This document shows positions 1-64,000 of a DNA stretch of 64,000 nucleotides, in pieces; position 1 is the stretch's first letter; each line of letters opens with the position of its first letter. Origin of the DNA: Gloeobacterales cyanobacterium (lineage in GTDB: Bacteria; Cyanobacteriota; Cyanobacteriia; Gloeobacterales; PMM-0068); contig JBBRSB010000014.1 in NCBI GenBank assembly GCA_038245785.1, positions 38,728 through 102,727 of the forward strand. The letters run 5' to 3'. The position numbers were made by a program, and so were the translations under genes. The notes under the pieces are model-generated. The model did not search any database, was not told the origin of the DNA, and saw nothing but the letters and a program-made list of their open reading frames with translations.

Positions 1-890
1 TCCCCACGCCCATTTCCTGCGAAATGCCAGGCTAGGGCAAGCAGAGCTGCTGGATTTTCTTTAATCTCTGGGATGCGGGTAGCCTGGTCCATGACTTTGG
101 CCCCTTCTAGCATCTCTCGAATTGAAATACCCTGTAAAGCTGCAGGCAGTAGGCCAACGGCAGAAAGCTCTGAGGTGCGCCCGCCCACCCAGTCATGCAT
201 AGGGAAGATCTCAATCCAGCCTTCTGATTCAGCGAGTTCTGCCAGCTTACTGCCTACTCCCGTGACCGCGACTGCATGCTGCGCAAAGTCCAGTCCCTGG
301 TCTTGGAAAAACTTCTGCACTTCCAACATGCCATTGCGCGTATCAGGGGTACCTCCGGATTTGGAAATGGTGATCACTAAAGTGGTCGCTAAACGGTCCT
401 TGAGTTTTCCGAGGATGCGGTCAATACCTTCCGGGTCCGTATTGTCGATGAAATGAATGTTTAACGGGGGGAAGTCAGGCGCTAGGGCTTCAGCCACAAA
501 CTGAGGACCAAGCGCGGAGCCCCCAATACCTAGAGATAGTACATCCGTAAATTTCGGGGCTTGTGGAGGATGAATCTCGCCTGCGTGGACTTTACGGACG
601 AAGGTTTCTACTTGTTCAATCGTGTCGAGAATGTCTTTCTTCAGTTCCGGCGTTGGGGCCAAGTCAGCGTTCCGAAGCCAGTAGTGGCCGACCATACGCT
701 GTTCGTCTGGATTGGCGATGGAGCCTGCTTCCAGCTCTGCCATACTTTTGAAGGCCTGCTCAAATCTTGGGCGGAGAGATTCCACAAAATCGCTGTCAAA
801 GCCGATGCGGCTGACATCCAAATACAATCCCATGCCTTCATGGTAGTAAAGCCAGTCTTGGTAACGTTGCCAGAGTACAGCACGGTCCAT
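1..890 (-). CDS. pgi: Glucose-6-phosphate isomerase (3' part runs off the window)
   Basis: Not in the ORF track. Manual minus-strand translation from ATG at 890 gives [17 protein letters not shown]...RMVGHYWLR...[11 protein letters not shown]...[12 protein letters not shown]...[17 protein letters not shown], typical cyanobacterial PGI. Confidence 0.95.
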
Positions 891-1116
891 AGTCACTTCT
901 TCCCTCATCTCCACTCAAGTAGTAGTGTAACGGCAGAGATGAGCAGATTCGCCGCTTATGTTTGAAGGCACCAGAGTTTGATGCTGGTTCTGTTGATGCT
1001 GAGCTGGTCAACAAAATTAGAAGTGAGAGCACGAGTCGGGTTTAAGGTGTGTGTAGCTACTCTATCCAACAGAACCATCACCCTCTAAGATCAGAGCGAT
1101 CTCAAACACGGGAGAT

Positions 1117-2043
1117 ATGATGTCCGGTCATCCCATTCTGCTTGGCATAGTTGGTGATAGTGCTGCAGGAAAAACAACGCTGACGCGAGGTATTGCCCAA
1201 ATCCTTGGCCCAGAGAACGTCACCATCATCTGCACGGATGATTATCATCGCTATGATCGCCGTCAGCGGGCAGAGAAAGGGATCACGGCCCTGCATCCCG
1301 ATTGCAACTACCTGGACATCATTCAGCAGCACCTGGCACTCCTGCGCACAGGACAGCCTATCCTCAAGCCGATTTATAACCACACCACGGGGGCTTTTGA
1401 CCCGCCTGAGTATATTGAACCCAAGCGCTATGTGATTGTCGAAGGGTTGCTAGGCTTCACTACGCGGGGAATGCGGGATTGCTATGACGTAAAAGTTTAT
1501 CTAGCCCCGCCTGAGGCTCTGCGCACGCGCTGGAAGATCAAACGGGATACGGCTAAGAGAGGTTATGCCGAAGAAGCCGTTCTTACCGAGATGAGAAAAC
1601 GCGAACCCGATTCTGAGCATTACATTCGCCCTCAGCGTGGTTGGGCTGATATGGTCGTCAGTTTCTATCCTTCAGAAGAAGCAGAGAAAGACGCTCAACT
1701 GAATGTGCGCCTCGTACTGCGGCCCACCATTCCTCACCCAGACTTTCTAGAAGTGATTACCCGCAGTAGTGCCCATGCTAAATCTGCTGTCCGCATGGAG
1801 CTTGACCGCGATATGGGCAAGCCCGTGGATGTTCTGGAAGTAGATGGCCATGCCACCAACGAACAGGTTAGAGAGCTGCAAGAAGTGCTGTGCGGAGAAG
1901 GACCCTATGATGCCGCAACCTGTATGACCTTTGATATTGGCAAGTTAGTCGGTACCACGGGTGAGATCCTGGAAAGTCATCCTTTAGCAATCTCACAGCT
2001 ATTGATTACCTATCACATGCTTAAAGCATCCAAAGGTTACTAA
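1117..2043 (+). CDS. Phosphoribulokinase/uridine kinase family protein (PRK-like)
   Basis: GDSAAGKTT P-loop, DDYHRYDR, KPIYNHTTG and YIRPQR motifs of the PRK/URK family. Confidence 0.85.
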   Translation: MMSGHPILLGIVGDSAAGKTTLTRGIAQILGPENVTIICTDDYHRYDRRQRAEKGITALHPDCNYLDIIQQHLALLRTGQPILKPIYNHTTGAFDPPEYIEPKRYVIVEGLLGFTTRGMRDCYDVKVYLAPPEALRTRWKIKRDTAKRGYAEEAVLTEMRKREPDSEHYIRPQRGWADMVVSFYPSEEAEKDAQLNVRLVLRPTIPHPDFLEVITRSSAHAKSAVRMELDRDMGKPVDVLEVDGHATNEQVRELQEVLCGEGPYDAATCMTFDIGKLVGTTGEILESHPLAISQLLITYHMLKASKGY

Positions 2044-2061
2044 AAAGATCAATATCCGAAT

Positions 2062-2091
2062 TTCCCTAAGGCCATTATTGGCCTTAGGGAA
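2062..2091. terminator. Bidirectional hairpin terminator between convergent genes
   Basis: Perfect 13-bp stem TTCCCTAAGGCCA-ttat-TGGCCTTAGGGAA. Confidence 0.75.
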
Positions 2092-2099
2092 CAGTTCAG

Positions 2100-2354
2100 C
2101 TAGTGTGCTGTAGTAGGCATTTCAAACAGAGAGGAGTCTTGTTCTACACCCTGAATCACGAAGCTTAAAGCTATCTGGTTTGCATGCTCCTGTGTGGTGA
2201 GGCCAGGGGCGTAATGTTTGCCGATTACACGCTCAAGATCCTCTGTAGTTATACCTAAGGATTCTAGAGCACGGGTGTGCTCGGCGTAGGCATTAACGCA
2301 GGCAATGTGGAGCATTTTATGCATCTGCTTATCGTGTTCATAATCGTGTTTCAT
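2100..2354 (-). CDS. Small hypothetical protein (84 aa)
   Basis: ATG at 2354 preceded by GGAGGT RBS; ends at the hairpin terminator; no recognisable family. Confidence 0.6.
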   Translation of the reverse strand: MKHDYEHDKQMHKMLHIACVNAYAEHTRALESLGITTEDLERVIGKHYAPGLTTQEHANQIALSFVIQGVEQDSSLFEMPTTAH

Positions 2355-2577
2355 TTTTAAACCTCCTAGATAGGCATTAGGCAGGAGCGACCACACTTGA
2401 TGTCTATTGCTGATGCTATTCAGGTCAAGTTTTCAGTCTGGAGGTATTCCTACTTTGAAGACGAAGGATTTGCTTCTATAATGCTCCGTTTATTTTTAAA
2501 TTTCACTAGCTGGAATCCTTAAGAGTTTGGCAACTCCTCGTATCATGGGGGATACAAATGAATAAATTGATATATCT

Positions 2578-3759
2578 ATGCTGAGCAATATTAAGCACTT
2601 AGCACACAAGCTAGCCCCTCTCTTGATTGATATACGTCGCCATCTCCACAGCCATCCCGAGCTGAGCGGCCAAGAGTATCAAACGGCAGCCTATGTGGCT
2701 GGAGTGCTCTCTGCCCATGGACTTTTTGTAAAAGAGGGCGTAGGCAAAGTCGGGGTAATAGGAGAACTCCAGGGACAAAATACAGACAGTCGATTACTGG
2801 CGATTCGAACCGATATGGATGCTCTTCCGATCGAAGAGCGTACAGGCTTAGATTTTGCCTCTCAGAATCCAAAAATCATGCACGCCTGTGGTCATGACGT
2901 GCACACAACCGTAGGACTTGGCACTGCTCTTGTGCTGTCTCAGGTAGGCGAGGTCTTACCGGGCAATGTTCGCTTTTTATTCCAGCCTGCCGAAGAAGTG
3001 GCTGAAGGCGCTAGTTGGATGATCAGAGATGGCGTAATGAATGACGTTACCGCCATTCTTTCGCTGCATGTCTTTCCTTCGATTCCCGCTGGTTCTGTCG
3101 GGATTCGTTATGGAGCCCTAACCGCTGCTGCCGATGATCTGGAAATCACGATTCTCGGAGAGTCGGGGCACGGTGCTCGCCCTCATGAAGCGATTGATGC
3201 CATTTGGATTGCTTCGCAGGTGATTACCACTCTTCAGCAAGCGATTAGCCGGACCCAAAATCCATTGCGGCCTGTAGTTCTGAGTATTGGCCAAATTCAA
3301 GGCGGACGCGCTCCCAATGTGATCGCCGACCATGTCCAACTGCTGGGCACGGTCCGCACCTTGCATCTAGAGACTCGCGATAAGCTGCCCGCATGGATCG
3401 AAAAGATTGTGGCGAATGTTTGCCAATCCTACGGGGCTCGCTACGAGGTGAACTATGGACGTGGTGTACCTTCTGTCCAAAATAATTTAGCCCTCAGTCA
3501 GCTCTTAGAAACGGCTGCCCAAGAAGCCTGGGGCAAAGAGCGGGTCCAAATTCTGACCGAACCTTCTTTAGGTGCAGAAGACTTTTCGCTGTATCTGGAA
3601 CACGCTCCCGGTGCTATGTTCCGCCTAGGCGTTGGGCACAAAGATAAACCGAATTATCCGCTACACCACCCCCAATTTGAGGTTGATGAATCTTCCATAG
3701 TCACAGGGGTCGTCACCCTAGCCTATGCCGCCTACAAATATTGGCAGGAGAGCTATTAG
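2578..3759 (+). CDS. M20 family amidohydrolase (N-acyl-L-amino acid amidohydrolase-like)
   Basis: RRHLHSHPELS, RTDMDALP, MHACGHDVH, FQPAEE, GAEDFS and LHHPQF motifs. Confidence 0.92.
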   Translation: MLSNIKHLAHKLAPLLIDIRRHLHSHPELSGQEYQTAAYVAGVLSAHGLFVKEGVGKVGVIGELQGQNTDSRLLAIRTDMDALPIEERTGLDFASQNPKIMHACGHDVHTTVGLGTALVLSQVGEVLPGNVRFLFQPAEEVAEGASWMIRDGVMNDVTAILSLHVFPSIPAGSVGIRYGALTAAADDLEITILGESGHGARPHEAIDAIWIASQVITTLQQAISRTQNPLRPVVLSIGQIQGGRAPNVIADHVQLLGTVRTLHLETRDKLPAWIEKIVANVCQSYGARYEVNYGRGVPSVQNNLALSQLLETAAQEAWGKERVQILTEPSLGAEDFSLYLEHAPGAMFRLGVGHKDKPNYPLHHPQFEVDESSIVTGVVTLAYAAYKYWQESY

Positions 3760-3770
3760 AGTTAAGAGCC

Positions 3771-4088
3771 TCAAATCACACTATTCAATCCCCGTTTCTG
3801 AACCAGATGCAACAGCTTGAGAGCGGTACCCGTGAGTCGTTTCTGACCGATTTCCCACTTCTGTACTGTTGACACGCTTGTATTCAAAACTGCAGCGAAT
3901 ACTGCTTGACTGACGTGAGATGCTTCGCGGATTTGCTTAATTTGCCCAGGGTCCAGTGGTTCGATTGGAGCCAAGCACAGACGATCGAATTCACGCAGCG
4001 TGACCCGATCCATTACGCCAGCTTTGTGCAGTCCCTTTGCCGTTTCATGAACAGCCTCAAGAATCGCTGATTTAGTCTTCCGCATCAC
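3771..4088 (-). CDS. XRE-family HTH antitoxin (HigA/YiaG-like)
   Basis: EAVHETAKGLH...TLREFD...IKQIRE..HVSQAVFAAVLNTSVSTVQKWEIGQK; GGAGG RBS before GTG. Confidence 0.85.
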   Translation of the reverse strand: MMRKTKSAILEAVHETAKGLHKAGVMDRVTLREFDRLCLAPIEPLDPGQIKQIREASHVSQAVFAAVLNTSVSTVQKWEIGQKRLTGTALKLLHLVQKRGLNSVI

Positions 4089-4167
4089 AATATACCTCCA
4101 TCAATTTGTCAGCACGTTCTGCTTTCTCAAAAGCTTGTAGCGTTAAAGACAAAAGTTCTAAAGCTAA
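4072..4167 (-). pseudogene. C-terminal remnant of the cognate RelE/ParE (HigB-like) toxin
   Basis: Reads LALELLSLTLQAFEKAERADKLMEVYCDAED* and overlaps the antitoxin start as in higBA operons; no start codon or N-terminus. Confidence 0.5.
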
Positions 4168-4182
4168 TCTTATTTGGCTGAT

Positions 4183-5805
4183 TTAAACTCTGACCATCTT
4201 GCTTTGGGCATCTTTGAGATGTTTATCTAACAAAGGTTCTACAACAGAACCGAGCAGATGATTCCAGGGCAGACAAGATAAATCATTCCAGTTTTCATGA
4301 ACATAGAAATCCAGCGGTGGGATTTGGCCTCTTAGTTCTTTGAAAGCGCGTTTAAAGCTCCCCAGAGAGCCTCCATAATCACGGGCCTTAAGCAGCACTT
4401 CTCCCACTCTGCGGTCTCCACGGGCAATCAAAGCTTGAATTACGGACCAGCTATAGCTTTCGGGCCGGAAGTCCACCCCTTGCTTATGTAGGGCTTTAGC
4501 CAAATATTGGAGCTTCTTTTCGGCCTTAGGGTCTACGCCATAGCCCTGAAAAGGAGTGTGCGCTTTGGGCACAAAGGTACTGCAACCAAAGCTTAGACGG
4601 AACTTCTTCGCTTCTTTCTTAAGCGCGGTGAGCATGGCAATCGTTTCATCTAAGTCTTCAGCCGTTTCACCGGGAACTCCGGCCATACCGTAGAGCTTCA
4701 TGCCCGTTAAGCCACCATCCATGGCTATATGCAAAGCCTGGTGAATCTCTTGCGTAGAGAGCTTCTTATTGATAATCTGACGCAATCGTTCTGAACCACT
4801 TTCGACGGCAATCGTTACCGATTTGGAGCCACGTTTAGCGAGGGTGCCTGCAATTTTGGGCGTTAAGGTGTTCGCTCGCACAGAAGACACACTGAGATGA
4901 ACCTCAGAAAATTCGTCTTGGTCAAGATAATCGATCAAAGATTCAAACTCTGGATGTTGGGTGACTGAAGCCCCTAGGAGTCCCAAGCGAGGCGTAACTT
5001 TGAGCCCCTCCTGAATCAATGGAATCAAAGACCCTTCCACAGACGGAGTTCTAAAAGGTAAAGTCAAATAACTGGCTAGGCAAAAACGACACATCTCCGG
5101 GCAAGAGCGGACCACTTCTACCATGAAGATGTTTTCCCAAGCGCTATGGGCCGTGACCACACTGGAAGAAGAAAGTTTATTGCCACGATAGGTCTGTTTC
5201 TGTACTGTACTGGGTGCCTGACTGCTGCTAATCGCAACCACAGGACCTGTGGGAGATTCATAGTCCACTTCATAGAGGCTGGGGACATAGAGGCCGGGAA
5301 TTTGGGCAAGTCGCAGCAGTTTCTCTTTACGGTCCAAGCCTTTCAGTTGCCGAAGCGCATTGATGAAAGTAGGGACTAATTCCTCACCATCTCCCAAGAG
5401 AAAGACATCAAAAAACAGGGAAAAAGGCTCTGGATTAGCGCTAAAAACAGGCCCCCCGCCAAAGATAATCGGGTCATCGTCATCCCGTTCCTCAGAGCGT
5501 ACGGTGATGCCCAAGCGCTCTAGTTGCGAAATTACGTGGACAAAATCCAATTCCCAAGAGAAAGAAAACCCGACGGCGTCTACATGCGTGGGTAAAGGCT
5601 CATGCATATCGGTAAAAAATCGAGCGACCCGCACTCCGGGTAAGGAAGCGAGAAGCCGCCAAACTACTTGATAGCCCAGGCTCGTGATACCGATGGTGTA
5701 TTCATTTGGAAAAGCATAGATCACTTCTAAGACATCAGCATCCCCCAGCCCGTAGGTGGGTTCAAAAAGCATTTTTTCTTCTTGGAATAGACTAGTGTGC
5801 TGCAT
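4183..5805 (-). CDS. B12-binding-domain radical SAM protein
   Basis: CPEMCRFC (CxxxCxxC); N-terminal FPNEYTIGITSLGYQ and IIFGGGP; start may be 5772. Confidence 0.88.
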   Translation of the reverse strand: MQHTSLFQEEKMLFEPTYGLGDADVLEVIYAFPNEYTIGITSLGYQVVWRLLASLPGVRVARFFTDMHEPLPTHVDAVGFSFSWELDFVHVISQLERLGITVRSEERDDDDPIIFGGGPVFSANPEPFSLFFDVFLLGDGEELVPTFINALRQLKGLDRKEKLLRLAQIPGLYVPSLYEVDYESPTGPVVAISSSQAPSTVQKQTYRGNKLSSSSVVTAHSAWENIFMVEVVRSCPEMCRFCLASYLTLPFRTPSVEGSLIPLIQEGLKVTPRLGLLGASVTQHPEFESLIDYLDQDEFSEVHLSVSSVRANTLTPKIAGTLAKRGSKSVTIAVESGSERLRQIINKKLSTQEIHQALHIAMDGGLTGMKLYGMAGVPGETAEDLDETIAMLTALKKEAKKFRLSFGCSTFVPKAHTPFQGYGVDPKAEKKLQYLAKALHKQGVDFRPESYSWSVIQALIARGDRRVGEVLLKARDYGGSLGSFKRAFKELRGQIPPLDFYVHENWNDLSCLPWNHLLGSVVEPLLDKHLKDAQSKMVRV

Positions 5806-6032
5806 ATGAAAGAGTACCGATGAACAGTGGCACCCAGTCAGCCTGAAGTGTCTCGTCCTATTGTTTTTAAGATCCTAACACTCCCTCTATATTCAGCCGC
5901 TCTATACGGGAATACTGATAGATGTTGTGGAATGGGATCTATATAATCTGGAAAGCTGTTTTCTCCGAAGCGGGAGAACAGGACTAACTGCCCAATTTGC
6001 CCCATTATCGTTGCTATAGGTGGCTGAGGAAA

Positions 6033-6977
6033 ATGCTGCATCAGTTTTATCGGAAGAGAATAACGGCTTTATTGATCCCTGTGCTTTTGGTCTCTGTGGT
6101 ACTTCCAAGCCATGCGAAACCTCGCAAGGCGGCCCCAAACGCAGAAGCCGCTAAGCAGTTTCAAATTCAAGCCTCGCAAGCCACAAAGATTCCAGCCGGT
6201 TCTCTCGGTAATTTTGTAGTCATGTTCGCTAACACGGCAGCAGGTCCGATGACGGGCTTAGATGTCCAAGAGGGTAAGCAGGTTTCACTCCCGGTCGCCG
6301 GTCGCGTGGGCACCGTAGAATTGCCTCAGGGAAGTCTTTTGGTCGGTCGCTTCAATCGGCTGAATGAGGCTACAGGGTCATTTGCTTTTGATACTTTGAT
6401 TGCCAACGGCAAGTTGTACAAAATTAATGCGGTTAGTGCCCCTCTTCCCGGCAAACTCAGACAGGACCTCTACGATCTGCAAAACCGCAGAGATGGCAGA
6501 GACTTTGCAAAAACAGGCATCAAGGAGCGCAGAGAAGAACAGCGGGGACGGGCCGCTCGTGAGTACAGTAATGCTGGCGGCAGCATTATAGGCAATTTTT
6601 CTCCCTTGGCCGGTTCACTGATTGGGGGCCTTGGCTCGATTGTCGGTACTTCCAAAGAAACAGAAGCGGTTGAGAATTCCACAACAAAGCAAGAGGAAAT
6701 CCTTGACCGCGATATTCCTAGTGTTTTGGTAGCAGAGATATCGCCGCTGCAGAATCTATCGGTTCAATTCAATGAGGCCGTAGACCTCAATGCTCCGATT
6801 ACGAGCGTGCCCCAGGCTGCTCAGTTTCCACAGGGAGTGCCTGCTGCTGCTCCTGCCACCAACTTTGCACCGCAGCCGAGCACAACCGTACCTCAAGTCC
6901 CCGTAGTCGCTCCTCAATATCCCTATGGTGGCTACCCTGCTGCTCCCTACGGTTATCCTGGAGGAGCGCTGCCCTAA
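6033..6977 (+). CDS. Secreted hypothetical protein (TrbI/VirB10-like beta domain, glycine zipper, Pro-rich tail)
   Basis: Signal peptide after ATG 6033 (GAGGA RBS); LPQGSLLVGRF...FAFDTLI; GSLIGGLGSIVG; Pro/Ala/Tyr-rich C-terminus. Confidence 0.6.
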   Translation: MLHQFYRKRITALLIPVLLVSVVLPSHAKPRKAAPNAEAAKQFQIQASQATKIPAGSLGNFVVMFANTAAGPMTGLDVQEGKQVSLPVAGRVGTVELPQGSLLVGRFNRLNEATGSFAFDTLIANGKLYKINAVSAPLPGKLRQDLYDLQNRRDGRDFAKTGIKERREEQRGRAAREYSNAGGSIIGNFSPLAGSLIGGLGSIVGTSKETEAVENSTTKQEEILDRDIPSVLVAEISPLQNLSVQFNEAVDLNAPITSVPQAAQFPQGVPAAAPATNFAPQPSTTVPQVPVVAPQYPYGGYPAAPYGYPGGALP

Positions 6978-7000
6978 GGGATTACGCCTTAGCTTAAACG

Positions 7001-7456
7001 TTATTTTTTAGAAAAGTCCGGTTGGTCAACCTGGACTTTTTCTGAAAATCCTTTTGCCTGGAAATTAGTTAAGGAGAAGGGGAGCTTCGTATCCGCAGCT
7101 GCATCAAACTGCAGAGCAAAATTGTTTTTACCTGGTTTTACTTCGGCTAGGGTGCCAACTCTTCTACGGGTTAAAACGACTGTCCCGTTGACATCAGCAA
7201 TTCGTCCAAAAACATCTACGTTCTTGGCTGGTTTCTCGCCATTAAATTCACTACTGCCGCTGAGCAGAAAGCACTTTCCCTCTCGATTAGCGCGGTCATT
7301 GGTACTCACTAAAACCTTGTTTTTTTCGGTGCCTAGAGGACACTCTTTAACTGCAAGATCTTTTAGTTCAATCACTATTTTCGTACTGCTTGCGCATCCC
7401 AAGAGAAGGAGGGGTACGCATAAAATCACTAAAGAGGCAGAAAATTGTTTTTTCAT
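7001..7456 (-). CDS. Conserved cyanobacterial lipoprotein
   Basis: Lipobox LLLGC; KECP...CFLLSG...DVFGRIADVNG...RRRVGTLAEVKPG. Confidence 0.7.
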   Translation of the reverse strand: MKKQFSASLVILCVPLLLLGCASSTKIVIELKDLAVKECPLGTEKNKVLVSTNDRANREGKCFLLSGSSEFNGEKPAKNVDVFGRIADVNGTVVLTRRRVGTLAEVKPGKNNFALQFDAAADTKLPFSLTNFQAKGFSEKVQVDQPDFSKK

Positions 7457-7535
7457 GAATAGTTTAAAGTTACCGCTTTAGATTGTACGTCGGGGACAGG
7501 GCATGTACCATGACAACTATCGTGTGGAGCTGGAC

Positions 7536-8090
7536 ATGGTCAAAGTGCTGGTGCCTTTGTTCATAGGATTTGAAGAAATTGAAGCGATTACGATCATCGA
7601 CATCCTTAGAAGAGCTGAGGTGGAAGTAGTCACGGCGGGATTAAGCCCCAATCCAGTAATGGGAGCCCACGGCATCCCTGTAATCGCGGATCTAGACATC
7701 GATGCGGTAGAAGCAGATAGCTATGCAGGCATCGTGCTTCCTGGTGGTGCCGGAACAGCGACCCTCCACGCAGATTCCCGTGTGCGAAGCTTAGTGATGG
7801 CCTTCTCCAAGCAGAGAAAAATCACGGCTGCTGTGTGTGCAGCTCCCACCGTTCTCTCTGAACTAGGACTTTTGAAAGATAAAAAAGCGACGAGTTATCC
7901 CTCGGTACGTTCTTCTCTAGTCGTCGGCACCTATCTTGAAGATCCTGTGGTGATCGATGACCTGATCATCACTAGTCGGGGTGCAGGAACAGCTATGGCC
8001 TTTGCTCTGGAACTTGCAGCCCGTTTTAGCAGCCCGGAGAAAGCGCAGGCGGTTGCCCGTGCAGTGCTCGCAGATATCGGCGGAAGCTGA
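7536..8090 (+). CDS. DJ-1/PfpI (YajL/ThiJ) family protein
   Basis: GFEEIEAITIIDILRRA, LPGG, AAVCAAP, ITSRGAGTA. Confidence 0.92.
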   Translation: MVKVLVPLFIGFEEIEAITIIDILRRAEVEVVTAGLSPNPVMGAHGIPVIADLDIDAVEADSYAGIVLPGGAGTATLHADSRVRSLVMAFSKQRKITAAVCAAPTVLSELGLLKDKKATSYPSVRSSLVVGTYLEDPVVIDDLIITSRGAGTAMAFALELAARFSSPEKAQAVARAVLADIGGS

Positions 8091-8132
8091 AAAAACTTTA
8101 GCCTAACGGGTTCAATAACTGACATGAGGAAT

Positions 8133-8327
8133 CTAACGTTTACGGGGAGTCGTCTTTTCGACAAGATCAAGGTCGCTCGCCAGAAAACTCACCTGTTTGG
8201 CCCAGTTTCCACCCAAGAAAAAGACGCCTACCTTGCCATCGATAATTTTCTGCACTTGCCCTTCAAAGCCGTAGTAGATATTGTCGCGATTGATTACTTT
8301 GACGGGCATGCCAGGGCGGATATCCAT
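8133..8327 (-). CDS. ndhS: NDH-1 subunit S
   Basis: IRPGMPVKVINRDNIYYGFEGQVQKIIDGKVGVFFLGGNWAKQVSF matches the SH3-like NdhS family. Confidence 0.88.
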   Translation of the reverse strand: MDIRPGMPVKVINRDNIYYGFEGQVQKIIDGKVGVFFLGGNWAKQVSFLASDLDLVEKTTPRKR

Positions 8328-8423
8328 GTTTATCTTTTACATAAATAGGGAACTATGTTTAATATACTGTCCAAACAGTAGGTATTTCAGGATTACTTGT
8401 TTTCCATAGGGGTGGACTGGACC

Positions 8424-8747
8424 ATGAAGCACATTCGTACATTTCTCTTTGCCTGGATGGCCCTGAGTGTCGTGGGAGGCGCAGCCGTTCCAGCTTTTGC
8501 TGTTGAACGTCTAGCCACCAGCGCTTACTGGGACCAAATCCAGCCTAAGCCTTTTGAATTTCCGGAGCAGGTAATCGGTCGCAAAAAAGATATCATCTTC
8601 AGCGAATTTCTAGACCCTGTAGAAGCGCGTCTCTACGACAATCCGATTCGGACGAGAGACCTTCCCTCTCCTTTCAATACTTCTATCCAAGGTCAAAGCA
8701 GCTATTTTGAAACCACAGGCAATCAGCCAGAACTGGAATTCCGTTAA
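8424..8747 (+). CDS. Secreted hypothetical protein
   Basis: Signal peptide ending AVPAFA; C-terminal PIRTRDLPSPFNTSI motif. Confidence 0.65.
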   Translation: MKHIRTFLFAWMALSVVGGAAVPAFAVERLATSAYWDQIQPKPFEFPEQVIGRKKDIIFSEFLDPVEARLYDNPIRTRDLPSPFNTSIQGQSSYFETTGNQPELEFR

Positions 8748-8760
8748 ATAGCCGTCCCCG

Positions 8761-9795
8761 CTAAGGAATAATACGCAATTGGGTAGGGTTTTTCCCTACC
8801 TTAATTGTTTTTCTGTCAGCATCCTTCGGGTTTGCTGGGTTGATGACGGTCACTTCACCCTTTCCCGGATGAGAAATATATAAGTTTCCCTGGCCATCTA
8901 GATCTATGGCACTGATTGGATTTCTAAAACTAAGGGAAGCTTCTGGGATTAAGTTTAATTTGTTGAGATCGACCACCGATATTTGATTCAAGGTCGAATC
9001 GCCCACATATAAACGCCCTAACTTAGCATCTAAGGCAAGCAAACCAGGATTGACAGACCTTCCCAAAAAGTTCGGGTCTTGCAGGGAAACTTTCTTTTGG
9101 ACTTGAGTGGTCTCACTATCCAAAACATAGAGCGTGGACTTCATCGCAACCAAGAGATGACCCGTCGCAGCATCTAAGAGGCTAGGTGCAAGAAAAGCGC
9201 TGTCTCCTAGCAGGATATTGCCCGTTTCTTTGAGACTACGCGTGTCATAGAGTCTGACCAAACCCTTAGTAGGGTCGGTAATCCATAGGCGGGAACGGGA
9301 TTCATCTAGCGCCAGATTAGGGCTGAGTAGATATGGGTTGGACAGCCCCAGGTCTATTTTGGATACAACCTGTAAGTCTTTGCGATTGAGGACGGTCAGC
9401 CTGTTAGAGCGGCCATGGACCACATAAATGCGCTCTTTGCCCACAACAAAGTCTGCAGGATTAGCAGGAACCCTCACGGCCTGAGGAGGAGCCGCATCCG
9501 TATCTCCCATCAGATAGAGACGGTTCCCTGTTCCATCCAGAACAAAAACCTGAGCACCGTCTAGCCTCATTTGCGAGGGCTCCAGCCCGACCTCGCTACT
9601 TCTACGCTCCTGACCTTGATTCAGGTCGTACCAGCGGACAAGGGCGGTGTTGTTATCTAAAAAGACCAGTTCTGCAGCACGAGCAGGGGCTGTGAGCAAA
9701 GTCACAGAGACCGCCAGCAGCAGATCTGCACCAAAATGCTTCAAATACAGGAGAGGCCTGAAATTTTTCTGCGGCAGACCACGTCCTGAAAGCAT
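8761..9795 (-). CDS. YncE-family beta-propeller protein
   Basis: Signal peptide; repeated 'RLYV..S..N.ISVVD' blades; ends TIKVGKNP. Confidence 0.75.
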   Translation of the reverse strand: MLSGRGLPQKNFRPLLYLKHFGADLLLAVSVTLLTAPARAAELVFLDNNTALVRWYDLNQGQERRSSEVGLEPSQMRLDGAQVFVLDGTGNRLYLMGDTDAAPPQAVRVPANPADFVVGKERIYVVHGRSNRLTVLNRKDLQVVSKIDLGLSNPYLLSPNLALDESRSRLWITDPTKGLVRLYDTRSLKETGNILLGDSAFLAPSLLDAATGHLLVAMKSTLYVLDSETTQVQKKVSLQDPNFLGRSVNPGLLALDAKLGRLYVGDSTLNQISVVDLNKLNLIPEASLSFRNPISAIDLDGQGNLYISHPGKGEVTVINPANPKDADRKTIKVGKNPTQLRIIP

Positions 9796-9798
9796 TGA

Positions 9799-10212
9799 TT
9801 AACTCTTATCAGAGGTCACAATTCTTTCTTTGACGCGGGTTCTCTTACCAACGCGGTCGCGGAGATAGTAAAGCTTGGCGCGTCGCACCATTCCTCTACG
9901 GGTCACCAGAATCGCATCAATAGAAGGAGCATGAATCATAAAGACCCGCTCCACACCGATACCTTGGAAAACCTTACGAACTGTGATCGTCCGATTGATA
10001 CCGCAGCCACGCTCACCGATGATCGTCCCTTCGTAGGCTTGAAGACGTTCTTTGCTGCCCTCTCTAATGCGGACACTAACCCGGACAGTATCGCCCACCC
10101 GGAAACTAGGGATGTCAGTTCTCAAATACTCAGCTTCAATCTCACGGAGAATCGCATCTCCTGATTTCTTGACAGGGGCAGTACTCGCACCCTCTTTTGT
10201 TGCAGCGCTCAT
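9799..10212 (-). CDS. rplS: 50S ribosomal protein L19
   Basis: [22 protein letters not shown]...[15 protein letters not shown]...[10 protein letters not shown]. Confidence 0.97.
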
Positions 10213-10285
10213 CGGGCTTGGCTCATAAACACAATCCCTAATAATACGGGAGCTAGGTGCTCATAGCAAGCTGACGTTTAGATCT

Positions 10286-11377
10286 TCAAGCCTGAAACAG
10301 GTCGGGGAAGGTTGCGCCCACATCTGGATGCACGAGTCGGTGGTCTTGTACATTGACTCCCTGAGCAAGGGCAGGGTCTTGCTCAAAGGATTGGGAACCC
10401 AAGTTCGCCAATTTCAGTACATAGGGCAAGGTGCTGTTGTTAAGCGCCTGAGTCGCTGTCCAGGGAACTGCTCCAGGCATATTGGGTACGCCATAGTGCA
10501 CAACGCCTTCTTCTACATAGGTAGGTGTTGTATGAGAAGTAGGGCGGAGGGTCTCAATGCATCCCCCTTGGTCTACGGCTACGTCCACAATCACAGAACC
10601 CGGCGCCATAGAACCGACCAAGGCTCTATCGACAAGGATCGGTGGACGACGTCCCGGCACCAAAACCGCACCAATTAAGAGGTCCGTTTCTGGGACTAGG
10701 TGGGCAATGTTGGCAGAGTTGCTGTAGAGCAATTCCAGATCATGGCCAAACAGGGTCTCCAGGTAGGTAAGACGGTCTACGCTAATATCCAGCAGCGTCA
10801 CCCGTGCGCCCATGCCGACGGCAATCCGCGCCGCTTCCATACCCACGACTCCGCCGCCCAAGACCACAACGCGACCTGGGCGCACCCCTGGTATCCCGCC
10901 TAACAGGACCCCGCGCCCTCCCTGTTGCCGTTCTAAAAAGCGGGCTCCAAACTGAGGGGCCAACCGTCCAGCGATCACACTCATCGGAACGAGTAAAGGC
11001 AGTTTTCTATCCGGAAGTTCTACGGTTTCATAGGCAATTGCCGTCACCCCACTCTGCATTAATTTCTCGGTTAGGGTTCGGTTGGCCGCTAAATGCAAAT
11101 AGGTAAACAGTAAATGTCCTTTTTGAAGAAAGTCATACTCCTGAGTGAGCGGTTCTTTGACTTTAACTACCAGTTCAGGACTCCAGGCTTCTGTTGCGGT
11201 TGCCACGATCTTGGCGCCCACGGTTTCATAAGCTTCATCTGAAAAACCAGAGCCAATTCCTGCGCCTGTTTCTACAAAGACCTGGTGTCCTTTCTCCTGT
11301 AAAACTCTGACACTGCTGGGACTTAAACCCACCCGAAATTCCTGGTCTTTGACTTCTTTCGGGACACCGATTTCCAT
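10286..11377 (-). CDS. ald: Alanine dehydrogenase
   Basis: MEIGVPKEVKDQEFRVG, VKVKEP, FTYLHLAA, VDVAVDQGGC, NMPGAVP. Confidence 0.96.
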   Translation of the reverse strand: MEIGVPKEVKDQEFRVGLSPSSVRVLQEKGHQVFVETGAGIGSGFSDEAYETVGAKIVATATEAWSPELVVKVKEPLTQEYDFLQKGHLLFTYLHLAANRTLTEKLMQSGVTAIAYETVELPDRKLPLLVPMSVIAGRLAPQFGARFLERQQGGRGVLLGGIPGVRPGRVVVLGGGVVGMEAARIAVGMGARVTLLDISVDRLTYLETLFGHDLELLYSNSANIAHLVPETDLLIGAVLVPGRRPPILVDRALVGSMAPGSVIVDVAVDQGGCIETLRPTSHTTPTYVEEGVVHYGVPNMPGAVPWTATQALNNSTLPYVLKLANLGSQSFEQDPALAQGVNVQDHRLVHPDVGATFPDLFQA

Positions 11378-11451
11378 GCGAAACCTCATTTTGATAGTTC
11401 TACGCCCCACCCTTTCAACAATAATGGAAGAAGCCCCTGGACCCTAACACT

Positions 11452-11820
11452 ATGCCCGCCAAGAAAAAAGAACAGCCTAAATCGCCCAAAGTCACCCTGC
11501 CTGCCCTCGCCCCTGGGGAAGTGGGAAAACTGACGACGGCACAGGTATTTGAAGCCTTGGACGCGGTGATTATCGTAGATGGCCGTAGCAAAGGAGAACG
11601 CCGCCTGAAAGGGATTATCGATTCGGTGACGTTTGATCCCAGAACCAAAGGCAATGAATTTCCCAGAAATAAACCGATTGTCACCGTCAGTTGGTTTGGT
11701 CTTCGGAGCTTAGTCTTGGCCTATGCCCTTAGAAAACAAGGTTTTAAAGTCTATGACATGGAAGGTGGACTATTTCGCTGGCTGTTGGAAAAGCGTCCTG
11801 CTGCTCAGCTATTTGATTAA
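11452..11820 (+). CDS. Single-domain rhodanese-like protein
   Basis: IIVDGR...PIVTVSWFGLRS...LRKQGFKVYDMEGG; Ser at the usual catalytic Cys position. Confidence 0.7.
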   Translation: MPAKKKEQPKSPKVTLPALAPGEVGKLTTAQVFEALDAVIIVDGRSKGERRLKGIIDSVTFDPRTKGNEFPRNKPIVTVSWFGLRSLVLAYALRKQGFKVYDMEGGLFRWLLEKRPAAQLFD

Positions 11821-12040
11821 AGGCGGAAAGCTTGAGGTGTTTCTACCTGCAGTCTGACAAAATCCCTTACCTACTTTCACCCTCCAGCTTTTGAAAAAGC
11901 TTCACAGGGGCTTTACTTATCGGAAAGTGATGGTAGGCTTTAATGCAGAAATGGGAAGCCTAAATATTTACAAGGTAGTTCTCATGATTTTTAATATACA
12001 TCAAGGCTCACCAAGACATCTAAAATGAGAGTGCTATGTC

Positions 12041-12433
12041 ATGGATGCAAATGAAGAATTAACAGAATCACTCAAAAATGAGCCACTAAAGCAGATTAAG
12101 TATGACTACATAAAAAGCCAGTATTTTCGTGTTGTTCATGCTGAGGGTATTTGGGGTGGCATAACACCACGCCTTGGCATTCATATTGATTTCTGGAGTG
12201 AACGTCCTTCAATTCCAAAGCACGTAGCTCATGAAATCACAAGTGCCGGACTTATAGGGAAAGAGATTTTAAGTGAAACTATTAATCGGAGTACAATTAT
12301 TCGCGAAGTTGAAGTTGGCGTGACAGTGGATCTTGGGACAGCAAAACAAATCATCGAATGGTTACAGCAAAGAGTTGACATCATAGAATCAGCATTGAGC
12401 CAACAGCAAGACATTAACAAATCAGGAGATTGA
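12041..12433 (+). CDS. Hypothetical protein (beta-sheet plus C-terminal helix, DUF3467-like topology)
   Basis: AT-rich ORF, first of a tight three-gene cluster; FRVVHAEGIWGGITP...IHIDFWSER...REVEVGVTVD..TAKQIIEWL. Confidence 0.7.
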   Translation: MDANEELTESLKNEPLKQIKYDYIKSQYFRVVHAEGIWGGITPRLGIHIDFWSERPSIPKHVAHEITSAGLIGKEILSETINRSTIIREVEVGVTVDLGTAKQIIEWLQQRVDIIESALSQQQDINKSGD

Positions 12434-12440
12434 GAAATTT

Positions 12441-12863
12441 ATGAGTTTATGCATTAATGAAACATCTTCTACAAATATTCCAAAGGCTCAAAGTTGGAAT
12501 GCCTCTCTAGTAGATTACAAAGCACTTTCTCAATCATTGGGGGATACTGATTCCAATCCAATTCCCTCAGACTTTAAACACTATCAAGATGCTCAATGGA
12601 TTGGAGAATGGGTTGACAGACTACGTTCAGTTGCTATCAGAAACGGGCTTTGGTGGCAAAAACCTCTTGTAAATATGAACATTGATTCAGAAATAGTTCT
12701 TGAATGGTGGCACAAGTCGAGAAAACTTACTATCTATATCTCTCATGATGACACAGTGGATTTTGTGAAAGTTTGGGGACCAGATGTTCATACCCAGATG
12801 GAAGATGGTTCTCTAGAATCTAAATCCGACCTTGTATCCATCTTGAACTGGATCGCTGATTAG
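12441..12863 (+). CDS. Hypothetical protein, putative antitoxin
   Basis: 7 nt after the previous stop, GGAG upstream; KPLVNMNIDSEIVLEWW..RKLTIYI core. Confidence 0.65.
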   Translation: MSLCINETSSTNIPKAQSWNASLVDYKALSQSLGDTDSNPIPSDFKHYQDAQWIGEWVDRLRSVAIRNGLWWQKPLVNMNIDSEIVLEWWHKSRKLTIYISHDDTVDFVKVWGPDVHTQMEDGSLESKSDLVSILNWIAD

Positions 12864-13223
12864 GAACTGTTTACTGATCGAAAACAAGCTCCTTCGGTTG
12901 ACAGAGCAGTTCTTCGTGAAAATAATCCCTACTTGACCCAGAAGGCCCCCACTGATGGTGTTGTCAGTCTCTTGACAAGTGATGTGCGAGCTACAGATTC
13001 TGTCAAGACATTCGAAAATGGAGTTCCTAAGATAACTTACAAGATTGATGTTGTTTCAATTCCTCTCATTGGAATTCCAGGGGAAACTGATAATTTAGCC
13101 CACGCAGAAATCAGACCGAATCCAGAATACAAAGGGAACAAACCTTTTAAGAGGTTACTAGAACGTTTAGCTTTTCTTGCTAATGCTCGTCAATGGGAAA
13201 TTCCACCTTATGAGCTGCGCTGA
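12864..13223 (+). pseudogene. 5'-truncated ADP-ribosyltransferase-like toxin
   Basis: The frame stays open from the upstream TAG: ELFTDRKQAPSVDRA...DGVVSLLTSDVRA...IDVVSIPL...NLAHAEI. No ATG; the first start is TTG 12933, after the SVD motif. Confidence 0.5.
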
Positions 13224-13246
13224 ATGAATTGTCTTGGTATTGCTGC

Positions 13247-13360
13247 CTAGGAGGTTTCAGGATTAATCCCTTTTTCTCTCGGCTTCGTAACAGAAGATTC
13301 TAGCTGTTGTGCTGCCTGATTTGCTTGCTCTTGTGGTGTTAGTAAATGACTGCCCAATAG
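13247..13360 (-). pseudogene. Uma2-family endonuclease C-terminal remnant
   Basis: Translates GSHLLTPQEQANQAAQQLESSVTKPREKGINPETS*, resembling the typical Uma2 tail (LLTPEE...LRELGIDP). Confidence 0.55.
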
Positions 13361-13363
13361 TAC

Positions 13364-13445
13364 CAATACAACCGTCAGCTAGCACGCTCACGGGTCGTGA
13401 TTGAACAGGTCAACCGATGCTTGAAGATATTTTACCTGATAGCAG
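13364..13445 (+). mobile_element. IS5-family (ISL2-group-like) transposase fragment
   Basis: QYNRQLARSRVVIEQVNRCLKIF carries the R..IE..N..LK.F signature around the last DDE residue. Confidence 0.65.
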
Positions 13446-13600
13446 ACCCCCACAACTTTGAGTTAGCCTCATGTCATCTTGTCAAACCTTTTGTAAGAGA
13501 TCTACAGTAAATATTTTTTTCAGAACTACCGCATTTGCCCGAATCCCTCATCTATCAGCAAGAGTAAATTTTTAGTAGTTATGTTCTCACTAAAAAGTTC

Positions 13601-13761
13601 GGTTCTTCAGGATCTAGTATGCAAATCGCGACTCCAAAAGGCTGAAAGCTCTATCTAGCAAGAACTTCAGCAAATTAGCGCCGCAAGACGCAAGAAAGCC
13701 TTGTCTAGCAAGCGTTTTAGCTCTTCAAGCCTCTAAGTGACATACTCAACCCGGAAGAGCC
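13601..13761. mobile_element. 161-bp MITE with 21-bp imperfect TIRs and 8-bp target-site duplication
   Basis: Left end GGTTCTTCAGGATCTAGTATG vs right-end reverse complement GGCTCTTCCGGGTTGAGTATG (16/21); AAAAGTTC at 13593-13600 and 13762-13769. Confidence 0.8.
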
Positions 13762-13818
13762 AAAAGTTCTATCATAATAGTACAAATCTTGAAGACAGAT
13801 CTGCCAGGGCTAATCTGA

Positions 13819-14643
13819 ATGCAAAATCATGAATTGAATTTACTAGAGAATACTATTGATAGTTTTAACGAAGCTCTTAGGAATTATAAAGAGGGAGAAA
13901 TAAATTTTAAGTCCTACAAATTTGCTATTTTAAACTTTTCCCATTTCATTGAACTCTTATTGAAATACTATGTCTCAAGAGCACATCCTTTGCTAATCTA
14001 CAAAAATCCATTTAGTGACAAAATAAAACAACAAAGTACAATTGGTTTATGGGAAGCAGTTCAATTTATAAAGAATGAAGAAAAAACAATATCAAAAGAT
14101 TTTGAAAGTGATTTGAAGTGGATTAAAAAGTTAAGAAATGAGATAGAGCATTATGAATTTAAAATGGAATTGTTAGAGGTAAAGGAGACTATTGGACGTC
14201 TCACCAAAGCTATCATTGAATTTATCGAAACATATATAGAAGATATGGATCTTGAAACATACGTTCATCCAGATAATATGGAGACCTTTGAAATATTAGC
14301 TGATGAATATAAAACCCAATTAGCAAAAGCATTGAGCTTAGTAGATGAGGCTAATAGAGAAGCATATCGTGGAATAAGACCAAAATTTTGGAATGAGGTG
14401 CAATGGAATGTTTATACATGCCCTGAGTGTGAGCATGAAACCTTGATGACAAATCATGATTCACCAACAGGATACAGATGCACATTTTGTAAAAACGAAA
14501 AATCTGAAGAGATAGAGGTTAATTGTAGCCATTGTGATTTGCCATGGCCAACTGGAGATATGTCCTTTGTGGAAATGGAAGATGGTGCAGTTGAGCCAAT
14601 ATGCCCACGCTGTGGTGGTGATCCTGATTATGTAGATGATTAG
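13819..14643 (+). CDS. HEPN-like protein with C-terminal zinc ribbons
   Basis: Very AT-rich; FAILNFSHFIELLLK helix, R-x4-H motif (RNEIEH), and four CxxC pairs (CPEC, CTFC, CSHC, CPRC). Confidence 0.7.
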   Translation: MQNHELNLLENTIDSFNEALRNYKEGEINFKSYKFAILNFSHFIELLLKYYVSRAHPLLIYKNPFSDKIKQQSTIGLWEAVQFIKNEEKTISKDFESDLKWIKKLRNEIEHYEFKMELLEVKETIGRLTKAIIEFIETYIEDMDLETYVHPDNMETFEILADEYKTQLAKALSLVDEANREAYRGIRPKFWNEVQWNVYTCPECEHETLMTNHDSPTGYRCTFCKNEKSEEIEVNCSHCDLPWPTGDMSFVEMEDGAVEPICPRCGGDPDYVDD

Positions 14644-14749
14644 TAAGCGCTGTTCAAAAATTAGTCAATAGCATATTTCATTAGATATTGATCGAAGAAA
14701 TTCATGGAATTTTCAAAGATTTACCTAATAGTTTTCCTCTAATGTCGGC

Positions 14750-15361
14750 TCATCCTGTCTGACCGAAATAGCGTAAGCGGTTATACGCTTCGCCCAACTC
14801 GACCACACTCAGCGAAGCCCAGGGTGGATTTAGATTCCAGTAAAACTCCAGAGGGGCACCGATTAAATCCAGCACAAGAGCCCTGATTGGTCCTCCGTGA
14901 CTGACTAGAAAAATTCGTTGGTCGGGGACTTTGCTGCGCCAATCTTGAAGACAGGCCATAGCGCGCTGGGCTGTTTCGCGGGCTGTTTCTCCTTCAGGAA
15001 AGGGAAAGTCCAGGGGTTTGGCACGCCATTCATCTAAAGCTCCAGGATAGAGGGCTTCCAATTCATCACCGCTCAACCCTTCCCAGGCACCAAAATTCGT
15101 TTCTGCCAGTCGATTATCACAGTGCAGTTCTGGTTCTCCAGGGAGGACGACTCGAAGAATTTCTGCCGTTTGGACAGCCCGGCGCAGGGGGCTAGAAACC
15201 AGGATCAGTGAATCCGGTACGGTTTGTTGGCTCAACCAATTAGCTAAGCGCTGGGCCGCTTCGATACCCTGGGGTAGCAAAGGATCTTCATTTTGACCGT
15301 TAAAGCGATGCTCTATATTCAAACGGGTGTGCCCATGACGGGCCAGAAATAATTCTTCCAT
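14750..15361 (-). CDS. Histidine phosphatase family (CobC/GpmB-like)
   Basis: LARHG, SSPLRRAVQTA, ETNFGAWEG, VSHGG. Confidence 0.88.
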   Translation of the reverse strand: MEELFLARHGHTRLNIEHRFNGQNEDPLLPQGIEAAQRLANWLSQQTVPDSLILVSSPLRRAVQTAEILRVVLPGEPELHCDNRLAETNFGAWEGLSGDELEALYPGALDEWRAKPLDFPFPEGETARETAQRAMACLQDWRSKVPDQRIFLVSHGGPIRALVLDLIGAPLEFYWNLNPPWASLSVVELGEAYNRLRYFGQTG

Positions 15362-15386
15362 TTAGTTCTTTAGTTAGTTTTCAGCT

Positions 15387-16961
15387 ATGACATTCAACGT
15401 ACGCTCCACTATCGCTTTATCTACCATCCTCCGTAAACCCTTCGTCCGGGGACTCTTCCTCTCTAGCCTGCTCTTAAACTGCTGGAGCAATACAGCCTGG
15501 GCGCTGGGCGGGGGTATCCGCATTAACGGTGAACTCAAAGCCGCTGCTCCCTGGGCCAGCACGGAAGGTCATCCGGTGACGATTGCTGACTGGTGGATCG
15601 AAGAGCAAATGGGCGTAGAGCTTTTGAATAGTGAGCGGCCTGAAGTGCAGCCTGTGCGCTGGTTAGGCAAAGTCATAGAGCTACCTGTAGTTTGGCAAGG
15701 AACGGCTCAGTGGCTCACGAATCGCTATTTGGATGTGGCTCCCTTGAATGCGTTGGGATGGCAGATCAATCCGCAGGGAGAATTTTTAGATATCACCTTG
15801 CCTGTGCAAGCTCCTACGGTTAGCCTTGACCAACAACCTCCTATCACCTTAGACCCGCGCCAGAATCGTGAATCCCGACAGGTCTGGGCCAAAGGACTGG
15901 TCTACCGCAAGCTGATCTACCAGACGCCCGTTCCTCAACGGATCAATATCCTGGAAATCGCTCAGACGAAGCCCTATGCGGTACTGCCAATGACCTTACA
16001 AGGGAGAGCCTCGGCGCTTTCCCAAATGACCCAGAATGCTCAAGCAGCGGCGGGTATCAATGGCGGCTACTTCAACCTCAAGATCGGCCAGCCCGTCGGT
16101 GCGATTAAGAAAGAAGGGCAATGGCTTTCTAGCCCAATTTTAGAACGCGGAGCGGTGGCTTGGGACAATAGAGGAACCTGGCGTTTTAGCCGCTTAGGCT
16201 TTACGGGAACCAGTCAATGGACCGATAAGACCGGGGCGAAGACCACAGTGCCCCTACTTGGTTTTAACTCGGCCTATGTGGAATCTGGCGTGGCTGCCTA
16301 CACACCGATTTGGGGAGCCGCTTATCAGACCCGGACCCAAGGCGAAATCGTGATTCCGGTTATTGATGGAAAAACGGAGCCAGCCTCTACGGTAGAAACG
16401 GCAGGAACACCCGTTCCGATTCCTGCCAATGGTCTCCTGCTGGTGGCGAGAGGCACAGGCCGTCCACTGCTAGATAAGGATAAAAGCCAGGGAGGATTTT
16501 CGGTCACCCTTGCCAGTGGAGTAAATGACTCTGGGGCCGAAGCCCTACCGAATATTCTCGGCGGTGGACCTTTACTTCTCCAAGAGGGCAAGAATGTCTT
16601 GGATGGCAGACGGGAACGCTTTCAAGCGGATGTGTTGATGGGTGCAGCCCCTCGCACACTGCTGGGCCGTAGAGGAGATGGAACCGTGCTGCTGGTGACG
16701 GTTGATGGTCGCCAAACCGATGCCAAGGGGATGACCTTGGAGGAAGCAACGAATTTCATGCAGAGTCTAGGCGCTGTAAATGCCTTGAATTTGGATGGGG
16801 GTGGCTCTACTACTTTCTATTTAGGCGGAAAAGTGCGTAATCGCCCTAGTGGCGGTCAAGAACGGGCGCTTCCCAATGGACTAGCCGTACTGATTCCAAA
16901 AGAGGTTCCACCAGCCCCAGCTCCCGTTCATGAGAGCACCTCGCCCCTGCTGCACCCTTAA
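15387..16961 (+). CDS. Phosphodiester glycosidase (NAGPA) family protein
   Basis: GINGGYF, GGGPLLL, APRTLLG, VDGRQ, ALNLDGGGST. Confidence 0.88.
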   Translation: MTFNVRSTIALSTILRKPFVRGLFLSSLLLNCWSNTAWALGGGIRINGELKAAAPWASTEGHPVTIADWWIEEQMGVELLNSERPEVQPVRWLGKVIELPVVWQGTAQWLTNRYLDVAPLNALGWQINPQGEFLDITLPVQAPTVSLDQQPPITLDPRQNRESRQVWAKGLVYRKLIYQTPVPQRINILEIAQTKPYAVLPMTLQGRASALSQMTQNAQAAAGINGGYFNLKIGQPVGAIKKEGQWLSSPILERGAVAWDNRGTWRFSRLGFTGTSQWTDKTGAKTTVPLLGFNSAYVESGVAAYTPIWGAAYQTRTQGEIVIPVIDGKTEPASTVETAGTPVPIPANGLLLVARGTGRPLLDKDKSQGGFSVTLASGVNDSGAEALPNILGGGPLLLQEGKNVLDGRRERFQADVLMGAAPRTLLGRRGDGTVLLVTVDGRQTDAKGMTLEEATNFMQSLGAVNALNLDGGGSTTFYLGGKVRNRPSGGQERALPNGLAVLIPKEVPPAPAPVHESTSPLLHP

Positions 16962-17062
16962 ATTATCGGATTTGTTTGTTACAGAGTGTGACAGAGCTTC
17001 GTGGTCTAAAAGGATATAACCGTACTATGTGGTGAAAGCAACAGTAGGAAAGGTTTTTCTGC

Positions 17063-17506
17063 ATGCAATCCCGCTACATATACACTGACGACCCACAGTC
17101 TGCCAATTTGTTCACTCCCGTGAATAACTCGCCGGGGATTAAGTTTTTCATCGATAACCTTCCCATTAATCGGAAAGGGGTCGCCCCTCTTTTCCGAGGC
17201 TTAGAAGTTGGCATGGCCCATGGGTACTGGCTATTCGGTCCTTTTGCCCTCTTAGGTCCTCTACGGAGTACTCCTGCTGGTCCGATAATCGGACTGATTG
17301 CAGCTGGCCTTCTTGTCGTGATTAGCACCGTCGGAATCTCTCTCTATGCTACGTCCCAAGTCGAAGACGATATCTTTGGCGCAGAAGGGTGGAGCAACTT
17401 TGCTTCAGGCTTTTTGATCGGCGGTGTCGGCGGAGCTATTTTTGCCTTTGGCCTTTTCGTTTCCCAGGGAATTATTCTGAATCTGATTCTAGGTAGAGCC
17501 GGATAA
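17063..17506 (+). CDS. psaL: Photosystem I subunit XI
   Basis: NLFTPVNNS..FIDNLPINRKG...RGLEVGMAHGYWLFGPF..LGPLR; GWSNFASGFLIGGVGGA. Confidence 0.95.
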   Translation: MQSRYIYTDDPQSANLFTPVNNSPGIKFFIDNLPINRKGVAPLFRGLEVGMAHGYWLFGPFALLGPLRSTPAGPIIGLIAAGLLVVISTVGISLYATSQVEDDIFGAEGWSNFASGFLIGGVGGAIFAFGLFVSQGIILNLILGRAG

Positions 17507-17539
17507 CCTGATTAAGTTCGGCCATTAGGAGTCGGCTTT

Positions 17540-19018
17540 ATGCTGACTACGATTGTCACTGCGCAGCAAATGCGTGAAATAGAGCATCTCACCTTTGACT
17601 GGGGCATGCCTGTAGCGGCCCTGATGGAGAAGGTGGGATGCTTGCTTTTTGAGCGCATTAGGCAGTGCTATTCCGCATCCATCTATCCACAGGTGGGATT
17701 GCTCATTGGTCCAGGCCATAACGGAGCCGATGCTTTAGTGGTCGGTCGAGAATTGCTTCTGGAAGGCCGGAACGTTTGGGCATGGATTAGCTCACCTGGC
17801 AAGGAATTAACCCAGGCTCACCAGCGCTATTTTGAACATTTGGGTGGCCATCTTGTCACGGATATTTCTGCACTAGCCGACTGCACGTTATTGATTGATG
17901 GAATCTTTGGCTTTGGGCTGGAACGTGCTCCAGAAGGAGCCTATGCCGAAGCGATCCAATGGGCAAATCAACAGGCGGTTCCTATAGTCAGTGTGGACTT
18001 GCCTTCTGGTTTGCATACAGACACAGGACAAGCTCAGGGCGCAACGATTCGGGCTCAACGGACCTTTTGCTTGGGATTGTGGAAACGGGGTGTCCTGCAA
18101 GACGATGCGCTGGAATATACCGGGGAAGCAGAGCTGATTGATATCGGTCTTGCCCAGAGCTGCCAGCAGGCCTTAGGAAATATTCCCCTCTTTCAGACCT
18201 TGGATGCGGCAGAGACCTACAAACTTTTGCCGTTGCATCGCCCCCTGGCGACGCATAAGTATCAGGTAGGAAAGGCTCTTGTGTGGGCGGGTTCTCCTGA
18301 ATATCCTGGAGCGGCAGCTTTGACGGGTTTGGGCTGTAGAGCCAGTGGAGTGGGCTTGGTGACTATGGCGGTGCCAGATGCCCTGCGGCCCCTGGTAATC
18401 CATCATCTGCCTGATGCTGTTCTCGTGAGTCCAACTGAAGACCAGGGTGATTTTTCACATTTCCAGGCGTTGCTATGCGGCCCAGGGATGCTGCCTAACC
18501 CAGATTTGCTTCAGGAGATTTTGAAGACGAGCCGCATTCCTGTAGTGGTAGACGCAGGAGGTTTGAGCAGTTTGGCGGGAAATCTCCCCTGGCTACAGCA
18601 AGCAACGATACCCGTAGTCCTTACACCCCATGTCGGAGAGTTTAAACGGCTATTTCCTGACATCGCTTTGGAAGACCGGCTCGATGCAGCACAGAAAGCA
18701 GCTGCCCAATCAGGGGCTGTAGTCGTGCTGAAAGGAGCAAGGACCGTCATTGCCTGTCCCGATAGGCAGGTGCGGGTGAATATTGAAAGCACTCCAGCCT
18801 TGGCCCGTGGAGGTTCGGGAGATGTTTTAGCTGGCTTGATAACGGGATTGCTCGCCCAAGGACTGGACGCTTTTGAGGCCGCCTGTGCTGGAGTCTGGTG
18901 GCACAGCCAATGCGGGATTTATTTAGAGCGGCGACGTTCTGTCCTAGGCGTAGACCCCTATCATCTGGCTCTATCCTTGCCGGAGGCCCTGGTCTGGTGG
19001 AATTCCGAGCGAACATGA
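17540..19018 (+). CDS. nnr: Bifunctional NAD(P)H-hydrate epimerase/dehydratase
   Basis: GPGHNGADAL, DGIFGFG, VDLPSG, LTPHVGEF, LARGGSGDVLAG. Confidence 0.93.
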   Translation: MLTTIVTAQQMREIEHLTFDWGMPVAALMEKVGCLLFERIRQCYSASIYPQVGLLIGPGHNGADALVVGRELLLEGRNVWAWISSPGKELTQAHQRYFEHLGGHLVTDISALADCTLLIDGIFGFGLERAPEGAYAEAIQWANQQAVPIVSVDLPSGLHTDTGQAQGATIRAQRTFCLGLWKRGVLQDDALEYTGEAELIDIGLAQSCQQALGNIPLFQTLDAAETYKLLPLHRPLATHKYQVGKALVWAGSPEYPGAAALTGLGCRASGVGLVTMAVPDALRPLVIHHLPDAVLVSPTEDQGDFSHFQALLCGPGMLPNPDLLQEILKTSRIPVVVDAGGLSSLAGNLPWLQQATIPVVLTPHVGEFKRLFPDIALEDRLDAAQKAAAQSGAVVVLKGARTVIACPDRQVRVNIESTPALARGGSGDVLAGLITGLLAQGLDAFEAACAGVWWHSQCGIYLERRRSVLGVDPYHLALSLPEALVWWNSERT

Positions 19019-19533
19019 GGCTTGGAGGCTTTAGAGCGTAAAGGAAAAGTCTCTTCTTGCTTGTCTGCTCCCTGCTCCATCGGCTTAATTCGGGTATACG
19101 CCTGGGCTTCTTCCAACGTCATATTCAGAACTTTTTCCAGGTCATAGACTTGCTTTTGGCCTGTAACAATAGGCATCGCTTTTTGAAACTGAGCGTCATA
19201 GCCACTGAGCATGAACTGAAGCATTGCTCTTCGGGGCATGACCCTGAAGGTAGGAGCCAGACGACAGAGGACATCGAAGCCAATAATGGCAGCAAGGCGC
19301 GGGATGCCCAAGGAAGCGGCTTCTGCGCCACCGACATAGGCTTCTCCTGGAGGCGTGTTGTCGGCCTCCATCAGGATGTGGGTGACATCATGCCGTTCAA
19401 TATGGAATTGGATCGCTTGGTCCACGGGCCAAACATTGGTCACTGGTATCTGATTGTTTGGATTATCAAAGCCATGTTGCTTAAGTCGTTCTTCAAGCAG
19501 GACTTTAACGGTTTTTTTAAGATGGCTAGTCAT
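18961..19533 (-). CDS. Hypothetical protein with Coq4-like HDxxH...GE metal motif
   Basis: ERHDVTHILMEADNTPPGEA; 3' end overlaps the convergent nnr. Confidence 0.55.
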   Translation of the reverse strand: MTSHLKKTVKVLLEERLKQHGFDNPNNQIPVTNVWPVDQAIQFHIERHDVTHILMEADNTPPGEAYVGGAEAASLGIPRLAAIIGFDVLCRLAPTFRVMPRRAMLQFMLSGYDAQFQKAMPIVTGQKQVYDLEKVLNMTLEEAQAYTRIKPMEQGADKQEETFPLRSKASKPHVRSEFHQTRASGKDRAR

Positions 19534-19557
19534 ACTTCTAGGTTAAACCAGATTCAC

Positions 19558-21384
19558 CTAGCTAGGACTACTCCCTTGGGGATCTAAGGAAGGCTGCGGC
19601 GGTTCCGATGGACTATCCACCGGACTAATCCAGCGACCATCCGGTAGGCTGCTCAGCCTTTCTTCCAGACTGCCGGGACGACCAATGGTTACACCGTTCC
19701 AGAAAAGTTCTACCACTTCCACTTCTCCCGTGCCAGCTGGTAGCGGTTCTAGAGGACCCATACTCTCAATCGTTTGTACGGCCAACGCAGAGTTTTCTGG
19801 AGACGTGGTGCTGTTCTCTTGGAGGGCCTCCGCTGAGACAATATCCCCCGAGGAAGCAATGCGATAGCGGACTACGGTGTACTGGTCAGGCTTGGTATTG
19901 TCGAAGTACAAATCGTGATACAGACGAATCCGATAGGATAAGTAATCACTGTAGGAACGAGGAACTCCTGCTTTTCGCTGGGCTTTCTTCGGGGCTTGCT
20001 GTTTAGCCACTGTACCCTTATCGTCGAGGGATTTCTGAGCCAAGACCGAGGGCCTTTCTTTTACGTTTTTGGCATCTTTGCCGTCTTTTCTTCCTTCCGG
20101 TTTCTTCTCGTGGCCATTAAGGGTCTCAGGGGCTGTAACAAGATCAAATTCAATGCCTCCAGGCTGTCCACCACCACTCTTACCTTGAAGAATCGGGACC
20201 AAGACCAAAAGAACCAGTAGCGCCAGGTGACTTAAGTAAGAGCCGGAGATAGACTGAACCGTTTTTCTGCGGGACTCTGGAGGCTTTAGATAGTCGAACT
20301 GTTGCAGTTTAGCGGTACGGTACGCATCCCAAATTCCATATAGCCAGAAGGCCCCACTGAGACCTCCAATCAACCAAAGGACAGGGGATTCTGTGAGGCT
20401 AGCAACGAACTTCAGGGGCTCTTTACCCAGGGATAGGCCCCAGGATTCAAGCAGAATGAGCATGCCTAGCGGAAAGCTGAGGAGCAGCCAGGTAAAAACA
20501 AACAGAAAGGCATTGACAAAACCGACCCCGAACAAAAATCCGCCTTTCTGCCATTCTTTGTTGTAGGCTTGTCCCCCGCCTGGAATGACAGAAAAAAGCG
20601 CAGCCAAAACTGGGTTGCGGGGAGTCATCGCAGGAGACACCCAAGCTGGAGCAGGCGCCGGTATCGTTCCTCCCCAAGTGGGAGAAATCGCTCGACTCTT
20701 TTGGCATAGACGAAAACCAAGCCAGGCAAACCAGCCTAAGAAAATACACAGTCCCCATTCCGCGAACGGATTGGTTTGAAAGGCTAAAAAATCATAAAAA
20801 CCGTGGGCCAGGGTTGCCCAGAACAGTCCCTGCAGCAGAAATCCCCAAGAAGCTTTTTTCCCTTCGTCAACTTCTAGAATCCTCGCTTTCCCGAGATACC
20901 ATCCCAACAGTACACCGAGCAAACCATGCATCGGGACTGCCGTAACTGCTCTTAGCAGAGCGGTATTCAGGCCATTTTCCAGGACGTAGTAGATATTCTC
21001 AATCGCCCCAAAACTTAATCCAACGGTGCCTGCATAGAGCACGCCATCATAGGGCTCTTTAAATTGTTTATTGGGCCAGATAAGCGCTCTAAACATTAGA
21101 TACTTAGCGCCTTCTTCCACTAAACCTACGGCGAGGAACGTAAAGACAGCGAGCATCCCCAGGTTGGTGATTCCCCAGGGTTTCACCGTGAGCGCTGTTT
21201 CTAGCCAGTAGGCAATGAAGGCGGCCCCCAGCCCTCCAAGGATGGCGAGGGCGATGCTTTGCAGAGACCGGGGCAGTATCCAGCGACGCTTTTCGAAGCG
21301 CACGGCCAAAGCTGCCATCAAGACCAAGGCCGGGGCCAGTGCTGCGGCAATCAGAAAGTAGGTTTGGGGGACGGGTGGGTTCAT
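19558..21384 (-). CDS. PrsW-family intramembrane protease fused to a membrane domain and a TonB/TolA-like C-terminal domain
   Basis: VEEGAK, FGAIENIYY, AVPMHG and HGFYD PrsW motifs; RNPVLAALFSVIPGGGQAYN; C-terminal YSDYLSYRIR...VRYRIASSGDI...ALAVQTIESMGPLEPLP. Confidence 0.8.
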   Translation of the reverse strand: MNPPVPQTYFLIAAALAPALVLMAALAVRFEKRRWILPRSLQSIALAILGGLGAAFIAYWLETALTVKPWGITNLGMLAVFTFLAVGLVEEGAKYLMFRALIWPNKQFKEPYDGVLYAGTVGLSFGAIENIYYVLENGLNTALLRAVTAVPMHGLLGVLLGWYLGKARILEVDEGKKASWGFLLQGLFWATLAHGFYDFLAFQTNPFAEWGLCIFLGWFAWLGFRLCQKSRAISPTWGGTIPAPAPAWVSPAMTPRNPVLAALFSVIPGGGQAYNKEWQKGGFLFGVGFVNAFLFVFTWLLLSFPLGMLILLESWGLSLGKEPLKFVASLTESPVLWLIGGLSGAFWLYGIWDAYRTAKLQQFDYLKPPESRRKTVQSISGSYLSHLALLVLLVLVPILQGKSGGGQPGGIEFDLVTAPETLNGHEKKPEGRKDGKDAKNVKERPSVLAQKSLDDKGTVAKQQAPKKAQRKAGVPRSYSDYLSYRIRLYHDLYFDNTKPDQYTVVRYRIASSGDIVSAEALQENSTTSPENSALAVQTIESMGPLEPLPAGTGEVEVVELFWNGVTIGRPGSLEERLSSLPDGRWISPVDSPSEPPQPSLDPQGSSPS

Positions 21385-21619
21385 AAAGCGTGTTTTAGAA
21401 AAGCACGGGGTGATCTAATAAACCGAGTAATCCCAGTTTGCCCATTGTAAGGGATGGAGATTCTACGTTCCCTGGTAAACTCTATATGCCCACTTGGGTG
21501 GGTTCTATATCTCGTTATGAAATTTGAAGGTCAAGAGCATAGGCATGTTCCTGAAACAACCTTACTTTTCGACTTCAAAGTCTTCTATGCTCACCCTCCA
21601 GCGATAAGGAAAAGAGAAC

Positions 21620-22348
21620 TTGCGTAGCATCGTCATTGCCGGAAATTGGAAAATGTATAAAATCCGCGCCCAGACACAGGAATACTTAGCAGCGTTTCTG
21701 CCACTTATCCAAAATCGTCCGACCGATCGCAATGTAGTGCTATGCAGTCCCTATACCAGTCTTGAAACCCTGGCTACAGGCATAGGCAGTCAGAAGATTG
21801 GGGTCGGCGCTCAAAACCTGCACTGGGAGAAAGAGGGCGCCTTCACCGGAGAAATTTCAGCTTCCATGCTTCAGGAACTGAACGTTACCCATGTGGTGAT
21901 TGGTCACAGTGAACGCCGAGAATATTTTGGAGAAACAAATCAGACTGTTTTAAAGCGCACCCAGGCTGCTTTAGTGGCTGGTTTAGTTCCGATTGTTTGT
22001 GTTGGTGAATCCAAAGCCCAACGGGATAGCAACGAGACGGAAGCCTTTATCTTTCAGCAGTTGGATGAAGGACTGGCGGGAGTCAATCTAGACAAGGTAG
22101 TCATCGCCTATGAACCAATTTGGGCGATTGGCACAGGCGAAACCTGTGAATCAGAAGAAGCAAACCGTGTCATTGGCTTGATTCGTCAAAGAATCAAGGG
22201 TGAGCAGGTTCCTATTCTCTATGGCGGGTCTGTAAAGCCAAATAATATTGATGAGCTGATGGCTCAATCAGAGATCGATGGTGCTTTGGTTGGTGGCGCT
22301 AGTTTAGAAGCTGAGAGTTTTGCGCGGATTGTTAACTACATAGTTTGA
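21620..22348 (+). CDS. tpiA: Triosephosphate isomerase
   Basis: AGNWKM, GAFTGEIS, GHSERR, AYEPIWAIGTG, LYGGSV, LVGGASL. Confidence 0.97.
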   Translation: MRSIVIAGNWKMYKIRAQTQEYLAAFLPLIQNRPTDRNVVLCSPYTSLETLATGIGSQKIGVGAQNLHWEKEGAFTGEISASMLQELNVTHVVIGHSERREYFGETNQTVLKRTQAALVAGLVPIVCVGESKAQRDSNETEAFIFQQLDEGLAGVNLDKVVIAYEPIWAIGTGETCESEEANRVIGLIRQRIKGEQVPILYGGSVKPNNIDELMAQSEIDGALVGGASLEAESFARIVNYIV

Positions 22349-22368
22349 GTGGATCCCCCTTTGCGTAG

Positions 22369-22514
22369 GGCTATGATGTGCATAGATCTTGGAATCGCCC
22401 CCCTGCCCCCCAATTCTGGGGGGTTCTGACTCAAAGTCCCCCAAAGTTGGGGGATTTAGGGGGCGGTTCAGACGAAGATTCGAGTTGGTTCCAACTTGTG
22501 TGTACATCGTAGCC
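22369..22514. mobile_element. MITE-like element carrying a G/C-run palindromic repeat
   Basis: TIRs GGCTATGATGTGCATAGA / GGCTACGATGTACACACA (14/18); interior CCCCCTGCCCCCCAATTCTGGGGGG...GTCCCCCAAAGTTGGGGGATTTAGGGGGC. Confidence 0.7.
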
Positions 22515-22634
22515 TTGATAAGGGGGGAATGCAGAGAGTATGAAAATTCAAACAGCATACTTCCGATAACGTTCCCTTAAACAAGCACCTTTACATTGTG
22601 TTCGTTGCCTGAATCTAGGTATAGACATATTGTT

Positions 22635-24890
22635 ATGCAAAATAAACTAAAGTGTGGTGTGCCTTCTCATGCTTCCGCTCAATTTTCAGTGCCAAAAATA
22701 GTGGAACAAGCGGGTTCAATGAAAGCAGGTCTCTCCGCGCTTTTGATGGCACTTTCTCTGAATATATTTGCAGTTGCCAACCCAACACTTGCACAAGAAA
22801 AACCGAACACGACCCATCCGAAAGTAATCTTAATTTCTCTAGATGGTGCAACGCCACGACTATTGAATCAATATTTGGAAGATGGCTCTATTCCTCAAAA
22901 TGAAGGATTAGGACTCTTGAAAAATAAGGGAGTAGTGGCAGACCAAAATATAACCTGTAGTCCCTCCCTCACTGCTGCTTGCCATATTGCTATTGGGACA
23001 GGTTCGACTTCTGCTCGTAATGATATTAATGCTAATAGCTTTCATCTTGTGGCTAGCCCTTTCAATCAAAATATCAGTGGTTTTGCTGCTCCTATTGGTG
23101 GCTATACCTTTGATATTCATGGCCCAGCGGAGAGTGCGGAGCCCACATCGAATCCACTTTGGTTAGCGTTACATGCTCAGGGCAAGAAAGTGATTGCGGC
23201 TACCTTTCCCGGAGCCGATGGTATAGATGTTCAAGTTCCAGGATTAGCCAATAGCCCAATCATCCAAGGAGCTGCTCGGCGGACCGTAGACTATACGGTG
23301 CCCTTTGGCACATTTGGGGGTGCGGGGGCTAAAGGATTTAGCCTGACCAATACTGACTTTAATACGGCACCAGAGACTACTACAACTCAGCTCAATAGCA
23401 TTGGGAAAACCTCCTTTAGCCCAGTTCTCCAGAAGACTTCACCGCTCGATAGCTTCGCCATCAGTGGAGTAAACTACACTATCCAAGTGGCGGCTCTGGA
23501 TACAACGAACGATGGGCAGGCAAACTACGATACTTTAGCTTTCTTTGATACTAATCAGGGAATCAAAGGAGGGCCTGTTACGCTTCCTTCCACAGGTTCT
23601 GCTTTTGTCAAGGCTGGTGAAGAAGTTTCTAAACCTTTCTATTTAGAAGAAAGCACTAATCGCGTAGGCACAGGATTTTATGTAAGTACATTCTCCCCTG
23701 ATCTTACTAAGGTCAATATTGCTCGCTATTCAGCTAATTTTATTCCTCGTCCTTCTACCATCCTTAAGGATGTAGATGATATTAATAACAACGTCGGGTT
23801 TTGGGCTCCGCAGCCGGATTTTCGAATTACAGAAAAACTCAGCCCAGGCTTTGACCGTTTCTCTGATAGAGAATTGGAAGATATCTACGAAGATCAGGTG
23901 CGGACGTTTGTTGACTATCAGACACGGGTAGGTTTGCGGGCAATCCAACAGAATCCTGATGCAGACCTCGCCATGCTTTATATCGAGCAACCAGATGGTT
24001 CTGGACATCAGTTTTTGATTTCCGATCCGCGCCAAGCAACCAATCCCTTAGACCCTTTATCGATCCGGGACCATCAAGACCCAGCTAAAGTAGGGCGTTA
24101 TCAAGGCTATGTGCGCACAGCCTATCAAGTAGCCAGTCAGGCGGTACAAAAAATCATTCAAGAGGTGGGTACTAACGCTGAAGGAGTTCCCAATAGCAAT
24201 ATCTTTGTTGTCTCCGACCACGGTTTTGCTCCTTTCCACACAGCCGTTAGTATAAATAACCTCTTAAAAAATAGTGGAATTGCTGAGCTGGCTGACTCTA
24301 ACAAAGTGCGCGCTGTAGTTTCTGGGCCTGCGGTAAATATCTACATCAACCTGCAAGGCAGAGAACCGAATGGTACAGTGACTCGCGCTGAATATGTAAC
24401 GCTGAAAAAAGAGATTGCCCGTGTCTTGAGAAATTCAGCCGATAGTAACCCAAACTACACCTTGGGCAATGCATCTACAAAACTCTTTGACAAGGTTTAT
24501 AGTCGGCCTGTGCCTGATTCGTTAACCGATCCTTCCTTTGGTTTGGGCATCAGTAGTTTTATTGGTCAAGATTCAGGTGATATTTTTGCAATTATGAGCT
24601 TAGGATACAACTTTGATGGTACTCAGACGCCTGTAGTTCAACGGTTGGGGGATGCTACCTCCACGAATCCAATTTTTTCTGTTCCTAATTTTTACGGGGC
24701 CCACGGCTACGATCCCAAATTGCCAGAAATGAGTGCCATTTTCTATGCAGCTGGCCCAGATATTGGACATGGGACACTCAATAAAGTCCGCAATATTGAC
24801 GTTGCTCCAACGATTAGCCATCTTTTGGGAGTCCAGCCTGCTGCTACGGTACAGGGGCGTTCTCTACTCAAAAAATTGCGTTTCCGCTAA
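22635..24890 (+). CDS. Secreted alkaline-phosphatase-superfamily nucleotide pyrophosphatase/phosphodiesterase
   Basis: VILISLDG, PSLTAACH, PDGSGH, VVSDHGF, GAHGYD, RNIDVAPT; signal peptide after alternative start 22719. Confidence 0.85.
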   Translation: MQNKLKCGVPSHASAQFSVPKIVEQAGSMKAGLSALLMALSLNIFAVANPTLAQEKPNTTHPKVILISLDGATPRLLNQYLEDGSIPQNEGLGLLKNKGVVADQNITCSPSLTAACHIAIGTGSTSARNDINANSFHLVASPFNQNISGFAAPIGGYTFDIHGPAESAEPTSNPLWLALHAQGKKVIAATFPGADGIDVQVPGLANSPIIQGAARRTVDYTVPFGTFGGAGAKGFSLTNTDFNTAPETTTTQLNSIGKTSFSPVLQKTSPLDSFAISGVNYTIQVAALDTTNDGQANYDTLAFFDTNQGIKGGPVTLPSTGSAFVKAGEEVSKPFYLEESTNRVGTGFYVSTFSPDLTKVNIARYSANFIPRPSTILKDVDDINNNVGFWAPQPDFRITEKLSPGFDRFSDRELEDIYEDQVRTFVDYQTRVGLRAIQQNPDADLAMLYIEQPDGSGHQFLISDPRQATNPLDPLSIRDHQDPAKVGRYQGYVRTAYQVASQAVQKIIQEVGTNAEGVPNSNIFVVSDHGFAPFHTAVSINNLLKNSGIAELADSNKVRAVVSGPAVNIYINLQGREPNGTVTRAEYVTLKKEIARVLRNSADSNPNYTLGNASTKLFDKVYSRPVPDSLTDPSFGLGISSFIGQDSGDIFAIMSLGYNFDGTQTPVVQRLGDATSTNPIFSVPNFYGAHGYDPKLPEMSAIFYAAGPDIGHGTLNKVRNIDVAPTISHLLGVQPAATVQGRSLLKKLRFR

Positions 24891-25015
24891 GGCAAAAACC
24901 TGCATTTTTACAGAATGCGATTCCTGCAACTAAAGTTTATGTTGGTCTTTGCTGTCCTAGGCTTTTAGAATTTCAGTAGACCTGAATTCTTATTTACGCC
25001 TGGGAGTCATATCTA

Positions 25016-26323
25016 TTGAAAGACTGGGGCAAACGGCTCATTCTGATAACACTCCTATTGTCACTGCCTGCCTGTACCAATGCGCTCCAGAATGGGGAGA
25101 AAGTGACGGCGACCACCTCTAACACAGAGGACCTTCCTTTGGTGGATGTGGCCATTGCCCGCACAGGCTCCCTGGGCCGAGTACAGGAATATGTGGGTAC
25201 GACCCTACCGCTGCAGGAAGCCACGATGCGGGTTCAGGTTGCAGGACAGCTAAAAAGTTTGGCTGTGGATGTAGGAGACCAAGTGAAGAAAGGTCAACCC
25301 CTCGCCAGCATCGATACCAATTTATTAAGGGCCGAGGTAGACCGAGCGCAAGGCGAACTTGCGTCTCGCCAGGCGGATGTCTCTAGTGCGCAGAATCAGC
25401 GTGATAATGCCCAGTTCCGTTTAGAAGAAGTTCGTGTAGATTTGCAACAGGCGCAGGCCGAAGCTGAGCGCGTTCAGCAGCTCGAAGCAGAAGGAGCGAT
25501 TTCTTTCCAAGAGGCTGAACGAGTCCGAAGAGTGCTGAAGCAAGCGGAGCAAGCCTTTAAGGTGGCTCAGAAACAGGTGCAAGTGGAGGTGCGCGCCCTA
25601 GAAGTAGCCCAAACTCGGGTTGCTACCCAAAAAGCGCTAGTGACTCAGGAGCGAGAACGGATATCTTCCACGACGCTTGTAGCTCCGATGACAGGCACAG
25701 TAATGGAGCGTGGCATTGCTCCGGGGAACTTACTCAGACCAGGAGATATGATCCTCAAGCTGGGGGATTTTAGTAAGGTCAGAGTATTGGCCCAAGTCTC
25801 AGAGCTAGCCCTCCCTAAAATTCGCATCGGTCAGGTCGTTCAGATTAGCCTAGATGCCTTTCCCTCAGAGTCCCTTACGGGTACCGTCAGTCGCATTTCA
25901 CCCTCCACAGACCCCAAGGCTCGTTTAGCCCCTGTAGAAGTGATGATTGCGAATGCTCAAGGCAAAATTGGCAGTGGACTTTTGGCAAGAGTCCGTTTTA
26001 CGAAACCGAGCGCAAAGGTAATTGTGCCGGAAGAAGCGCTCCGCGAACAGCCGGGAGCATCGCCTGCGATTTTGGTGGTCACAGAAGATCCCGCAACCGT
26101 TGCCTTGCATTTAGTGAAATTGGGTGCGCGGGCAGATGGGCAGGTAGAAGTACTTTCTGGTCTGAAAGCAGGAGAATCCTTTGTCGTACGCAGTGCTCAA
26201 CCGATCAAAGATGGAGACCGAGTGCGCTTAAATATGCCCGAGGGTACCGAAGAACAAAAAGCTTCTCCCGTTAATAGTGAGGATGCCCCAAGGGTTCCGA
26301 GTCGAAAAGGAGAGCGAGACTAA
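25016..26323 (+). CDS. Efflux RND/ABC periplasmic adaptor (membrane fusion protein)
   Basis: Lipobox LPAC; VDVGDQVKKGQPLA; long coiled coil; APMTGTV. Confidence 0.9.
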   Translation: MKDWGKRLILITLLLSLPACTNALQNGEKVTATTSNTEDLPLVDVAIARTGSLGRVQEYVGTTLPLQEATMRVQVAGQLKSLAVDVGDQVKKGQPLASIDTNLLRAEVDRAQGELASRQADVSSAQNQRDNAQFRLEEVRVDLQQAQAEAERVQQLEAEGAISFQEAERVRRVLKQAEQAFKVAQKQVQVEVRALEVAQTRVATQKALVTQERERISSTTLVAPMTGTVMERGIAPGNLLRPGDMILKLGDFSKVRVLAQVSELALPKIRIGQVVQISLDAFPSESLTGTVSRISPSTDPKARLAPVEVMIANAQGKIGSGLLARVRFTKPSAKVIVPEEALREQPGASPAILVVTEDPATVALHLVKLGARADGQVEVLSGLKAGESFVVRSAQPIKDGDRVRLNMPEGTEEQKASPVNSEDAPRVPSRKGERD

Positions 26324-26331
26324 GAGGTAAT

Positions 26332-26814
26332 TTAACTACTGGTGAAATCGCTGGGGCTAACCGAGTCCAGAAAATCTTTAAAGGCTGCTTGTTCAGCTAC
26401 ATCCGCTTCCTGGTCCACGGACATAGACACTTCAGAAATCACTTCTTCCATTGCCCAGATAGGAGCATTGAGGCGTAGGGCTAGAGCAATAGCATCGCTG
26501 GGGCGTGCATCTATTTCTTTTTTTACATCGCCTTTTCGGGTAACGATGACGGCATAGAAGGTTTGATCCTTGAGGCTATGGATGACAATTTTTTCGACTT
26601 CGACACCCCAAGTCTCAATAAAATTAGCCAAAAGATCATGGGTCATCGGACGGGGCATTTTCCGCCCCTCCAGAGCGTGGAGGATAGCGCTAGCTTCCGC
26701 TTTTCCAATCCAGATAGGGATAGCTCTACGGTCATTTAGATCACGGAGGACTACGACCGGAGTGTGGTCAGCAGCATGGATAGCGATCCCAGCCACCTTC
26801 ATTTCCACCGCCAT
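26332..26814 (-). CDS. Bifunctional nuclease (DUF151) family protein
   Basis: IPIWIG..EA, PRPMTHDL, DARPSDAIALALR. Confidence 0.93.
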   Translation of the reverse strand: MAVEMKVAGIAIHAADHTPVVVLRDLNDRRAIPIWIGKAEASAILHALEGRKMPRPMTHDLLANFIETWGVEVEKIVIHSLKDQTFYAVIVTRKGDVKKEIDARPSDAIALALRLNAPIWAMEEVISEVSMSVDQEADVAEQAAFKDFLDSVSPSDFTSS

Positions 26815-26874
26815 ATCAGTGCCTTGCTTCAGATATTTCTACCCTATAGAGTACCCTGCACGGGACGCTTGAAC

Positions 26875-27957
26875 TTATCCCCTACACACAATTTCTTGAT
26901 AGGCTCGGTCCACCTCTTGAGCCCAAGCATTTTGGGAGAAGTCTTGGAGCGCGGCATAGATCATCAGTCCCCCTGCACCGACCCCTTCTTTGACATAACC
27001 CTGCTCATAGGCCCGCAAACCTTTATAGGCAGAATCATGGAGTTGATATTCCGTCGTCATCAAGGGAACAGCCCCAATCTGAGCAGCCAATCCTTCCGTA
27101 TCCCCTGAACGGTCATCGGCAACCCAGCGGGTGGTTCCAACGATTACCTGTTCGGGTTGCCAGGTCTTTTGCTGTTCTAAAGCTAGCTTTTGGCAGATCG
27201 CGGCTACGGCCAACATCTGGGTGCCTCCAGCCAAAATCACCGGACCAAAGAGGCTGGCCCCCATGGCGACTCCCGCTGCCAGGGGCTGCATCGGGTCGCC
27301 TAGAGCAGCGAGAACCTCCCAGACAGAAGCGTTAGCGGAAAGATGGGCAAGGCCCTGTTGGACTAAGGCTTCCTTTTGCTGATGGTTGCACTGACGGTGG
27401 GAACTGTTGACGCGTCCCAGAGCTTGAATTCCCAAACCGAGCATGACCGCCAGCGCTGTTGTAGTGCCTCCAGCGACACACTCTCCAACAATTAGCCCTT
27501 GTCCTGCCTGCCCATGCTGCTGTCCCCAGGCATAACCCTGGTCCCAGAGGTCTTGTACCGTTGAGATTTCAAGGGCTTGGCCGGTACTGAGACAGCGGGC
27601 GGGACTATTCCCGATCTCAATCATTGGCAGATCAGAAGACTGACTCAGCCCTCCGTTTAAAACCATGGTTTCTAGCCCAAAGTAATCGAGGATTCCCTTG
27701 CTCAGAACGACCGGAGAGGGAAATCCTTCAGGAGCCGTCGGTAATCGGGAAGAATAGCCCTTTAGTAACACTTCGGCATCAGCGATTGCCGTAAATCGAC
27801 GAGCTTCTGGTGTGACTCCTGCGGCAGAAATCCCAGGAATAAGACAGGTTTCCGTAAATCCGACGACACAACAAAAAATCGGCTTTTTGCCGGACCATAG
27901 CACTTTAAGTTGTTCCGTCTGATTGAGCGCTGAAGGACTATAAATAAGCCGAATCAT
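26875..27957 (-). CDS. cobT: Nicotinate-mononucleotide-dependent phosphoribosyltransferase (cyanobacterial CobT type)
   Basis: TETCLIPGISAAG, GECVAGGTTTA, LAGGTQM, YEQGYVKEGVGAGG; ATGA overlap with the upstream gene. Confidence 0.9.
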   Translation of the reverse strand: MIRLIYSPSALNQTEQLKVLWSGKKPIFCCVVGFTETCLIPGISAAGVTPEARRFTAIADAEVLLKGYSSRLPTAPEGFPSPVVLSKGILDYFGLETMVLNGGLSQSSDLPMIEIGNSPARCLSTGQALEISTVQDLWDQGYAWGQQHGQAGQGLIVGECVAGGTTTALAVMLGLGIQALGRVNSSHRQCNHQQKEALVQQGLAHLSANASVWEVLAALGDPMQPLAAGVAMGASLFGPVILAGGTQMLAVAAICQKLALEQQKTWQPEQVIVGTTRWVADDRSGDTEGLAAQIGAVPLMTTEYQLHDSAYKGLRAYEQGYVKEGVGAGGLMIYAALQDFSQNAWAQEVDRAYQEIVCRG

Positions 27958-28655
27958 GGTAAAAACCTCTGCCACCGAGATTCTAACCAAAGAGGTGCCA
28001 ACGCGGTGTCATACCCTAGTCTTTTCAAACTAAAACGGGCCACCACATGCACCACCAGCATATATACAAGCTGCCCGACTAAACTACTGACTAAAAAGAG
28101 AAGCCAAACTTGCCATACCGAGAGTTTGATATACATTCCAAACCACTGGCTACCCCATTGCACGCCGTTGACGACTTGGTGGGCCAACCATACAAACCAG
28201 TTCTCTCCCAAGACCACAGAAAGCAAGGCATAGCGAAAAATTTCGCCCAGGGTCATCAGTACAGCGCCCAATGGAATGGTGATTCCCCAAGACCAACCTC
28301 GACGCCAAGCCCAGGCCAGAAAAAGACTGACCACGCCAAAGGGAATCAGATAGCGGATGCTGCGGGTAGGTCCGAGAAAGACGGTCAGCAGAAGCGTAGA
28401 AACCGTGACTACCAAACCTGCCGTTCTTGGATTCCAACGTAGAGATGCGAGCAATACGGGCAATACAATCACAACGCTGAGAAACGGGCCTGTAGTGAAG
28501 AATAAGTCCGCGAGCCAAACCAGTACGATCACACTCGCTAGGAAAGCAGACTCCACCAAGCGCAGCGGGCCTGAGTCTGTTTTGCTGCTGTACTGTATCG
28601 GTGTTTTTGAAAATTTGTCCACTCTGCCATTATCTCCTGATGAGTCGATACTCAA
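27954..28655 (-). CDS. DUF2232 membrane protein
   Basis: LVESAFLAS, LGPTRSI..LIPFG; multiple TM helices; start uncertain. Confidence 0.8.
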   Translation of the reverse strand: MSIDSSGDNGRVDKFSKTPIQYSSKTDSGPLRLVESAFLASVIVLVWLADLFFTTGPFLSVVIVLPVLLASLRWNPRTAGLVVTVSTLLLTVFLGPTRSIRYLIPFGVVSLFLAWAWRRGWSWGITIPLGAVLMTLGEIFRYALLSVVLGENWFVWLAHQVVNGVQWGSQWFGMYIKLSVWQVWLLFLVSSLVGQLVYMLVVHVVARFSLKRLGYDTALAPLWLESRWQRFLP

Positions 28656-28738
28656 GCGGTCAAGAAGGCAGTACCTGCAGTACCTTAGGAATAGAAAGCG
28701 TTATCCGCTATGTTCTTGTTGCCGTAAGAGAGGACCCC

Positions 28739-30220
28739 ATGGAATTTGTTGCAAAGAATATTTCCCTAAACCAGTACCAAGGGGATGCCTTGGCGGTGGG
28801 ATTATTTGAGGGATCTAGCCAAGAGGCCCTAGAACTTTTGAACCAAGAAAGTGGAGGACTTGTTCAGGAAATCCTCGACGAAGAAAAGTTCACGGGTAAA
28901 AAAGATACTAAAGTCACGGTCCGGATGCCGAAGGGCCAATCGGTCAAACGGCTCTATGTCCTCGGTCTCGGCAAAGAAGAAGACTACACCCTAGACAAGA
29001 TTCGTATTGCTGCCGCCAGTGCGGCTCGTCTTGCTAAGGCGAATAAGCACAGCTCTTTGGCACTATCTTTGCCCACTGTTTCCAGTGAGTCGGCTGACAG
29101 CATTACGGCTCAGGTGGAAGGGGTAAGCCTTGCCATGCATACCTTTGAACAGTTCAAGTCCAAGAAACAAGAAAATGGAGACGAAGAGCCAACGGTTCAA
29201 CTCCAACAGATCACGATTCTCACCCAGGAAGAGGGAGCTGCTGCCATTGCTAAAGGAGAATCTATTGTCCGGGGCACGCTGCTTGCCCGTGAACTGGTTT
29301 CTGCTCCCAGTAACTTTGTAACCCCTTCAAAAATGGCTCAAGAAGCGCAAAAAATGGCCGAGTCTTTGGGCCTAGGCGTGAATATTTTAGACCGTACTCA
29401 GTGCGCTGCTTTGGGGATGGGCGCTTTTCTAGGCGTGGCCCAAGGTTCCGACGAACCCCCTATGTTTATCCATGTGTACTACAAGCCAGACCATGCTCCA
29501 CGCCGCCGCTTGGCTTTTGTTGGGAAGGGCGTCACCTTTGATACCGGCGGCATTTCGATCAAACCAAGCAGCGGTATGGAAATGATGAAGACGGATATGG
29601 CCGGAGCTGCTGCTTGCCTTGGAGCGATGCAGGTGATTGGAGAACTGAAGCCCGATGTGGAAGTCCACTGCGTAATACCAGCTACGGACAATATGCCTTC
29701 TGGCAAAGCAATCAAACCCAGCGATATTCTGGTCGCTTCCAATGGCAAAACGATTGAAGTTGACAACACCGATGCAGAAGGGCGGCTCATCCTCTCCGAT
29801 GCTTTGGTCTACGCTGAGAAGTTAGAGGTGGATGCCATTGTTGACTTGGCGACCTTAACGGGAGCGGCTTTGGTGGCCCTAGGCAGCAGCATTGCCGCCC
29901 TCTACAGCAAAGATGACAAGCTGGCCAGTCAGATTGAAGAGAGCGCTCTAAAGGCTGGAGAAAAGTTCTGGCGCATGCCCCTCGAAGATGAGTATTTCGA
30001 ATCGATGAAGTCGCTGGTGGCCGATATGCGCAATATCGGGGGCAAGTACGGTGGCTCGATTACAGGGGCTTTGTTCTTACAGCAGTTTGTAGAAAAAACT
30101 CCTTGGGCACACCTTGATGTGGCAGGTCCTGTCTGGTCTGACAAGGAAAAGGGCTATCTAAATCGGGGAGGGACAGGGTTTGGCGTACGTACCTTGGTGA
30201 ATCTAGCGCTGGCTGAGTGA
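28739..30220 (+). CDS. pepA: Leucyl aminopeptidase
   Basis: VGKGVTFDTGG, MKTDMAGAA, NTDAEGRLIL, DLATLTGA; ATG 28739 with GAGGA RBS. Confidence 0.95.
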   Translation: MEFVAKNISLNQYQGDALAVGLFEGSSQEALELLNQESGGLVQEILDEEKFTGKKDTKVTVRMPKGQSVKRLYVLGLGKEEDYTLDKIRIAAASAARLAKANKHSSLALSLPTVSSESADSITAQVEGVSLAMHTFEQFKSKKQENGDEEPTVQLQQITILTQEEGAAAIAKGESIVRGTLLARELVSAPSNFVTPSKMAQEAQKMAESLGLGVNILDRTQCAALGMGAFLGVAQGSDEPPMFIHVYYKPDHAPRRRLAFVGKGVTFDTGGISIKPSSGMEMMKTDMAGAAACLGAMQVIGELKPDVEVHCVIPATDNMPSGKAIKPSDILVASNGKTIEVDNTDAEGRLILSDALVYAEKLEVDAIVDLATLTGAALVALGSSIAALYSKDDKLASQIEESALKAGEKFWRMPLEDEYFESMKSLVADMRNIGGKYGGSITGALFLQQFVEKTPWAHLDVAGPVWSDKEKGYLNRGGTGFGVRTLVNLALAE

Positions 30221-30381
30221 CCCCCTGCTTGAGGTTCTGGTTCGCTGACCCCTCGTAAAAATGGAGATTAAAGCAATCCATGACCAGCCCCCCTCAAGGG
30301 GGGGGCCAACGGGGGTCTGCTTCCAATCTGTGCTTCTAGGACTGTTACTCTGTAGAACACCATCCCGTTCTTTTGATTTTT

Positions 30382-31242
30382 ATGCGGAGTTTTCGTCTCG
30401 TCCTCCTTTGTCAGGACCAGCAGGCCATTATTGCTCGGATTTCTCGCTGGATTGCTGACCAGGGCGGGAATATTGTCAGTTCTGACCAGCACTCTACAGA
30501 CCCTTTTGGGGGAACGTTTTTCCTGAGGACTGTATTTGTGGTCGAGAAAGATCTGAGCCAGATACAAGTCCAGGAGAGATTCCGGGGCTTCATTGCAGCC
30601 ACGGGCTGGGAGGGTGCTTACTGGCGTCTGGTAGCAGAGGATGAACCGAAACGAATGGCAATTTTGGCCTCTAAGCAAGCCCACTGTCTCCTAGACTTGC
30701 TTTGGCGCGTTCGCAGTCAAGAACTGCCAGCCGTGGTCCCCTGTGTCATCTGCAACCATCCAGACCATGAGCAAATCGTAGAGAGTCTAGGCTTTAGCTA
30801 TTACTATGTGCCAGCTACGCCTCAAAACAAGCCAGAAGCAGAAACTAAAATCCAAGAAATTTTAGACAAAAATCGGATTGATTTAGTAGTCCTTGCCCGC
30901 TATATGCAGATTCTTAGCCCTGAACTGTCAGAGCGCTATGCGGGCCACATGATCAATATTCATCACTCGTTTTTACCTGCTTTCAAAGGCGCTAATCCCT
31001 ACAGCCGAGCGAAAGAGCGGGGGGTGAAGCTTGTGGGAGCGACAGCCCACTATGTGACAGCAGATTTGGACGAAGGCCCGATTATTGAACAAGATACTAT
31101 TCGCGTAACGCACCGCGACAACATTGAAGACCTACGACGCAAGGGCGCAGACATTGAACGACTCGTGCTGGGAAGAGCCGTACGTTGGCATTTAGAAGAT
31201 CGAGTACTGATTGATGGAACCCGCACCGTCGTGTTCACCTAG
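30382..31242 (+). CDS. purU: Formyltetrahydrofolate deformylase
   Basis: ACT domain, then LARYMQIL, INIHHSFLP.F.GANPY, GVKLVGATAHYVT.DLDEGPIIEQD. Confidence 0.96.
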   Translation: MRSFRLVLLCQDQQAIIARISRWIADQGGNIVSSDQHSTDPFGGTFFLRTVFVVEKDLSQIQVQERFRGFIAATGWEGAYWRLVAEDEPKRMAILASKQAHCLLDLLWRVRSQELPAVVPCVICNHPDHEQIVESLGFSYYYVPATPQNKPEAETKIQEILDKNRIDLVVLARYMQILSPELSERYAGHMINIHHSFLPAFKGANPYSRAKERGVKLVGATAHYVTADLDEGPIIEQDTIRVTHRDNIEDLRRKGADIERLVLGRAVRWHLEDRVLIDGTRTVVFT

Positions 31243-31370
31243 GCGTTTATGCACGAAAATGCATTCCTGTAAAGTTACTCACGAACAAAAAGTTGTAAAT
31301 TTTTGTATAATGTAGAGGTATTCCGGTGGGATGGTTGGTCCATCCTAACTAGTGTGGAGGAGTACTACCT

Positions 31371-31727
31371 ATGCAAGACTCGTCATTTCATGAAGAAGCA
31401 GCCCCTGTTGCTCCCAGTGAAGGTCCCAGTCCAGAAATGTTGTACCAGTGGTATCTGATGGCCGGAGGCAAAGAGACCTATAGCCATCTTGTAGATTGCG
31501 TAATTGATGCTCATAGGAATTTCCCTGAGCAATATGTGGGGATTTCTGTAAAAGAGTCCTTGTACTACCTGCTTAGAGCAATGGTGTTCACCCAAGGCAA
31601 TTCATTGGATGAACTAGTCCGTATCGCCGAGCAGTACGAAGCAGAAATGATGGCTAAGCTTCCCCCTGATATTCAAGAGTTCTGCCGTGAATTTCGCAAG
31701 ATGCTGGATGAAGGACAAGCAGCGTAA
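31371..31727 (+). CDS. Hypothetical protein, tandem paralogue 1
   Basis: GGAGGAG RBS, TATAAT upstream; highly similar to the two following ORFs. Confidence 0.8.
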   Translation: MQDSSFHEEAAPVAPSEGPSPEMLYQWYLMAGGKETYSHLVDCVIDAHRNFPEQYVGISVKESLYYLLRAMVFTQGNSLDELVRIAEQYEAEMMAKLPPDIQEFCREFRKMLDEGQAA

Positions 31728-32021
31728 GACTACTGTCCTGTGACAAGATCCTTGTGCCGTCTCAACGGCGGCCATAGGATTCTCTATGAACTGTTTTCTG
31801 CACAGTTATCCAAATAACGTCCCAATAAGCCTTCTCAGGTTTCTAGGATGTTTAATTCTTTGTGCTTACCTAGTTTTACGAATCATTCTAACTATATGCT
31901 GACCTTTTCACCTGCTAATTCACCTCTTTTGAAAGAGGCCTGTTTATAAGTTTTTCTATAAACTAAAAATATTCCGGTTGGGTGACTAATTCATTCTAAC
32001 CAACATGTAGGAGTACACTCT

Positions 32022-32396
32022 ATGCAAAGCCTATCTAACAATCAATCAAAGAATCCGGAGGAAGCAGTAGATACTGTTGCTTCTAATGAAGGTCCGAGTC
32101 CAGAAGTGCTGTACCAGTGGTATTTGATGGCCGGGGGGAAAGAGTCCTACAGCGACCTTGTAGATAACGTGCTTGATGCTCGGAGGAATTTCCCTGAGCG
32201 ATACGAGGGGACCACTGTAAAGGAGTCCCTTTACTATTTGCTCAAAGCTATGCTTTTCACTCAAGGCCATACGCTCGATGAACTAGTCTATATCGCCAAG
32301 CAGTACGAAGCAGAATTGATGGCTAAGCTTCCTCAACATCTTCAAGAGTTCTGCCATGAATTCCGCACGATGCTAGATGAAGGACAAGCAGCATAA
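32022..32396 (+). CDS. Hypothetical protein, tandem paralogue 2
   Basis: AGGAG RBS; shared core EGPSPEVLYQWYL.AGGKE...KESLYYLL.AM.FTQG...LDEGQAA. Confidence 0.8.
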   Translation: MQSLSNNQSKNPEEAVDTVASNEGPSPEVLYQWYLMAGGKESYSDLVDNVLDARRNFPERYEGTTVKESLYYLLKAMLFTQGHTLDELVYIAKQYEAELMAKLPQHLQEFCHEFRTMLDEGQAA

Positions 32397-32650
32397 TATG
32401 GTTTCCGAACAAGATCCTTATGCCGTCTAAATGGCGGTAGTAGGATTCTCTGTGGACTGTTCTCTTGGTAGTTATGCGCCTAACATCTTAGGAAATCTTT
32501 AGTAGTTGCAGATGTTTGAGAGTGTCACTCTACCTAAAGTAATCAGACGCTTTTTTAGTAAATAAATGTTAAAACCAAAAAAAATAACCTATAGAACCGA
32601 AAGATTTTTCAATGACAGTATATTTTCAATCGTTATATTTGAGTAAAGCA

Positions 32651-32742
32651 GTCTAACCGTTGAACTCACCGGACACAAATAATCTTTCAATCTCATCAGA
32701 AATTGCTTGATCTTCAAGTTGCGGTGCAGCAATTAGTTAGGT
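32651..32742 (+). other. Solitary integron attC-like site
   Basis: R'' GTCTAAC (RYYYAAC) and R' GTTAGGT (GTTRRRY), 92 bp overall; inner arms CTCACCG / CGGTG(C)AG pair with one unpaired base. Confidence 0.65.
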
Positions 32743-32819
32743 CGTTGTTTGCTAGTTTCCCGAGGATCGTTATAACGCTGTCATATTTCACAGATCGCGA
32801 GTAAACAGGAATACTATCT

Positions 32820-33194
32820 ATGAAAAGCTCGTCTCTTAATCACTTAAAGAATCTGGAGGAAGCAGCTACCTCTGTTGCTTCCAGTGAAGGTCCGAGTCCA
32901 GAAGTGCTGTACCAGTGGTATTTGAGGGCAGGAGGCAAAGAGCTCTACAGCGACCTTGTAGATAATGTGCTTGATGCTCGGAGGAATTTCCCTGAGCGAT
33001 ACGAGGGGACCACTGTAAAGGAGTCCTTGTACTACCTGCTCAAAGCTATGATTTTCACCCAAGGTCATACGCTCGATGAACTAGTCCATATCGCCGAGCA
33101 GTACGAAGTAGAAATGATGGCTAAGCTTCCTCAATATCTTCAAGAGTTCTGCCATGAATTCCGTAAGATGCTAGATGAAGGACAAGCAGCATAA
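32820..33194 (+). CDS. Hypothetical protein, tandem paralogue 3
   Basis: Nearly identical to paralogue 2 in the core; different upstream region following the attC-like site. Confidence 0.8.
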   Translation: MKSSSLNHLKNLEEAATSVASSEGPSPEVLYQWYLRAGGKELYSDLVDNVLDARRNFPERYEGTTVKESLYYLLKAMIFTQGHTLDELVHIAEQYEVEMMAKLPQYLQEFCHEFRKMLDEGQAA

Positions 33195-33277
33195 TACGGT
33201 TTCTTAACAAGTTCCTAATACCAGCTTAACGGCGGCCATAGGATTCTCTATGAACTGTTTTCTTTACAGTTATCCGC

Positions 33278-35485
33278 CTAACGTCCCAGTAAGCCCTCGG
33301 CAAGAAGGCGGAGTCCACTTTTCTCATGAGATTTGCTTTGCGCAACTGTAAGGGGTACAAGTTTCACCGCACAGGCTTTCAGTTCAGGCTGTAGGGAATC
33401 AGGGTCTACGGCTGGATGGGTCAGGGCATTGGCTTCGGCTTGGTCTGCCCAGAGTGCTCCCCAATGCATGGGCACAAAAACCGTCCCAGGCGCAATCGAC
33501 CGCGTAATCGTAACAGGAAAACGAGCGGTTCCTCTCCGGGTTTGCACTTCTAACCAGTCTTTGTCTTGTACGCCAATAGTTCTCGCGTCGCGGGGATGGA
33601 CTTCAATGAAGGGATTGGGATGCATCTTCCGTATTTTTTCAACCCGGCCTGTACGGGTTTGAGTATGCCAATGCCCATAGAGGCGACCTGTGGTTAGGAC
33701 GTAGGGATAGTCGTCATCGGGAGGTTCTGCCAGTCCCTTGGAATGATAGGCCGCAAAACGAGCCCGTCCGTCCGCCGTCGGAAATCTTAGGTCTGTGTAG
33801 AGTCTTGCAGAATCTTCTACTGTAGAACCAGAATCAGGGCAGGGCCACTGGCGAGGGCCTTCTGCTGCTAAACGGGCATGGCTCAAACCGGTCATATCAC
33901 AGACGCGACCACGGGTAGTCTGCACAAATTCACTATAGACTTCGGCACTATTTTTAAAGGTAAACTGCTCGCTAAAGCCAAGACGACGGCCAACTTCGGC
34001 AAAAATTTCCCAGTCGGCGCGGGCTTCTCCCTTGGCTTTACGGAAGGCTGGGCACAAAGTAACCCGTCGCTCTGAATTGGTCATCACCCCTGCTTTTTCA
34101 CTCCACTGGCTTGCAGGGAGGAGGACATGGGCATAGGCTGCGGTTTCGGTAGGGTAGTAGGCATCTTGATAGACCGTGAACGGCGAGCGCTTCAGGGCCG
34201 CTTTCGTACGGTCTAAATCAGGGAAACTGACCGCTGGATTGGTGGCGGCAATCCACAGAAAACCCACTTCATCAGCTTCTAGGCCAGTGATGATGTCCCA
34301 AGCAGCACGTCCTGGATGGGCAGAAATTTGGCCTGGCTTCAAACCCCAAAACTCTTCCATCTCTGCCCGGTGCTCTGGATTTTTTATCATCCGGTAGCCA
34401 GGGAGCAAATGGGAAAGTCCCCCTGCTTCTCTTCCGCCCATCGCATTTGGTTGGCCCGTCAGGGAAAAGGGTCCGGTCCCCGGTTTCCCAATTTGTCCGG
34501 TCATCAAGTGCAGATTGATAATAGTCCGTACTTTAGCAGTTCCTTCTGAGGATTGGTTGACGCCCATGGACCAGAGCGAAAGTACCTTTTCAGACTGCCC
34601 CCAATATCGAGCGGCAGTCTCCAAATCTTTTACTTCGATGCCGCAGCGGCGAGCAACGATATCCGGAGGATAGCTCTTGAGTACATCGGCATAGGCTGGG
34701 AAGTTGCTGGTGCAATCGTCAATAAATAGGGCATCCCAATAACCCCACTGCATGAGTAGGTAAGCGATACCGTTAAGCAGGTCAATATCTGTCCCCGGTT
34801 GGATCGCTAAATGTAAATCAGCCGCTTCTGCCGTGGGCGTGCGGCGGGGGTCTACCACCACCATTTTTACTTTGCGATTTTTCTTGCGGTGCTTTTGCAA
34901 GCGGTTAAACAAAATCGGATGGCACTCCGCCGTATTCGTGCCAATTAGAAAAGCACAATCGGTTTCATCCAAGTCGTCATAGGAGCAGGGTGGGCCATCG
35001 GAACCAAAGCTTTGGATATAGCCAGCCACCGCAGAGGACATACAGAGGCGGGAATTGGCATCAAAGTTATTCGTGCCGAGACAGCCTTTCATTAGCTTTT
35101 GGGCAATGTAGTAGTCTTCGGTTTGGAACTGACCAGAGCCATACATGCATAGGCCATCAGGCCCCTGAGTGTACCGGACAGTCTGAATACGATGGACAAT
35201 CAGTTCAAGAGCTTCTTCCCAACTCGCTTGTCGAAAAGGTTTATCTAGAGAATCGCGCACCATCGGATTGAGCAGACGGTCCTTATCGAGGGATTCTGCA
35301 ATCGTCGCGCCCTTCACGCAAACCATGCCTTGACTGGAAGGATGGTCCCGGTCGCCGCGTACTTTCCAAATCGGATTCCCAGCGCTATCACGGTTGGTTT
35401 CTCGTCCAGGTTGAGAAGGAGGAGCCACTTCCAAACCACACCCAACACCGCAGTAGGGACACAGCGTTTTGGTGGTATCGGTCAT
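33278..35485 (-). CDS. narB: Ferredoxin-dependent nitrate reductase
   Basis: [48 protein letters not shown]. Confidence 0.96.
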
Positions 35486-35534
35486 CGGGCTCCTCCTTAA
35501 CGTGGGTTAAAACGTGGCTGCGCTTACTAGACTT

Positions 35535-35603
35535 GCCCCCCTGCCCCCCAACTGTGGAGGGTTCTGACCTCAAAGTCCCCAAGTATTGGGGGATTTAGGG
35601 GGC
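35535..35603. repeat. G/C-run palindromic dispersed repeat (second copy of 22397-22464)
   Basis: GCCCCCCTGCCCCCCAACTGTGGAGGGTTCTGACCTCAAAGTCCCCAAGTATTGGGGGATTTAGGGGGC between nrtP and narB. Confidence 0.75.
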
Positions 35604-35625
35604 TTTCTTAATTCATGCAGGAGCT

Positions 35626-37116
35626 TTACTCTTGCTGGGATGCACCAACTGGACTGAACACAGGTTCAGCATGTGCCTCGGCAAAGGAACCTTGAGGTTC
35701 TTGCAGGAATAAGGCACAAACACCTGCACACGCGATAGCTGATATAGACATCGTAGTGAAAAGCGTGGAAGCATCCGTCAAGCTGAATACCGTTAGGAAG
35801 ATTACTCCACCAAAATTTCCGTAGGCACCCACGTTACCAGCAATTTGCCCAGTAATCCGCTTCTTAACTAGCGGCACCATCGCAAAGGTAGAACCGCATC
35901 CAGCCTGGGCAAAGTAGGAGCAGAACATGGTGACGGCGATGGCCAAGGGCAAGGCCCAGCCTGCATTGATTTGACTCATGAGCAAATAACCAACGCCCAC
36001 ACCCAAAGTCAAAAACGTCATCGTCCACTTACGGCTGCCAAATTTGTCAGAAATCAAACCACCGCTGGGACGGGAGATCAAGTTCAAGAAGGGATAGCAG
36101 GCGGCAATCGTACTAGCTGTGACTGCATTGAGGGCGAAAGTTTTCTCGAAGAAAGCAGGCAGCATTGAGACCACGGCCAGCTCTGAACCAAAAGTGACAA
36201 TGTAGGCAAATTCCAAAACGGCAACCTGGGTAAAGGCATAGCGGTCACCTTCTGGATAGGTTTTGGTGCCTGCGAGCAGCTCTTTGTTTACTTCCCAGGC
36301 TTTGTAGCTCTGGAAGGCGAAAAGCGCCGCCAGACAAGCCCAGGTGATATACATCTGACTGGCGTTCAAGAAATGGATTTTGGGTGAGGCCAAACGCCAA
36401 GCGAAAAGCGCCAAAGCCAGAACCAAACCAAGGTTGGAGAGGAGCATCGCCCAGAAGCTTTTGACGCTGGTGACTTCCATCGCTCCACTTTTCTTGGGCC
36501 GCTGATAGATTTCACCGTCTGGGGTGTCCTGCGTATTGAAGAAGTAGAACACGCCATAGGCAGCAGCGATCACTCCGGTCAGGATAATAGCAAAGCGCCA
36601 GTTAGAGGCTCCTGCGCTGAAGGTAGCGGTGACAACCGCCAGTGTGGGCAATATCAATCCCGCAGCTGCAGCGCCAAAATTGCCCCAACCTCCATAAATG
36701 CCTTCCGCAAGACCGACTTCTTTTGGATTGAACCATTCTGAAACCATCCGAATACCGACCACAAAGCCCGCGCCGACAATTCCCATTAGAAGCCGACTAG
36801 CCACCAATTGGTTGAAGTCTTGGGCGGCAGCAAAGGTCAAGCAAGGAATCAAGGCGAACATGAGCAGACTAGAAAATGTGATTCTCGGGCCAAAACGGTC
36901 GAGGACCATGCCAATGATAATGCGGGCCGGAATGGTCAAAGCCAGGTTGCAAATGCCTAGAGTTTTAACCTGCACGGCACTTAGACCCAATTCTTTTTGA
37001 ATCGTGGTTTCAAAGGGTGCGAAGTTAAACCAAACAACAAAGGTTAGGAAGAAGGCAAACCAGGTGAGGTGCAGGATACGGTATCGGCCACTGAAGGACC
37101 ACATTTCTTTAAGCAT
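35626..37116 (-). CDS. nrtP: MFS nitrate/nitrite transporter (NrtP/NRT2)
   Basis: RILHLTWFAFFLTFVVWFN, AEGIYGGWGNFG, FGSELAVVSMLP, GQIAGNVGAYGN; directly upstream of narB. Confidence 0.93.
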   Translation of the reverse strand: MLKEMWSFSGRYRILHLTWFAFFLTFVVWFNFAPFETTIQKELGLSAVQVKTLGICNLALTIPARIIIGMVLDRFGPRITFSSLLMFALIPCLTFAAAQDFNQLVASRLLMGIVGAGFVVGIRMVSEWFNPKEVGLAEGIYGGWGNFGAAAAGLILPTLAVVTATFSAGASNWRFAIILTGVIAAAYGVFYFFNTQDTPDGEIYQRPKKSGAMEVTSVKSFWAMLLSNLGLVLALALFAWRLASPKIHFLNASQMYITWACLAALFAFQSYKAWEVNKELLAGTKTYPEGDRYAFTQVAVLEFAYIVTFGSELAVVSMLPAFFEKTFALNAVTASTIAACYPFLNLISRPSGGLISDKFGSRKWTMTFLTLGVGVGYLLMSQINAGWALPLAIAVTMFCSYFAQAGCGSTFAMVPLVKKRITGQIAGNVGAYGNFGGVIFLTVFSLTDASTLFTTMSISAIACAGVCALFLQEPQGSFAEAHAEPVFSPVGASQQE

Positions 37117-37290
37117 GAGGACGCTCTCCGAATTCTTACTTAAGGACATCCTTGAACGGGGTCTAGCTAGTTAGGACTAGGAAGTGCAGGGTGGTATGGA
37201 GTGCACTTTGACCCGATTGCGTTTTTGTTATCAAAAAGAGGATGCCGCATGTATGCAAGTACAGCGAACACGATGTAGAGCGTCCGAAAT

Positions 37291-37304
37291 GTATTTTTTG
37301 TAAC
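37291..37304. promoter_or_regulatory. Possible NtcA-like site upstream of nrtP-narB
   Basis: GTA-N8-AAC (GTAttttttgtAAC), one mismatch to GTA-N8-TAC; no canonically spaced -10 seen. Confidence 0.3.
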
Positions 37305-37706
37305 GGAATATTCAGGGATCAGCAATGAGGTTATAGTTCTGATACGGAAAACGCATCAAGACTTAAAAGATTTCCGGTTGGACACAAGGAGATGTGGGCA
37401 CTATTGTTGGAAAGTGTCTTGTTCTTCTCCTTAGTTTGCTATGTAGAGATACCTCGAAAGAGATATCTCTATTTTTTTGCAGGGGACTGCAGGACTAATT
37501 ATTTGTTCTTGCGCGGACTATCAATTTTTTACAAAGGCTCAGCACTGTAAAGTCCTGTCTTATAAGCAGATTCACTAATTAAAAAAGTTTTCATAGATCA
37601 CAAGAATACGATAGCGAAATAACTTTTCGGGTAACAATTATCTCCAAATGGCATTCTTTTCTAGGCATATAGCCATGATATTTGCCATCTAGAGAATTAG
37701 AGCTAT

Positions 37707-38339
37707 TCAAGTTACCTGTGTGGGTAATTTGCTCGTGAACAGATAGAACGCAGCCCGTAAACAGTGAAAAACACCGATCAGAAACAGGCATATAGCCAAG
37801 GTCACTAAGTAAATTTCTACCGGTTTTTCTAGGAAGTAAATAGTAAGAGCCATAAGTCCACCAAGCATTATCCAGAATACTGCCTGCAAGAATGCAATCA
37901 TGGCAGCTTCATAGATAGCGAGTTTATGGTGGGCATTAGCGGTATCGGCCAAGATATAGGCAACACTTCCAGGGCATCCCCGCTTTACTAATTCAGCAAA
38001 GATTATATGAGATGAAAAGTTTTGATTAGTTAGATTCTCTGTGAAGGAAACCATTTCTTCCATAAAAACATTTACTTCTTCCTCATCTTCAAGGCTACTC
38101 TCTTCCATTTCCTCGGAAGAAGCATTTGCTCTCAAGATTGCATCATAGGCACGTCGCGTTTCTTCATCACCAAGGACGCTATACGCTTCTTCCACGCGCC
38201 TTAAGTGCTCTTCTAAAGCTTTATTCCTATTCCCTCTACCAGGATGAAGCTGGAGTGCCTGTTGTCTATAAGCCTGCTCAATTTCGGCTGCAGTTGCAGC
38301 CATCTTTAAATCAAGAACACCATAATAAGTATGTTGCAT
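37707..38339 (-). CDS. DnaJ-domain membrane protein
   Basis: YYGVLDL...EIEQAYRQQALQLHPG...EAYSVLGD...RRAYD (HPG instead of HPD); two C-terminal TM helices. Confidence 0.8.
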   Translation of the reverse strand: MQHTYYGVLDLKMAATAAEIEQAYRQQALQLHPGRGNRNKALEEHLRRVEEAYSVLGDEETRRAYDAILRANASSEEMEESSLEDEEEVNVFMEEMVSFTENLTNQNFSSHIIFAELVKRGCPGSVAYILADTANAHHKLAIYEAAMIAFLQAVFWIMLGGLMALTIYFLEKPVEIYLVTLAICLFLIGVFHCLRAAFYLFTSKLPTQVT

Positions 38340-38639
38340 CTCTTTCTGCTCAAGCGTTCTTTTGTTAGTGCTATCGCTACTCCTCTATAACAAATATTCC
38401 CACCGAGATCCCCGGCTTGATAAAGGACTTATAAGCGATATAAAAATTAAATATAAACTCTGTCTATAACATCAGTATATCTATCTAAGTAGTCTCACTT
38501 TCTCTGTCACCTACTGTCACTTACAATGATAGTCTTTCGCCTGATTTTTGGACATCAAGATGAAGGAAATGTAAAGGTGGAAATGGCCGCAAAGATGAGT
38601 TTGTTCGAAAATAATTTTGGAACCCATAGGGGAGATCGT

Positions 38640-38800
38640 CGTTCGCTTTTTAGGAATTCAACGGTATATCCAGGCATCTACAGCCCTGCTTGCTGCTTTA
38701 GTTGTTCTTAGGAAATAGTAGCTTGTTGGTTTTCTGGATCTGCTTCTGCCTGAATAGCCTCTTTTAGATCCAATTGGTCTTCTAAAGCTTCTAGGTCTAC
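38640..38800 (-). pseudogene. Decayed RelBE-like toxin-antitoxin remnant
   Basis: DLEALEDQLDLKEAIQAEADPENQQATIS*EQLKQQAGL* (stop in place of the expected W), followed directly by MPGYTVEFLKS, a RelE-like start that then degenerates. Confidence 0.55.
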
Positions 38801-39154
38801 TAAGGGCACAAGTTCGTATCCCGCATCAAACGGCGACACAACTGAAATAAAAACCAAGGGCTCATCACTGCTGTTGAATACTCCATGCACACATCCGGTA
38901 TGAGCAATTACCACATCTCCGGCAGCGATCGGCTTCTTTGTACCTGCTGTATCCAGATAATATTCCCCCTTTCCGCTCAAAACAGTCCAGGTATCTTGTC
39001 CATTAGGATGAAAGTGCATGGGGATCTGCTGTCCCGGCTTGATGTACCAGGCGACAACAACAGCATTCTTGGATTCTGTAACGACTGAACGAACAGGTTC
39101 CCCATCTGTTGGCTGAAAAAATTCAGAACTGTTGAATATTCTAGTTGCATTCAT
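38708..39154 (-). CDS. Cupin domain protein (C-terminus captured from an antitoxin remnant)
   Basis: PMHFHPNGQDTWTVLSGKG, AGDVV..HTGCVHGVFN. Confidence 0.85.
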   Translation of the reverse strand: MNATRIFNSSEFFQPTDGEPVRSVVTESKNAVVVAWYIKPGQQIPMHFHPNGQDTWTVLSGKGEYYLDTAGTKKPIAAGDVVIAHTGCVHGVFNSSDEPLVFISVVSPFDAGYELVPLVDLEALEDQLDLKEAIQAEADPENQQATIS

Positions 39155-39273
39155 CTTCGTTCTCTATCACTGTCAGGAACAGACTACATCAGCAAAAAAC
39201 GTGCCGCCTATTAAGGTTCTTAGAGACTCGATTTTCTCACCATTTGACTTGAAGTATTGTCACATCGATAACA

Positions 39274-40503
39274 TTACCGCAACTTAGCTCTGAATCTCGC
39301 TCCTATACGTGACGTGGGCACCACTTTTTTCGGAAACCATTTTTCGGCCAGCTCCTTTGATTTCTTACGGGAGGGAGCTTCTATCCATTGATAGGTGAAG
39401 TGAGACAGAGCAAGAATGGCGACGATAGCTAGACAAACAAACAGGGAGTTAGTGAAAATTCCTATCCCCTGGTACTCCGCAGGGTAAAAAAACTTCTCCT
39501 TTTGTGGCTCGACAATAGAGGCTTTGTATACATCTTTCAAAATACTTTCGCAAAAGAAAAAGACAAATAGCTGAACCATATAAATTGAATAGGATGTTTT
39601 GCCCAACCATAGGAAAGGCTTAAGATTCAGCACTTTATTGATGAGATCATTCGGTAGGGTTGTTAGAGAAAGAATCAAAAGAGCTGCTAAGGGCGGAAAA
39701 AGGAAGTCAGAATACTGTATGTCCTTTACGCATAGGACAAGGCTGATACTCGCGATAACAGCGAATGAATAAAGAAGCGCTGGGAAGGTGTGCTCTTTCT
39801 TTTTACCTATATCTCTATCTTGAAGATGACTGAATAGTTCGTATATTTTGTACGTCACCACCCCGAGGAAAAAGCTTGGGATACAGCGAAACATTCCATA
39901 GTCATAATTGAAGGATAAATCAGTTTTTCCTGCTAAAAGTATTACAAAAATGCTGGAGAAAATTAAAAGGAGCGAGGTTACTACAAGAGCGAGGTTATTT
40001 CGGGCAAAAAGCAAGATGGAAGCAAACAGGAGATAGGTATAAAATTCTGTGCCTATGCTCCAACTAACAGAGTTAAAAGTTAAATGGTCATAAATGCCAA
40101 CCGCTTGGACTAGTAAAATATTTGTGAGAAAAGCCCAACCACTATTCAACGTGAATGCTTGACCTACATTTCCTGTGAGCAACTCCTTGAGCCAGGTTGA
40201 TCCTTCGAGTCCCAAGAAGGCAAGAAGCATAGCAAGATGCAGCGGATACAATCTTCCAAATCTCAGCCACATAAACCGACCCAAGTCACGTCCATTGGAA
40301 ATCTTCTGCCCATAGCTGTGATAAATCACGAAGCCAGATAGCACAAAGAAGAAATCAACCATCAAGTATCCATGACGAACAAAAGTCCAGTGATAGGTAG
40401 GGTTCATCCAACGGATATGATTGATGGCGACAATCAGGGCGGCAATACCACGCAGTGATTCGAGGGCACCAAAGAAAGGGCGTGGTTTTGTGGAATTAAG
40501 CAA
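39274..40503 (-). CDS. Acyltransferase-3 family membrane O-acyltransferase
   Basis: LESLRGIAAL, VDFFFVLSGFVI, RFGRLYPLH, WSIGTEFYTY, LGKTSYSIY; TTG start after GGAGG. Confidence 0.88.
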   Translation of the reverse strand: MLNSTKPRPFFGALESLRGIAALIVAINHIRWMNPTYHWTFVRHGYLMVDFFFVLSGFVIYHSYGQKISNGRDLGRFMWLRFGRLYPLHLAMLLAFLGLEGSTWLKELLTGNVGQAFTLNSGWAFLTNILLVQAVGIYDHLTFNSVSWSIGTEFYTYLLFASILLFARNNLALVVTSLLLIFSSIFVILLAGKTDLSFNYDYGMFRCIPSFFLGVVTYKIYELFSHLQDRDIGKKKEHTFPALLYSFAVIASISLVLCVKDIQYSDFLFPPLAALLILSLTTLPNDLINKVLNLKPFLWLGKTSYSIYMVQLFVFFFCESILKDVYKASIVEPQKEKFFYPAEYQGIGIFTNSLFVCLAIVAILALSHFTYQWIEAPSRKKSKELAEKWFPKKVVPTSRIGARFRAKLR

Positions 40504-40523
40504 ATAGTTCACCTCCGACGAGA

Positions 40524-41789
40524 CTACAACGCACCCCGATCCAAGGCGTTGCAAAAGGTCTGATAGTCTTTTTCTACCTGTCGGGTATAGGCTTGAGCAT
40601 GTTCCAGCAAAGCCCTCTGCCACTGAGGGTCTTGAGCAAAGGCAATCAGCTCCGGTACAGCCGTTGAGCCCTGAGTCCCCTGAGCTTCCTGCCCTAAGCT
40701 CTGTCCAAGGGTATTGAAGTGTTGATTACTGGTACGCAGTTGAGCCCAAGCGGTAAGTGCTCCCATCGTCTCTATAAGTTCATGGAGCTGTTCTAATTCC
40801 CCTGACAAGTTCTGGAGAACGATTCGGTCCTGGGAAGGCTGTAGTTCTTTGAGCACAAAAGAATCTTTGCCGAGGCTCAGCGCATTCAGGAGCGCTGGTG
40901 GCATTCCTTGCATCCTGCGTTGAATCGAAGCAATGCGCTCCGCATCGTTGGCCCACACAGGCTGGGCTATAACCCGATCGGCCTTGAGCGCAGATACACG
41001 CGCTTGTTTCAGCTCCAAAAGATAGTTTTCGTCGGGAGAACCCTTGCCCTCGACCAATAAGGCATAGCGCTTGAGGCCCAAACTGGCGGTACCAGCCACC
41101 CGCTGACCAACATCTAAAACTTTAAAAAAGGACGGATTGGGCTGCTGGGCGGCCCATGTCTGGAACGTGGAAATTACTAACGTGCGTTCAGCCTCATCGA
41201 TAGAACGCATTTTCACTCCATCAAACCGTAGGGTGCGTCTATTGTTTTTAAGCTGGGTACGCTCTTTGAGAAAGTCTTTACGTTTACGTTTGGCCAGTTC
41301 AGCCAGGAGACGCTTAATCGAACCCGTAGCCTCATCCTGTGAAAGGGTTCGAGCCCTACCTTTAATGAGCGCTTGGGTATAGGCGTCCAAGAAAGAACGG
41401 CATAGAGCACGAGCTTCAGCGCGCTTCATCCCGAGGACTTCACCCGCCACCAACACACTGGTAAGTAAGCGCCCAAGCTCCCACGTGCATGGGGCTAAGG
41501 CTGCTTCGTCAAAATCATTGAGGTCAAAACAGATTTTTCGAGCGTCACTCTTGTATCCGCCAAAGTTTTCCAGGTGCAGATCTCCGCAAACCCATACCAC
41601 GGGAGCTTGATCTAAGGAGAAACCCACTGGCCAGTCCGCATAGAAGAGAAAACAGGTCCCCCGAAAAAAAGCAAAGGCATTACTTCGCAAAGCCTGATAT
41701 TTCTGCTGAACAAGCGTCTGGTCCCGGTCTTTGTGGAAAGATTGGATACGAGCAATTAGATCTCGCTGTTGTGGGTCTTGCTGCTTCAT
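40524..41789 (-). CDS. DUF2252 family protein
   Basis: FAFFRGT, CGDLHLENFG, FDLNDFDEA, RVAGTASLG..RY..L. Confidence 0.88.
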   Translation of the reverse strand: MKQQDPQQRDLIARIQSFHKDRDQTLVQQKYQALRSNAFAFFRGTCFLFYADWPVGFSLDQAPVVWVCGDLHLENFGGYKSDARKICFDLNDFDEAALAPCTWELGRLLTSVLVAGEVLGMKRAEARALCRSFLDAYTQALIKGRARTLSQDEATGSIKRLLAELAKRKRKDFLKERTQLKNNRRTLRFDGVKMRSIDEAERTLVISTFQTWAAQQPNPSFFKVLDVGQRVAGTASLGLKRYALLVEGKGSPDENYLLELKQARVSALKADRVIAQPVWANDAERIASIQRRMQGMPPALLNALSLGKDSFVLKELQPSQDRIVLQNLSGELEQLHELIETMGALTAWAQLRTSNQHFNTLGQSLGQEAQGTQGSTAVPELIAFAQDPQWQRALLEHAQAYTRQVEKDYQTFCNALDRGAL

Positions 41790-41885
41790 AGCCCTTTACT
41801 TTAACGAGTTAGGTGTAGATAGAGCCAATATCTTCAGCCAAATCTTGATAAGATGCATGTCTGCATTCGGTTAGGGAATCCTTGA

Positions 41886-43256
41886 GTGAGCACGAACACA
41901 GATTATGACCTTCTCGTTATTGGTGCTGGAGTTGGAGGATTTGAAGCGGCGAAACACGCTTCCCATCGGGGGCTAAAAGTAGCATTGGTGGAGTGCCGAG
42001 ATATGGGAGGAACCTGCATTAATCGCGGATGTATCCCTTCGAAAGCACTGCTTGCGGCAGCAGGTACCCTTAGAAAGATGCAGCACACAGAAATTTTTGG
42101 CATCCGCGTGGAGCGTATTCACTACGACCGGGCGAAAGTCGCAGCCCATGCCATGTCCGTCGTCGAGAAAATTCGCGGCGACATGACGAAAACTACGGAA
42201 AAAATGGGGATTACGGTCCTTCGGGGCAAAGCTAAACTGCTAGAGCCTCAAAAAGTCCAAATTGAGACAGATAGAGGCATCCAGACGGTTACCGCTAAAG
42301 ATGTGATTCTGGCTACGGGCTCTGAACCCTTTGTCCCCCCAGGCATTGAGATTGATCATCACACGGTATACACCTCGGATGAGGGCGTGCGTCTAGAACA
42401 GGTTCCTCGACGGATTGTGATTATTGGTTCTGGCTATATCGGCCTCGAATTTTCTGACGTCTATTCGACCTTAGGTTCTCAGGTCACGATTATCGAAGCC
42501 TTAGACCAACTTTTCCCTGGATTTGACCCCGATATTGGCCGCATGGCAGAGCGGATCCTGATTAAACCGCGCAATATCCAGACGATGAAGGGTGTGCTCG
42601 CGAAAAAGGTTATTCCTGGCAGACCCGTGCGGATTGAACTTTCCACGGGCGAGACGCTCGAAACTGATGCAGTTCTGGTGGCAACGGGCCGTCGTCCCAA
42701 CAGCCAAGATTTGGGTTTAGAGGAACTGGGCATAGAAACTCAGCGCGGATTCATCTCTGTGGATGACCGGATGGCGACCGAGATTCCTCATCTTTGGGCG
42801 ATCGGGGACGTTACCGGACGGATGATGCTCGCTCATACTGCCAGCACTCAGGGCATCGTGGCCGTAGAAAATATTCTTGGCCACGAACGGTTTATGGACT
42901 ATCGGTCTATCCCTGCAGCAGCCTTTACCCATCCTGAAATTGGCTTTGTCGGACTGACCGAGCCTCAAGCTAAGGCAGAAGGCTACAAGGTCGGCACCGT
43001 GCGCACCTACTTTGGGGGCAACTCAAAAGCGATTGCCCAAGGAGAGACCGACGGAATCTGCAAACTGGTTTATGACCAAGATTCTGGCGAATTGTTGGGA
43101 GCCCATATCCTTGGTCCTGAGGCCTCCTTGATCGTGCAAGAATGCTCCGCTGCCATTGCGAAGCGAGACAAGATAGAAAGCCTGGCGAGACTAGTCCATA
43201 CCCATCCCACCCTCTCTGAAGTGCTGGATGAAGCCTACAAAAGAGCCGCTGGCTAG
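41886..43256 (+). CDS. lpdA: Dihydrolipoyl dehydrogenase
   Basis: GGTCINRGCIPSK, GSGYIGLEF, MMLAH, HTHPTLSE. Confidence 0.94.
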   Translation: MSTNTDYDLLVIGAGVGGFEAAKHASHRGLKVALVECRDMGGTCINRGCIPSKALLAAAGTLRKMQHTEIFGIRVERIHYDRAKVAAHAMSVVEKIRGDMTKTTEKMGITVLRGKAKLLEPQKVQIETDRGIQTVTAKDVILATGSEPFVPPGIEIDHHTVYTSDEGVRLEQVPRRIVIIGSGYIGLEFSDVYSTLGSQVTIIEALDQLFPGFDPDIGRMAERILIKPRNIQTMKGVLAKKVIPGRPVRIELSTGETLETDAVLVATGRRPNSQDLGLEELGIETQRGFISVDDRMATEIPHLWAIGDVTGRMMLAHTASTQGIVAVENILGHERFMDYRSIPAAAFTHPEIGFVGLTEPQAKAEGYKVGTVRTYFGGNSKAIAQGETDGICKLVYDQDSGELLGAHILGPEASLIVQECSAAIAKRDKIESLARLVHTHPTLSEVLDEAYKRAAG

Positions 43257-43325
43257 CACTCCCCACGACCACGCGCCCTATAGTCTCCCGTCCTATCTAC
43301 GGTCTCCTGCCCCGACCCACAGTCT

Positions 43326-43352
43326 GTAAGGGCGCACCGCTGTGCGCCCCTT
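43326..43352. repeat. REP-like palindrome between convergent genes
   Basis: GTAAGGGCGCACCGCTGTGCGCCCCTT, resembling the GTAG-GGGCGCAC..GTGCGCCCC REP type. Confidence 0.6.
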
Positions 43353-43392
43353 GTCTGCCAGACAGAGACCTCGGCGCTCTCCCAGAAAAAAC

Positions 43393-45165
43393 CTACCGAT
43401 GAGGATGCGCTTCTCCAAGCCATCGCTCATACTGCTCCGCCTGAACAGCAGAGGGACTTTCCACAGGCACTAGGGTGAAAGTACTCAGCGGTGGAGAACC
43501 CAAGGTTATCGCAATATTCAATAGGTCGTCTCTACGAAAGACCGTAAAAATAGCCGTCTGGCCTGGTTTAAAATCCTTCAAACGGTCAGACAACTTACCG
43601 GGGTGGATACGCCAGTTATCGACAGCAAGCAACACATCTCCACTATTGAGCCCCCCAAACCAGGCTGGAGAATCTCGCTCAACAGACTTAACGACCACTG
43701 TTTCTGCTTGGTCCTCGGTACGCACCCCCAGAGCAGGGAGCGGACTACGTTCCGTAACCAACTGAAGCCCAACCGTAGAGAGATAGGGCGTGTAGTCGAA
43801 ATCTTCTGTGCTATCTAAATAGCGTTCCAAAGTGACCAAGCGGTCCAACCCAACCAGCCTACAAATAGTGGAGGGTAATTCCTCTTCTCGATAAGCCAGC
43901 TGTCCCCCCTTACTACCCTGCCATAATCTTTGGAAAACCAGATCTAAAGAAGATTTCCCCTCAGTCTGGCCTCGAATTTCCAAATCTACAAGCATCATAA
44001 GGACTTGACCCTTAAGATAATAAGAAACCTGATTATTTAGAGAGTTCTCATCAGGACGATACTGCTTAATCCAGGCATCATAGCTGCCCTCTAAAAGAGA
44101 TTGATGCAAACGGCCAGGAGTATTTTGGAGTCTGGTGATGTACTGAGAAGCTTGCTTTAAAAAATGTTTAGCCTTATAGACCCCAGCCCGCAGGGGAATC
44201 AATTCATCGTAGTAGCTGGTGCCCCCTTCAATAAACCAAAGGGAAGTCGTATAGTTCTCATGGCCATAGTCAAACTTATCTAAATTATGGGGCCGTAAGC
44301 GCTTGACATTCCAAGTGTGAAAAAACTCATGGGCTACTAAATTGATGAACTTTAAATATCCATCTTGATTGGAGAAAGCGTCTCCGGGATAGAGCAAACT
44401 AGTGGAGTTCTTATGCTCTAAGCCCCCATAACTTTTGGCAGCCAAGTGCACCATAAATAAATAGCGACTGTACGGCAGACTGCCAAAAAAATCAGCTACA
44501 TACTGAACGACTTTTGGAATATCTCGTTGGAAGTCTTCCTGTTTATAGTTTCCCCTTCCCCAAATCACTACTTGATGAGGTTTATCTTCAACGGTAAAAC
44601 TCAAAGTCTTGTGCGCACCCATTTCAATCGGGCTATCTACCAGGGTGTCATAATCTTCCGCTATAAAGCTATAGGGATCTTCGGTAGGCGTCAAAGCTGT
44701 ATATACATTCCAGTCAGAGTCAGGAGTGGGAGGCACCACCGTGACTTGATGAGGTTTATCCCGTAGCTCAGGCACATATAAAAAAGTAGCCGCTCCATTC
44801 AAATAGCCATGACTTTGGTCAATATGATTGGTCCGAACCGTCAGTTCATTGCAGTAGACCCGATATTCAATGGTAATCGTGCCTGAAACTTTAACCTGCC
44901 AGATATTTTTGCGGGTTTTGATTAAGGGTAAGGAACGCTTCGATTCGTCAAAGGCTTCCACCCCTTCAATGTGTCTAGAATATTCCCGCACCATGTAGGA
45001 GCCGGGAGTCCAAACAGGCAGATACAGCTCCAAAAAATCCGCACCAGGTCGTGGACTCACCACCTCCAGGGTTACGTGAAGATAGTGGGTCTGTGGCTCT
45101 GGGATACGGAGGGTGTACTGAATGGGACTGAAAGAACTGAAAGAACTCATAGTAGAACTGGCCAT
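43393..45165 (-). CDS. M61 family metallopeptidase with PDZ domain
   Basis: PVWTPGSY, GGLEH, AHEFFHTWNVKR, SYYLKG; C-terminal PDZ domain. Confidence 0.92.
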   Translation of the reverse strand: MASSTMSSFSSFSPIQYTLRIPEPQTHYLHVTLEVVSPRPGADFLELYLPVWTPGSYMVREYSRHIEGVEAFDESKRSLPLIKTRKNIWQVKVSGTITIEYRVYCNELTVRTNHIDQSHGYLNGAATFLYVPELRDKPHQVTVVPPTPDSDWNVYTALTPTEDPYSFIAEDYDTLVDSPIEMGAHKTLSFTVEDKPHQVVIWGRGNYKQEDFQRDIPKVVQYVADFFGSLPYSRYLFMVHLAAKSYGGLEHKNSTSLLYPGDAFSNQDGYLKFINLVAHEFFHTWNVKRLRPHNLDKFDYGHENYTTSLWFIEGGTSYYDELIPLRAGVYKAKHFLKQASQYITRLQNTPGRLHQSLLEGSYDAWIKQYRPDENSLNNQVSYYLKGQVLMMLVDLEIRGQTEGKSSLDLVFQRLWQGSKGGQLAYREEELPSTICRLVGLDRLVTLERYLDSTEDFDYTPYLSTVGLQLVTERSPLPALGVRTEDQAETVVVKSVERDSPAWFGGLNSGDVLLAVDNWRIHPGKLSDRLKDFKPGQTAIFTVFRRDDLLNIAITLGSPPLSTFTLVPVESPSAVQAEQYERWLGEAHPHR

Positions 45166-45185
45166 ACCTTCATCTATTCCCCCAT

Positions 45186-46847
45186 CTATTCCCATTCAAT
45201 AGTGCCCGGAGGCTTAGAGGTAATGTCATAGACAACCCGATTCACTCCTGGAACTTCATTCACAATACGGTTGGCTATTTTTTCCAACAGTTCATAGGGA
45301 GCTTTAGCCCAATCAGCCGTCATTCCATCTTCAGATTGAACGATGCGCAGCACTACCGGATGGGCATAGGTGCGCTTGTCTCCCATCACCCCTACTGTCC
45401 GAATGGTGGGCAAAAGAACAGCAAAGGCCTGCCAAAAGTCATTGTAGTAACCGCCCCGGTTAATTTCTTGGCGCACGATTAAATCGGCATCACGCAAGGT
45501 GCACAGATTCTCTCTTGTAATTTCACCAATGATCCGGATAGCCAATCCAGGTCCAGGGAAAGGCTGACGTTCCACAATTTCATCGGGCAGTCCAAGAGCC
45601 CGGCCCACTTTGCGCACCTCATCCTTAAAGAGTTTGCGCAAGGGTTCGACCAACTTGAAGCGGAGATTTTTTGGTAAACCACCGACATTGTGGTGTGACT
45701 TGATTTTTACGGCAACCCGCTCTCCGGTTTTAGGATCAATATTTTCGCCAGAGGATTCGATAATGTCTGGATAAAGCGTGCCCTGCGCTAAGTAGTCGAA
45801 AGGTCCGAGTCGGGTAGACTCTGACTCGAAAACTTGAATGAATTCATGGCCGATACGCTTACGTTTTTCTTCCGGGTCCTGGACTCCCTCTAACTGGTCG
45901 ATGAACTGGTCCGAAGCATTCACATAGACCACAGGAATATGAAATTGTTCGTTAAAAAGTTTCATCAAGCGCTCAGGCTCGTTTTTGCGCATGAATCCCT
46001 GGTCAATAAACATGCAGGTGAGCTTGTCCCCAATTGCTTTGTAGAGCAGGAAGGCCAGCGTAGAGGAGTCTACGCCTCCAGAAAGGGCGAGCAGGACCCG
46101 TTTATCTCCCACTTTGGACCGCACTTCTCGGATTGCCTCTTCGATGAAGGCATCCGTAGTCCAAGTCGGTTCACATTCGCAAATATGATATACAAAGTTG
46201 CGAATCAAGGCCATCCCGCCGACAGAATGCACGACTTCCGGATGGAACTGTACTCCATAGAACTGACGCTCAGGATCCGCGACTGCTGCACCAGGAGTAT
46301 TCTCCGTGTAGGCAAGCACCCTAAACCCATCGGGTAGTGCTGTGACAGAATCCCCATGACTCATCCACATCGTGGCGCCTTCATCCACATTCGTCAGCAG
46401 GTCCGTAGGGTCACTGATGAAAAGGGAAGCTTTGCCATACTCTCCTTTATCAGCCTGCTCAACCTCGCCCCCTAGAGCCTGAACCATCAATTGCATACCG
46501 TAGCAAACTCCAAGGATCGGGATGCCCAAATTCCATATTTCCGGATTGCACTTAGGGGCATAGGCGTCATAGACCGAGCTGGGTCCACCAGAGAGTATGA
46601 TCCCTTTAGGATTGAGCTGCTTTAGGTCCTCGAGCTCGATGCTGTAAGGCAGCACTTCTGAATAAACTTGAGTTTCTCGGACGCGACGGGCAATCAGTTC
46701 AGAGTACTGGGAGCCGAAATCCAGAATGGCAATCATCTGCCGCGTCTGCGTCGGCTCTGCCGCTTGCTTTTCTGTATCTGGCTGTTCCACATCTTGGGAA
46801 TTCTTAGAAGAGGGAGACTTTACCGGGGAGGTCGTATTCGCAGGCAT
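45186..46847 (-). CDS. guaA: GMP synthase (glutamine-hydrolysing)
   Basis: [47 protein letters not shown]. Confidence 0.97.
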
Positions 46848-46992
46848 AGCAGTTCGGAGGAAGATAATTGAACATATTGTAGCGGTTCCTCACCTCTCAT
46901 TAGGCCACTGTCACTGATTGAAAAGGCAGATGCAGGCCAGTCCTATACTTGACTGACCCGCTTTTGTAGTGACTTATTCACACTGCTCAAGG

Positions 46993-47343
46993 CTAACGGC
47001 CCATCTGGTTAGGCTTGCCACAGGCATCCTTGTTCTGCTCTTGCTGGGTGACAGCCCCAGCCCCAGCTCCTACTATAGCGCCCACAGGACCTCCAATTAG
47101 TGCTCCTGTGCCAGCTCCATATAGAGCTCCTTTGGTTACATTATTGCCCTTTTCATCTTTGCCACAGGAAAGATCAGGACTAAGCGTTTTGTTAATTCCT
47201 GTATTGCTCTTTCTCTGTTCGCTTGTGGCCCTGGATTCGTACCGCTTGGATTCGGCATTTGCGGAAGGAACTGTATAAACAGATAGAGTCGTCAGCATAG
47301 CCAAAGAAGCAAAAGTTGCAGCGCACCATTTTTTCCCACTCAT
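46993..47343 (-). CDS. Secreted glycine-zipper protein
   Basis: Signal peptide; KGALYGAGTGALIGGPVGAIVGAGAGA. Confidence 0.7.
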   Translation of the reverse strand: MSGKKWCAATFASLAMLTTLSVYTVPSANAESKRYESRATSEQRKSNTGINKTLSPDLSCGKDEKGNNVTKGALYGAGTGALIGGPVGAIVGAGAGAVTQQEQNKDACGKPNQMGR

Positions 47344-47378
47344 ACTTGCATCCTCTGTTTCGATTAATTAATAACTTA

Positions 47379-47422
47379 ATCGTAGTCACTTTCAAAGGCA
47401 AACCCCTCTGCCTTCCGATGGA
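47379..47422 (-). promoter_or_regulatory. Stress-cluster promoter: palindromic site, N22, -10
   Basis: TCTGCC-ttcc-GATGGA at 47407-47422; TACGAT 22 nt downstream on the minus strand. Confidence 0.6.
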
Positions 47423-47605
47423 GTTCTGTAGATAAGGCTCGATTGTATGTAACCTCTACAAAATTTCTTGCAAGAAGAAAATGAGGTAGGCAAAGTTGCG
47501 GCCCATGTATCGTTTTCAGCACAATCTCTCTCTCCAGTGTGACGTCGGAAATTTCACCTCTGAGAGACACTGTTAGCAAATTCTCTTGCAGGGTAAGGAG
47601 ATGCT

Positions 47606-47875
47606 ATGCCGGAAGCCGAACACGTTGTCGCCAAGACTACGGATATCAAGGATGGACAAATGAAGTCAGTCACGGTTGGCGATACCAAGATCCTGCTCGT
47701 TCGGCTCAATGAAACGTTTTATGTCCTTGGCAGTACTTGCCCTCACTACGGCGCTCCCATGGAAGCGGGACCAACAAACCTCTGCCTTGCATGAGTTAAT
47801 GCAGCAAAATACCCTGCCCAAACCAGAGGACTTCGCGATGGCAAGGTGAACTTAGTCAGTTTATTGTCAACTTAA
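47606..47875 (+). pseudogene. Internally deleted Rieske/FAD oxidoreductase (AIF-like)
   Basis: The Rieske N-terminus (CPHYGAP) stops before the second CxxH and is joined out of frame to a reductase-like tail RDQQTSALHELMQQNTLPKPE/LRDGKVNLVSLLST*. Confidence 0.6.
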
Positions 47876-48028
47876 CTTGTCAGGAATCTCCCCTTGAGCA
47901 TCGCGAAAAGAGCGTTGCTAGAATGTTTTGATCGCAGCTAATTAAACTTGACAGTGCCTAGACGGCTCAATAATGTTTTGGATGAGTGACGGTGACGGTA
48001 TTAGTCCCACAACGAGGATAAAAAGCTA

Positions 48029-49375
48029 ATGGAAACAGCGGATGTGATTGTGATTGGCAGCGGACAGGGAGGAATCCCCCTGGCAACTGATTTTGCCAAA
48101 GCAGGACGCAAAGTTGTCATATTTGAACGAGATGCCTTAGGTGGTAGCTGTATCAATTATGGCTGTACTCCCTCGAAAGCTTTTTTAGCGGCTGCCCATG
48201 CCGCTGGTCGTGCCCGTCAAGCAAACGCATTAGGCATTCATGTCCAGGTTGAAGTAGACTTTCCAGCGGTGATGGAGCGTGTCCGCCAAGTTCGTGATCG
48301 CTTTAACCAAGGCGTTCACAAGCGGTTACAGTATGCAGGAGTACAAGTTGTATGCGCAACAGCCTCTTTTTCAGGCGAGCGCACGGTAACAGGCGGCGAT
48401 GTGACCGTTCAGGCTCCCTTGGTGTTGATCAACACAGGAACTTCTGCTTCGATCCCCAATATTCCTGGTTTGGCAGGGACTCCTTACCTGACCAATCGGA
48501 ATTTCTTTGATTTGACAGCGTTACCTCCTCGCATCCTGGTCATGGGGGCAGGATATATTGGGCTGGAATTGGGCCAGGGACTAGCCCGGTTGGGTAGTGA
48601 AACCCACCTAATTGCACGGGGCGATCGCCTTCTCGCTCAGGAAGAGCCGGAAGTCAGTGAAACGCTTCAACAAGCGTTCCAGCGAGATGGAATTCAACTT
48701 CACTTCCAGGTCAACGTCAAGGAAGTCATCCATACACAAGATGGATTTATTCTGAAACTGGACAATGGGCAGGAACTTCATGGAGAAGCCTTAATGCTTG
48801 CGATCGGACGTAAGCCAAACACGGATGCGCTGAACGTTGTTGCATCCGGTGTGGAACTAGATGAAAAAGGATTTGTCAAAATCGATAATAAATTTCAGAC
48901 AACCTGTAAGGGAATCTACGCCATTGGGGACGCGGCTAAGCAACCGGCGTTTACGCATGTGTCCTGGGAAGACTATCGTCGATTGAAGGCGATTCTAGAC
49001 GGTGAAGATCGAACGCGGGATGACCGAGTGCTGGGCTATGCAGTCTATACCGAACCTCAGGTTGGACGCGTCGGGATGACCATACAAGAAGCACAGAAGA
49101 AGGGCATCAATGCTCGCTGTGTCACCCTACCGGTGAACCAGATGGCCCGTGCCATTGAATGGGGCCATGATCTCGGCTTCTACCGGATGGTAGTTGATGC
49201 AGACACAAATAAGATTTTGGGGGCGACGCTGGTCGGTTATGAAACTGCTGAGCTAGTGCATGTATTTCTATCATTGATGGAGGCAGATGCCACCTGGCAG
49301 TTATTAGAACAATCCGTCCATATTCATCCCACCTATGGCGAGGCGTTGCCTAGTCTGGCTCGGCTACTCATGTGA
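48029..49375 (+). CDS. Pyridine nucleotide-disulfide oxidoreductase (mercuric-reductase-like, no C-terminal CC)
   Basis: GSGQGG, GGSCINYGCTPSK, GAGYIGLE, HIHPTYGE. Confidence 0.88.
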   Translation: METADVIVIGSGQGGIPLATDFAKAGRKVVIFERDALGGSCINYGCTPSKAFLAAAHAAGRARQANALGIHVQVEVDFPAVMERVRQVRDRFNQGVHKRLQYAGVQVVCATASFSGERTVTGGDVTVQAPLVLINTGTSASIPNIPGLAGTPYLTNRNFFDLTALPPRILVMGAGYIGLELGQGLARLGSETHLIARGDRLLAQEEPEVSETLQQAFQRDGIQLHFQVNVKEVIHTQDGFILKLDNGQELHGEALMLAIGRKPNTDALNVVASGVELDEKGFVKIDNKFQTTCKGIYAIGDAAKQPAFTHVSWEDYRRLKAILDGEDRTRDDRVLGYAVYTEPQVGRVGMTIQEAQKKGINARCVTLPVNQMARAIEWGHDLGFYRMVVDADTNKILGATLVGYETAELVHVFLSLMEADATWQLLEQSVHIHPTYGEALPSLARLLM

Positions 49376-49399
49376 GAGAACATGTCAGCATAACCAAAA

Positions 49400-50980
49400 T
49401 CATTTGGGCCAGGTAAATCGGAAGGTGGCTCCCTTCCCTATCTGGGACTCCAGATGAATCACACCTCCCTCTGCCTCAACGATTTTTTTGACAATAGATA
49501 GGCCGATCCCTGTACTCTCTTGTGAGTCACAGGTTTTTATGGTCTGGAAGATGGTAAAAATCTTGTCGTGGTACTCAGGGGCAATGCCAGGACCATCATC
49601 TGATATAGAAAACTCATAATACTCTGGCTGTTCTTGCACAGAAACTTTAACGCAACCATCAGGCCGATCATGGTGCTTAATCGCGTTACTAATTAGGTTG
49701 GCGAATACTTGCCCTAAGAGCAGCGGTTTGGTTTTCAGAATCGGCATTGGTGGCTCGATTTGGACCGTAAACGGAGGCAGAGGATCTAGAGAGTCAATCA
49801 CTTCTGTCAATAAATCCATGACCACGACCTTTTCTATCGCTACTTTTATCCGTCCTGCGCGGGAATATTCCAGTAGACCATCAATCATCGCGCCCATACG
49901 CTGGACGCGTGTACGCAGCAGTTGCAATTGCAGTTGATTATCAGGCGGCAGTTGGCCTTCGAGATCGGATTCAATCCACTCAGAAAGATTAGCAATGGCG
50001 CGCAGGGGAGCTTTCAAGTCATGGGAGACTACATAAACAAATTGGTCCAGTTCCTGGTTCCTTTGCTCCAAGTTGGCTGCCGATTGGGCTAAAAGCATAT
50101 TCAGTCCAGCCAATTCACGGGCGCGATCTTGGAGCTCCAATTGTGCCTGTCTACTTTCGGCTTCAATGCGCTTGCGTTCACCAATGTCTTCAATCACTGA
50201 AATAAAGTATTTCGGGGCTCCAATCGCTAAGTCAGAATGCCCTGGCCCAGCTGATTCTTGACGTACGAGGGCAACAGTTAATTTAACCCAAACGGTGAAT
50301 CCCTCTTTATGGATGTAGCGCTTTTCCATGGAATAGGTGTGAATCTTACCTGCCAGCAATTGGTTGACATACTCCAGATCGGTTTCTAGGTCGTCAGGAT
50401 GAGTAATATCTTGAAAAGTTCTTTCCAGGATTTCTTCGGAAGTGTAGCCAACAATTTCGTGGAGCTTTTGGTTGATGCATAGCCAACGACCATCTAAGCC
50501 AACATGGGCAATGCCCACCGCCGCTTGTTCAAAGGTGGCACGGAATCGCTCTTCACTTTCTTGTAATGCCTGCTCTGCCTGTTTATGCTTCGTAACATCC
50601 GTGACGATGCCCAACATTCGCACCGGATGGCCTTCTTCGTCATAGTGGAAACGGCCCAAGGCACTGATCCAGTGAATACTGACATCTGGCCAGATGATGC
50701 GGTACTGGATTGCTAATTCTTCATGAAGGTCTCTTGCTCTATGGGTAGCTTGATGGATCCATTCAAGGTCTTCCGGATGAACTCGACGCTCCCAATCCAA
50801 GTAATTACGTTCTGGAGTTCCTGGTTCGTAGCCAAAGATAGCTTCGTGGTAAGGATTCCAGAGCATTTTGTTGGTGATGAGGTCCAAATCCCACCATCCC
50901 ATTCTTGCCGCATCTAAGGCCAAGGTCAGATGCTCTGTGTTGTCGATGTTCACAGCCACAGGCTCACGAATTTGAATCAT
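49400..50980 (-). CDS. Cytoplasmic PAS-PAS histidine kinase
   Basis: Two PAS/PAC domains; VSHDLKAPLRAI H-box; NLISNAIKH, DDGPGI, TGIGLSIVKK. Confidence 0.92.
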   Translation of the reverse strand: MIQIREPVAVNIDNTEHLTLALDAARMGWWDLDLITNKMLWNPYHEAIFGYEPGTPERNYLDWERRVHPEDLEWIHQATHRARDLHEELAIQYRIIWPDVSIHWISALGRFHYDEEGHPVRMLGIVTDVTKHKQAEQALQESEERFRATFEQAAVGIAHVGLDGRWLCINQKLHEIVGYTSEEILERTFQDITHPDDLETDLEYVNQLLAGKIHTYSMEKRYIHKEGFTVWVKLTVALVRQESAGPGHSDLAIGAPKYFISVIEDIGERKRIEAESRQAQLELQDRARELAGLNMLLAQSAANLEQRNQELDQFVYVVSHDLKAPLRAIANLSEWIESDLEGQLPPDNQLQLQLLRTRVQRMGAMIDGLLEYSRAGRIKVAIEKVVVMDLLTEVIDSLDPLPPFTVQIEPPMPILKTKPLLLGQVFANLISNAIKHHDRPDGCVKVSVQEQPEYYEFSISDDGPGIAPEYHDKIFTIFQTIKTCDSQESTGIGLSIVKKIVEAEGGVIHLESQIGKGATFRFTWPK

Positions 50981-51340
50981 CTTTCATACTCTCTACTCTA
51001 CTGTTCCCTGATCTCCACTGATAAAAATCAGGGAGTAGGCTACTGCACACGAGAAGGAGACGCTTCTGCGTCCGGATGCTGTCCTGCTCTAAAATCAGTG
51101 AGTTCATACTTAGGTAGCGTAAGCCTATGCACCGAATGGCACAGCCTATTTCTATACCATAAGGCAAATTTCCTTGTAGTCTGCCTCTTTGTAACTAGTC
51201 CACCGAATAAAGCAATTTTTCTATATCTTGATTGATAATTTTTGGATGTCAATAGCAAAAAGAAGGCTTATGTACTATACTTAGCCTTCTTCTTTGCATA
51301 TGACAAAAATTGACAAAAATCGCTGAATCGTGAGCTTAGT

Positions 51341-51523
51341 TTAGTCAATAGCTTTCTTTATTTCATCCTTTGCGTCTTCTATCTTATTCTGAACTTTAGC
51401 TTCACCTTGCTTAATTTTTCCTTCAGCCTTAGCCTTAGGATTATCAGTCACGTTACCGACTGCTTCTTGGATTTTCCCTTCAATATCTTTAGCAGTCGCT
51501 TTAGCGCGATCTTTGAGGCTCAT
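51341..51523 (-). CDS. CsbD family stress protein
   Basis: DRAKATAKDIEGKIQEAVGNVTDNPK.KAEGK.KQ.EA; AGGAG RBS. Confidence 0.9.
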   Translation of the reverse strand: MSLKDRAKATAKDIEGKIQEAVGNVTDNPKAKAEGKIKQGEAKVQNKIEDAKDEIKKAID

Positions 51524-51572
51524 AAGTACTCCTTATTGCAATGTGCTTATTGCAACATATTTTACTACTGTG

Positions 51573-51616
51573 AGCGTACCGCGTTTTTTTTGCTAGCTCA
51601 TATACCCAAAGATAGA
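51573..51616 (-). promoter_or_regulatory. Stress-cluster promoter of csbD copy 1
   Basis: TATACC-caaa-GATAGA at 51601-51616; TACGCT 22 nt downstream on the minus strand. Confidence 0.65.
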
Positions 51617-51740
51617 GCTAAAACTGAGTCAGTTATGCTAATAAATAATGTTCGGAAGTAAATAGCAAAAAGAAGGCTTGGTACAATACGCAAACCTCCT
51701 TCTATGTATATAGCGAAGAGAGATTAACTGCGAACTTGGT

Positions 51741-51923
51741 CTAGTCGATGGCTTTCTTTACTTCGTCTTTTGCATCTTCGACCTTATTGCGGACCTTAGC
51801 TTCGCCTTGCTTTGCTCTTCCTTCAGCCTGATCTTTAGGATTATCAGTCACGTTACCAACCGTTTCTTGCACTTTTCCTTCAACATCTTTAGCGGTCGCT
51901 TTAGCACGATCTTTCAGGCTCAT
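51741..51923 (-). CDS. CsbD family stress protein (tandem duplicate)
   Basis: Near-identical to the adjacent copy; RBS, promoter and terminator region also duplicated. Confidence 0.9.
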   Translation of the reverse strand: MSLKDRAKATAKDVEGKVQETVGNVTDNPKDQAEGRAKQGEAKVRNKVEDAKDEVKKAID

Positions 51924-51958
51924 AAGTACTCCTTGTCGCAATATGCTCAACTAATAAG

Positions 51959-52025
51959 AGTTTATGGCGTTTTTTTTGTCCGCTCATGTACCCAATGATT
52001 GATTCTTCTTATGCCAAAAGATAGA
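51959..52025 (-). promoter_or_regulatory. Stress-cluster promoter of csbD copy 2 with two palindromic sites
   Basis: TGTACC-caat-GATTGA (51987-52002) with TAAACT 22 nt downstream; second site TATGCC-aaaa-GATAGA (52010-52025). Confidence 0.65.
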
Positions 52026-52137
52026 GCTGAAGCTAAGTAAGCCACGATACCAAACATTTTTAGATCTTATGATTAAGTCCAAATGGCAGGACTAACCTCG
52101 AAAGATTTCAAACATAGTATTACCAAAGGGGACCATA

Positions 52138-52926
52138 ATGCGCCTGACTGCTGGTTGTAAAATTTCTTTTGAGGCTAATGAGCCGATCCCCATGATTTTC
52201 ATGCTTAGACCGCGCAGTGGTCTTGGGCAGTGGATCTCGCGGGAGGAATATGTAATAGAACCGAATGTACCCGTGATTGAATATAGCGATAGTTATGGTA
52301 ATTTTTGCCAGCGGCTCGTAATACCACAAGGCTTCTTTAACCTCCAGATGAGTGTTTGCGCCGAAACAGCCGATGAGATTGACCTCCAATTTGATGCTCC
52401 CCTCGCATCTGTGCAAAACTTACCGGACAGCGTGCTGCAATTCCTCTTGCCTAGCCGCTATTGTCCTTCTGATCAAATGAACGCGCTTGCCAAACAAATT
52501 GTATCGGGTATCACACTAGGCTATGCGCAGGTTGAGGCGATCAGGAGTTGGATTCAGTTAAATGTGGAATATCGCTACGGTACCAGTGATAGTTCAACTT
52601 CAGCCATGGAAACAGCGACAAAGCGGGTAGGCGTTTGTCGAGATTTTACCCATTTGGGGATTGCCCTGTGCCGTAGCTTGAACATTCCGGCACGCATGGT
52701 GGTGGGCTATCTCTATCAACTGGAGCCCATGGATCTGCACGCTTGGTTTGAAGCTTTTGTCGGTGACCGCTGGTATACCTTTGATGCAACGCAGCAGCAG
52801 CCAAGAGGAAATCGCATTGCAATCGCCTATGGTCGAGATGCTGCTGATGTAGCGCTCACAACTCAATTTGGTCCCGCGAACCTAATCGACATGAAAGTCT
52901 GGGTTAAGGCTGATATAGCTACTTGA
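52138..52926 (+). CDS. Transglutaminase-like protein
   Basis: FLLPSRYCPSD, GVCRDFTHL, DLHAWFE, YTFDAT, GRDAADV. Confidence 0.9.
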   Translation: MRLTAGCKISFEANEPIPMIFMLRPRSGLGQWISREEYVIEPNVPVIEYSDSYGNFCQRLVIPQGFFNLQMSVCAETADEIDLQFDAPLASVQNLPDSVLQFLLPSRYCPSDQMNALAKQIVSGITLGYAQVEAIRSWIQLNVEYRYGTSDSSTSAMETATKRVGVCRDFTHLGIALCRSLNIPARMVVGYLYQLEPMDLHAWFEAFVGDRWYTFDATQQQPRGNRIAIAYGRDAADVALTTQFGPANLIDMKVWVKADIAT

Positions 52927-52990
52927 GCATTAGGCATTCGTAATTCTACTGAGATCTAAAACTATCTCTATGCCCTTTGAAAATGACAGT

Positions 52991-53034
52991 TCTTTCTTGA
53001 GACAGAGGGAAAGCCTTTGTACAAAAAATAAAGT
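52991..53034 (+). promoter_or_regulatory. Stress-cluster promoter of the general stress protein
   Basis: TCTTTC-ttga-GACAGA at 52991-53006; TAAAGT at 53029-53034 (22-nt spacer). Confidence 0.65.
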
Positions 53035-53066
53035 GTTGATGGTGCTATTAATCAAAGGATTGAACT

Positions 53067-53801
53067 ATGGCGATAAACGAATTTAAGCGTTCTGTAGGTA
53101 CATTCTCTACCAAGAGTGAAGTAGAGAGTGCACTTACGCAACTCCGCCAAGCTGGTTTCGATATGGATGATGTACACGTGCTCGTGAAGAATGAAGACAA
53201 CGAGCCTGACCAGATAGCTGGAGTTGATGTCAAGGACAAGGTTGGTAACCAGGCAGGTAAGGGTGCGGCTTCCGGAGCAGCAACCGGTGGAGCTATTGGT
53301 GGCATAACTGGTCTGCTCGTTGGTCTGGGTGCAATAGCAATTCCTGGCGTCGCTCCAGTGCTAGCATTAGGAGCTGCGGGTACGGCAGTTGCCACAGCGC
53401 TCACAGGTGGTGCCATTGGTGCAGCAGCTGGTGGGCTCGTAGGTGCGTTAGTAGGTTTGGGCATTCCGAAGGAACGGGCGGAAGTCTATGAGGGTGTTCT
53501 CCGCCAGGGCGGGTATGTAGTGATGCTTGACGGTACCCAAGAGGAACTAAATCAAGCACACGCTATTCTCCAAACTGGTAATGTCGGCAACTACGGTGTT
53601 TATGATGCACCCGCAGGTACTTATCGGGAGCGTCCCCAAAACTACATGACTACCGAAGAGCGCAGACGCAATCTAGGTCAGACTGCAAAAGGTCAAGTTC
53701 AAGAGGCATGGGGCCGGGCAACAGGCGACCCTGTAGATGAAGCGGAAGGCAGAGCCAAAAAGCAGCAGGCGGATACTGAAAGACGCACGGCTGACTATTA
53801 G
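53067..53801 (+). CDS. General stress protein (YflT-like, glycine zipper) with C-terminal CsbD-like domain
   Basis: VGTF...VESALTQLRQAGF; GAATGGAIGG..GLLVGLGAIAIPGV.PV; tail AKGQVQEAWGRATGDPVDEAEGRAKK. Confidence 0.85.
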   Translation: MAINEFKRSVGTFSTKSEVESALTQLRQAGFDMDDVHVLVKNEDNEPDQIAGVDVKDKVGNQAGKGAASGAATGGAIGGITGLLVGLGAIAIPGVAPVLALGAAGTAVATALTGGAIGAAAGGLVGALVGLGIPKERAEVYEGVLRQGGYVVMLDGTQEELNQAHAILQTGNVGNYGVYDAPAGTYRERPQNYMTTEERRRNLGQTAKGQVQEAWGRATGDPVDEAEGRAKKQQADTERRTADY

Positions 53802-53854
53802 ATGTTGTAAAGGTTCATTCCGCATCAGTAGTTCAATTTAAATTTCTGACATAG

Positions 53855-53896
53855 CTGCCAATCCCTCACTAAGAGGCTGATTGGCAGTTTTCTTTT
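53855..53896 (+). terminator. Rho-independent terminator
   Basis: CTGCCAATC-CCTC..GAGG-GATTGGCAG stem followed by TTTTCTTTT. Confidence 0.7.
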
Positions 53897-54178
53897 GTTT
53901 ATTCCAATACTCGTACGCGACTTAGGATACACACCTATTGCTCTAGCGAAGCATCTATCCCAAGGTATAAGCCAAAAGTGAGATTTTGATAGTAAAATTC
54001 CAGTCTGTACGCTCATTGATACTCGTAGAACTGAAAGGTTTAAGAGAAGTAGAAGACTACCCGTTGGCAGTGAATGTTATATGGTTAAACGCCGTGGTTG
54101 GCTATGCTGTTTATAAAGCAGAGAGATTCTGAGATCATCTCCAAACTATATTCTTGTCTTTAGGATCAGCCAGCAGCT

Positions 54179-56530
54179 ATGGAAGTACTTCGGGTTCTGC
54201 ATCTTGAAGATAGTGCACTGGACGCCGAACGGGTCGCAGCCCAACTCGCTGAAAGTGGCCTCACCTGCAAAATTTTGAGGGTACAGACTCGATCAGATTT
54301 CCTGCAGGCCCTTCAGTCGGAGAGCTTCGATTTTATCCTGTCAGATTACTCACTGTTTAGTATTGACGAGCCGAACTTTGACGGTTTGGCAGCACTCAAG
54401 CTTACTCGTAGTCTGTCTTCTGAGATTCCCTTCCTCTTTGTCACTGGTTCCCTAGGAGAAGAGCTGGCTATCGAGACCATCAAATTAGGCGCTACCGACT
54501 ATGTCTTAAAACATCGGCTGAGCCGATTGGACACAGCAGTTCTACGTGCTCTACGCAAGACCAAAGAGCGTAATGAGCACAAGCGAGCGGAAGAGGCGTT
54601 GCGCAGGAGCGAAGAGACAGCTCGCCGACAACTGGCAGAGCTTGAAGCTGTGTATGCGGCTGTTCCCGTAGGACTAGGCTTTCTGGATAAAGACTTGAGA
54701 TTCGTCCGTGTCAATGAATGTCTCGCTGAGATCAATGGGGTGCCGGTATCGGAGCATATTGGGCGAACTCTGTCAGAGGTCCTTCCTCCTGGACCTAATC
54801 AAGGCGACACCGTAGAACCGCTCTATTGGCAAGTGCTCCAGTCACGATTGCCGCTTGTAAATCACGAGGCTAAAGGCACAACCAAAGCGCAGCCGGGCAT
54901 CCAGCGAGATTGGCTGCTCAACTACTACCCGCTGCTCGATAGCGATGGCCAGGTATTGGGTCTCAATGTGATGGTGCAGGAGACCACGGAGCAGAAACGG
55001 TCAGAGGAAGCGCTCAAAAACAGCGAAGAGCGATTGAAGCTGGCGCTGGAAGTATCTCAGCTAGGCACGTGGTACCGGGATCTTGAAAAGAATGCCATTA
55101 TTTGGGACAAGCAGTGTAAGGCCCTATTTGGACTGCCGCCAGAAACGCAAATGACCTACGAAGTCTTCTCGGAAGCACTTCATCCAGAAGACCGTGATCG
55201 TGTGCATCAGGCCCTGAACCAGTCCATTCAAAATCGGACAAGATACAACGCCGAATATCGTACTTTATGGCCCGATGGCACCATCCGCTGGATTATTTCA
55301 CTAGGACGTTGTACCTATGACACTGAAGGCAAAGCCGTTCGCATGATGGGGGTAGCGTTCGACATCACAGAGCGCAAACGATCCGAAGAAGCGCTCAAAA
55401 ACGGCGAAGAGCGATTGAAGTTAGCACTAGAAGCATCCCAGCTGGGTATGTGGTATTGGGATCTTGAAAATGATGTCCTCAGTTGGGACAAACAGTGCAA
55501 GGCCCTATTTGGACTGTCGCCAGAAACGCAAGTGACCTATGCAGTCTTCTCGAAAGCACTTTATCCAGAGGACCGTGAACGTACGCATCAAGCAGTCAGC
55601 CAGTCCATCCATGATCGGATAAGATACAACACCGAATATCGAACCTTATGGCCCGATGGCACCATCCGCTGGATTACTTCACTGGGACGTTGTACCTATG
55701 ACGATGCAGGTAGAGCTATTCGGATGATGGGAGTAGCGCTCGATATCACGGAGCGCAAACGATCTGAAGAAGCACTGCTCGAAAGTGAAGAGCGCTATCG
55801 CCAGCGCGCAGAGGAGTTGGACCGACTTACCTACGAACTCACCAGAGCCACGGACTACCTTGAACGGCGTAATTCTGAATTAGACCAATTCGCCTATGCT
55901 GTTTCCCACGACCTCAAGGCTCCATTACGGGCGATTAACAACCTTTCGACGTGGATTGAAGAGGATCTAGAGGACAGGCTTGATGAGGAAACAGCTGGTC
56001 AGATGGCCCTGCTACGCAAACGGGTTTGTCGTATGGAGCAGATGATCGATGGCCTTTTAGACTACTCGCGCATAGGACGGGTAGCCATGATTTCGGAAAA
56101 AGTGGCAGTCAAGGAATTACTGACAGAGGTGATTGATGCCCTTTCTCCTCCACCTGACTTTACGATCGAGCTGTCCCCTAACCTTCCTGTTTTGGTAACC
56201 GAACGGCTATGGCTCCAACAGGTATTCAGCAATCTCATCGGCAACGCTATCAAACATCATGATCGTTTAGAAGGTCATGTCTGGGTGGATGTTCAAGACC
56301 AGGGTAACTTTTACCAATTTGCGGTGAGGGATGATGGTCCAGGCATTGAGCCGGCCTACCACCACAAGGTATTCGTTATTTTCCAGACATTGCAGGCGCG
56401 TGATAAGACCGAGAGTACGGGCATTGGTCTATCACTGGTCAAAAGCATCGTGGAGAACAAAGGGGGAAACGTGCAGATAGAATCAGCCCGTGACCGAGGA
56501 ACGACCTTCCTTTTTAGCTGGCCAAAGTGA
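54179..56530 (+). CDS. Hybrid histidine kinase REC-PAS-PAS-PAS-HisKA-HATPase
   Basis: LHLEDS..ILSDY..GATDYVLK receiver; PAS_4-like domain plus two duplicated PAS_3; SHDLKAPLRAI. Confidence 0.92.
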   Translation: MEVLRVLHLEDSALDAERVAAQLAESGLTCKILRVQTRSDFLQALQSESFDFILSDYSLFSIDEPNFDGLAALKLTRSLSSEIPFLFVTGSLGEELAIETIKLGATDYVLKHRLSRLDTAVLRALRKTKERNEHKRAEEALRRSEETARRQLAELEAVYAAVPVGLGFLDKDLRFVRVNECLAEINGVPVSEHIGRTLSEVLPPGPNQGDTVEPLYWQVLQSRLPLVNHEAKGTTKAQPGIQRDWLLNYYPLLDSDGQVLGLNVMVQETTEQKRSEEALKNSEERLKLALEVSQLGTWYRDLEKNAIIWDKQCKALFGLPPETQMTYEVFSEALHPEDRDRVHQALNQSIQNRTRYNAEYRTLWPDGTIRWIISLGRCTYDTEGKAVRMMGVAFDITERKRSEEALKNGEERLKLALEASQLGMWYWDLENDVLSWDKQCKALFGLSPETQVTYAVFSKALYPEDRERTHQAVSQSIHDRIRYNTEYRTLWPDGTIRWITSLGRCTYDDAGRAIRMMGVALDITERKRSEEALLESEERYRQRAEELDRLTYELTRATDYLERRNSELDQFAYAVSHDLKAPLRAINNLSTWIEEDLEDRLDEETAGQMALLRKRVCRMEQMIDGLLDYSRIGRVAMISEKVAVKELLTEVIDALSPPPDFTIELSPNLPVLVTERLWLQQVFSNLIGNAIKHHDRLEGHVWVDVQDQGNFYQFAVRDDGPGIEPAYHHKVFVIFQTLQARDKTESTGIGLSLVKSIVENKGGNVQIESARDRGTTFLFSWPK

Positions 56531-56553
56531 ATGAGTTGAATAGCCTAACTTTT

Positions 56554-56886
56554 GAAACCCCTCAGTCCCTCCGGGACAGCTCCCCACCCTTCGGGAAGGC
56601 TTCGCCTACGAAGGGGAGCCTGGGTCTTTTGAGGGGAGAAAGCCGCAGGTGCGCCAGAAAGGAGGGAGAGGCCCAAGTCTACAATGCTCACCGCACCGTA
56701 CGCTTGGAAAGTGTAGGCATGAGAGTGGTCCGTTGTAGCCATGAGGGTATGATCTGCCTAGGGCTTTGGCAGCGTCTGTAGCCAAATCCAAACCATCCTT
56801 CTGCTCCCAGAATAGGCTCGCTCCCCTTCGTAGGCGAAGCCTTCCCGAAGGGTGGGGAGCTGTCCCGGAGGGACTGAGGGGTTTTC
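56554..56886. repeat. REPIN-like element: two ~65-bp inverted REP arms around a conserved spacer
   Basis: GAAACCCCTCAGTCCCTCCGGGACAGCTCCCC...AAGGGGAGC at the left end and its reverse complement at the right end; homologous to 63606-63867. Confidence 0.85.
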
Positions 56887-57407
56887 TAATGGCTGTGACC
56901 TACTCCAGAGTCAGGATGTCCTGCCATCATATGCATGCGTGCGAGCAGTTTCTGACCTGCCTCCCGGCGTACTCCCGGCACCAGTTCAAGAGGACCACGC
57001 ACCAGATCATCATTGACATTGCGAGCTGTCAAGCCTTCGACCACGGCCTGATCCAGGTTGGCATCTTCCGAGAGCGCTGAGTAAACCACTCGCCCAATCC
57101 CAGCATAGGACATGGCCGAGAGGCACATCAGGCAGGGCTCCAACGTGACATAGACACATAAATCCGCTTTTTGCTCATCGTTCATCTCCGCAATCTGCTT
57201 TGCTACGGTGCGCAAAAGAGACATTTCCGCATGAGCCGTAATATCTCTGGTTTCCTCGTACATGTTGTGAACAAGTGCCATGACATGGCCCCGCCAAGTC
57301 ATCATGGCCCCGACCCCAGCTTTACCCTGATCCAGAGCAGCGTTGGCCTCCGCAATAACTTTATCGATGTACTCGTAATCCTGCGGCGTAGGAGATGTTG
57401 TGCTCAT
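56886..57407 (-). CDS. Nucleoside/nucleotide deaminase (TadA/CDA fold)
   Basis: AHAE and TLEPCLMC zinc motifs. Confidence 0.85.
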   Translation of the reverse strand: MSTTSPTPQDYEYIDKVIAEANAALDQGKAGVGAMMTWRGHVMALVHNMYEETRDITAHAEMSLLRTVAKQIAEMNDEQKADLCVYVTLEPCLMCLSAMSYAGIGRVVYSALSEDANLDQAVVEGLTARNVNDDLVRGPLELVPGVRREAGQKLLARMHMMAGHPDSGVGHSH

Positions 57408-57429
57408 AAAATTTTCCATTGATAGGCTA

Positions 57430-59079
57430 TTACAAAACCAGAACTTTCGCTTCGTATTCTGGTAGGTCAAGGACCAAGGTGTTGCCAGAAACCTCAACGT
57501 CATAGTTGCCGCTCCATTCGTGCCAGGTTCCATCGGCTGGTATATGGGGAATAGTGTAGTCTTTTAAGTAGTTGCCTGATAGGTTGGCAATCACCACCAC
57601 GCGGGAGCCTTCATCATTCCAGCGGGTATAAGCCAGAACTCGGTCATCAGCCTGTTCGTGGAAGAATTCGATATTTTCGGTGTACAAGGCATGGTTATTT
57701 TTTCGCAGGAATATGAGCCCCCGGTAATAATCATGCAAGCCCATGTTCTTATCATTTTCCAGTAGCGTCCAATCGATCTTGCTCTGTTCTGGGGTCTTAG
57801 CCTTATACTCTGCGAATTCCTCACCCATCCAGATCATGGGCACGCCCATGGCCGTCATCAGGAGAGCGGCTCCCAGTTTGGCTCGCTTGAAAGCTGCTTC
57901 ATCTAGGACTCCTCGTTCGCCCAGTTCATACATCAGGTGATTGTGATCATGGTTGGTGAGATAGTTGACCACGTTAGTGGTTCCCATATATCCTTCACGT
58001 TTGGCGTCCAGAGCACTTTTAAGCCGTTCAAGGTCAAACTGATCGTTGCACAGGTGATCAATCATCGCGCTGTAGAAGTTTTCATGCCATGCTCCATCCA
58101 TCGGTCCATCGGCATTAGTGATGGCTGGCTCCTGAGGAATGTGTTCGGCGATGTTATAAAAGGGTTTCATGCCCGCCGTCTTCTTGGCTTCCTGAACGAC
58201 CCAGTGCATGAAGTCATAGTTGCTGAGCTGGCGAGCAGCGTCATAGCGAATGCCATCCGTGTGATATTCCTCTATCCAGAAGCGCACCACATCTCCGATA
58301 AACCTACGGGCTGGATAGGTGTCAAACTTCTCATCATAGAACTCGTAGTTGAATTCTGGACCCCAGTTGTTATCGGGATCTTTGGGAGAATGGTGATACC
58401 AATAGTCATGATCGATTTGGGTGAGTGGGCTCTGAGACTCAGAGTGATTATAGATACCGTCCATCAGTACCCGGATGCCACGACCGTGGCACTCGTCAAT
58501 CAGTGCTTTCAGTTCTTCCGTGGTGCCGTAACTAGATTCTGTCGCAAAAAAATAGCGGGGGTTATATCCCCAGCTCTGGTCGCCAGGATATTCCTTAACA
58601 GGCATCAATTCGATACAGTTGATGCCTAACTCCACTAGATAATCGAGTTTTTCAACAACATGTTTGTATTTGCCACGGGCATAGGGGTCGTCTTCACCAC
58701 CCGAGAAGTCACCAACGTGCAGTTCATAGATAACCAACTCGTGGTCCGCAGGCAAAGGCTTGTCGTCATTCTTCCAAACATAGGTGTCAACGATACGCTC
58801 ACCGTCTTTAATGCGCATATTGCAGTTCTGCGTAGCGTCGTCAATATCCGTGGCATAGGGGTCATTCACTTCAACCCACTGATCAGGTTCAAAGAACCAA
58901 CTCTTTGACTGGACCTTGAACTTATAGGCATATAGCCCGTCTTTGAGTTCTACTTTGGTGCGGAAGAAGCCGTCCTTGCCTTTTTCCAAAGGAATTTCTT
59001 CCCAGTTAGAGAAAGAACCCACCAACGCTGCACTTTTGTTATAAGGGGCCCACAGTTTGAACTCGATCGACGCAACCAT
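57430..59079 (-). CDS. GH13 alpha-amylase family glycoside hydrolase with CBM48 (TreZ/GlgB-like)
   Basis: FKLWAP, IYELHVGDF, IELMPV, SWGYNP, YHTDGIRYDA, IAEH, TNHD. Confidence 0.9.
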   Translation of the reverse strand: MVASIEFKLWAPYNKSAALVGSFSNWEEIPLEKGKDGFFRTKVELKDGLYAYKFKVQSKSWFFEPDQWVEVNDPYATDIDDATQNCNMRIKDGERIVDTYVWKNDDKPLPADHELVIYELHVGDFSGGEDDPYARGKYKHVVEKLDYLVELGINCIELMPVKEYPGDQSWGYNPRYFFATESSYGTTEELKALIDECHGRGIRVLMDGIYNHSESQSPLTQIDHDYWYHHSPKDPDNNWGPEFNYEFYDEKFDTYPARRFIGDVVRFWIEEYHTDGIRYDAARQLSNYDFMHWVVQEAKKTAGMKPFYNIAEHIPQEPAITNADGPMDGAWHENFYSAMIDHLCNDQFDLERLKSALDAKREGYMGTTNVVNYLTNHDHNHLMYELGERGVLDEAAFKRAKLGAALLMTAMGVPMIWMGEEFAEYKAKTPEQSKIDWTLLENDKNMGLHDYYRGLIFLRKNNHALYTENIEFFHEQADDRVLAYTRWNDEGSRVVVIANLSGNYLKDYTIPHIPADGTWHEWSGNYDVEVSGNTLVLDLPEYEAKVLVL

Positions 59080-59126
59080 TACCCTAAACCTCCAATAACG
59101 ATGCTGACGGGGTAGTCCCTAAGGTC

Positions 59127-59170
59127 AATGTATAGCGTTGAAGCGCGAGCTGCCTCTATCTGGGGAAAGA
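59127..59170 (-). promoter_or_regulatory. Stress-cluster promoter of the GH13-deaminase operon
   Basis: TCTATC-tggg-GAAAGA at 59155-59170; TACATT 22 nt downstream on the minus strand. Confidence 0.65.
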
Positions 59171-59342
59171 TTTCTGGAGATTTTCAGCTTTTTTAGAAAT
59201 TGCTCACCTAATCACAGTCTTTTCGACTAGACCTCAGTAACTAATGCTCAAAGAGCAGATTCTCCTATGCAATTGCAGACACAGGAAAAAACGTCAGCAA
59301 GAGGCTTGCACCCCTAACTGACGGCACTAAATTAACAGCTTA

Positions 59343-60617
59343 CTAATTACTCAGAGCTTCTTGAGGTTGAGGGGCACTATCCGGCTTCAGTGCTGCCATT
59401 CCATGCTCAGGTGCTCGTAGCTCCTCTTCCGCGATCACTGGCTCTTTTGTATAGACCGAACCTAGTAGAATATTAAGAACACCACCTTCATCGGCTTGCC
59501 GAATTGCCTGGTGCGTAATCAATTCACCTACGTTGAGAATTATCTTATCTTGTGGGTCAAGAATGACGCGATTCACCGGACGACCGATTGACTGCTCGAT
59601 CCGCTGTTCTTTAATCACACGAGCGCTGCGCCCTTTAAATTCTTCAGTTTTTGCTTGCAGCGATCGCCAAAAGGTACCAAGATTTTCTTGAACAGCAGTG
59701 GTTTGATTTTGCATTTTCCCCTTCGTCTCTGCCCAGCTATCACTGGCGCTTGCAAACGCTGCCTCAGAAGGAGCCAAACCTACTGAACTGAGTAAGGTAG
59801 CTTCTTTGCCATATGTCTGAGCACGAGTAATCACAATATCTGTGACGATTTGCCCTGGAGCAGCAATCACAGCTCCCTCGTCTGACCGCACCATTTGAGT
59901 CGCTCGACGACCTTTTGCCTGCTCGACCGAGTTTCGCGCCGCTAAACCGTTTGTAGAGTGCTGAATGCTATCCGTCGCGGTTTGAGTTGTGCTCCTGAGT
60001 CTGCTGCCTGCTGTCTCTGCTGTTTCTTGCAGCTTGTGCTGTGCATTTTCCGCAGATTCTTGTAGCTTGTCGCCCGTTGCCTGCATCGCTCCTTTTATAC
60101 CACCGACTTGCTCTTCCATTAGGCGAGCAGTTGCAGGAGGCACAAAGGCAACGTCCTCTCCAATCTTGAGCGTTTCGGGAGCCGGAACAAACGACCGCCC
60201 CGAGTACGCATCCGCAAACAGTCCACCAGAAGCTTCATAGCCCTCGATCGCTCCGGTCACCTCATCAAAGAACAAGTCTGACATCGTGCCCAAATCAAGA
60301 CCATCAGTAGTAAGAATTTTTGTGCCGCTGAGAATATTATTGTGATGCAGAATTTCTTTAATTTCAGGCATCTGGTCAGCTGTCACAACTGACTCACTGG
60401 AGTGAACGACGATCGCATCCGACCCGATTACCTGCACCTCTTGCAAAGGCAATACCTTCGCGCTCCGAAAAAAACCTTTTTCTCGCACTAAAAAGCCGAG
60501 TAGCCGATTGCGCTTCTGATCGAAAATTAAGTCTTGGACATGCTCGATTCGTTTGCCAGTGTCATAGGTGACGATCACTTTACCAATGACATCATTACCT
60601 TTACGCATTGTTTTCAC
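59343..60617 (-). CDS. PRC-barrel domain protein
   Basis: Two PRC barrels (IGKVIVTYDTGKRIEHVQDLIFD; GTKILTTDGLDLGTMSDLFFD) plus LEA-like Q/E/A-rich helices. Confidence 0.85.
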   Translation of the reverse strand: MKTMRKGNDVIGKVIVTYDTGKRIEHVQDLIFDQKRNRLLGFLVREKGFFRSAKVLPLQEVQVIGSDAIVVHSSESVVTADQMPEIKEILHHNNILSGTKILTTDGLDLGTMSDLFFDEVTGAIEGYEASGGLFADAYSGRSFVPAPETLKIGEDVAFVPPATARLMEEQVGGIKGAMQATGDKLQESAENAQHKLQETAETAGSRLRSTTQTATDSIQHSTNGLAARNSVEQAKGRRATQMVRSDEGAVIAAPGQIVTDIVITRAQTYGKEATLLSSVGLAPSEAAFASASDSWAETKGKMQNQTTAVQENLGTFWRSLQAKTEEFKGRSARVIKEQRIEQSIGRPVNRVILDPQDKIILNVGELITHQAIRQADEGGVLNILLGSVYTKEPVIAEEELRAPEHGMAALKPDSAPQPQEALSN

Positions 60618-60634
60618 CTTCAGGTTTGCTGTAA

Positions 60635-60832
60635 CTAAAGCTGTTTATTAAGAATGACTTGGGCATCTAAAGTCTGACTTAGTAATGGTCTATATTGTCC
60701 CTCCAGACCAAACCCAGGAATTAGATCAATAACTCCGAAATATTCGAGCAGAACAGCTGAGAGTGCAACCACTAAGAGCAATATGATCAGATTAGCTACT
60801 GGGTCAGGGCGCCGCCCTACGAGTCTCGGCAT
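60635..60832 (-). CDS. Small membrane protein
   Basis: One TM helix; LEYFGVIDLIPGFG; AAGGA upstream. Confidence 0.6.
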   Translation of the reverse strand: MPRLVGRRPDPVANLIILLLVVALSAVLLEYFGVIDLIPGFGLEGQYRPLLSQTLDAQVILNKQL

Positions 60833-60861
60833 GTCTTTTTCCTTTTGATCTATGCTGACTC

Positions 60862-60939
60862 ACAATAAAATTTACTTGCTTAGAATTCGCCCTCCTTAAG
60901 AGGCATCTTGCTCACTTGTTTCATCTATCAATAGATGGA
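60862..60939 (-). promoter_or_regulatory. Stress-cluster promoter with two palindromic sites
   Basis: TCTATC-aata-GATGGA (60924-60939) and CCCTCC-ttaa-GAGGCA (60890-60905); TATTGT 22 nt after the latter. Confidence 0.6.
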
Positions 60940-61019
60940 GGTTAAAAAGGTTGCTTGAATAAAGGTCAAGTGACCAGAATCTTTATTCACAATCCCTGTG
61001 TCCCTGAACTTTGCCGAGG

Positions 61020-61259
61020 GGAGACTGATATTGTTGAAGCCATTGTTGATATTGTTGGGTCAGTCGAGCATCTCCCTGCACCTACCAAACCCAGATATGC
61101 ATATCAAGAACAATCACTGCAACACTTCCCACTCCTCCGCAGGAACAGCGGGTTTGAAGAGATCTTCGTAATGGTTGGCTGCTTGCCACGCAATGGCCAG
61201 ATTCCCTCAATCTGCTCTAATCCTATGTCCTTCTTTTTAGTTGATCACTATGTTTCCAT
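61020..61259 (-). pseudogene. Decayed VapBC-type toxin-antitoxin pair
   Basis: Antitoxin tail WPLRGKQP/HYEDLFKPAVPAEEWEVLQ* overlaps (GTGA) a PIN start VIVLDMHIWVW*VQGDARLTQQYQQWL with a nonsense codon at 61082-61084. Confidence 0.65.
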
Positions 61260-61409
61260 AATTCTTTCTAGACACATCAAAATTTGGCTCTCTTGGGATG
61301 AGGCCTCATATGGCAAACAATACATCCACATTTCTGATATTCAAAGGCAAAGATTTGCCTGCCTTAGCGATGGAGCTAGCAGCACTTTGTTTAGAGCAAT
61401 TTTTAAAGC

Positions 61410-61484
61410 TGGCTCCCCGGGCAAGATTCGAACTTGCGACCAATCGATTAACAGTCGACCGCTCTACCACTGAGCTACCGAGGA
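61410..61484 (-). tRNA. tRNA-Asn(GTT), CCA encoded
   Basis: TCCTCGGTAGCTCAGTGGTAGAGCGGTCGACTGTTAATCGATTGGTCGCAAGTTCGAATCTTGCCCGGGGAGCCA folds as a cloverleaf. Confidence 0.97.
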
Positions 61485-61615
61485 ATGTAGCGTTTACGGT
61501 CTCTGATGATACGCTGCTTCTAGGGTCAGGTGCAAGTTTTTCATTCGTATAATCTCGAACAAGTATTTCTGCTTATGTTCTGTAGAATAGGATCAACCTC
61601 ACGATCCGCTTTTCT

Positions 61616-61888
61616 ATGCATGTTCAGCCTTCTAACACCTACCAAGCCACGGAAACCCTCTCGGAGAGAGAGCTTCAAGTCCTAGAGCTGGTAGCGAAAG
61701 GACTGACCAATGAACAGATTGCCAAAAATTTGGACATCAGTAAGCGAACTGTGGACAACCATATCAGCAATATTTTGAATAAGACCAATACCGATAATCG
61801 GGTAGCCCTAGTGCGCTGGGCGCTCCAGTGGGGTAAAGTTTGCTTGGATGAAGTAAACTGCTGCACGATTCAAGATAAGGGAATTTAG
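61616..61888 (+). CDS. pedR: Small LuxR-type redox-responsive regulator PedR
   Basis: LSERELQVLELVAKGLTN..IA..L.ISKRTVDNHISNIL.KT...NRVALVRWALQWGKVCLDEVNCC with the three C-terminal Cys. Confidence 0.88.
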   Translation: MHVQPSNTYQATETLSERELQVLELVAKGLTNEQIAKNLDISKRTVDNHISNILNKTNTDNRVALVRWALQWGKVCLDEVNCCTIQDKGI

Positions 61889-61890
61889 CA

Positions 61891-62241
61891 GTGTCAGACC
61901 AAGTCTACCGTGTTACCTACCCTGGTATGACGTGGGCCATCTATCGAGAGTTAGAAGTCCATCTAGCTCAAATATTATCCGAAAGGCCCCAAATTCTCCT
62001 GCGCACCAACCCTGTTTATGATTACAACCTGGACCAGGTAGAGAGTTTGCTCTTTACTCCTACAGAAAATGAATCTAGCCGCACTCTTATTTGTGACGTG
62101 CTGATGCACTACCTAGCACGATGGCGCACGATGGCTACCCAAGTCGGCAAAGCTACAGTACAGAGCAGGAAGCAAGAGCTGTTATTAGAGACCTCAGACC
62201 GCAAGGCCTGTTTAGAATTTTTGACCGCTAATCCAAGTTGA
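61891..62241 (+). CDS. Hypothetical protein
   Basis: 2 nt after pedR; WAIYRELEVHLAQI...YDYNLDQVESL. Confidence 0.6.
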   Translation: MSDQVYRVTYPGMTWAIYRELEVHLAQILSERPQILLRTNPVYDYNLDQVESLLFTPTENESSRTLICDVLMHYLARWRTMATQVGKATVQSRKQELLLETSDRKACLEFLTANPS

Positions 62242-62494
62242 CTTGGACGAAGGTGCTCTTCCACTGCTCAGGCGTGTACGTTTTCAGGGCTAAAGCATGA
62301 ATGCGTCCGTCATCCAGATATTCCTGCAACACCGCATAGACTAATTTGTGCTGCTTGATCATCGTCAAACCCGCAAAACGGTCAGATACGATCAGAGCTT
62401 GCAGATGGTCGCCTGTGCCTGTCATGTCCTGTACTTGGACAGCACCGCCAGGAAAAGCAGCGGTGATCAGGGCTTCAACGTGTTCGGTATTCAT
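62228..62494 (-). CDS. bolA: BolA family protein
   Basis: DMTGTGDHL..IVSDRFAG..IKQHKLVY...IHALALKT.TP. Confidence 0.92.
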   Translation of the reverse strand: MNTEHVEALITAAFPGGAVQVQDMTGTGDHLQALIVSDRFAGLTMIKQHKLVYAVLQEYLDDGRIHALALKTYTPEQWKSTFVQVNLD

Positions 62495-62543
62495 GATGGA
62501 GAGGGATCGTGAGGGAAGGACTGATTCAGTTTACTGCCTCTTT

Positions 62544-63563
62544 CTATTTCTTCTTCTTCGCTTTGCGTCCTTCTGCCATCGTCTCATCCGCTAAAGTCAT
62601 ATCAGTCAGGGTCTGACCTGTAGTAGCCAGGAAAACGTCATCCAAGCTTGGGCGGGCCTGCGCCAAGCTAAAAATGGGTAACCCTGCCTGAGCTACGGTC
62701 TGTTGCAACGTAGAAAGAGCCATCGACCCAGCCTGTACAACTAAATAGAGCGCATTACCCTGACTCTTGTTAATGCCAACCTCTTGCACTTCTGGCAGCA
62801 CTTTCAACAGGGCAGAAGCCTTCTCCGCTTCTTCGAGGGGTGTAAACTCTCGAATTCTAATTGTTACCCGGTCACCCCCTAGGTTGTTTTTTAACTGGTC
62901 GGGCGTACCCTGCGCGATCACCTTGCCTCGGTCAATAATCGCCACTCGGTCCGCCAAAACATCGATCTCTTCTAAATAATGGCTGGTAATCAAGACAGTG
63001 GTACCTTGGGCTTTGATCGCCTGTAAAAACTCCCACACGGCTCGCCGACTTTGGATATCCAAGCCCACCGTTGGTTCATCTAGAACCAGAACCACAGGCG
63101 CATGAAGCATGGCACAAGCTAAGTCCAGCCGCTTCTTCATCCCCCCGGAGTAGCCGCCAATTCGATCATCGGCCCGGTCTGTAAGGTCAAGGATATCGAG
63201 GGCGGCCTCGATTCGTTGAGGAATAATCGCGCGCGGCAAGTGATACAAGTCAGCCTGGAAAGCCAGCAGCTCACGTCCGGTCAAGATTTTATCCTGCGCC
63301 ACTTCCTGCGCTACATAGCCCAAATAAGACCTCGCTCTACGCGGGTCATCGACTACGGAGACTCCTGCAATAGTCAAGGTGCCTTTGTCCGGTTTCTCCA
63401 AAGTGCACAGGCAGCGCAAAGTGGTCGTCTTTCCCGCACCATTCGGTCCGAGGACGCCAAAAATTTCCCCTGGCTCAATATCTAAGGAGATTCCCTTTAC
63501 GGCTTCGATCGAGCCATAGGATTTGTACAAGTCTTGGATGCGTATCGCAGGAGTCGTAACCAT
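62544..63563 (-). CDS. ABC-2 (DrrA-like) transporter ATP-binding protein
   Basis: GPNGAGKTT, YSGGMKKRLD, LVLDEPT, TSHYLEE, RPSLDDVF. Confidence 0.93.
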   Translation of the reverse strand: MVTTPAIRIQDLYKSYGSIEAVKGISLDIEPGEIFGVLGPNGAGKTTTLRCLCTLEKPDKGTLTIAGVSVVDDPRRARSYLGYVAQEVAQDKILTGRELLAFQADLYHLPRAIIPQRIEAALDILDLTDRADDRIGGYSGGMKKRLDLACAMLHAPVVLVLDEPTVGLDIQSRRAVWEFLQAIKAQGTTVLITSHYLEEIDVLADRVAIIDRGKVIAQGTPDQLKNNLGGDRVTIRIREFTPLEEAEKASALLKVLPEVQEVGINKSQGNALYLVVQAGSMALSTLQQTVAQAGLPIFSLAQARPSLDDVFLATTGQTLTDMTLADETMAEGRKAKKKK

Positions 63564-63605
63564 GAATTCTTCTCAGACGTGGAATCGCGCCTACCATTCT
63601 AGGTT

Positions 63606-63867
63606 AAAACCCCTCAGTCCCTACGGGACAGCTCCCCTCAAAGGGGAGCCTGTTCGGGGAGTAGAAAGATTGCTTGGGTATGGCTACAGACGCTGTCAAA
63701 GCTATAGGTTACTTCAGCATTAGGGAAACGGATTACTTGCAGGCTTACAATTTCTAAAATCGATGTGCAGCAAGCATCATAGGTTTGAGCTTGTTCGTAC
63801 AGTATTCTTGTATGCCCTCAATTCTACTCCCGGACCCGCAGTTCTCTCGTCCTAGAAAGGGCTCCCC
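63606..63867. repeat. Second, diverged copy of the REPIN-like element
   Basis: AAAACCCCTCAGTCCCTACGGGACAGCTCCCC-tca-AAGGGGAGCC arm, spacer with GGCTACAGACGCTG.CAAAGC, truncated right arm GGCTCCCCTT. Confidence 0.75.
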
Positions 63868-64000
63868 TTAGAGGCTATCCATTACGCAAAAGGGCGTAGA
63901 AGTGCTGCGGGGAATAGACTTGGGGCGTCGGTTGTAACAATGGGGAAACTTGAGTAGGATAAAACCTCCGCTCCTTCACGCCAAAGGTCAACACTATGCA

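Follow-up and report, generated by a model that had tools for sequence, protein, structure and literature searches.

A conserved promoter dyad with fixed spacing to the -10 box in a cyanobacterial stress gene cluster, and its probable LiaR/VraR-like regulator

Genes for a Gly-zipper protein, two CsbD proteins, a YflT-CsbD protein, a REC-PAS-histidine kinase and a GH13 protein lie with copies of a 16-bp dyad in a cluster around 47379-60939 of the window, which is the whole stretch of 64,000 nucleotides analysed here. The features are listed below. The -10 boxes were predicted by reading the sequence, and the offset is the distance in nt from the dyad to TAN3T.

46993-47343, minus strand: Gly-zipper gene (Gly-zipper_YMGG, under the Pfam cut-off)
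47379-47384, minus strand: predicted -10 box TACGAT, 22 nt from site 47407
47407-47422, minus strand: dyad TCCATCGGAAGGCAGA (read on the minus strand), Gly-zipper gene promoter; motif-only PWM score 17.1, combined score 23.2, TAN3T offset 22
51341-51523, minus strand: csbD1 gene (CsbD, Pfam E 4.4e-16)
51573-51578, minus strand: predicted -10 box TACGCT of csbD1
51601-51616, minus strand: dyad TCTATCTTTGGGTATA, csbD1 promoter; motif score 16.3, TAN3T offset 22
51741-51923/51950, minus strand: csbD2 gene (CsbD, Pfam E 4.1e-17)
51959-51964, minus strand: predicted -10 box TAAACT of csbD2
51987-52002, minus strand: dyad TCAATCATTGGGTACA, promoter-proximal site of csbD2; motif score 13.5, TAN3T offset 22
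52010-52025, minus strand: dyad TCTATCTTTTGGCATA, second csbD2 site, in tandem 23 bp upstream, from the alignment of the two csbD loci
52991-53006, plus strand: dyad TCTTTCTTGAGACAGA of the YflT-CsbD gene; motif score 18.8, TAN3T offset 22
53029-53034, plus strand: predicted -10 box TAAAGT of the YflT-CsbD gene
53067-53801, plus strand: YflT-CsbD gene (Pfam YflT and CsbD)
53954-53969, plus strand: dyad TCTATCCCAAGGTATA; motif score 13.8 (plus) and 17.9 (minus), TAN3T at 23 (plus) and 24 (minus)
53993-53998, plus strand: TAAAAT, 23 nt from site 53954 and 181 nt before the kinase gene
54179-56530, plus strand: REC-PAS-histidine kinase gene (Pfam)
57430-59079, minus strand: GH13 gene, followed by a deaminase gene (ORF 56886-57533)
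59127-59132, minus strand: predicted -10 box TACATT of the GH13 gene
59155-59170, minus strand: dyad TCTTTCCCCAGATAGA of the GH13 gene; motif score 18.8, TAN3T offset 22
60924-60939, no strand assigned: dyad match; motif scores 16.8 and 15.7, no -10 box

An earlier note on this DNA had listed nine 16-mers as copies of TCTATC-N4-GATAGA, and all nine were found at their coordinates. Counted by hand, the mismatches were one at 59155 and 60924, two at 51601, 52991 and 53954, three at 47407, 51987 and 52010, and seven at 60890. The note had also placed TAN3T exactly 22 nt gene-side of six sites. This was correct for five of them (47407, 51601, 51987, 52991 and 59155), which fit the dyad T(C/A)TnnC-N4-G(A/G)(T/C)AGA, then exactly 22 nt, then TAN3T. 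The sixth hexamer, TATTGT, neighbours a non-site: 60890-60905, 22 nt away, was rejected as a dyad because it has 7/12 mismatches and is missing from the PWM scan at a score of at least 9. The TAAAAT reported 23 nt from 53954 was confirmed by a PWM and offset scan of the window, and the histidine kinase gene is a possible regulon member.

The two csbD loci, promoters included, are duplicates with 84% column identity and, as had been cautioned, are not fully independent. Aligning the two loci showed that site 52010 arose by a 23-bp insertion relative to csbD1. It is therefore a tandem csbD2 site rather than the promoter of the transglutaminase-like gene, and no TAN3T was found 22-23 nt from it when both directions were scanned. 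Site 60924 lies upstream of a 65-aa membrane gene (60635-60832, minus strand) and a PRC-barrel gene (59343-60617, minus strand); it is also a perfect palindrome in a different register, CATCTAT-N2-ATAGATG. The offset scan found no TAN3T at 20-25 nt from it. The geometry gave no support to the claim that the PRC-barrel operon is under the motif; only 2/17 orthologous operons reached a PWM score of at least 12 upstream. In the other units, namely Gly-zipper, both csbD, YflT-CsbD and GH13(-deaminase), our analysis supported the proposal that one kind of activator-type site, placed with class II-like geometry, is common to them.

The number of sites by itself is no better than chance. The study genome (5,008,344 bases) contains 2681 sites with at most three mismatches, and the 13.56 kb region has 8 of them versus about 7.3 predicted from this rate. 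TCT-N10-AGA was found 339 times, with 298.6 expected. When N4 was compared with other spacings in intergenic DNA, the motif was enriched at one mismatch or fewer only (11 versus 1-8), and not at two (43 versus 33-59) or three (477 versus 339-495).

The claimed fixed spacing of TAN3T was borne out by a genome-wide peak at offset 22. In an unbiased test on 521 intergenic sites with at most three mismatches (1042 directions), 42 had TAN3T at this offset versus a mean of 19.6 (10-27 over offsets 10-35), and among the 52 sites with at most two mismatches the count was 10 versus a mean of 2.0. In a half-site test, selection was made only on the proximal half G[AG][TC]AGA plus TAN3T, and the distal T.T..C was then counted. 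It was present in 8/55 cases at offset 22 and 5/35 at offset 23, and in 0-2 of 30-58 at offsets 18-21 and 24-26. The PWM also exceeded shifted decoys at a score of at least 16 (59 versus 12-13), but these counts are inflated because the PWM was trained on its own hits. The best kept columns of the dyad include T1, C6, G11 and A16 (38, 34, 31 and 37 of the 42 geometry-positive sites, respectively), and the proximal half, at its fixed distance to the -10 box, is better conserved than the distal one. Since the gap to TAN3T is fixed at 22-23 nt, the site centre would lie near -42 if the start is about 7 nt past the -10 box.

Conservation in other cyanobacteria was assessed with the PWM trained only on the study genome, taking the best site scoring at least 12 within 400 nt upstream. 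The box was found before 14/29 orthologues of the candidate regulator described below, 9/19 GH13 genes and 13/29 avaK-like genes (10/19 GH13 and 16/29 avaK-like upstreams scored below 12). The control upstreams gave 1/29 for Crp homologues and 8/220 for locus ends. TAN3T stood at offset 22 in 13/23 avaK-like loci and 5/18 GH13 loci. The regulator promoters of other genomes showed no TAN3T peak at 22 (1/26; 5 at offset 24), and many of them have CATAAT in place of TAN3T. The strict pattern TCTNNC-N4-GRYAGA-N22/23-TANNNT occurred 324 times in 150 cyanobacterial genomes versus 99 for the reversed pattern as control. The counts were 277 versus 69 in 81 regulator-bearing genomes and 33 versus 22 in 61 genomes without the regulator, a contrast confounded by kinship because the latter are mostly small and interrelated. 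The dyad followed by 22-23 nt and TAN3T is a real, conserved promoter element.

At a combined score of at least 14, the study genome has 74 sites, 5 within the window and 8 on contig C3 (4.5 to 17.4 kb). Pfam typed 33 target proteins, including Carot_N, DJ-1, hemerythrin, flavodoxin, a REC+GerE regulator, MscS, catalase, PRC+DUF2382, two SDRs, ferritin/Dps, aldo-keto reductase, OsmC and sucrose synthase. The box with TAN3T at 22 precedes GH13, PRC+DUF2382 (C3:9239-10171), sucrose synthase (C26:7561-9987, score 15.1) and the regulator gene. In line with the earlier statement that the regulator is not in the window, this candidate (C3:4661-5383; Response_reg + GerE by Pfam) is encoded outside it. 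Its gene lies inside the densest target island and is the only one among the GerE-type candidates whose promoter bears the box, which is conserved there across genomes.

The best full-length PDB match of the C3 regulator is VraR (5hev, E 2.4e-38). Its DNA-binding domain aligns to that of E. faecalis LiaR (4wsz, E 3.6e-18; also 4wt0), and the recognition-helix stretch TVKTHV is common to both. According to the accessible text on LiaR, the sequence read by this protein is T(X)4C(X)4G(X)4A, in which Lys-177 contacts the C and G positions (PMC4482077). The C3 regulator has the equivalents of Lys-177 and Thr-178, and LiaR Lys-174 is replaced by Gly. LiaR/VraR operators, as far as that text describes them, share with the present sites the 16-bp dyad with T1, C6, G11 and A16, autoregulation (here predicted from the box in the C3 regulator promoter) and tandem or extended sites (here at csbD2). 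They differ in lying at about -80 to -120 of Firmicutes cell-envelope stress genes, whereas the position here is fixed and class II-like.

The dyad is probably bound by a LiaR/VraR-like response regulator of the NarL family, autoregulated, OrrA-type and encoded at C3:4661-5383, that would activate from about -42. A sensor kinase would phosphorylate the regulator under osmotic, salt or drying stress, and its dimer would occupy the place of the -35 element, class II-like, with its centre near -42. Genes activated by it within the window would be those for the Gly-zipper protein, the two CsbD proteins, YflT-CsbD and GH13-deaminase, and possibly the one for the hybrid histidine kinase (54179-56530, plus strand). 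Predicted targets outside the window would be its own gene and those for avaK-like PRC-DUF2382, Dps, catalase, DJ-1, SDRs, OsmC, MscS and sucrose synthase.

Our inference is that the binder is the C3 regulator and not a paralogue. The study genome has 10 GerE-type HTH genes, and another binder of this type is conceivable though rather unlikely: the C9 paralogue (C9:93996-94163), which has the same GTVKTHV helix as the C3 regulator, an Srr1-like regulator, or the window's own 90-aa LuxR-type protein (61616-61888), a stand-alone GerE protein that adjoins the cluster. Moreover, a box in its own promoter makes the C3 gene a target and is no proof of its being the regulator. The conserved self-promoter box and the target island set this gene apart from the others, however, and its presence tracks the strict-pattern excess in the genome survey. 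The helix of the 90-aa protein is different (RTVDNHISNIL), and the motif ATMAGTAARCYYAAT proposed for NfSrr1, a second OrrA-like regulator of N. flagelliforme, is unlike the dyad although NfSrr1 is also a LuxR-type stress response regulator. Rre1 is likewise a NarL/LuxR-family stress regulator, but its proposed motif, GTNCGGK, is unlike the dyad, and the chaperones that form its regulon are not among the predicted targets here.

The earlier note had attributed the sites to a Crp/Fnr activator, a relative of NtcA with altered specificity that acts on TCTA-N8-TAGA at about -42. NtcA-activated promoters have GTA-N8-TAC about 22 nt before TAN3T, and the geometry is indeed alike: in both cases a palindrome at about -42 stands in for the -35 element, ahead of a TAN3T -10 box. 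The bases here, TCTnnC/GnnAGA, are different, and the likely binder comes from another protein family. GTA-N8-TAC is enriched in the study genome (204 versus 117 expected), but only 3/42 geometry-positive sites are NtcA-like, and the kept columns follow the LiaR frame T1/C6/G11/A16. The genome has 7 paralogues of one Crp family, and only one (C44:18205-18783) has a box, TCTACCTTTTGATAGA, 89 nt upstream. In other genomes TCT-N10-AGA occurred 3 times upstream of 29 Crp homologues, which is the background rate, as was also seen with the PWM. The NtcA-like helix RVT[IV]TR is retained in all 7 paralogues (RITITR in one), and from CRP/NtcA structures we would expect it to read G instead of C at position two. 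A Crp/Fnr activator is therefore improbable. A NarL-type regulator, autoregulated by prediction and with a predicted regulon that mirrors the published one of OrrA, fits better; LuxR/NarL regulators were already among the proteins that the note had proposed to test.

An alternative sigma factor could also use the proximal GATAGA as a -35-like element, with an incidental palindrome, as the better conservation of this half and its constant spacing to the -10 box might suggest. We consider this very improbable: the distal T.T..C shows specific enrichment at the dyad position only with a -10 box 22-23 nt away, the 22-nt gap exceeds sigma-70-type promoter spacing (roughly 17 nt), and the -10 box is of the ordinary TAN3T type. 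Mere chance, which the site counts alone would suit where the palindrome is loose and the intergenic DNA AT-rich, is hardly credible in view of the offset-22 peak, the half-site test, the cross-species conservation relative to controls and the strict-pattern excess in 150 genomes.

The C3 regulator resembles OrrA by regulator family and by kind of predicted target. The accessible text describes OrrA (Alr3768) as a response regulator of the NarL/LuxR type, induced by stress in its turn, and as the master regulator through which Anabaena and N. flagelliforme respond to salt and dehydration (PMC9804601; PMC13131328). In Anabaena, lti2 (all0875), susA/B, katA/B and avaK genes (PRC + DUF2382) are OrrA-dependent, and so is orrA itself, with 31.6-fold induction versus 4.4-fold in the disruptant (PMC9804601, Table S1); roughly 400 OrrA-dependent genes of Anabaena PCC 7120 are given there. 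The same kinds of gene as in this published regulon, lti2 (alpha-glucanotransferase/GH13-like), avaK, sucrose synthases, catalases and dps, bear the box here, and the published autoinduction is paralleled by the box in the regulator promoter. In the accessible part of Table S1, the product names CsbD, YflT and Gly-zipper do not occur, and our search of partly accessible literature found no published OrrA DNA site. The OrrA systems belong to N. flagelliforme and Anabaena sp. PCC 7120, and the study genome seems to be of a distant lineage. On balance we lean slightly towards the dyad being a hitherto unpublished 'OrrA box' whose conservation would extend from early-branching cyanobacteria that lack thylakoids to Nostocales. 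Acting at this box, a single LiaR-like class II activator would control the whole desiccation, osmotic and general stress regulon, its own gene included.

The OrrA regulon is known, in the sources as accessible, only from knock-out transcriptomes, in which direct and indirect effects are mixed. If the above is true, a box at a fixed promoter position would split direct from indirect targets, and direct drought regulons would be readable from sequence in any cyanobacterial genome, including uncultured and desert ones. Engineering would also gain a compact promoter part that can be induced by stress. CsbD, YflT and Gly-zipper proteins are known from the Bacillus SigB regulon; in cyanobacteria these 'general stress' proteins would be under a two-component activator. 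The circuit would be older than the split of the earliest cyanobacterial lineages. The regulator family was found in 89/150 sampled cyanobacterial genomes, often in two close copies, and in all 36 of the genomes that bear an avaK-like gene.

All nine 16-mers claimed in the earlier note as copies of one palindrome were found in the window, at 47407, 51601, 51987, 52010, 52991, 53954, 59155, 60890 and 60924. By hand count they carry 3, 2, 3, 3, 2, 2, 1, 7 and 1 mismatches to TCTATC-N4-GATAGA, respectively. Sites with at most 3 mismatches occur 2681 times genome-wide, which already predicts about 7.3 in 13.56 kb versus 8 seen, so the site count at this level is uninformative. In intergenic DNA the N4 spacing showed no excess over other spacings at 2 mismatches (43 versus 33-59) or at 3 mismatches (477 versus 339-495). 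Near-perfect sites (at most 1 mismatch) alone were enriched (11 intergenic versus 1-8 at other spacings), and TCT..C-N4-G..AGA gave 29 intergenic matches versus 12-22 at other spacings, without excess in coding DNA; both signals are weak. Blind dyad analysis of all trimer pairs recovered GTA-N8-TAC of NtcA (204 versus 117 expected), and TCT-N10-AGA reached 339 versus 298.6 expected (p 0.012), which was not significant after multiple testing. XssQ-type AAGTTnnAC boxes were rejected as a candidate: the window has 8 where 7.9 are expected, and the cluster promoters lack them.

This spacing was measured on every intergenic site with at most 3 mismatches (n=521, both directions), and TAN3T, the -10 box, was tallied for each offset in nt from the site. 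One sole peak was observed, at offset 22 (42 versus a mean of 19.6; 10-27 at other offsets). When only sites with at most 2 mismatches were taken, offset 22 gave 10 versus a mean of 2.0. NtcA-like TGTA..TACA accounted for 3 of the 42 geometry-positive sites. In the converse test, sites were chosen solely for having the promoter-proximal half G[AG][TC]AGA and TAN3T. The distal half T.T..C then stood at the dyad position in 8/55 cases at offset 22 and 5/35 at offset 23, versus 0-2 of 30-58 at offsets 18-21 and 24-26. We judge the dyad to be real because of this geometry rather than the site counts, and it is very probably a true activator site.

Genes of the cluster region in the window, in order, from Pfam and the ORF listing
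guaA, first in the listed order
46993-47343, minus strand: Gly-zipper-like gene, 116 aa
Rieske ORF, listed as truncated, then pyridine-nucleotide disulphide oxidoreductase gene
49400-50980, minus strand: PAS histidine kinase
51341-51523 and 51741-51950, minus strand: two CsbD genes
Transglutaminase-like gene, between the CsbD genes and the YflT+CsbD gene
53067-53801, plus strand: YflT+CsbD gene
54179-56530, plus strand: REC-PAS-histidine kinase (hybrid kinase)
Deaminase gene, then GH13/CBM48 enzyme gene (57430-59079, minus strand)
65-aa membrane gene and PRC-barrel gene (59343-60617, minus strand)
61616-61888, plus strand: stand-alone GerE/LuxR protein, 90 aa

A TAN3T hexamer 22 nt toward the gene, as the earlier note had described, was found at 47407, 51601, 51987, 52991 and 59155, whereas 53954 has TAAAAT at 23 nt, 60924 has none and 60890 is no match. 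The aligned csbD loci are 84% identical. Relative to csbD1, the csbD2 promoter (window 51951-52030) has gained 23 bp, an insertion by which part of the box is repeated and tandem sites arise. Because this insertion created 52010, we read 52010 as the second, tandem site of csbD2, and the same alignment rules it out as the promoter of a neighbouring gene. The caution that the csbD promoters are not independent was borne out, and palindrome and spacing are confirmed for five promoter sites, equal to four independent promoters. Among the remaining sites, one more is plausible, one is tandem and one, 60924, is doubtful: it fits the dyad, with motif scores of 16.8 and 15.7, but has no such -10 box, and is also a perfect palindrome in another register. 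Site 60890, with its 7 mismatches, is spurious.

The dyad has the frame T-N4-C-N4-G-N4-A. According to PMC4482077, T-N4-C-N4-G-N4-A is also the consensus of the NarL-family regulator LiaR, which touches the guanines of the C and G positions through its Lys-177. The genome under study encodes a REC+GerE response regulator on contig C3 (4661-5383), which among solved structures comes closest to VraR/LiaR (5hev, E 2.4e-38; 4wsz, the DNA-binding domain of LiaR, E 3.6e-18). In the recognition helix it has TVKTHV in common with LiaR, but Lys-174 of LiaR is replaced by Gly. A paralogue on contig C9 has the GTVKTHV stretch as in the C3 regulator. The earlier note had assigned the dyad to a Crp/Fnr-family activator, and a good box (TCTACCTTTTGATAGA, C44:18872-18887) does lie 89 nt upstream of one of the seven Crp-family paralogues in this genome. 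However, this box is not kept upstream of Crp homologues, which stay at background level, the other six paralogues have no box (0/6), and all Crp-family copies of the genome retain an NtcA-like recognition helix. Crp autoregulation was rejected on the paralogue and homologue upstreams, and the Crp/NtcA-type proposal is superseded by an OrrA-type NarL/LiaR-like regulator. We consider the C3 protein of this type the likely binder of the dyad.

A position weight matrix (PWM) was refined from the geometry-positive sites and gave 74 intergenic matches across the genome at a combined score of at least 14. At a score of at least 16 there were 59 matches versus 12-13 for shifted decoys; this contrast is inflated and was given no weight, because the PWM was trained on the same matches. 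The predicted sites cluster, with 5 in the window, 8 on C3 at 4.5-17.4 kb and others on contigs C28 and C35. Pfam typing covered 33 of 54 target ORFs, obviously spurious ORFs being omitted. The predicted targets include a helical carotenoid protein, DJ-1/PfpI, hemerythrin, flavodoxin, MscS, a large catalase, PRC+DUF2382, two SDRs, Dps/ferritin, aldo-keto reductase, OsmC, BrkB/YihY, pyruvate kinase, an NTRC-like thioredoxin reductase and sucrose synthase. The C3 regulator is itself a predicted target, with TATTTCTAAAGATAGA-22 nt-TACAAT in its own promoter. Outside the window lies another stress island, C3:4500-17400, denser than the first and with the box in eight promoters. It contains the NarL/LiaR-like regulator, the helical carotenoid protein, Dps, an avaK-like PRC-DUF2382 gene, an SDR and small unknown proteins.

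The PWM trained in this genome only was then applied to other cyanobacteria, and for each orthologue located by genome search the highest-scoring site in the 400 nt upstream was taken.

Upstream regions with a PWM score of at least 12 (some are close kin, e.g. loci L016-L018 and L092/L094-L096)
Regulator: 14/29
GH13: 9/19
avaK-like PRC-DUF2382: 13/29
PRC-barrel operon: 2/17
Crp homologues (control): 1/29
Locus ends (control): 8/220

Among non-duplicate named loci, 22/77 scored at least 12. At avaK-like loci the site lies about 72-92 nt ahead of the ATG, with TAN3T at exactly 22 nt in 13/23 loci whose site scores at least 7. GH13 loci have TAN3T at 22 nt in 5/18 and at 23 nt in 2. The regulator promoters of other genomes showed no TAN3T peak at 22 (1/26); many have CATAAT at 22, and Nostocales have TATCTT at 23. 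The PRC-barrel gene, previously counted in the regulon, is not a conserved member, given its 2/17 upstreams. In 16/17 orthologous loci it is preceded by a small gene that is itself conserved, with a product of about 65 aa (MPRLVGK start) (L052-L068; window 59343-60832), and the two therefore form an operon. In four such loci of one genus (L055, L058, L063 and L064), a conserved palindrome different from the dyad, CATAGAGAA-N9-TTCTCTATG with arms up to 9 bp, lies 27-53 nt ahead of the ATG of the small membrane gene and might act as an operator or fold into a 5'-UTR hairpin.

The regulator is present in 89/150 sampled cyanobacterial genomes, including all 36 that bear avaK-like genes, and is absent from small-genome families. 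Some genomes, G143, G132 and G118 for example, have it only a few kb away from avaK-like or PRC-barrel genes. The strict pattern TCTNNC-N4-GRYAGA-N22/23-TANNNT was found 277 times versus 69 for the reversed control in 81 regulator-bearing genomes, and 33 versus 22 times in 61 regulator-lacking ones, with kinship and genome size confounding the contrast; eight ambiguous genomes set aside gave 14 versus 8. Among 14 control genomes, DUF2382 occurred in B. subtilis and D. radiodurans only.

The predicted regulon resembles that of OrrA (Alr3768), a NarL/LuxR-type regulator of Anabaena PCC 7120, in its gene kinds and its predicted autoregulated regulator. According to Kimura et al. (2022, PMC9804601), several hundred genes need OrrA for induction by salt and dehydration, among them susA, susB, katA, katB and the avaK genes, described as PRC-barrel plus DUF2382. 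On dehydration, lti2 (all0875) rose 127-fold in wild type versus 2.3-fold in the orrA disruptant (Table S1), and the values for orrA itself were 31.6-fold versus 4.4-fold. In N. flagelliforme, OrrA is described as binding the mysA and susB promoters, with a dehydration-induced histidine kinase as its partner. No OrrA recognition sequence or dyad motif string was found in the literature searched. The motifs proposed for Rre1 (GTNCGGK) and NfSrr1 (ATMAGTAARCYYAAT) are unlike the dyad. Two close copies of the regulator occur in many genomes, so the C3 protein could be the counterpart of OrrA, of an Srr1-like paralogue or of their common ancestor.

In the proposed mechanism, the regulator would be phosphorylated by a sensor kinase when the cell meets osmotic, salt or drying stress. 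A candidate for this role is one of the two kinases of the window cluster, because the hybrid kinase may belong to the regulon through site 53954. As a dimer, the regulator would sit on the dyad centred near -42, replacing the -35 element, and bring RNA polymerase to the TAN3T -10 box. The tandem csbD2 sites, 23 bp apart, could hold two dimers, and positive autoregulation would amplify the response.

Other features were observed in the region. The 90-aa GerE/LuxR protein adjoining the cluster has the recognition helix RTVDNHISNIL, unlike that of the C3 regulator; in size and type it is reminiscent of the redox-responsive PedR of Synechocystis. The Rieske [2Fe-2S] match in the 62-aa ORF (window 47606-47794) covers the initial part only (profile positions 3-55 of 88), and this ORF upstream of the oxidoreductase is perhaps the remnant of a gene by truncation or frameshift. 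A pair of 86-nt inverted repeats (window 56555-56640 and 56799-56884), 158 nt apart with arms 90% complementary, separates the hybrid kinase and deaminase genes at their 3' ends and resembles a MITE or a long hairpin.
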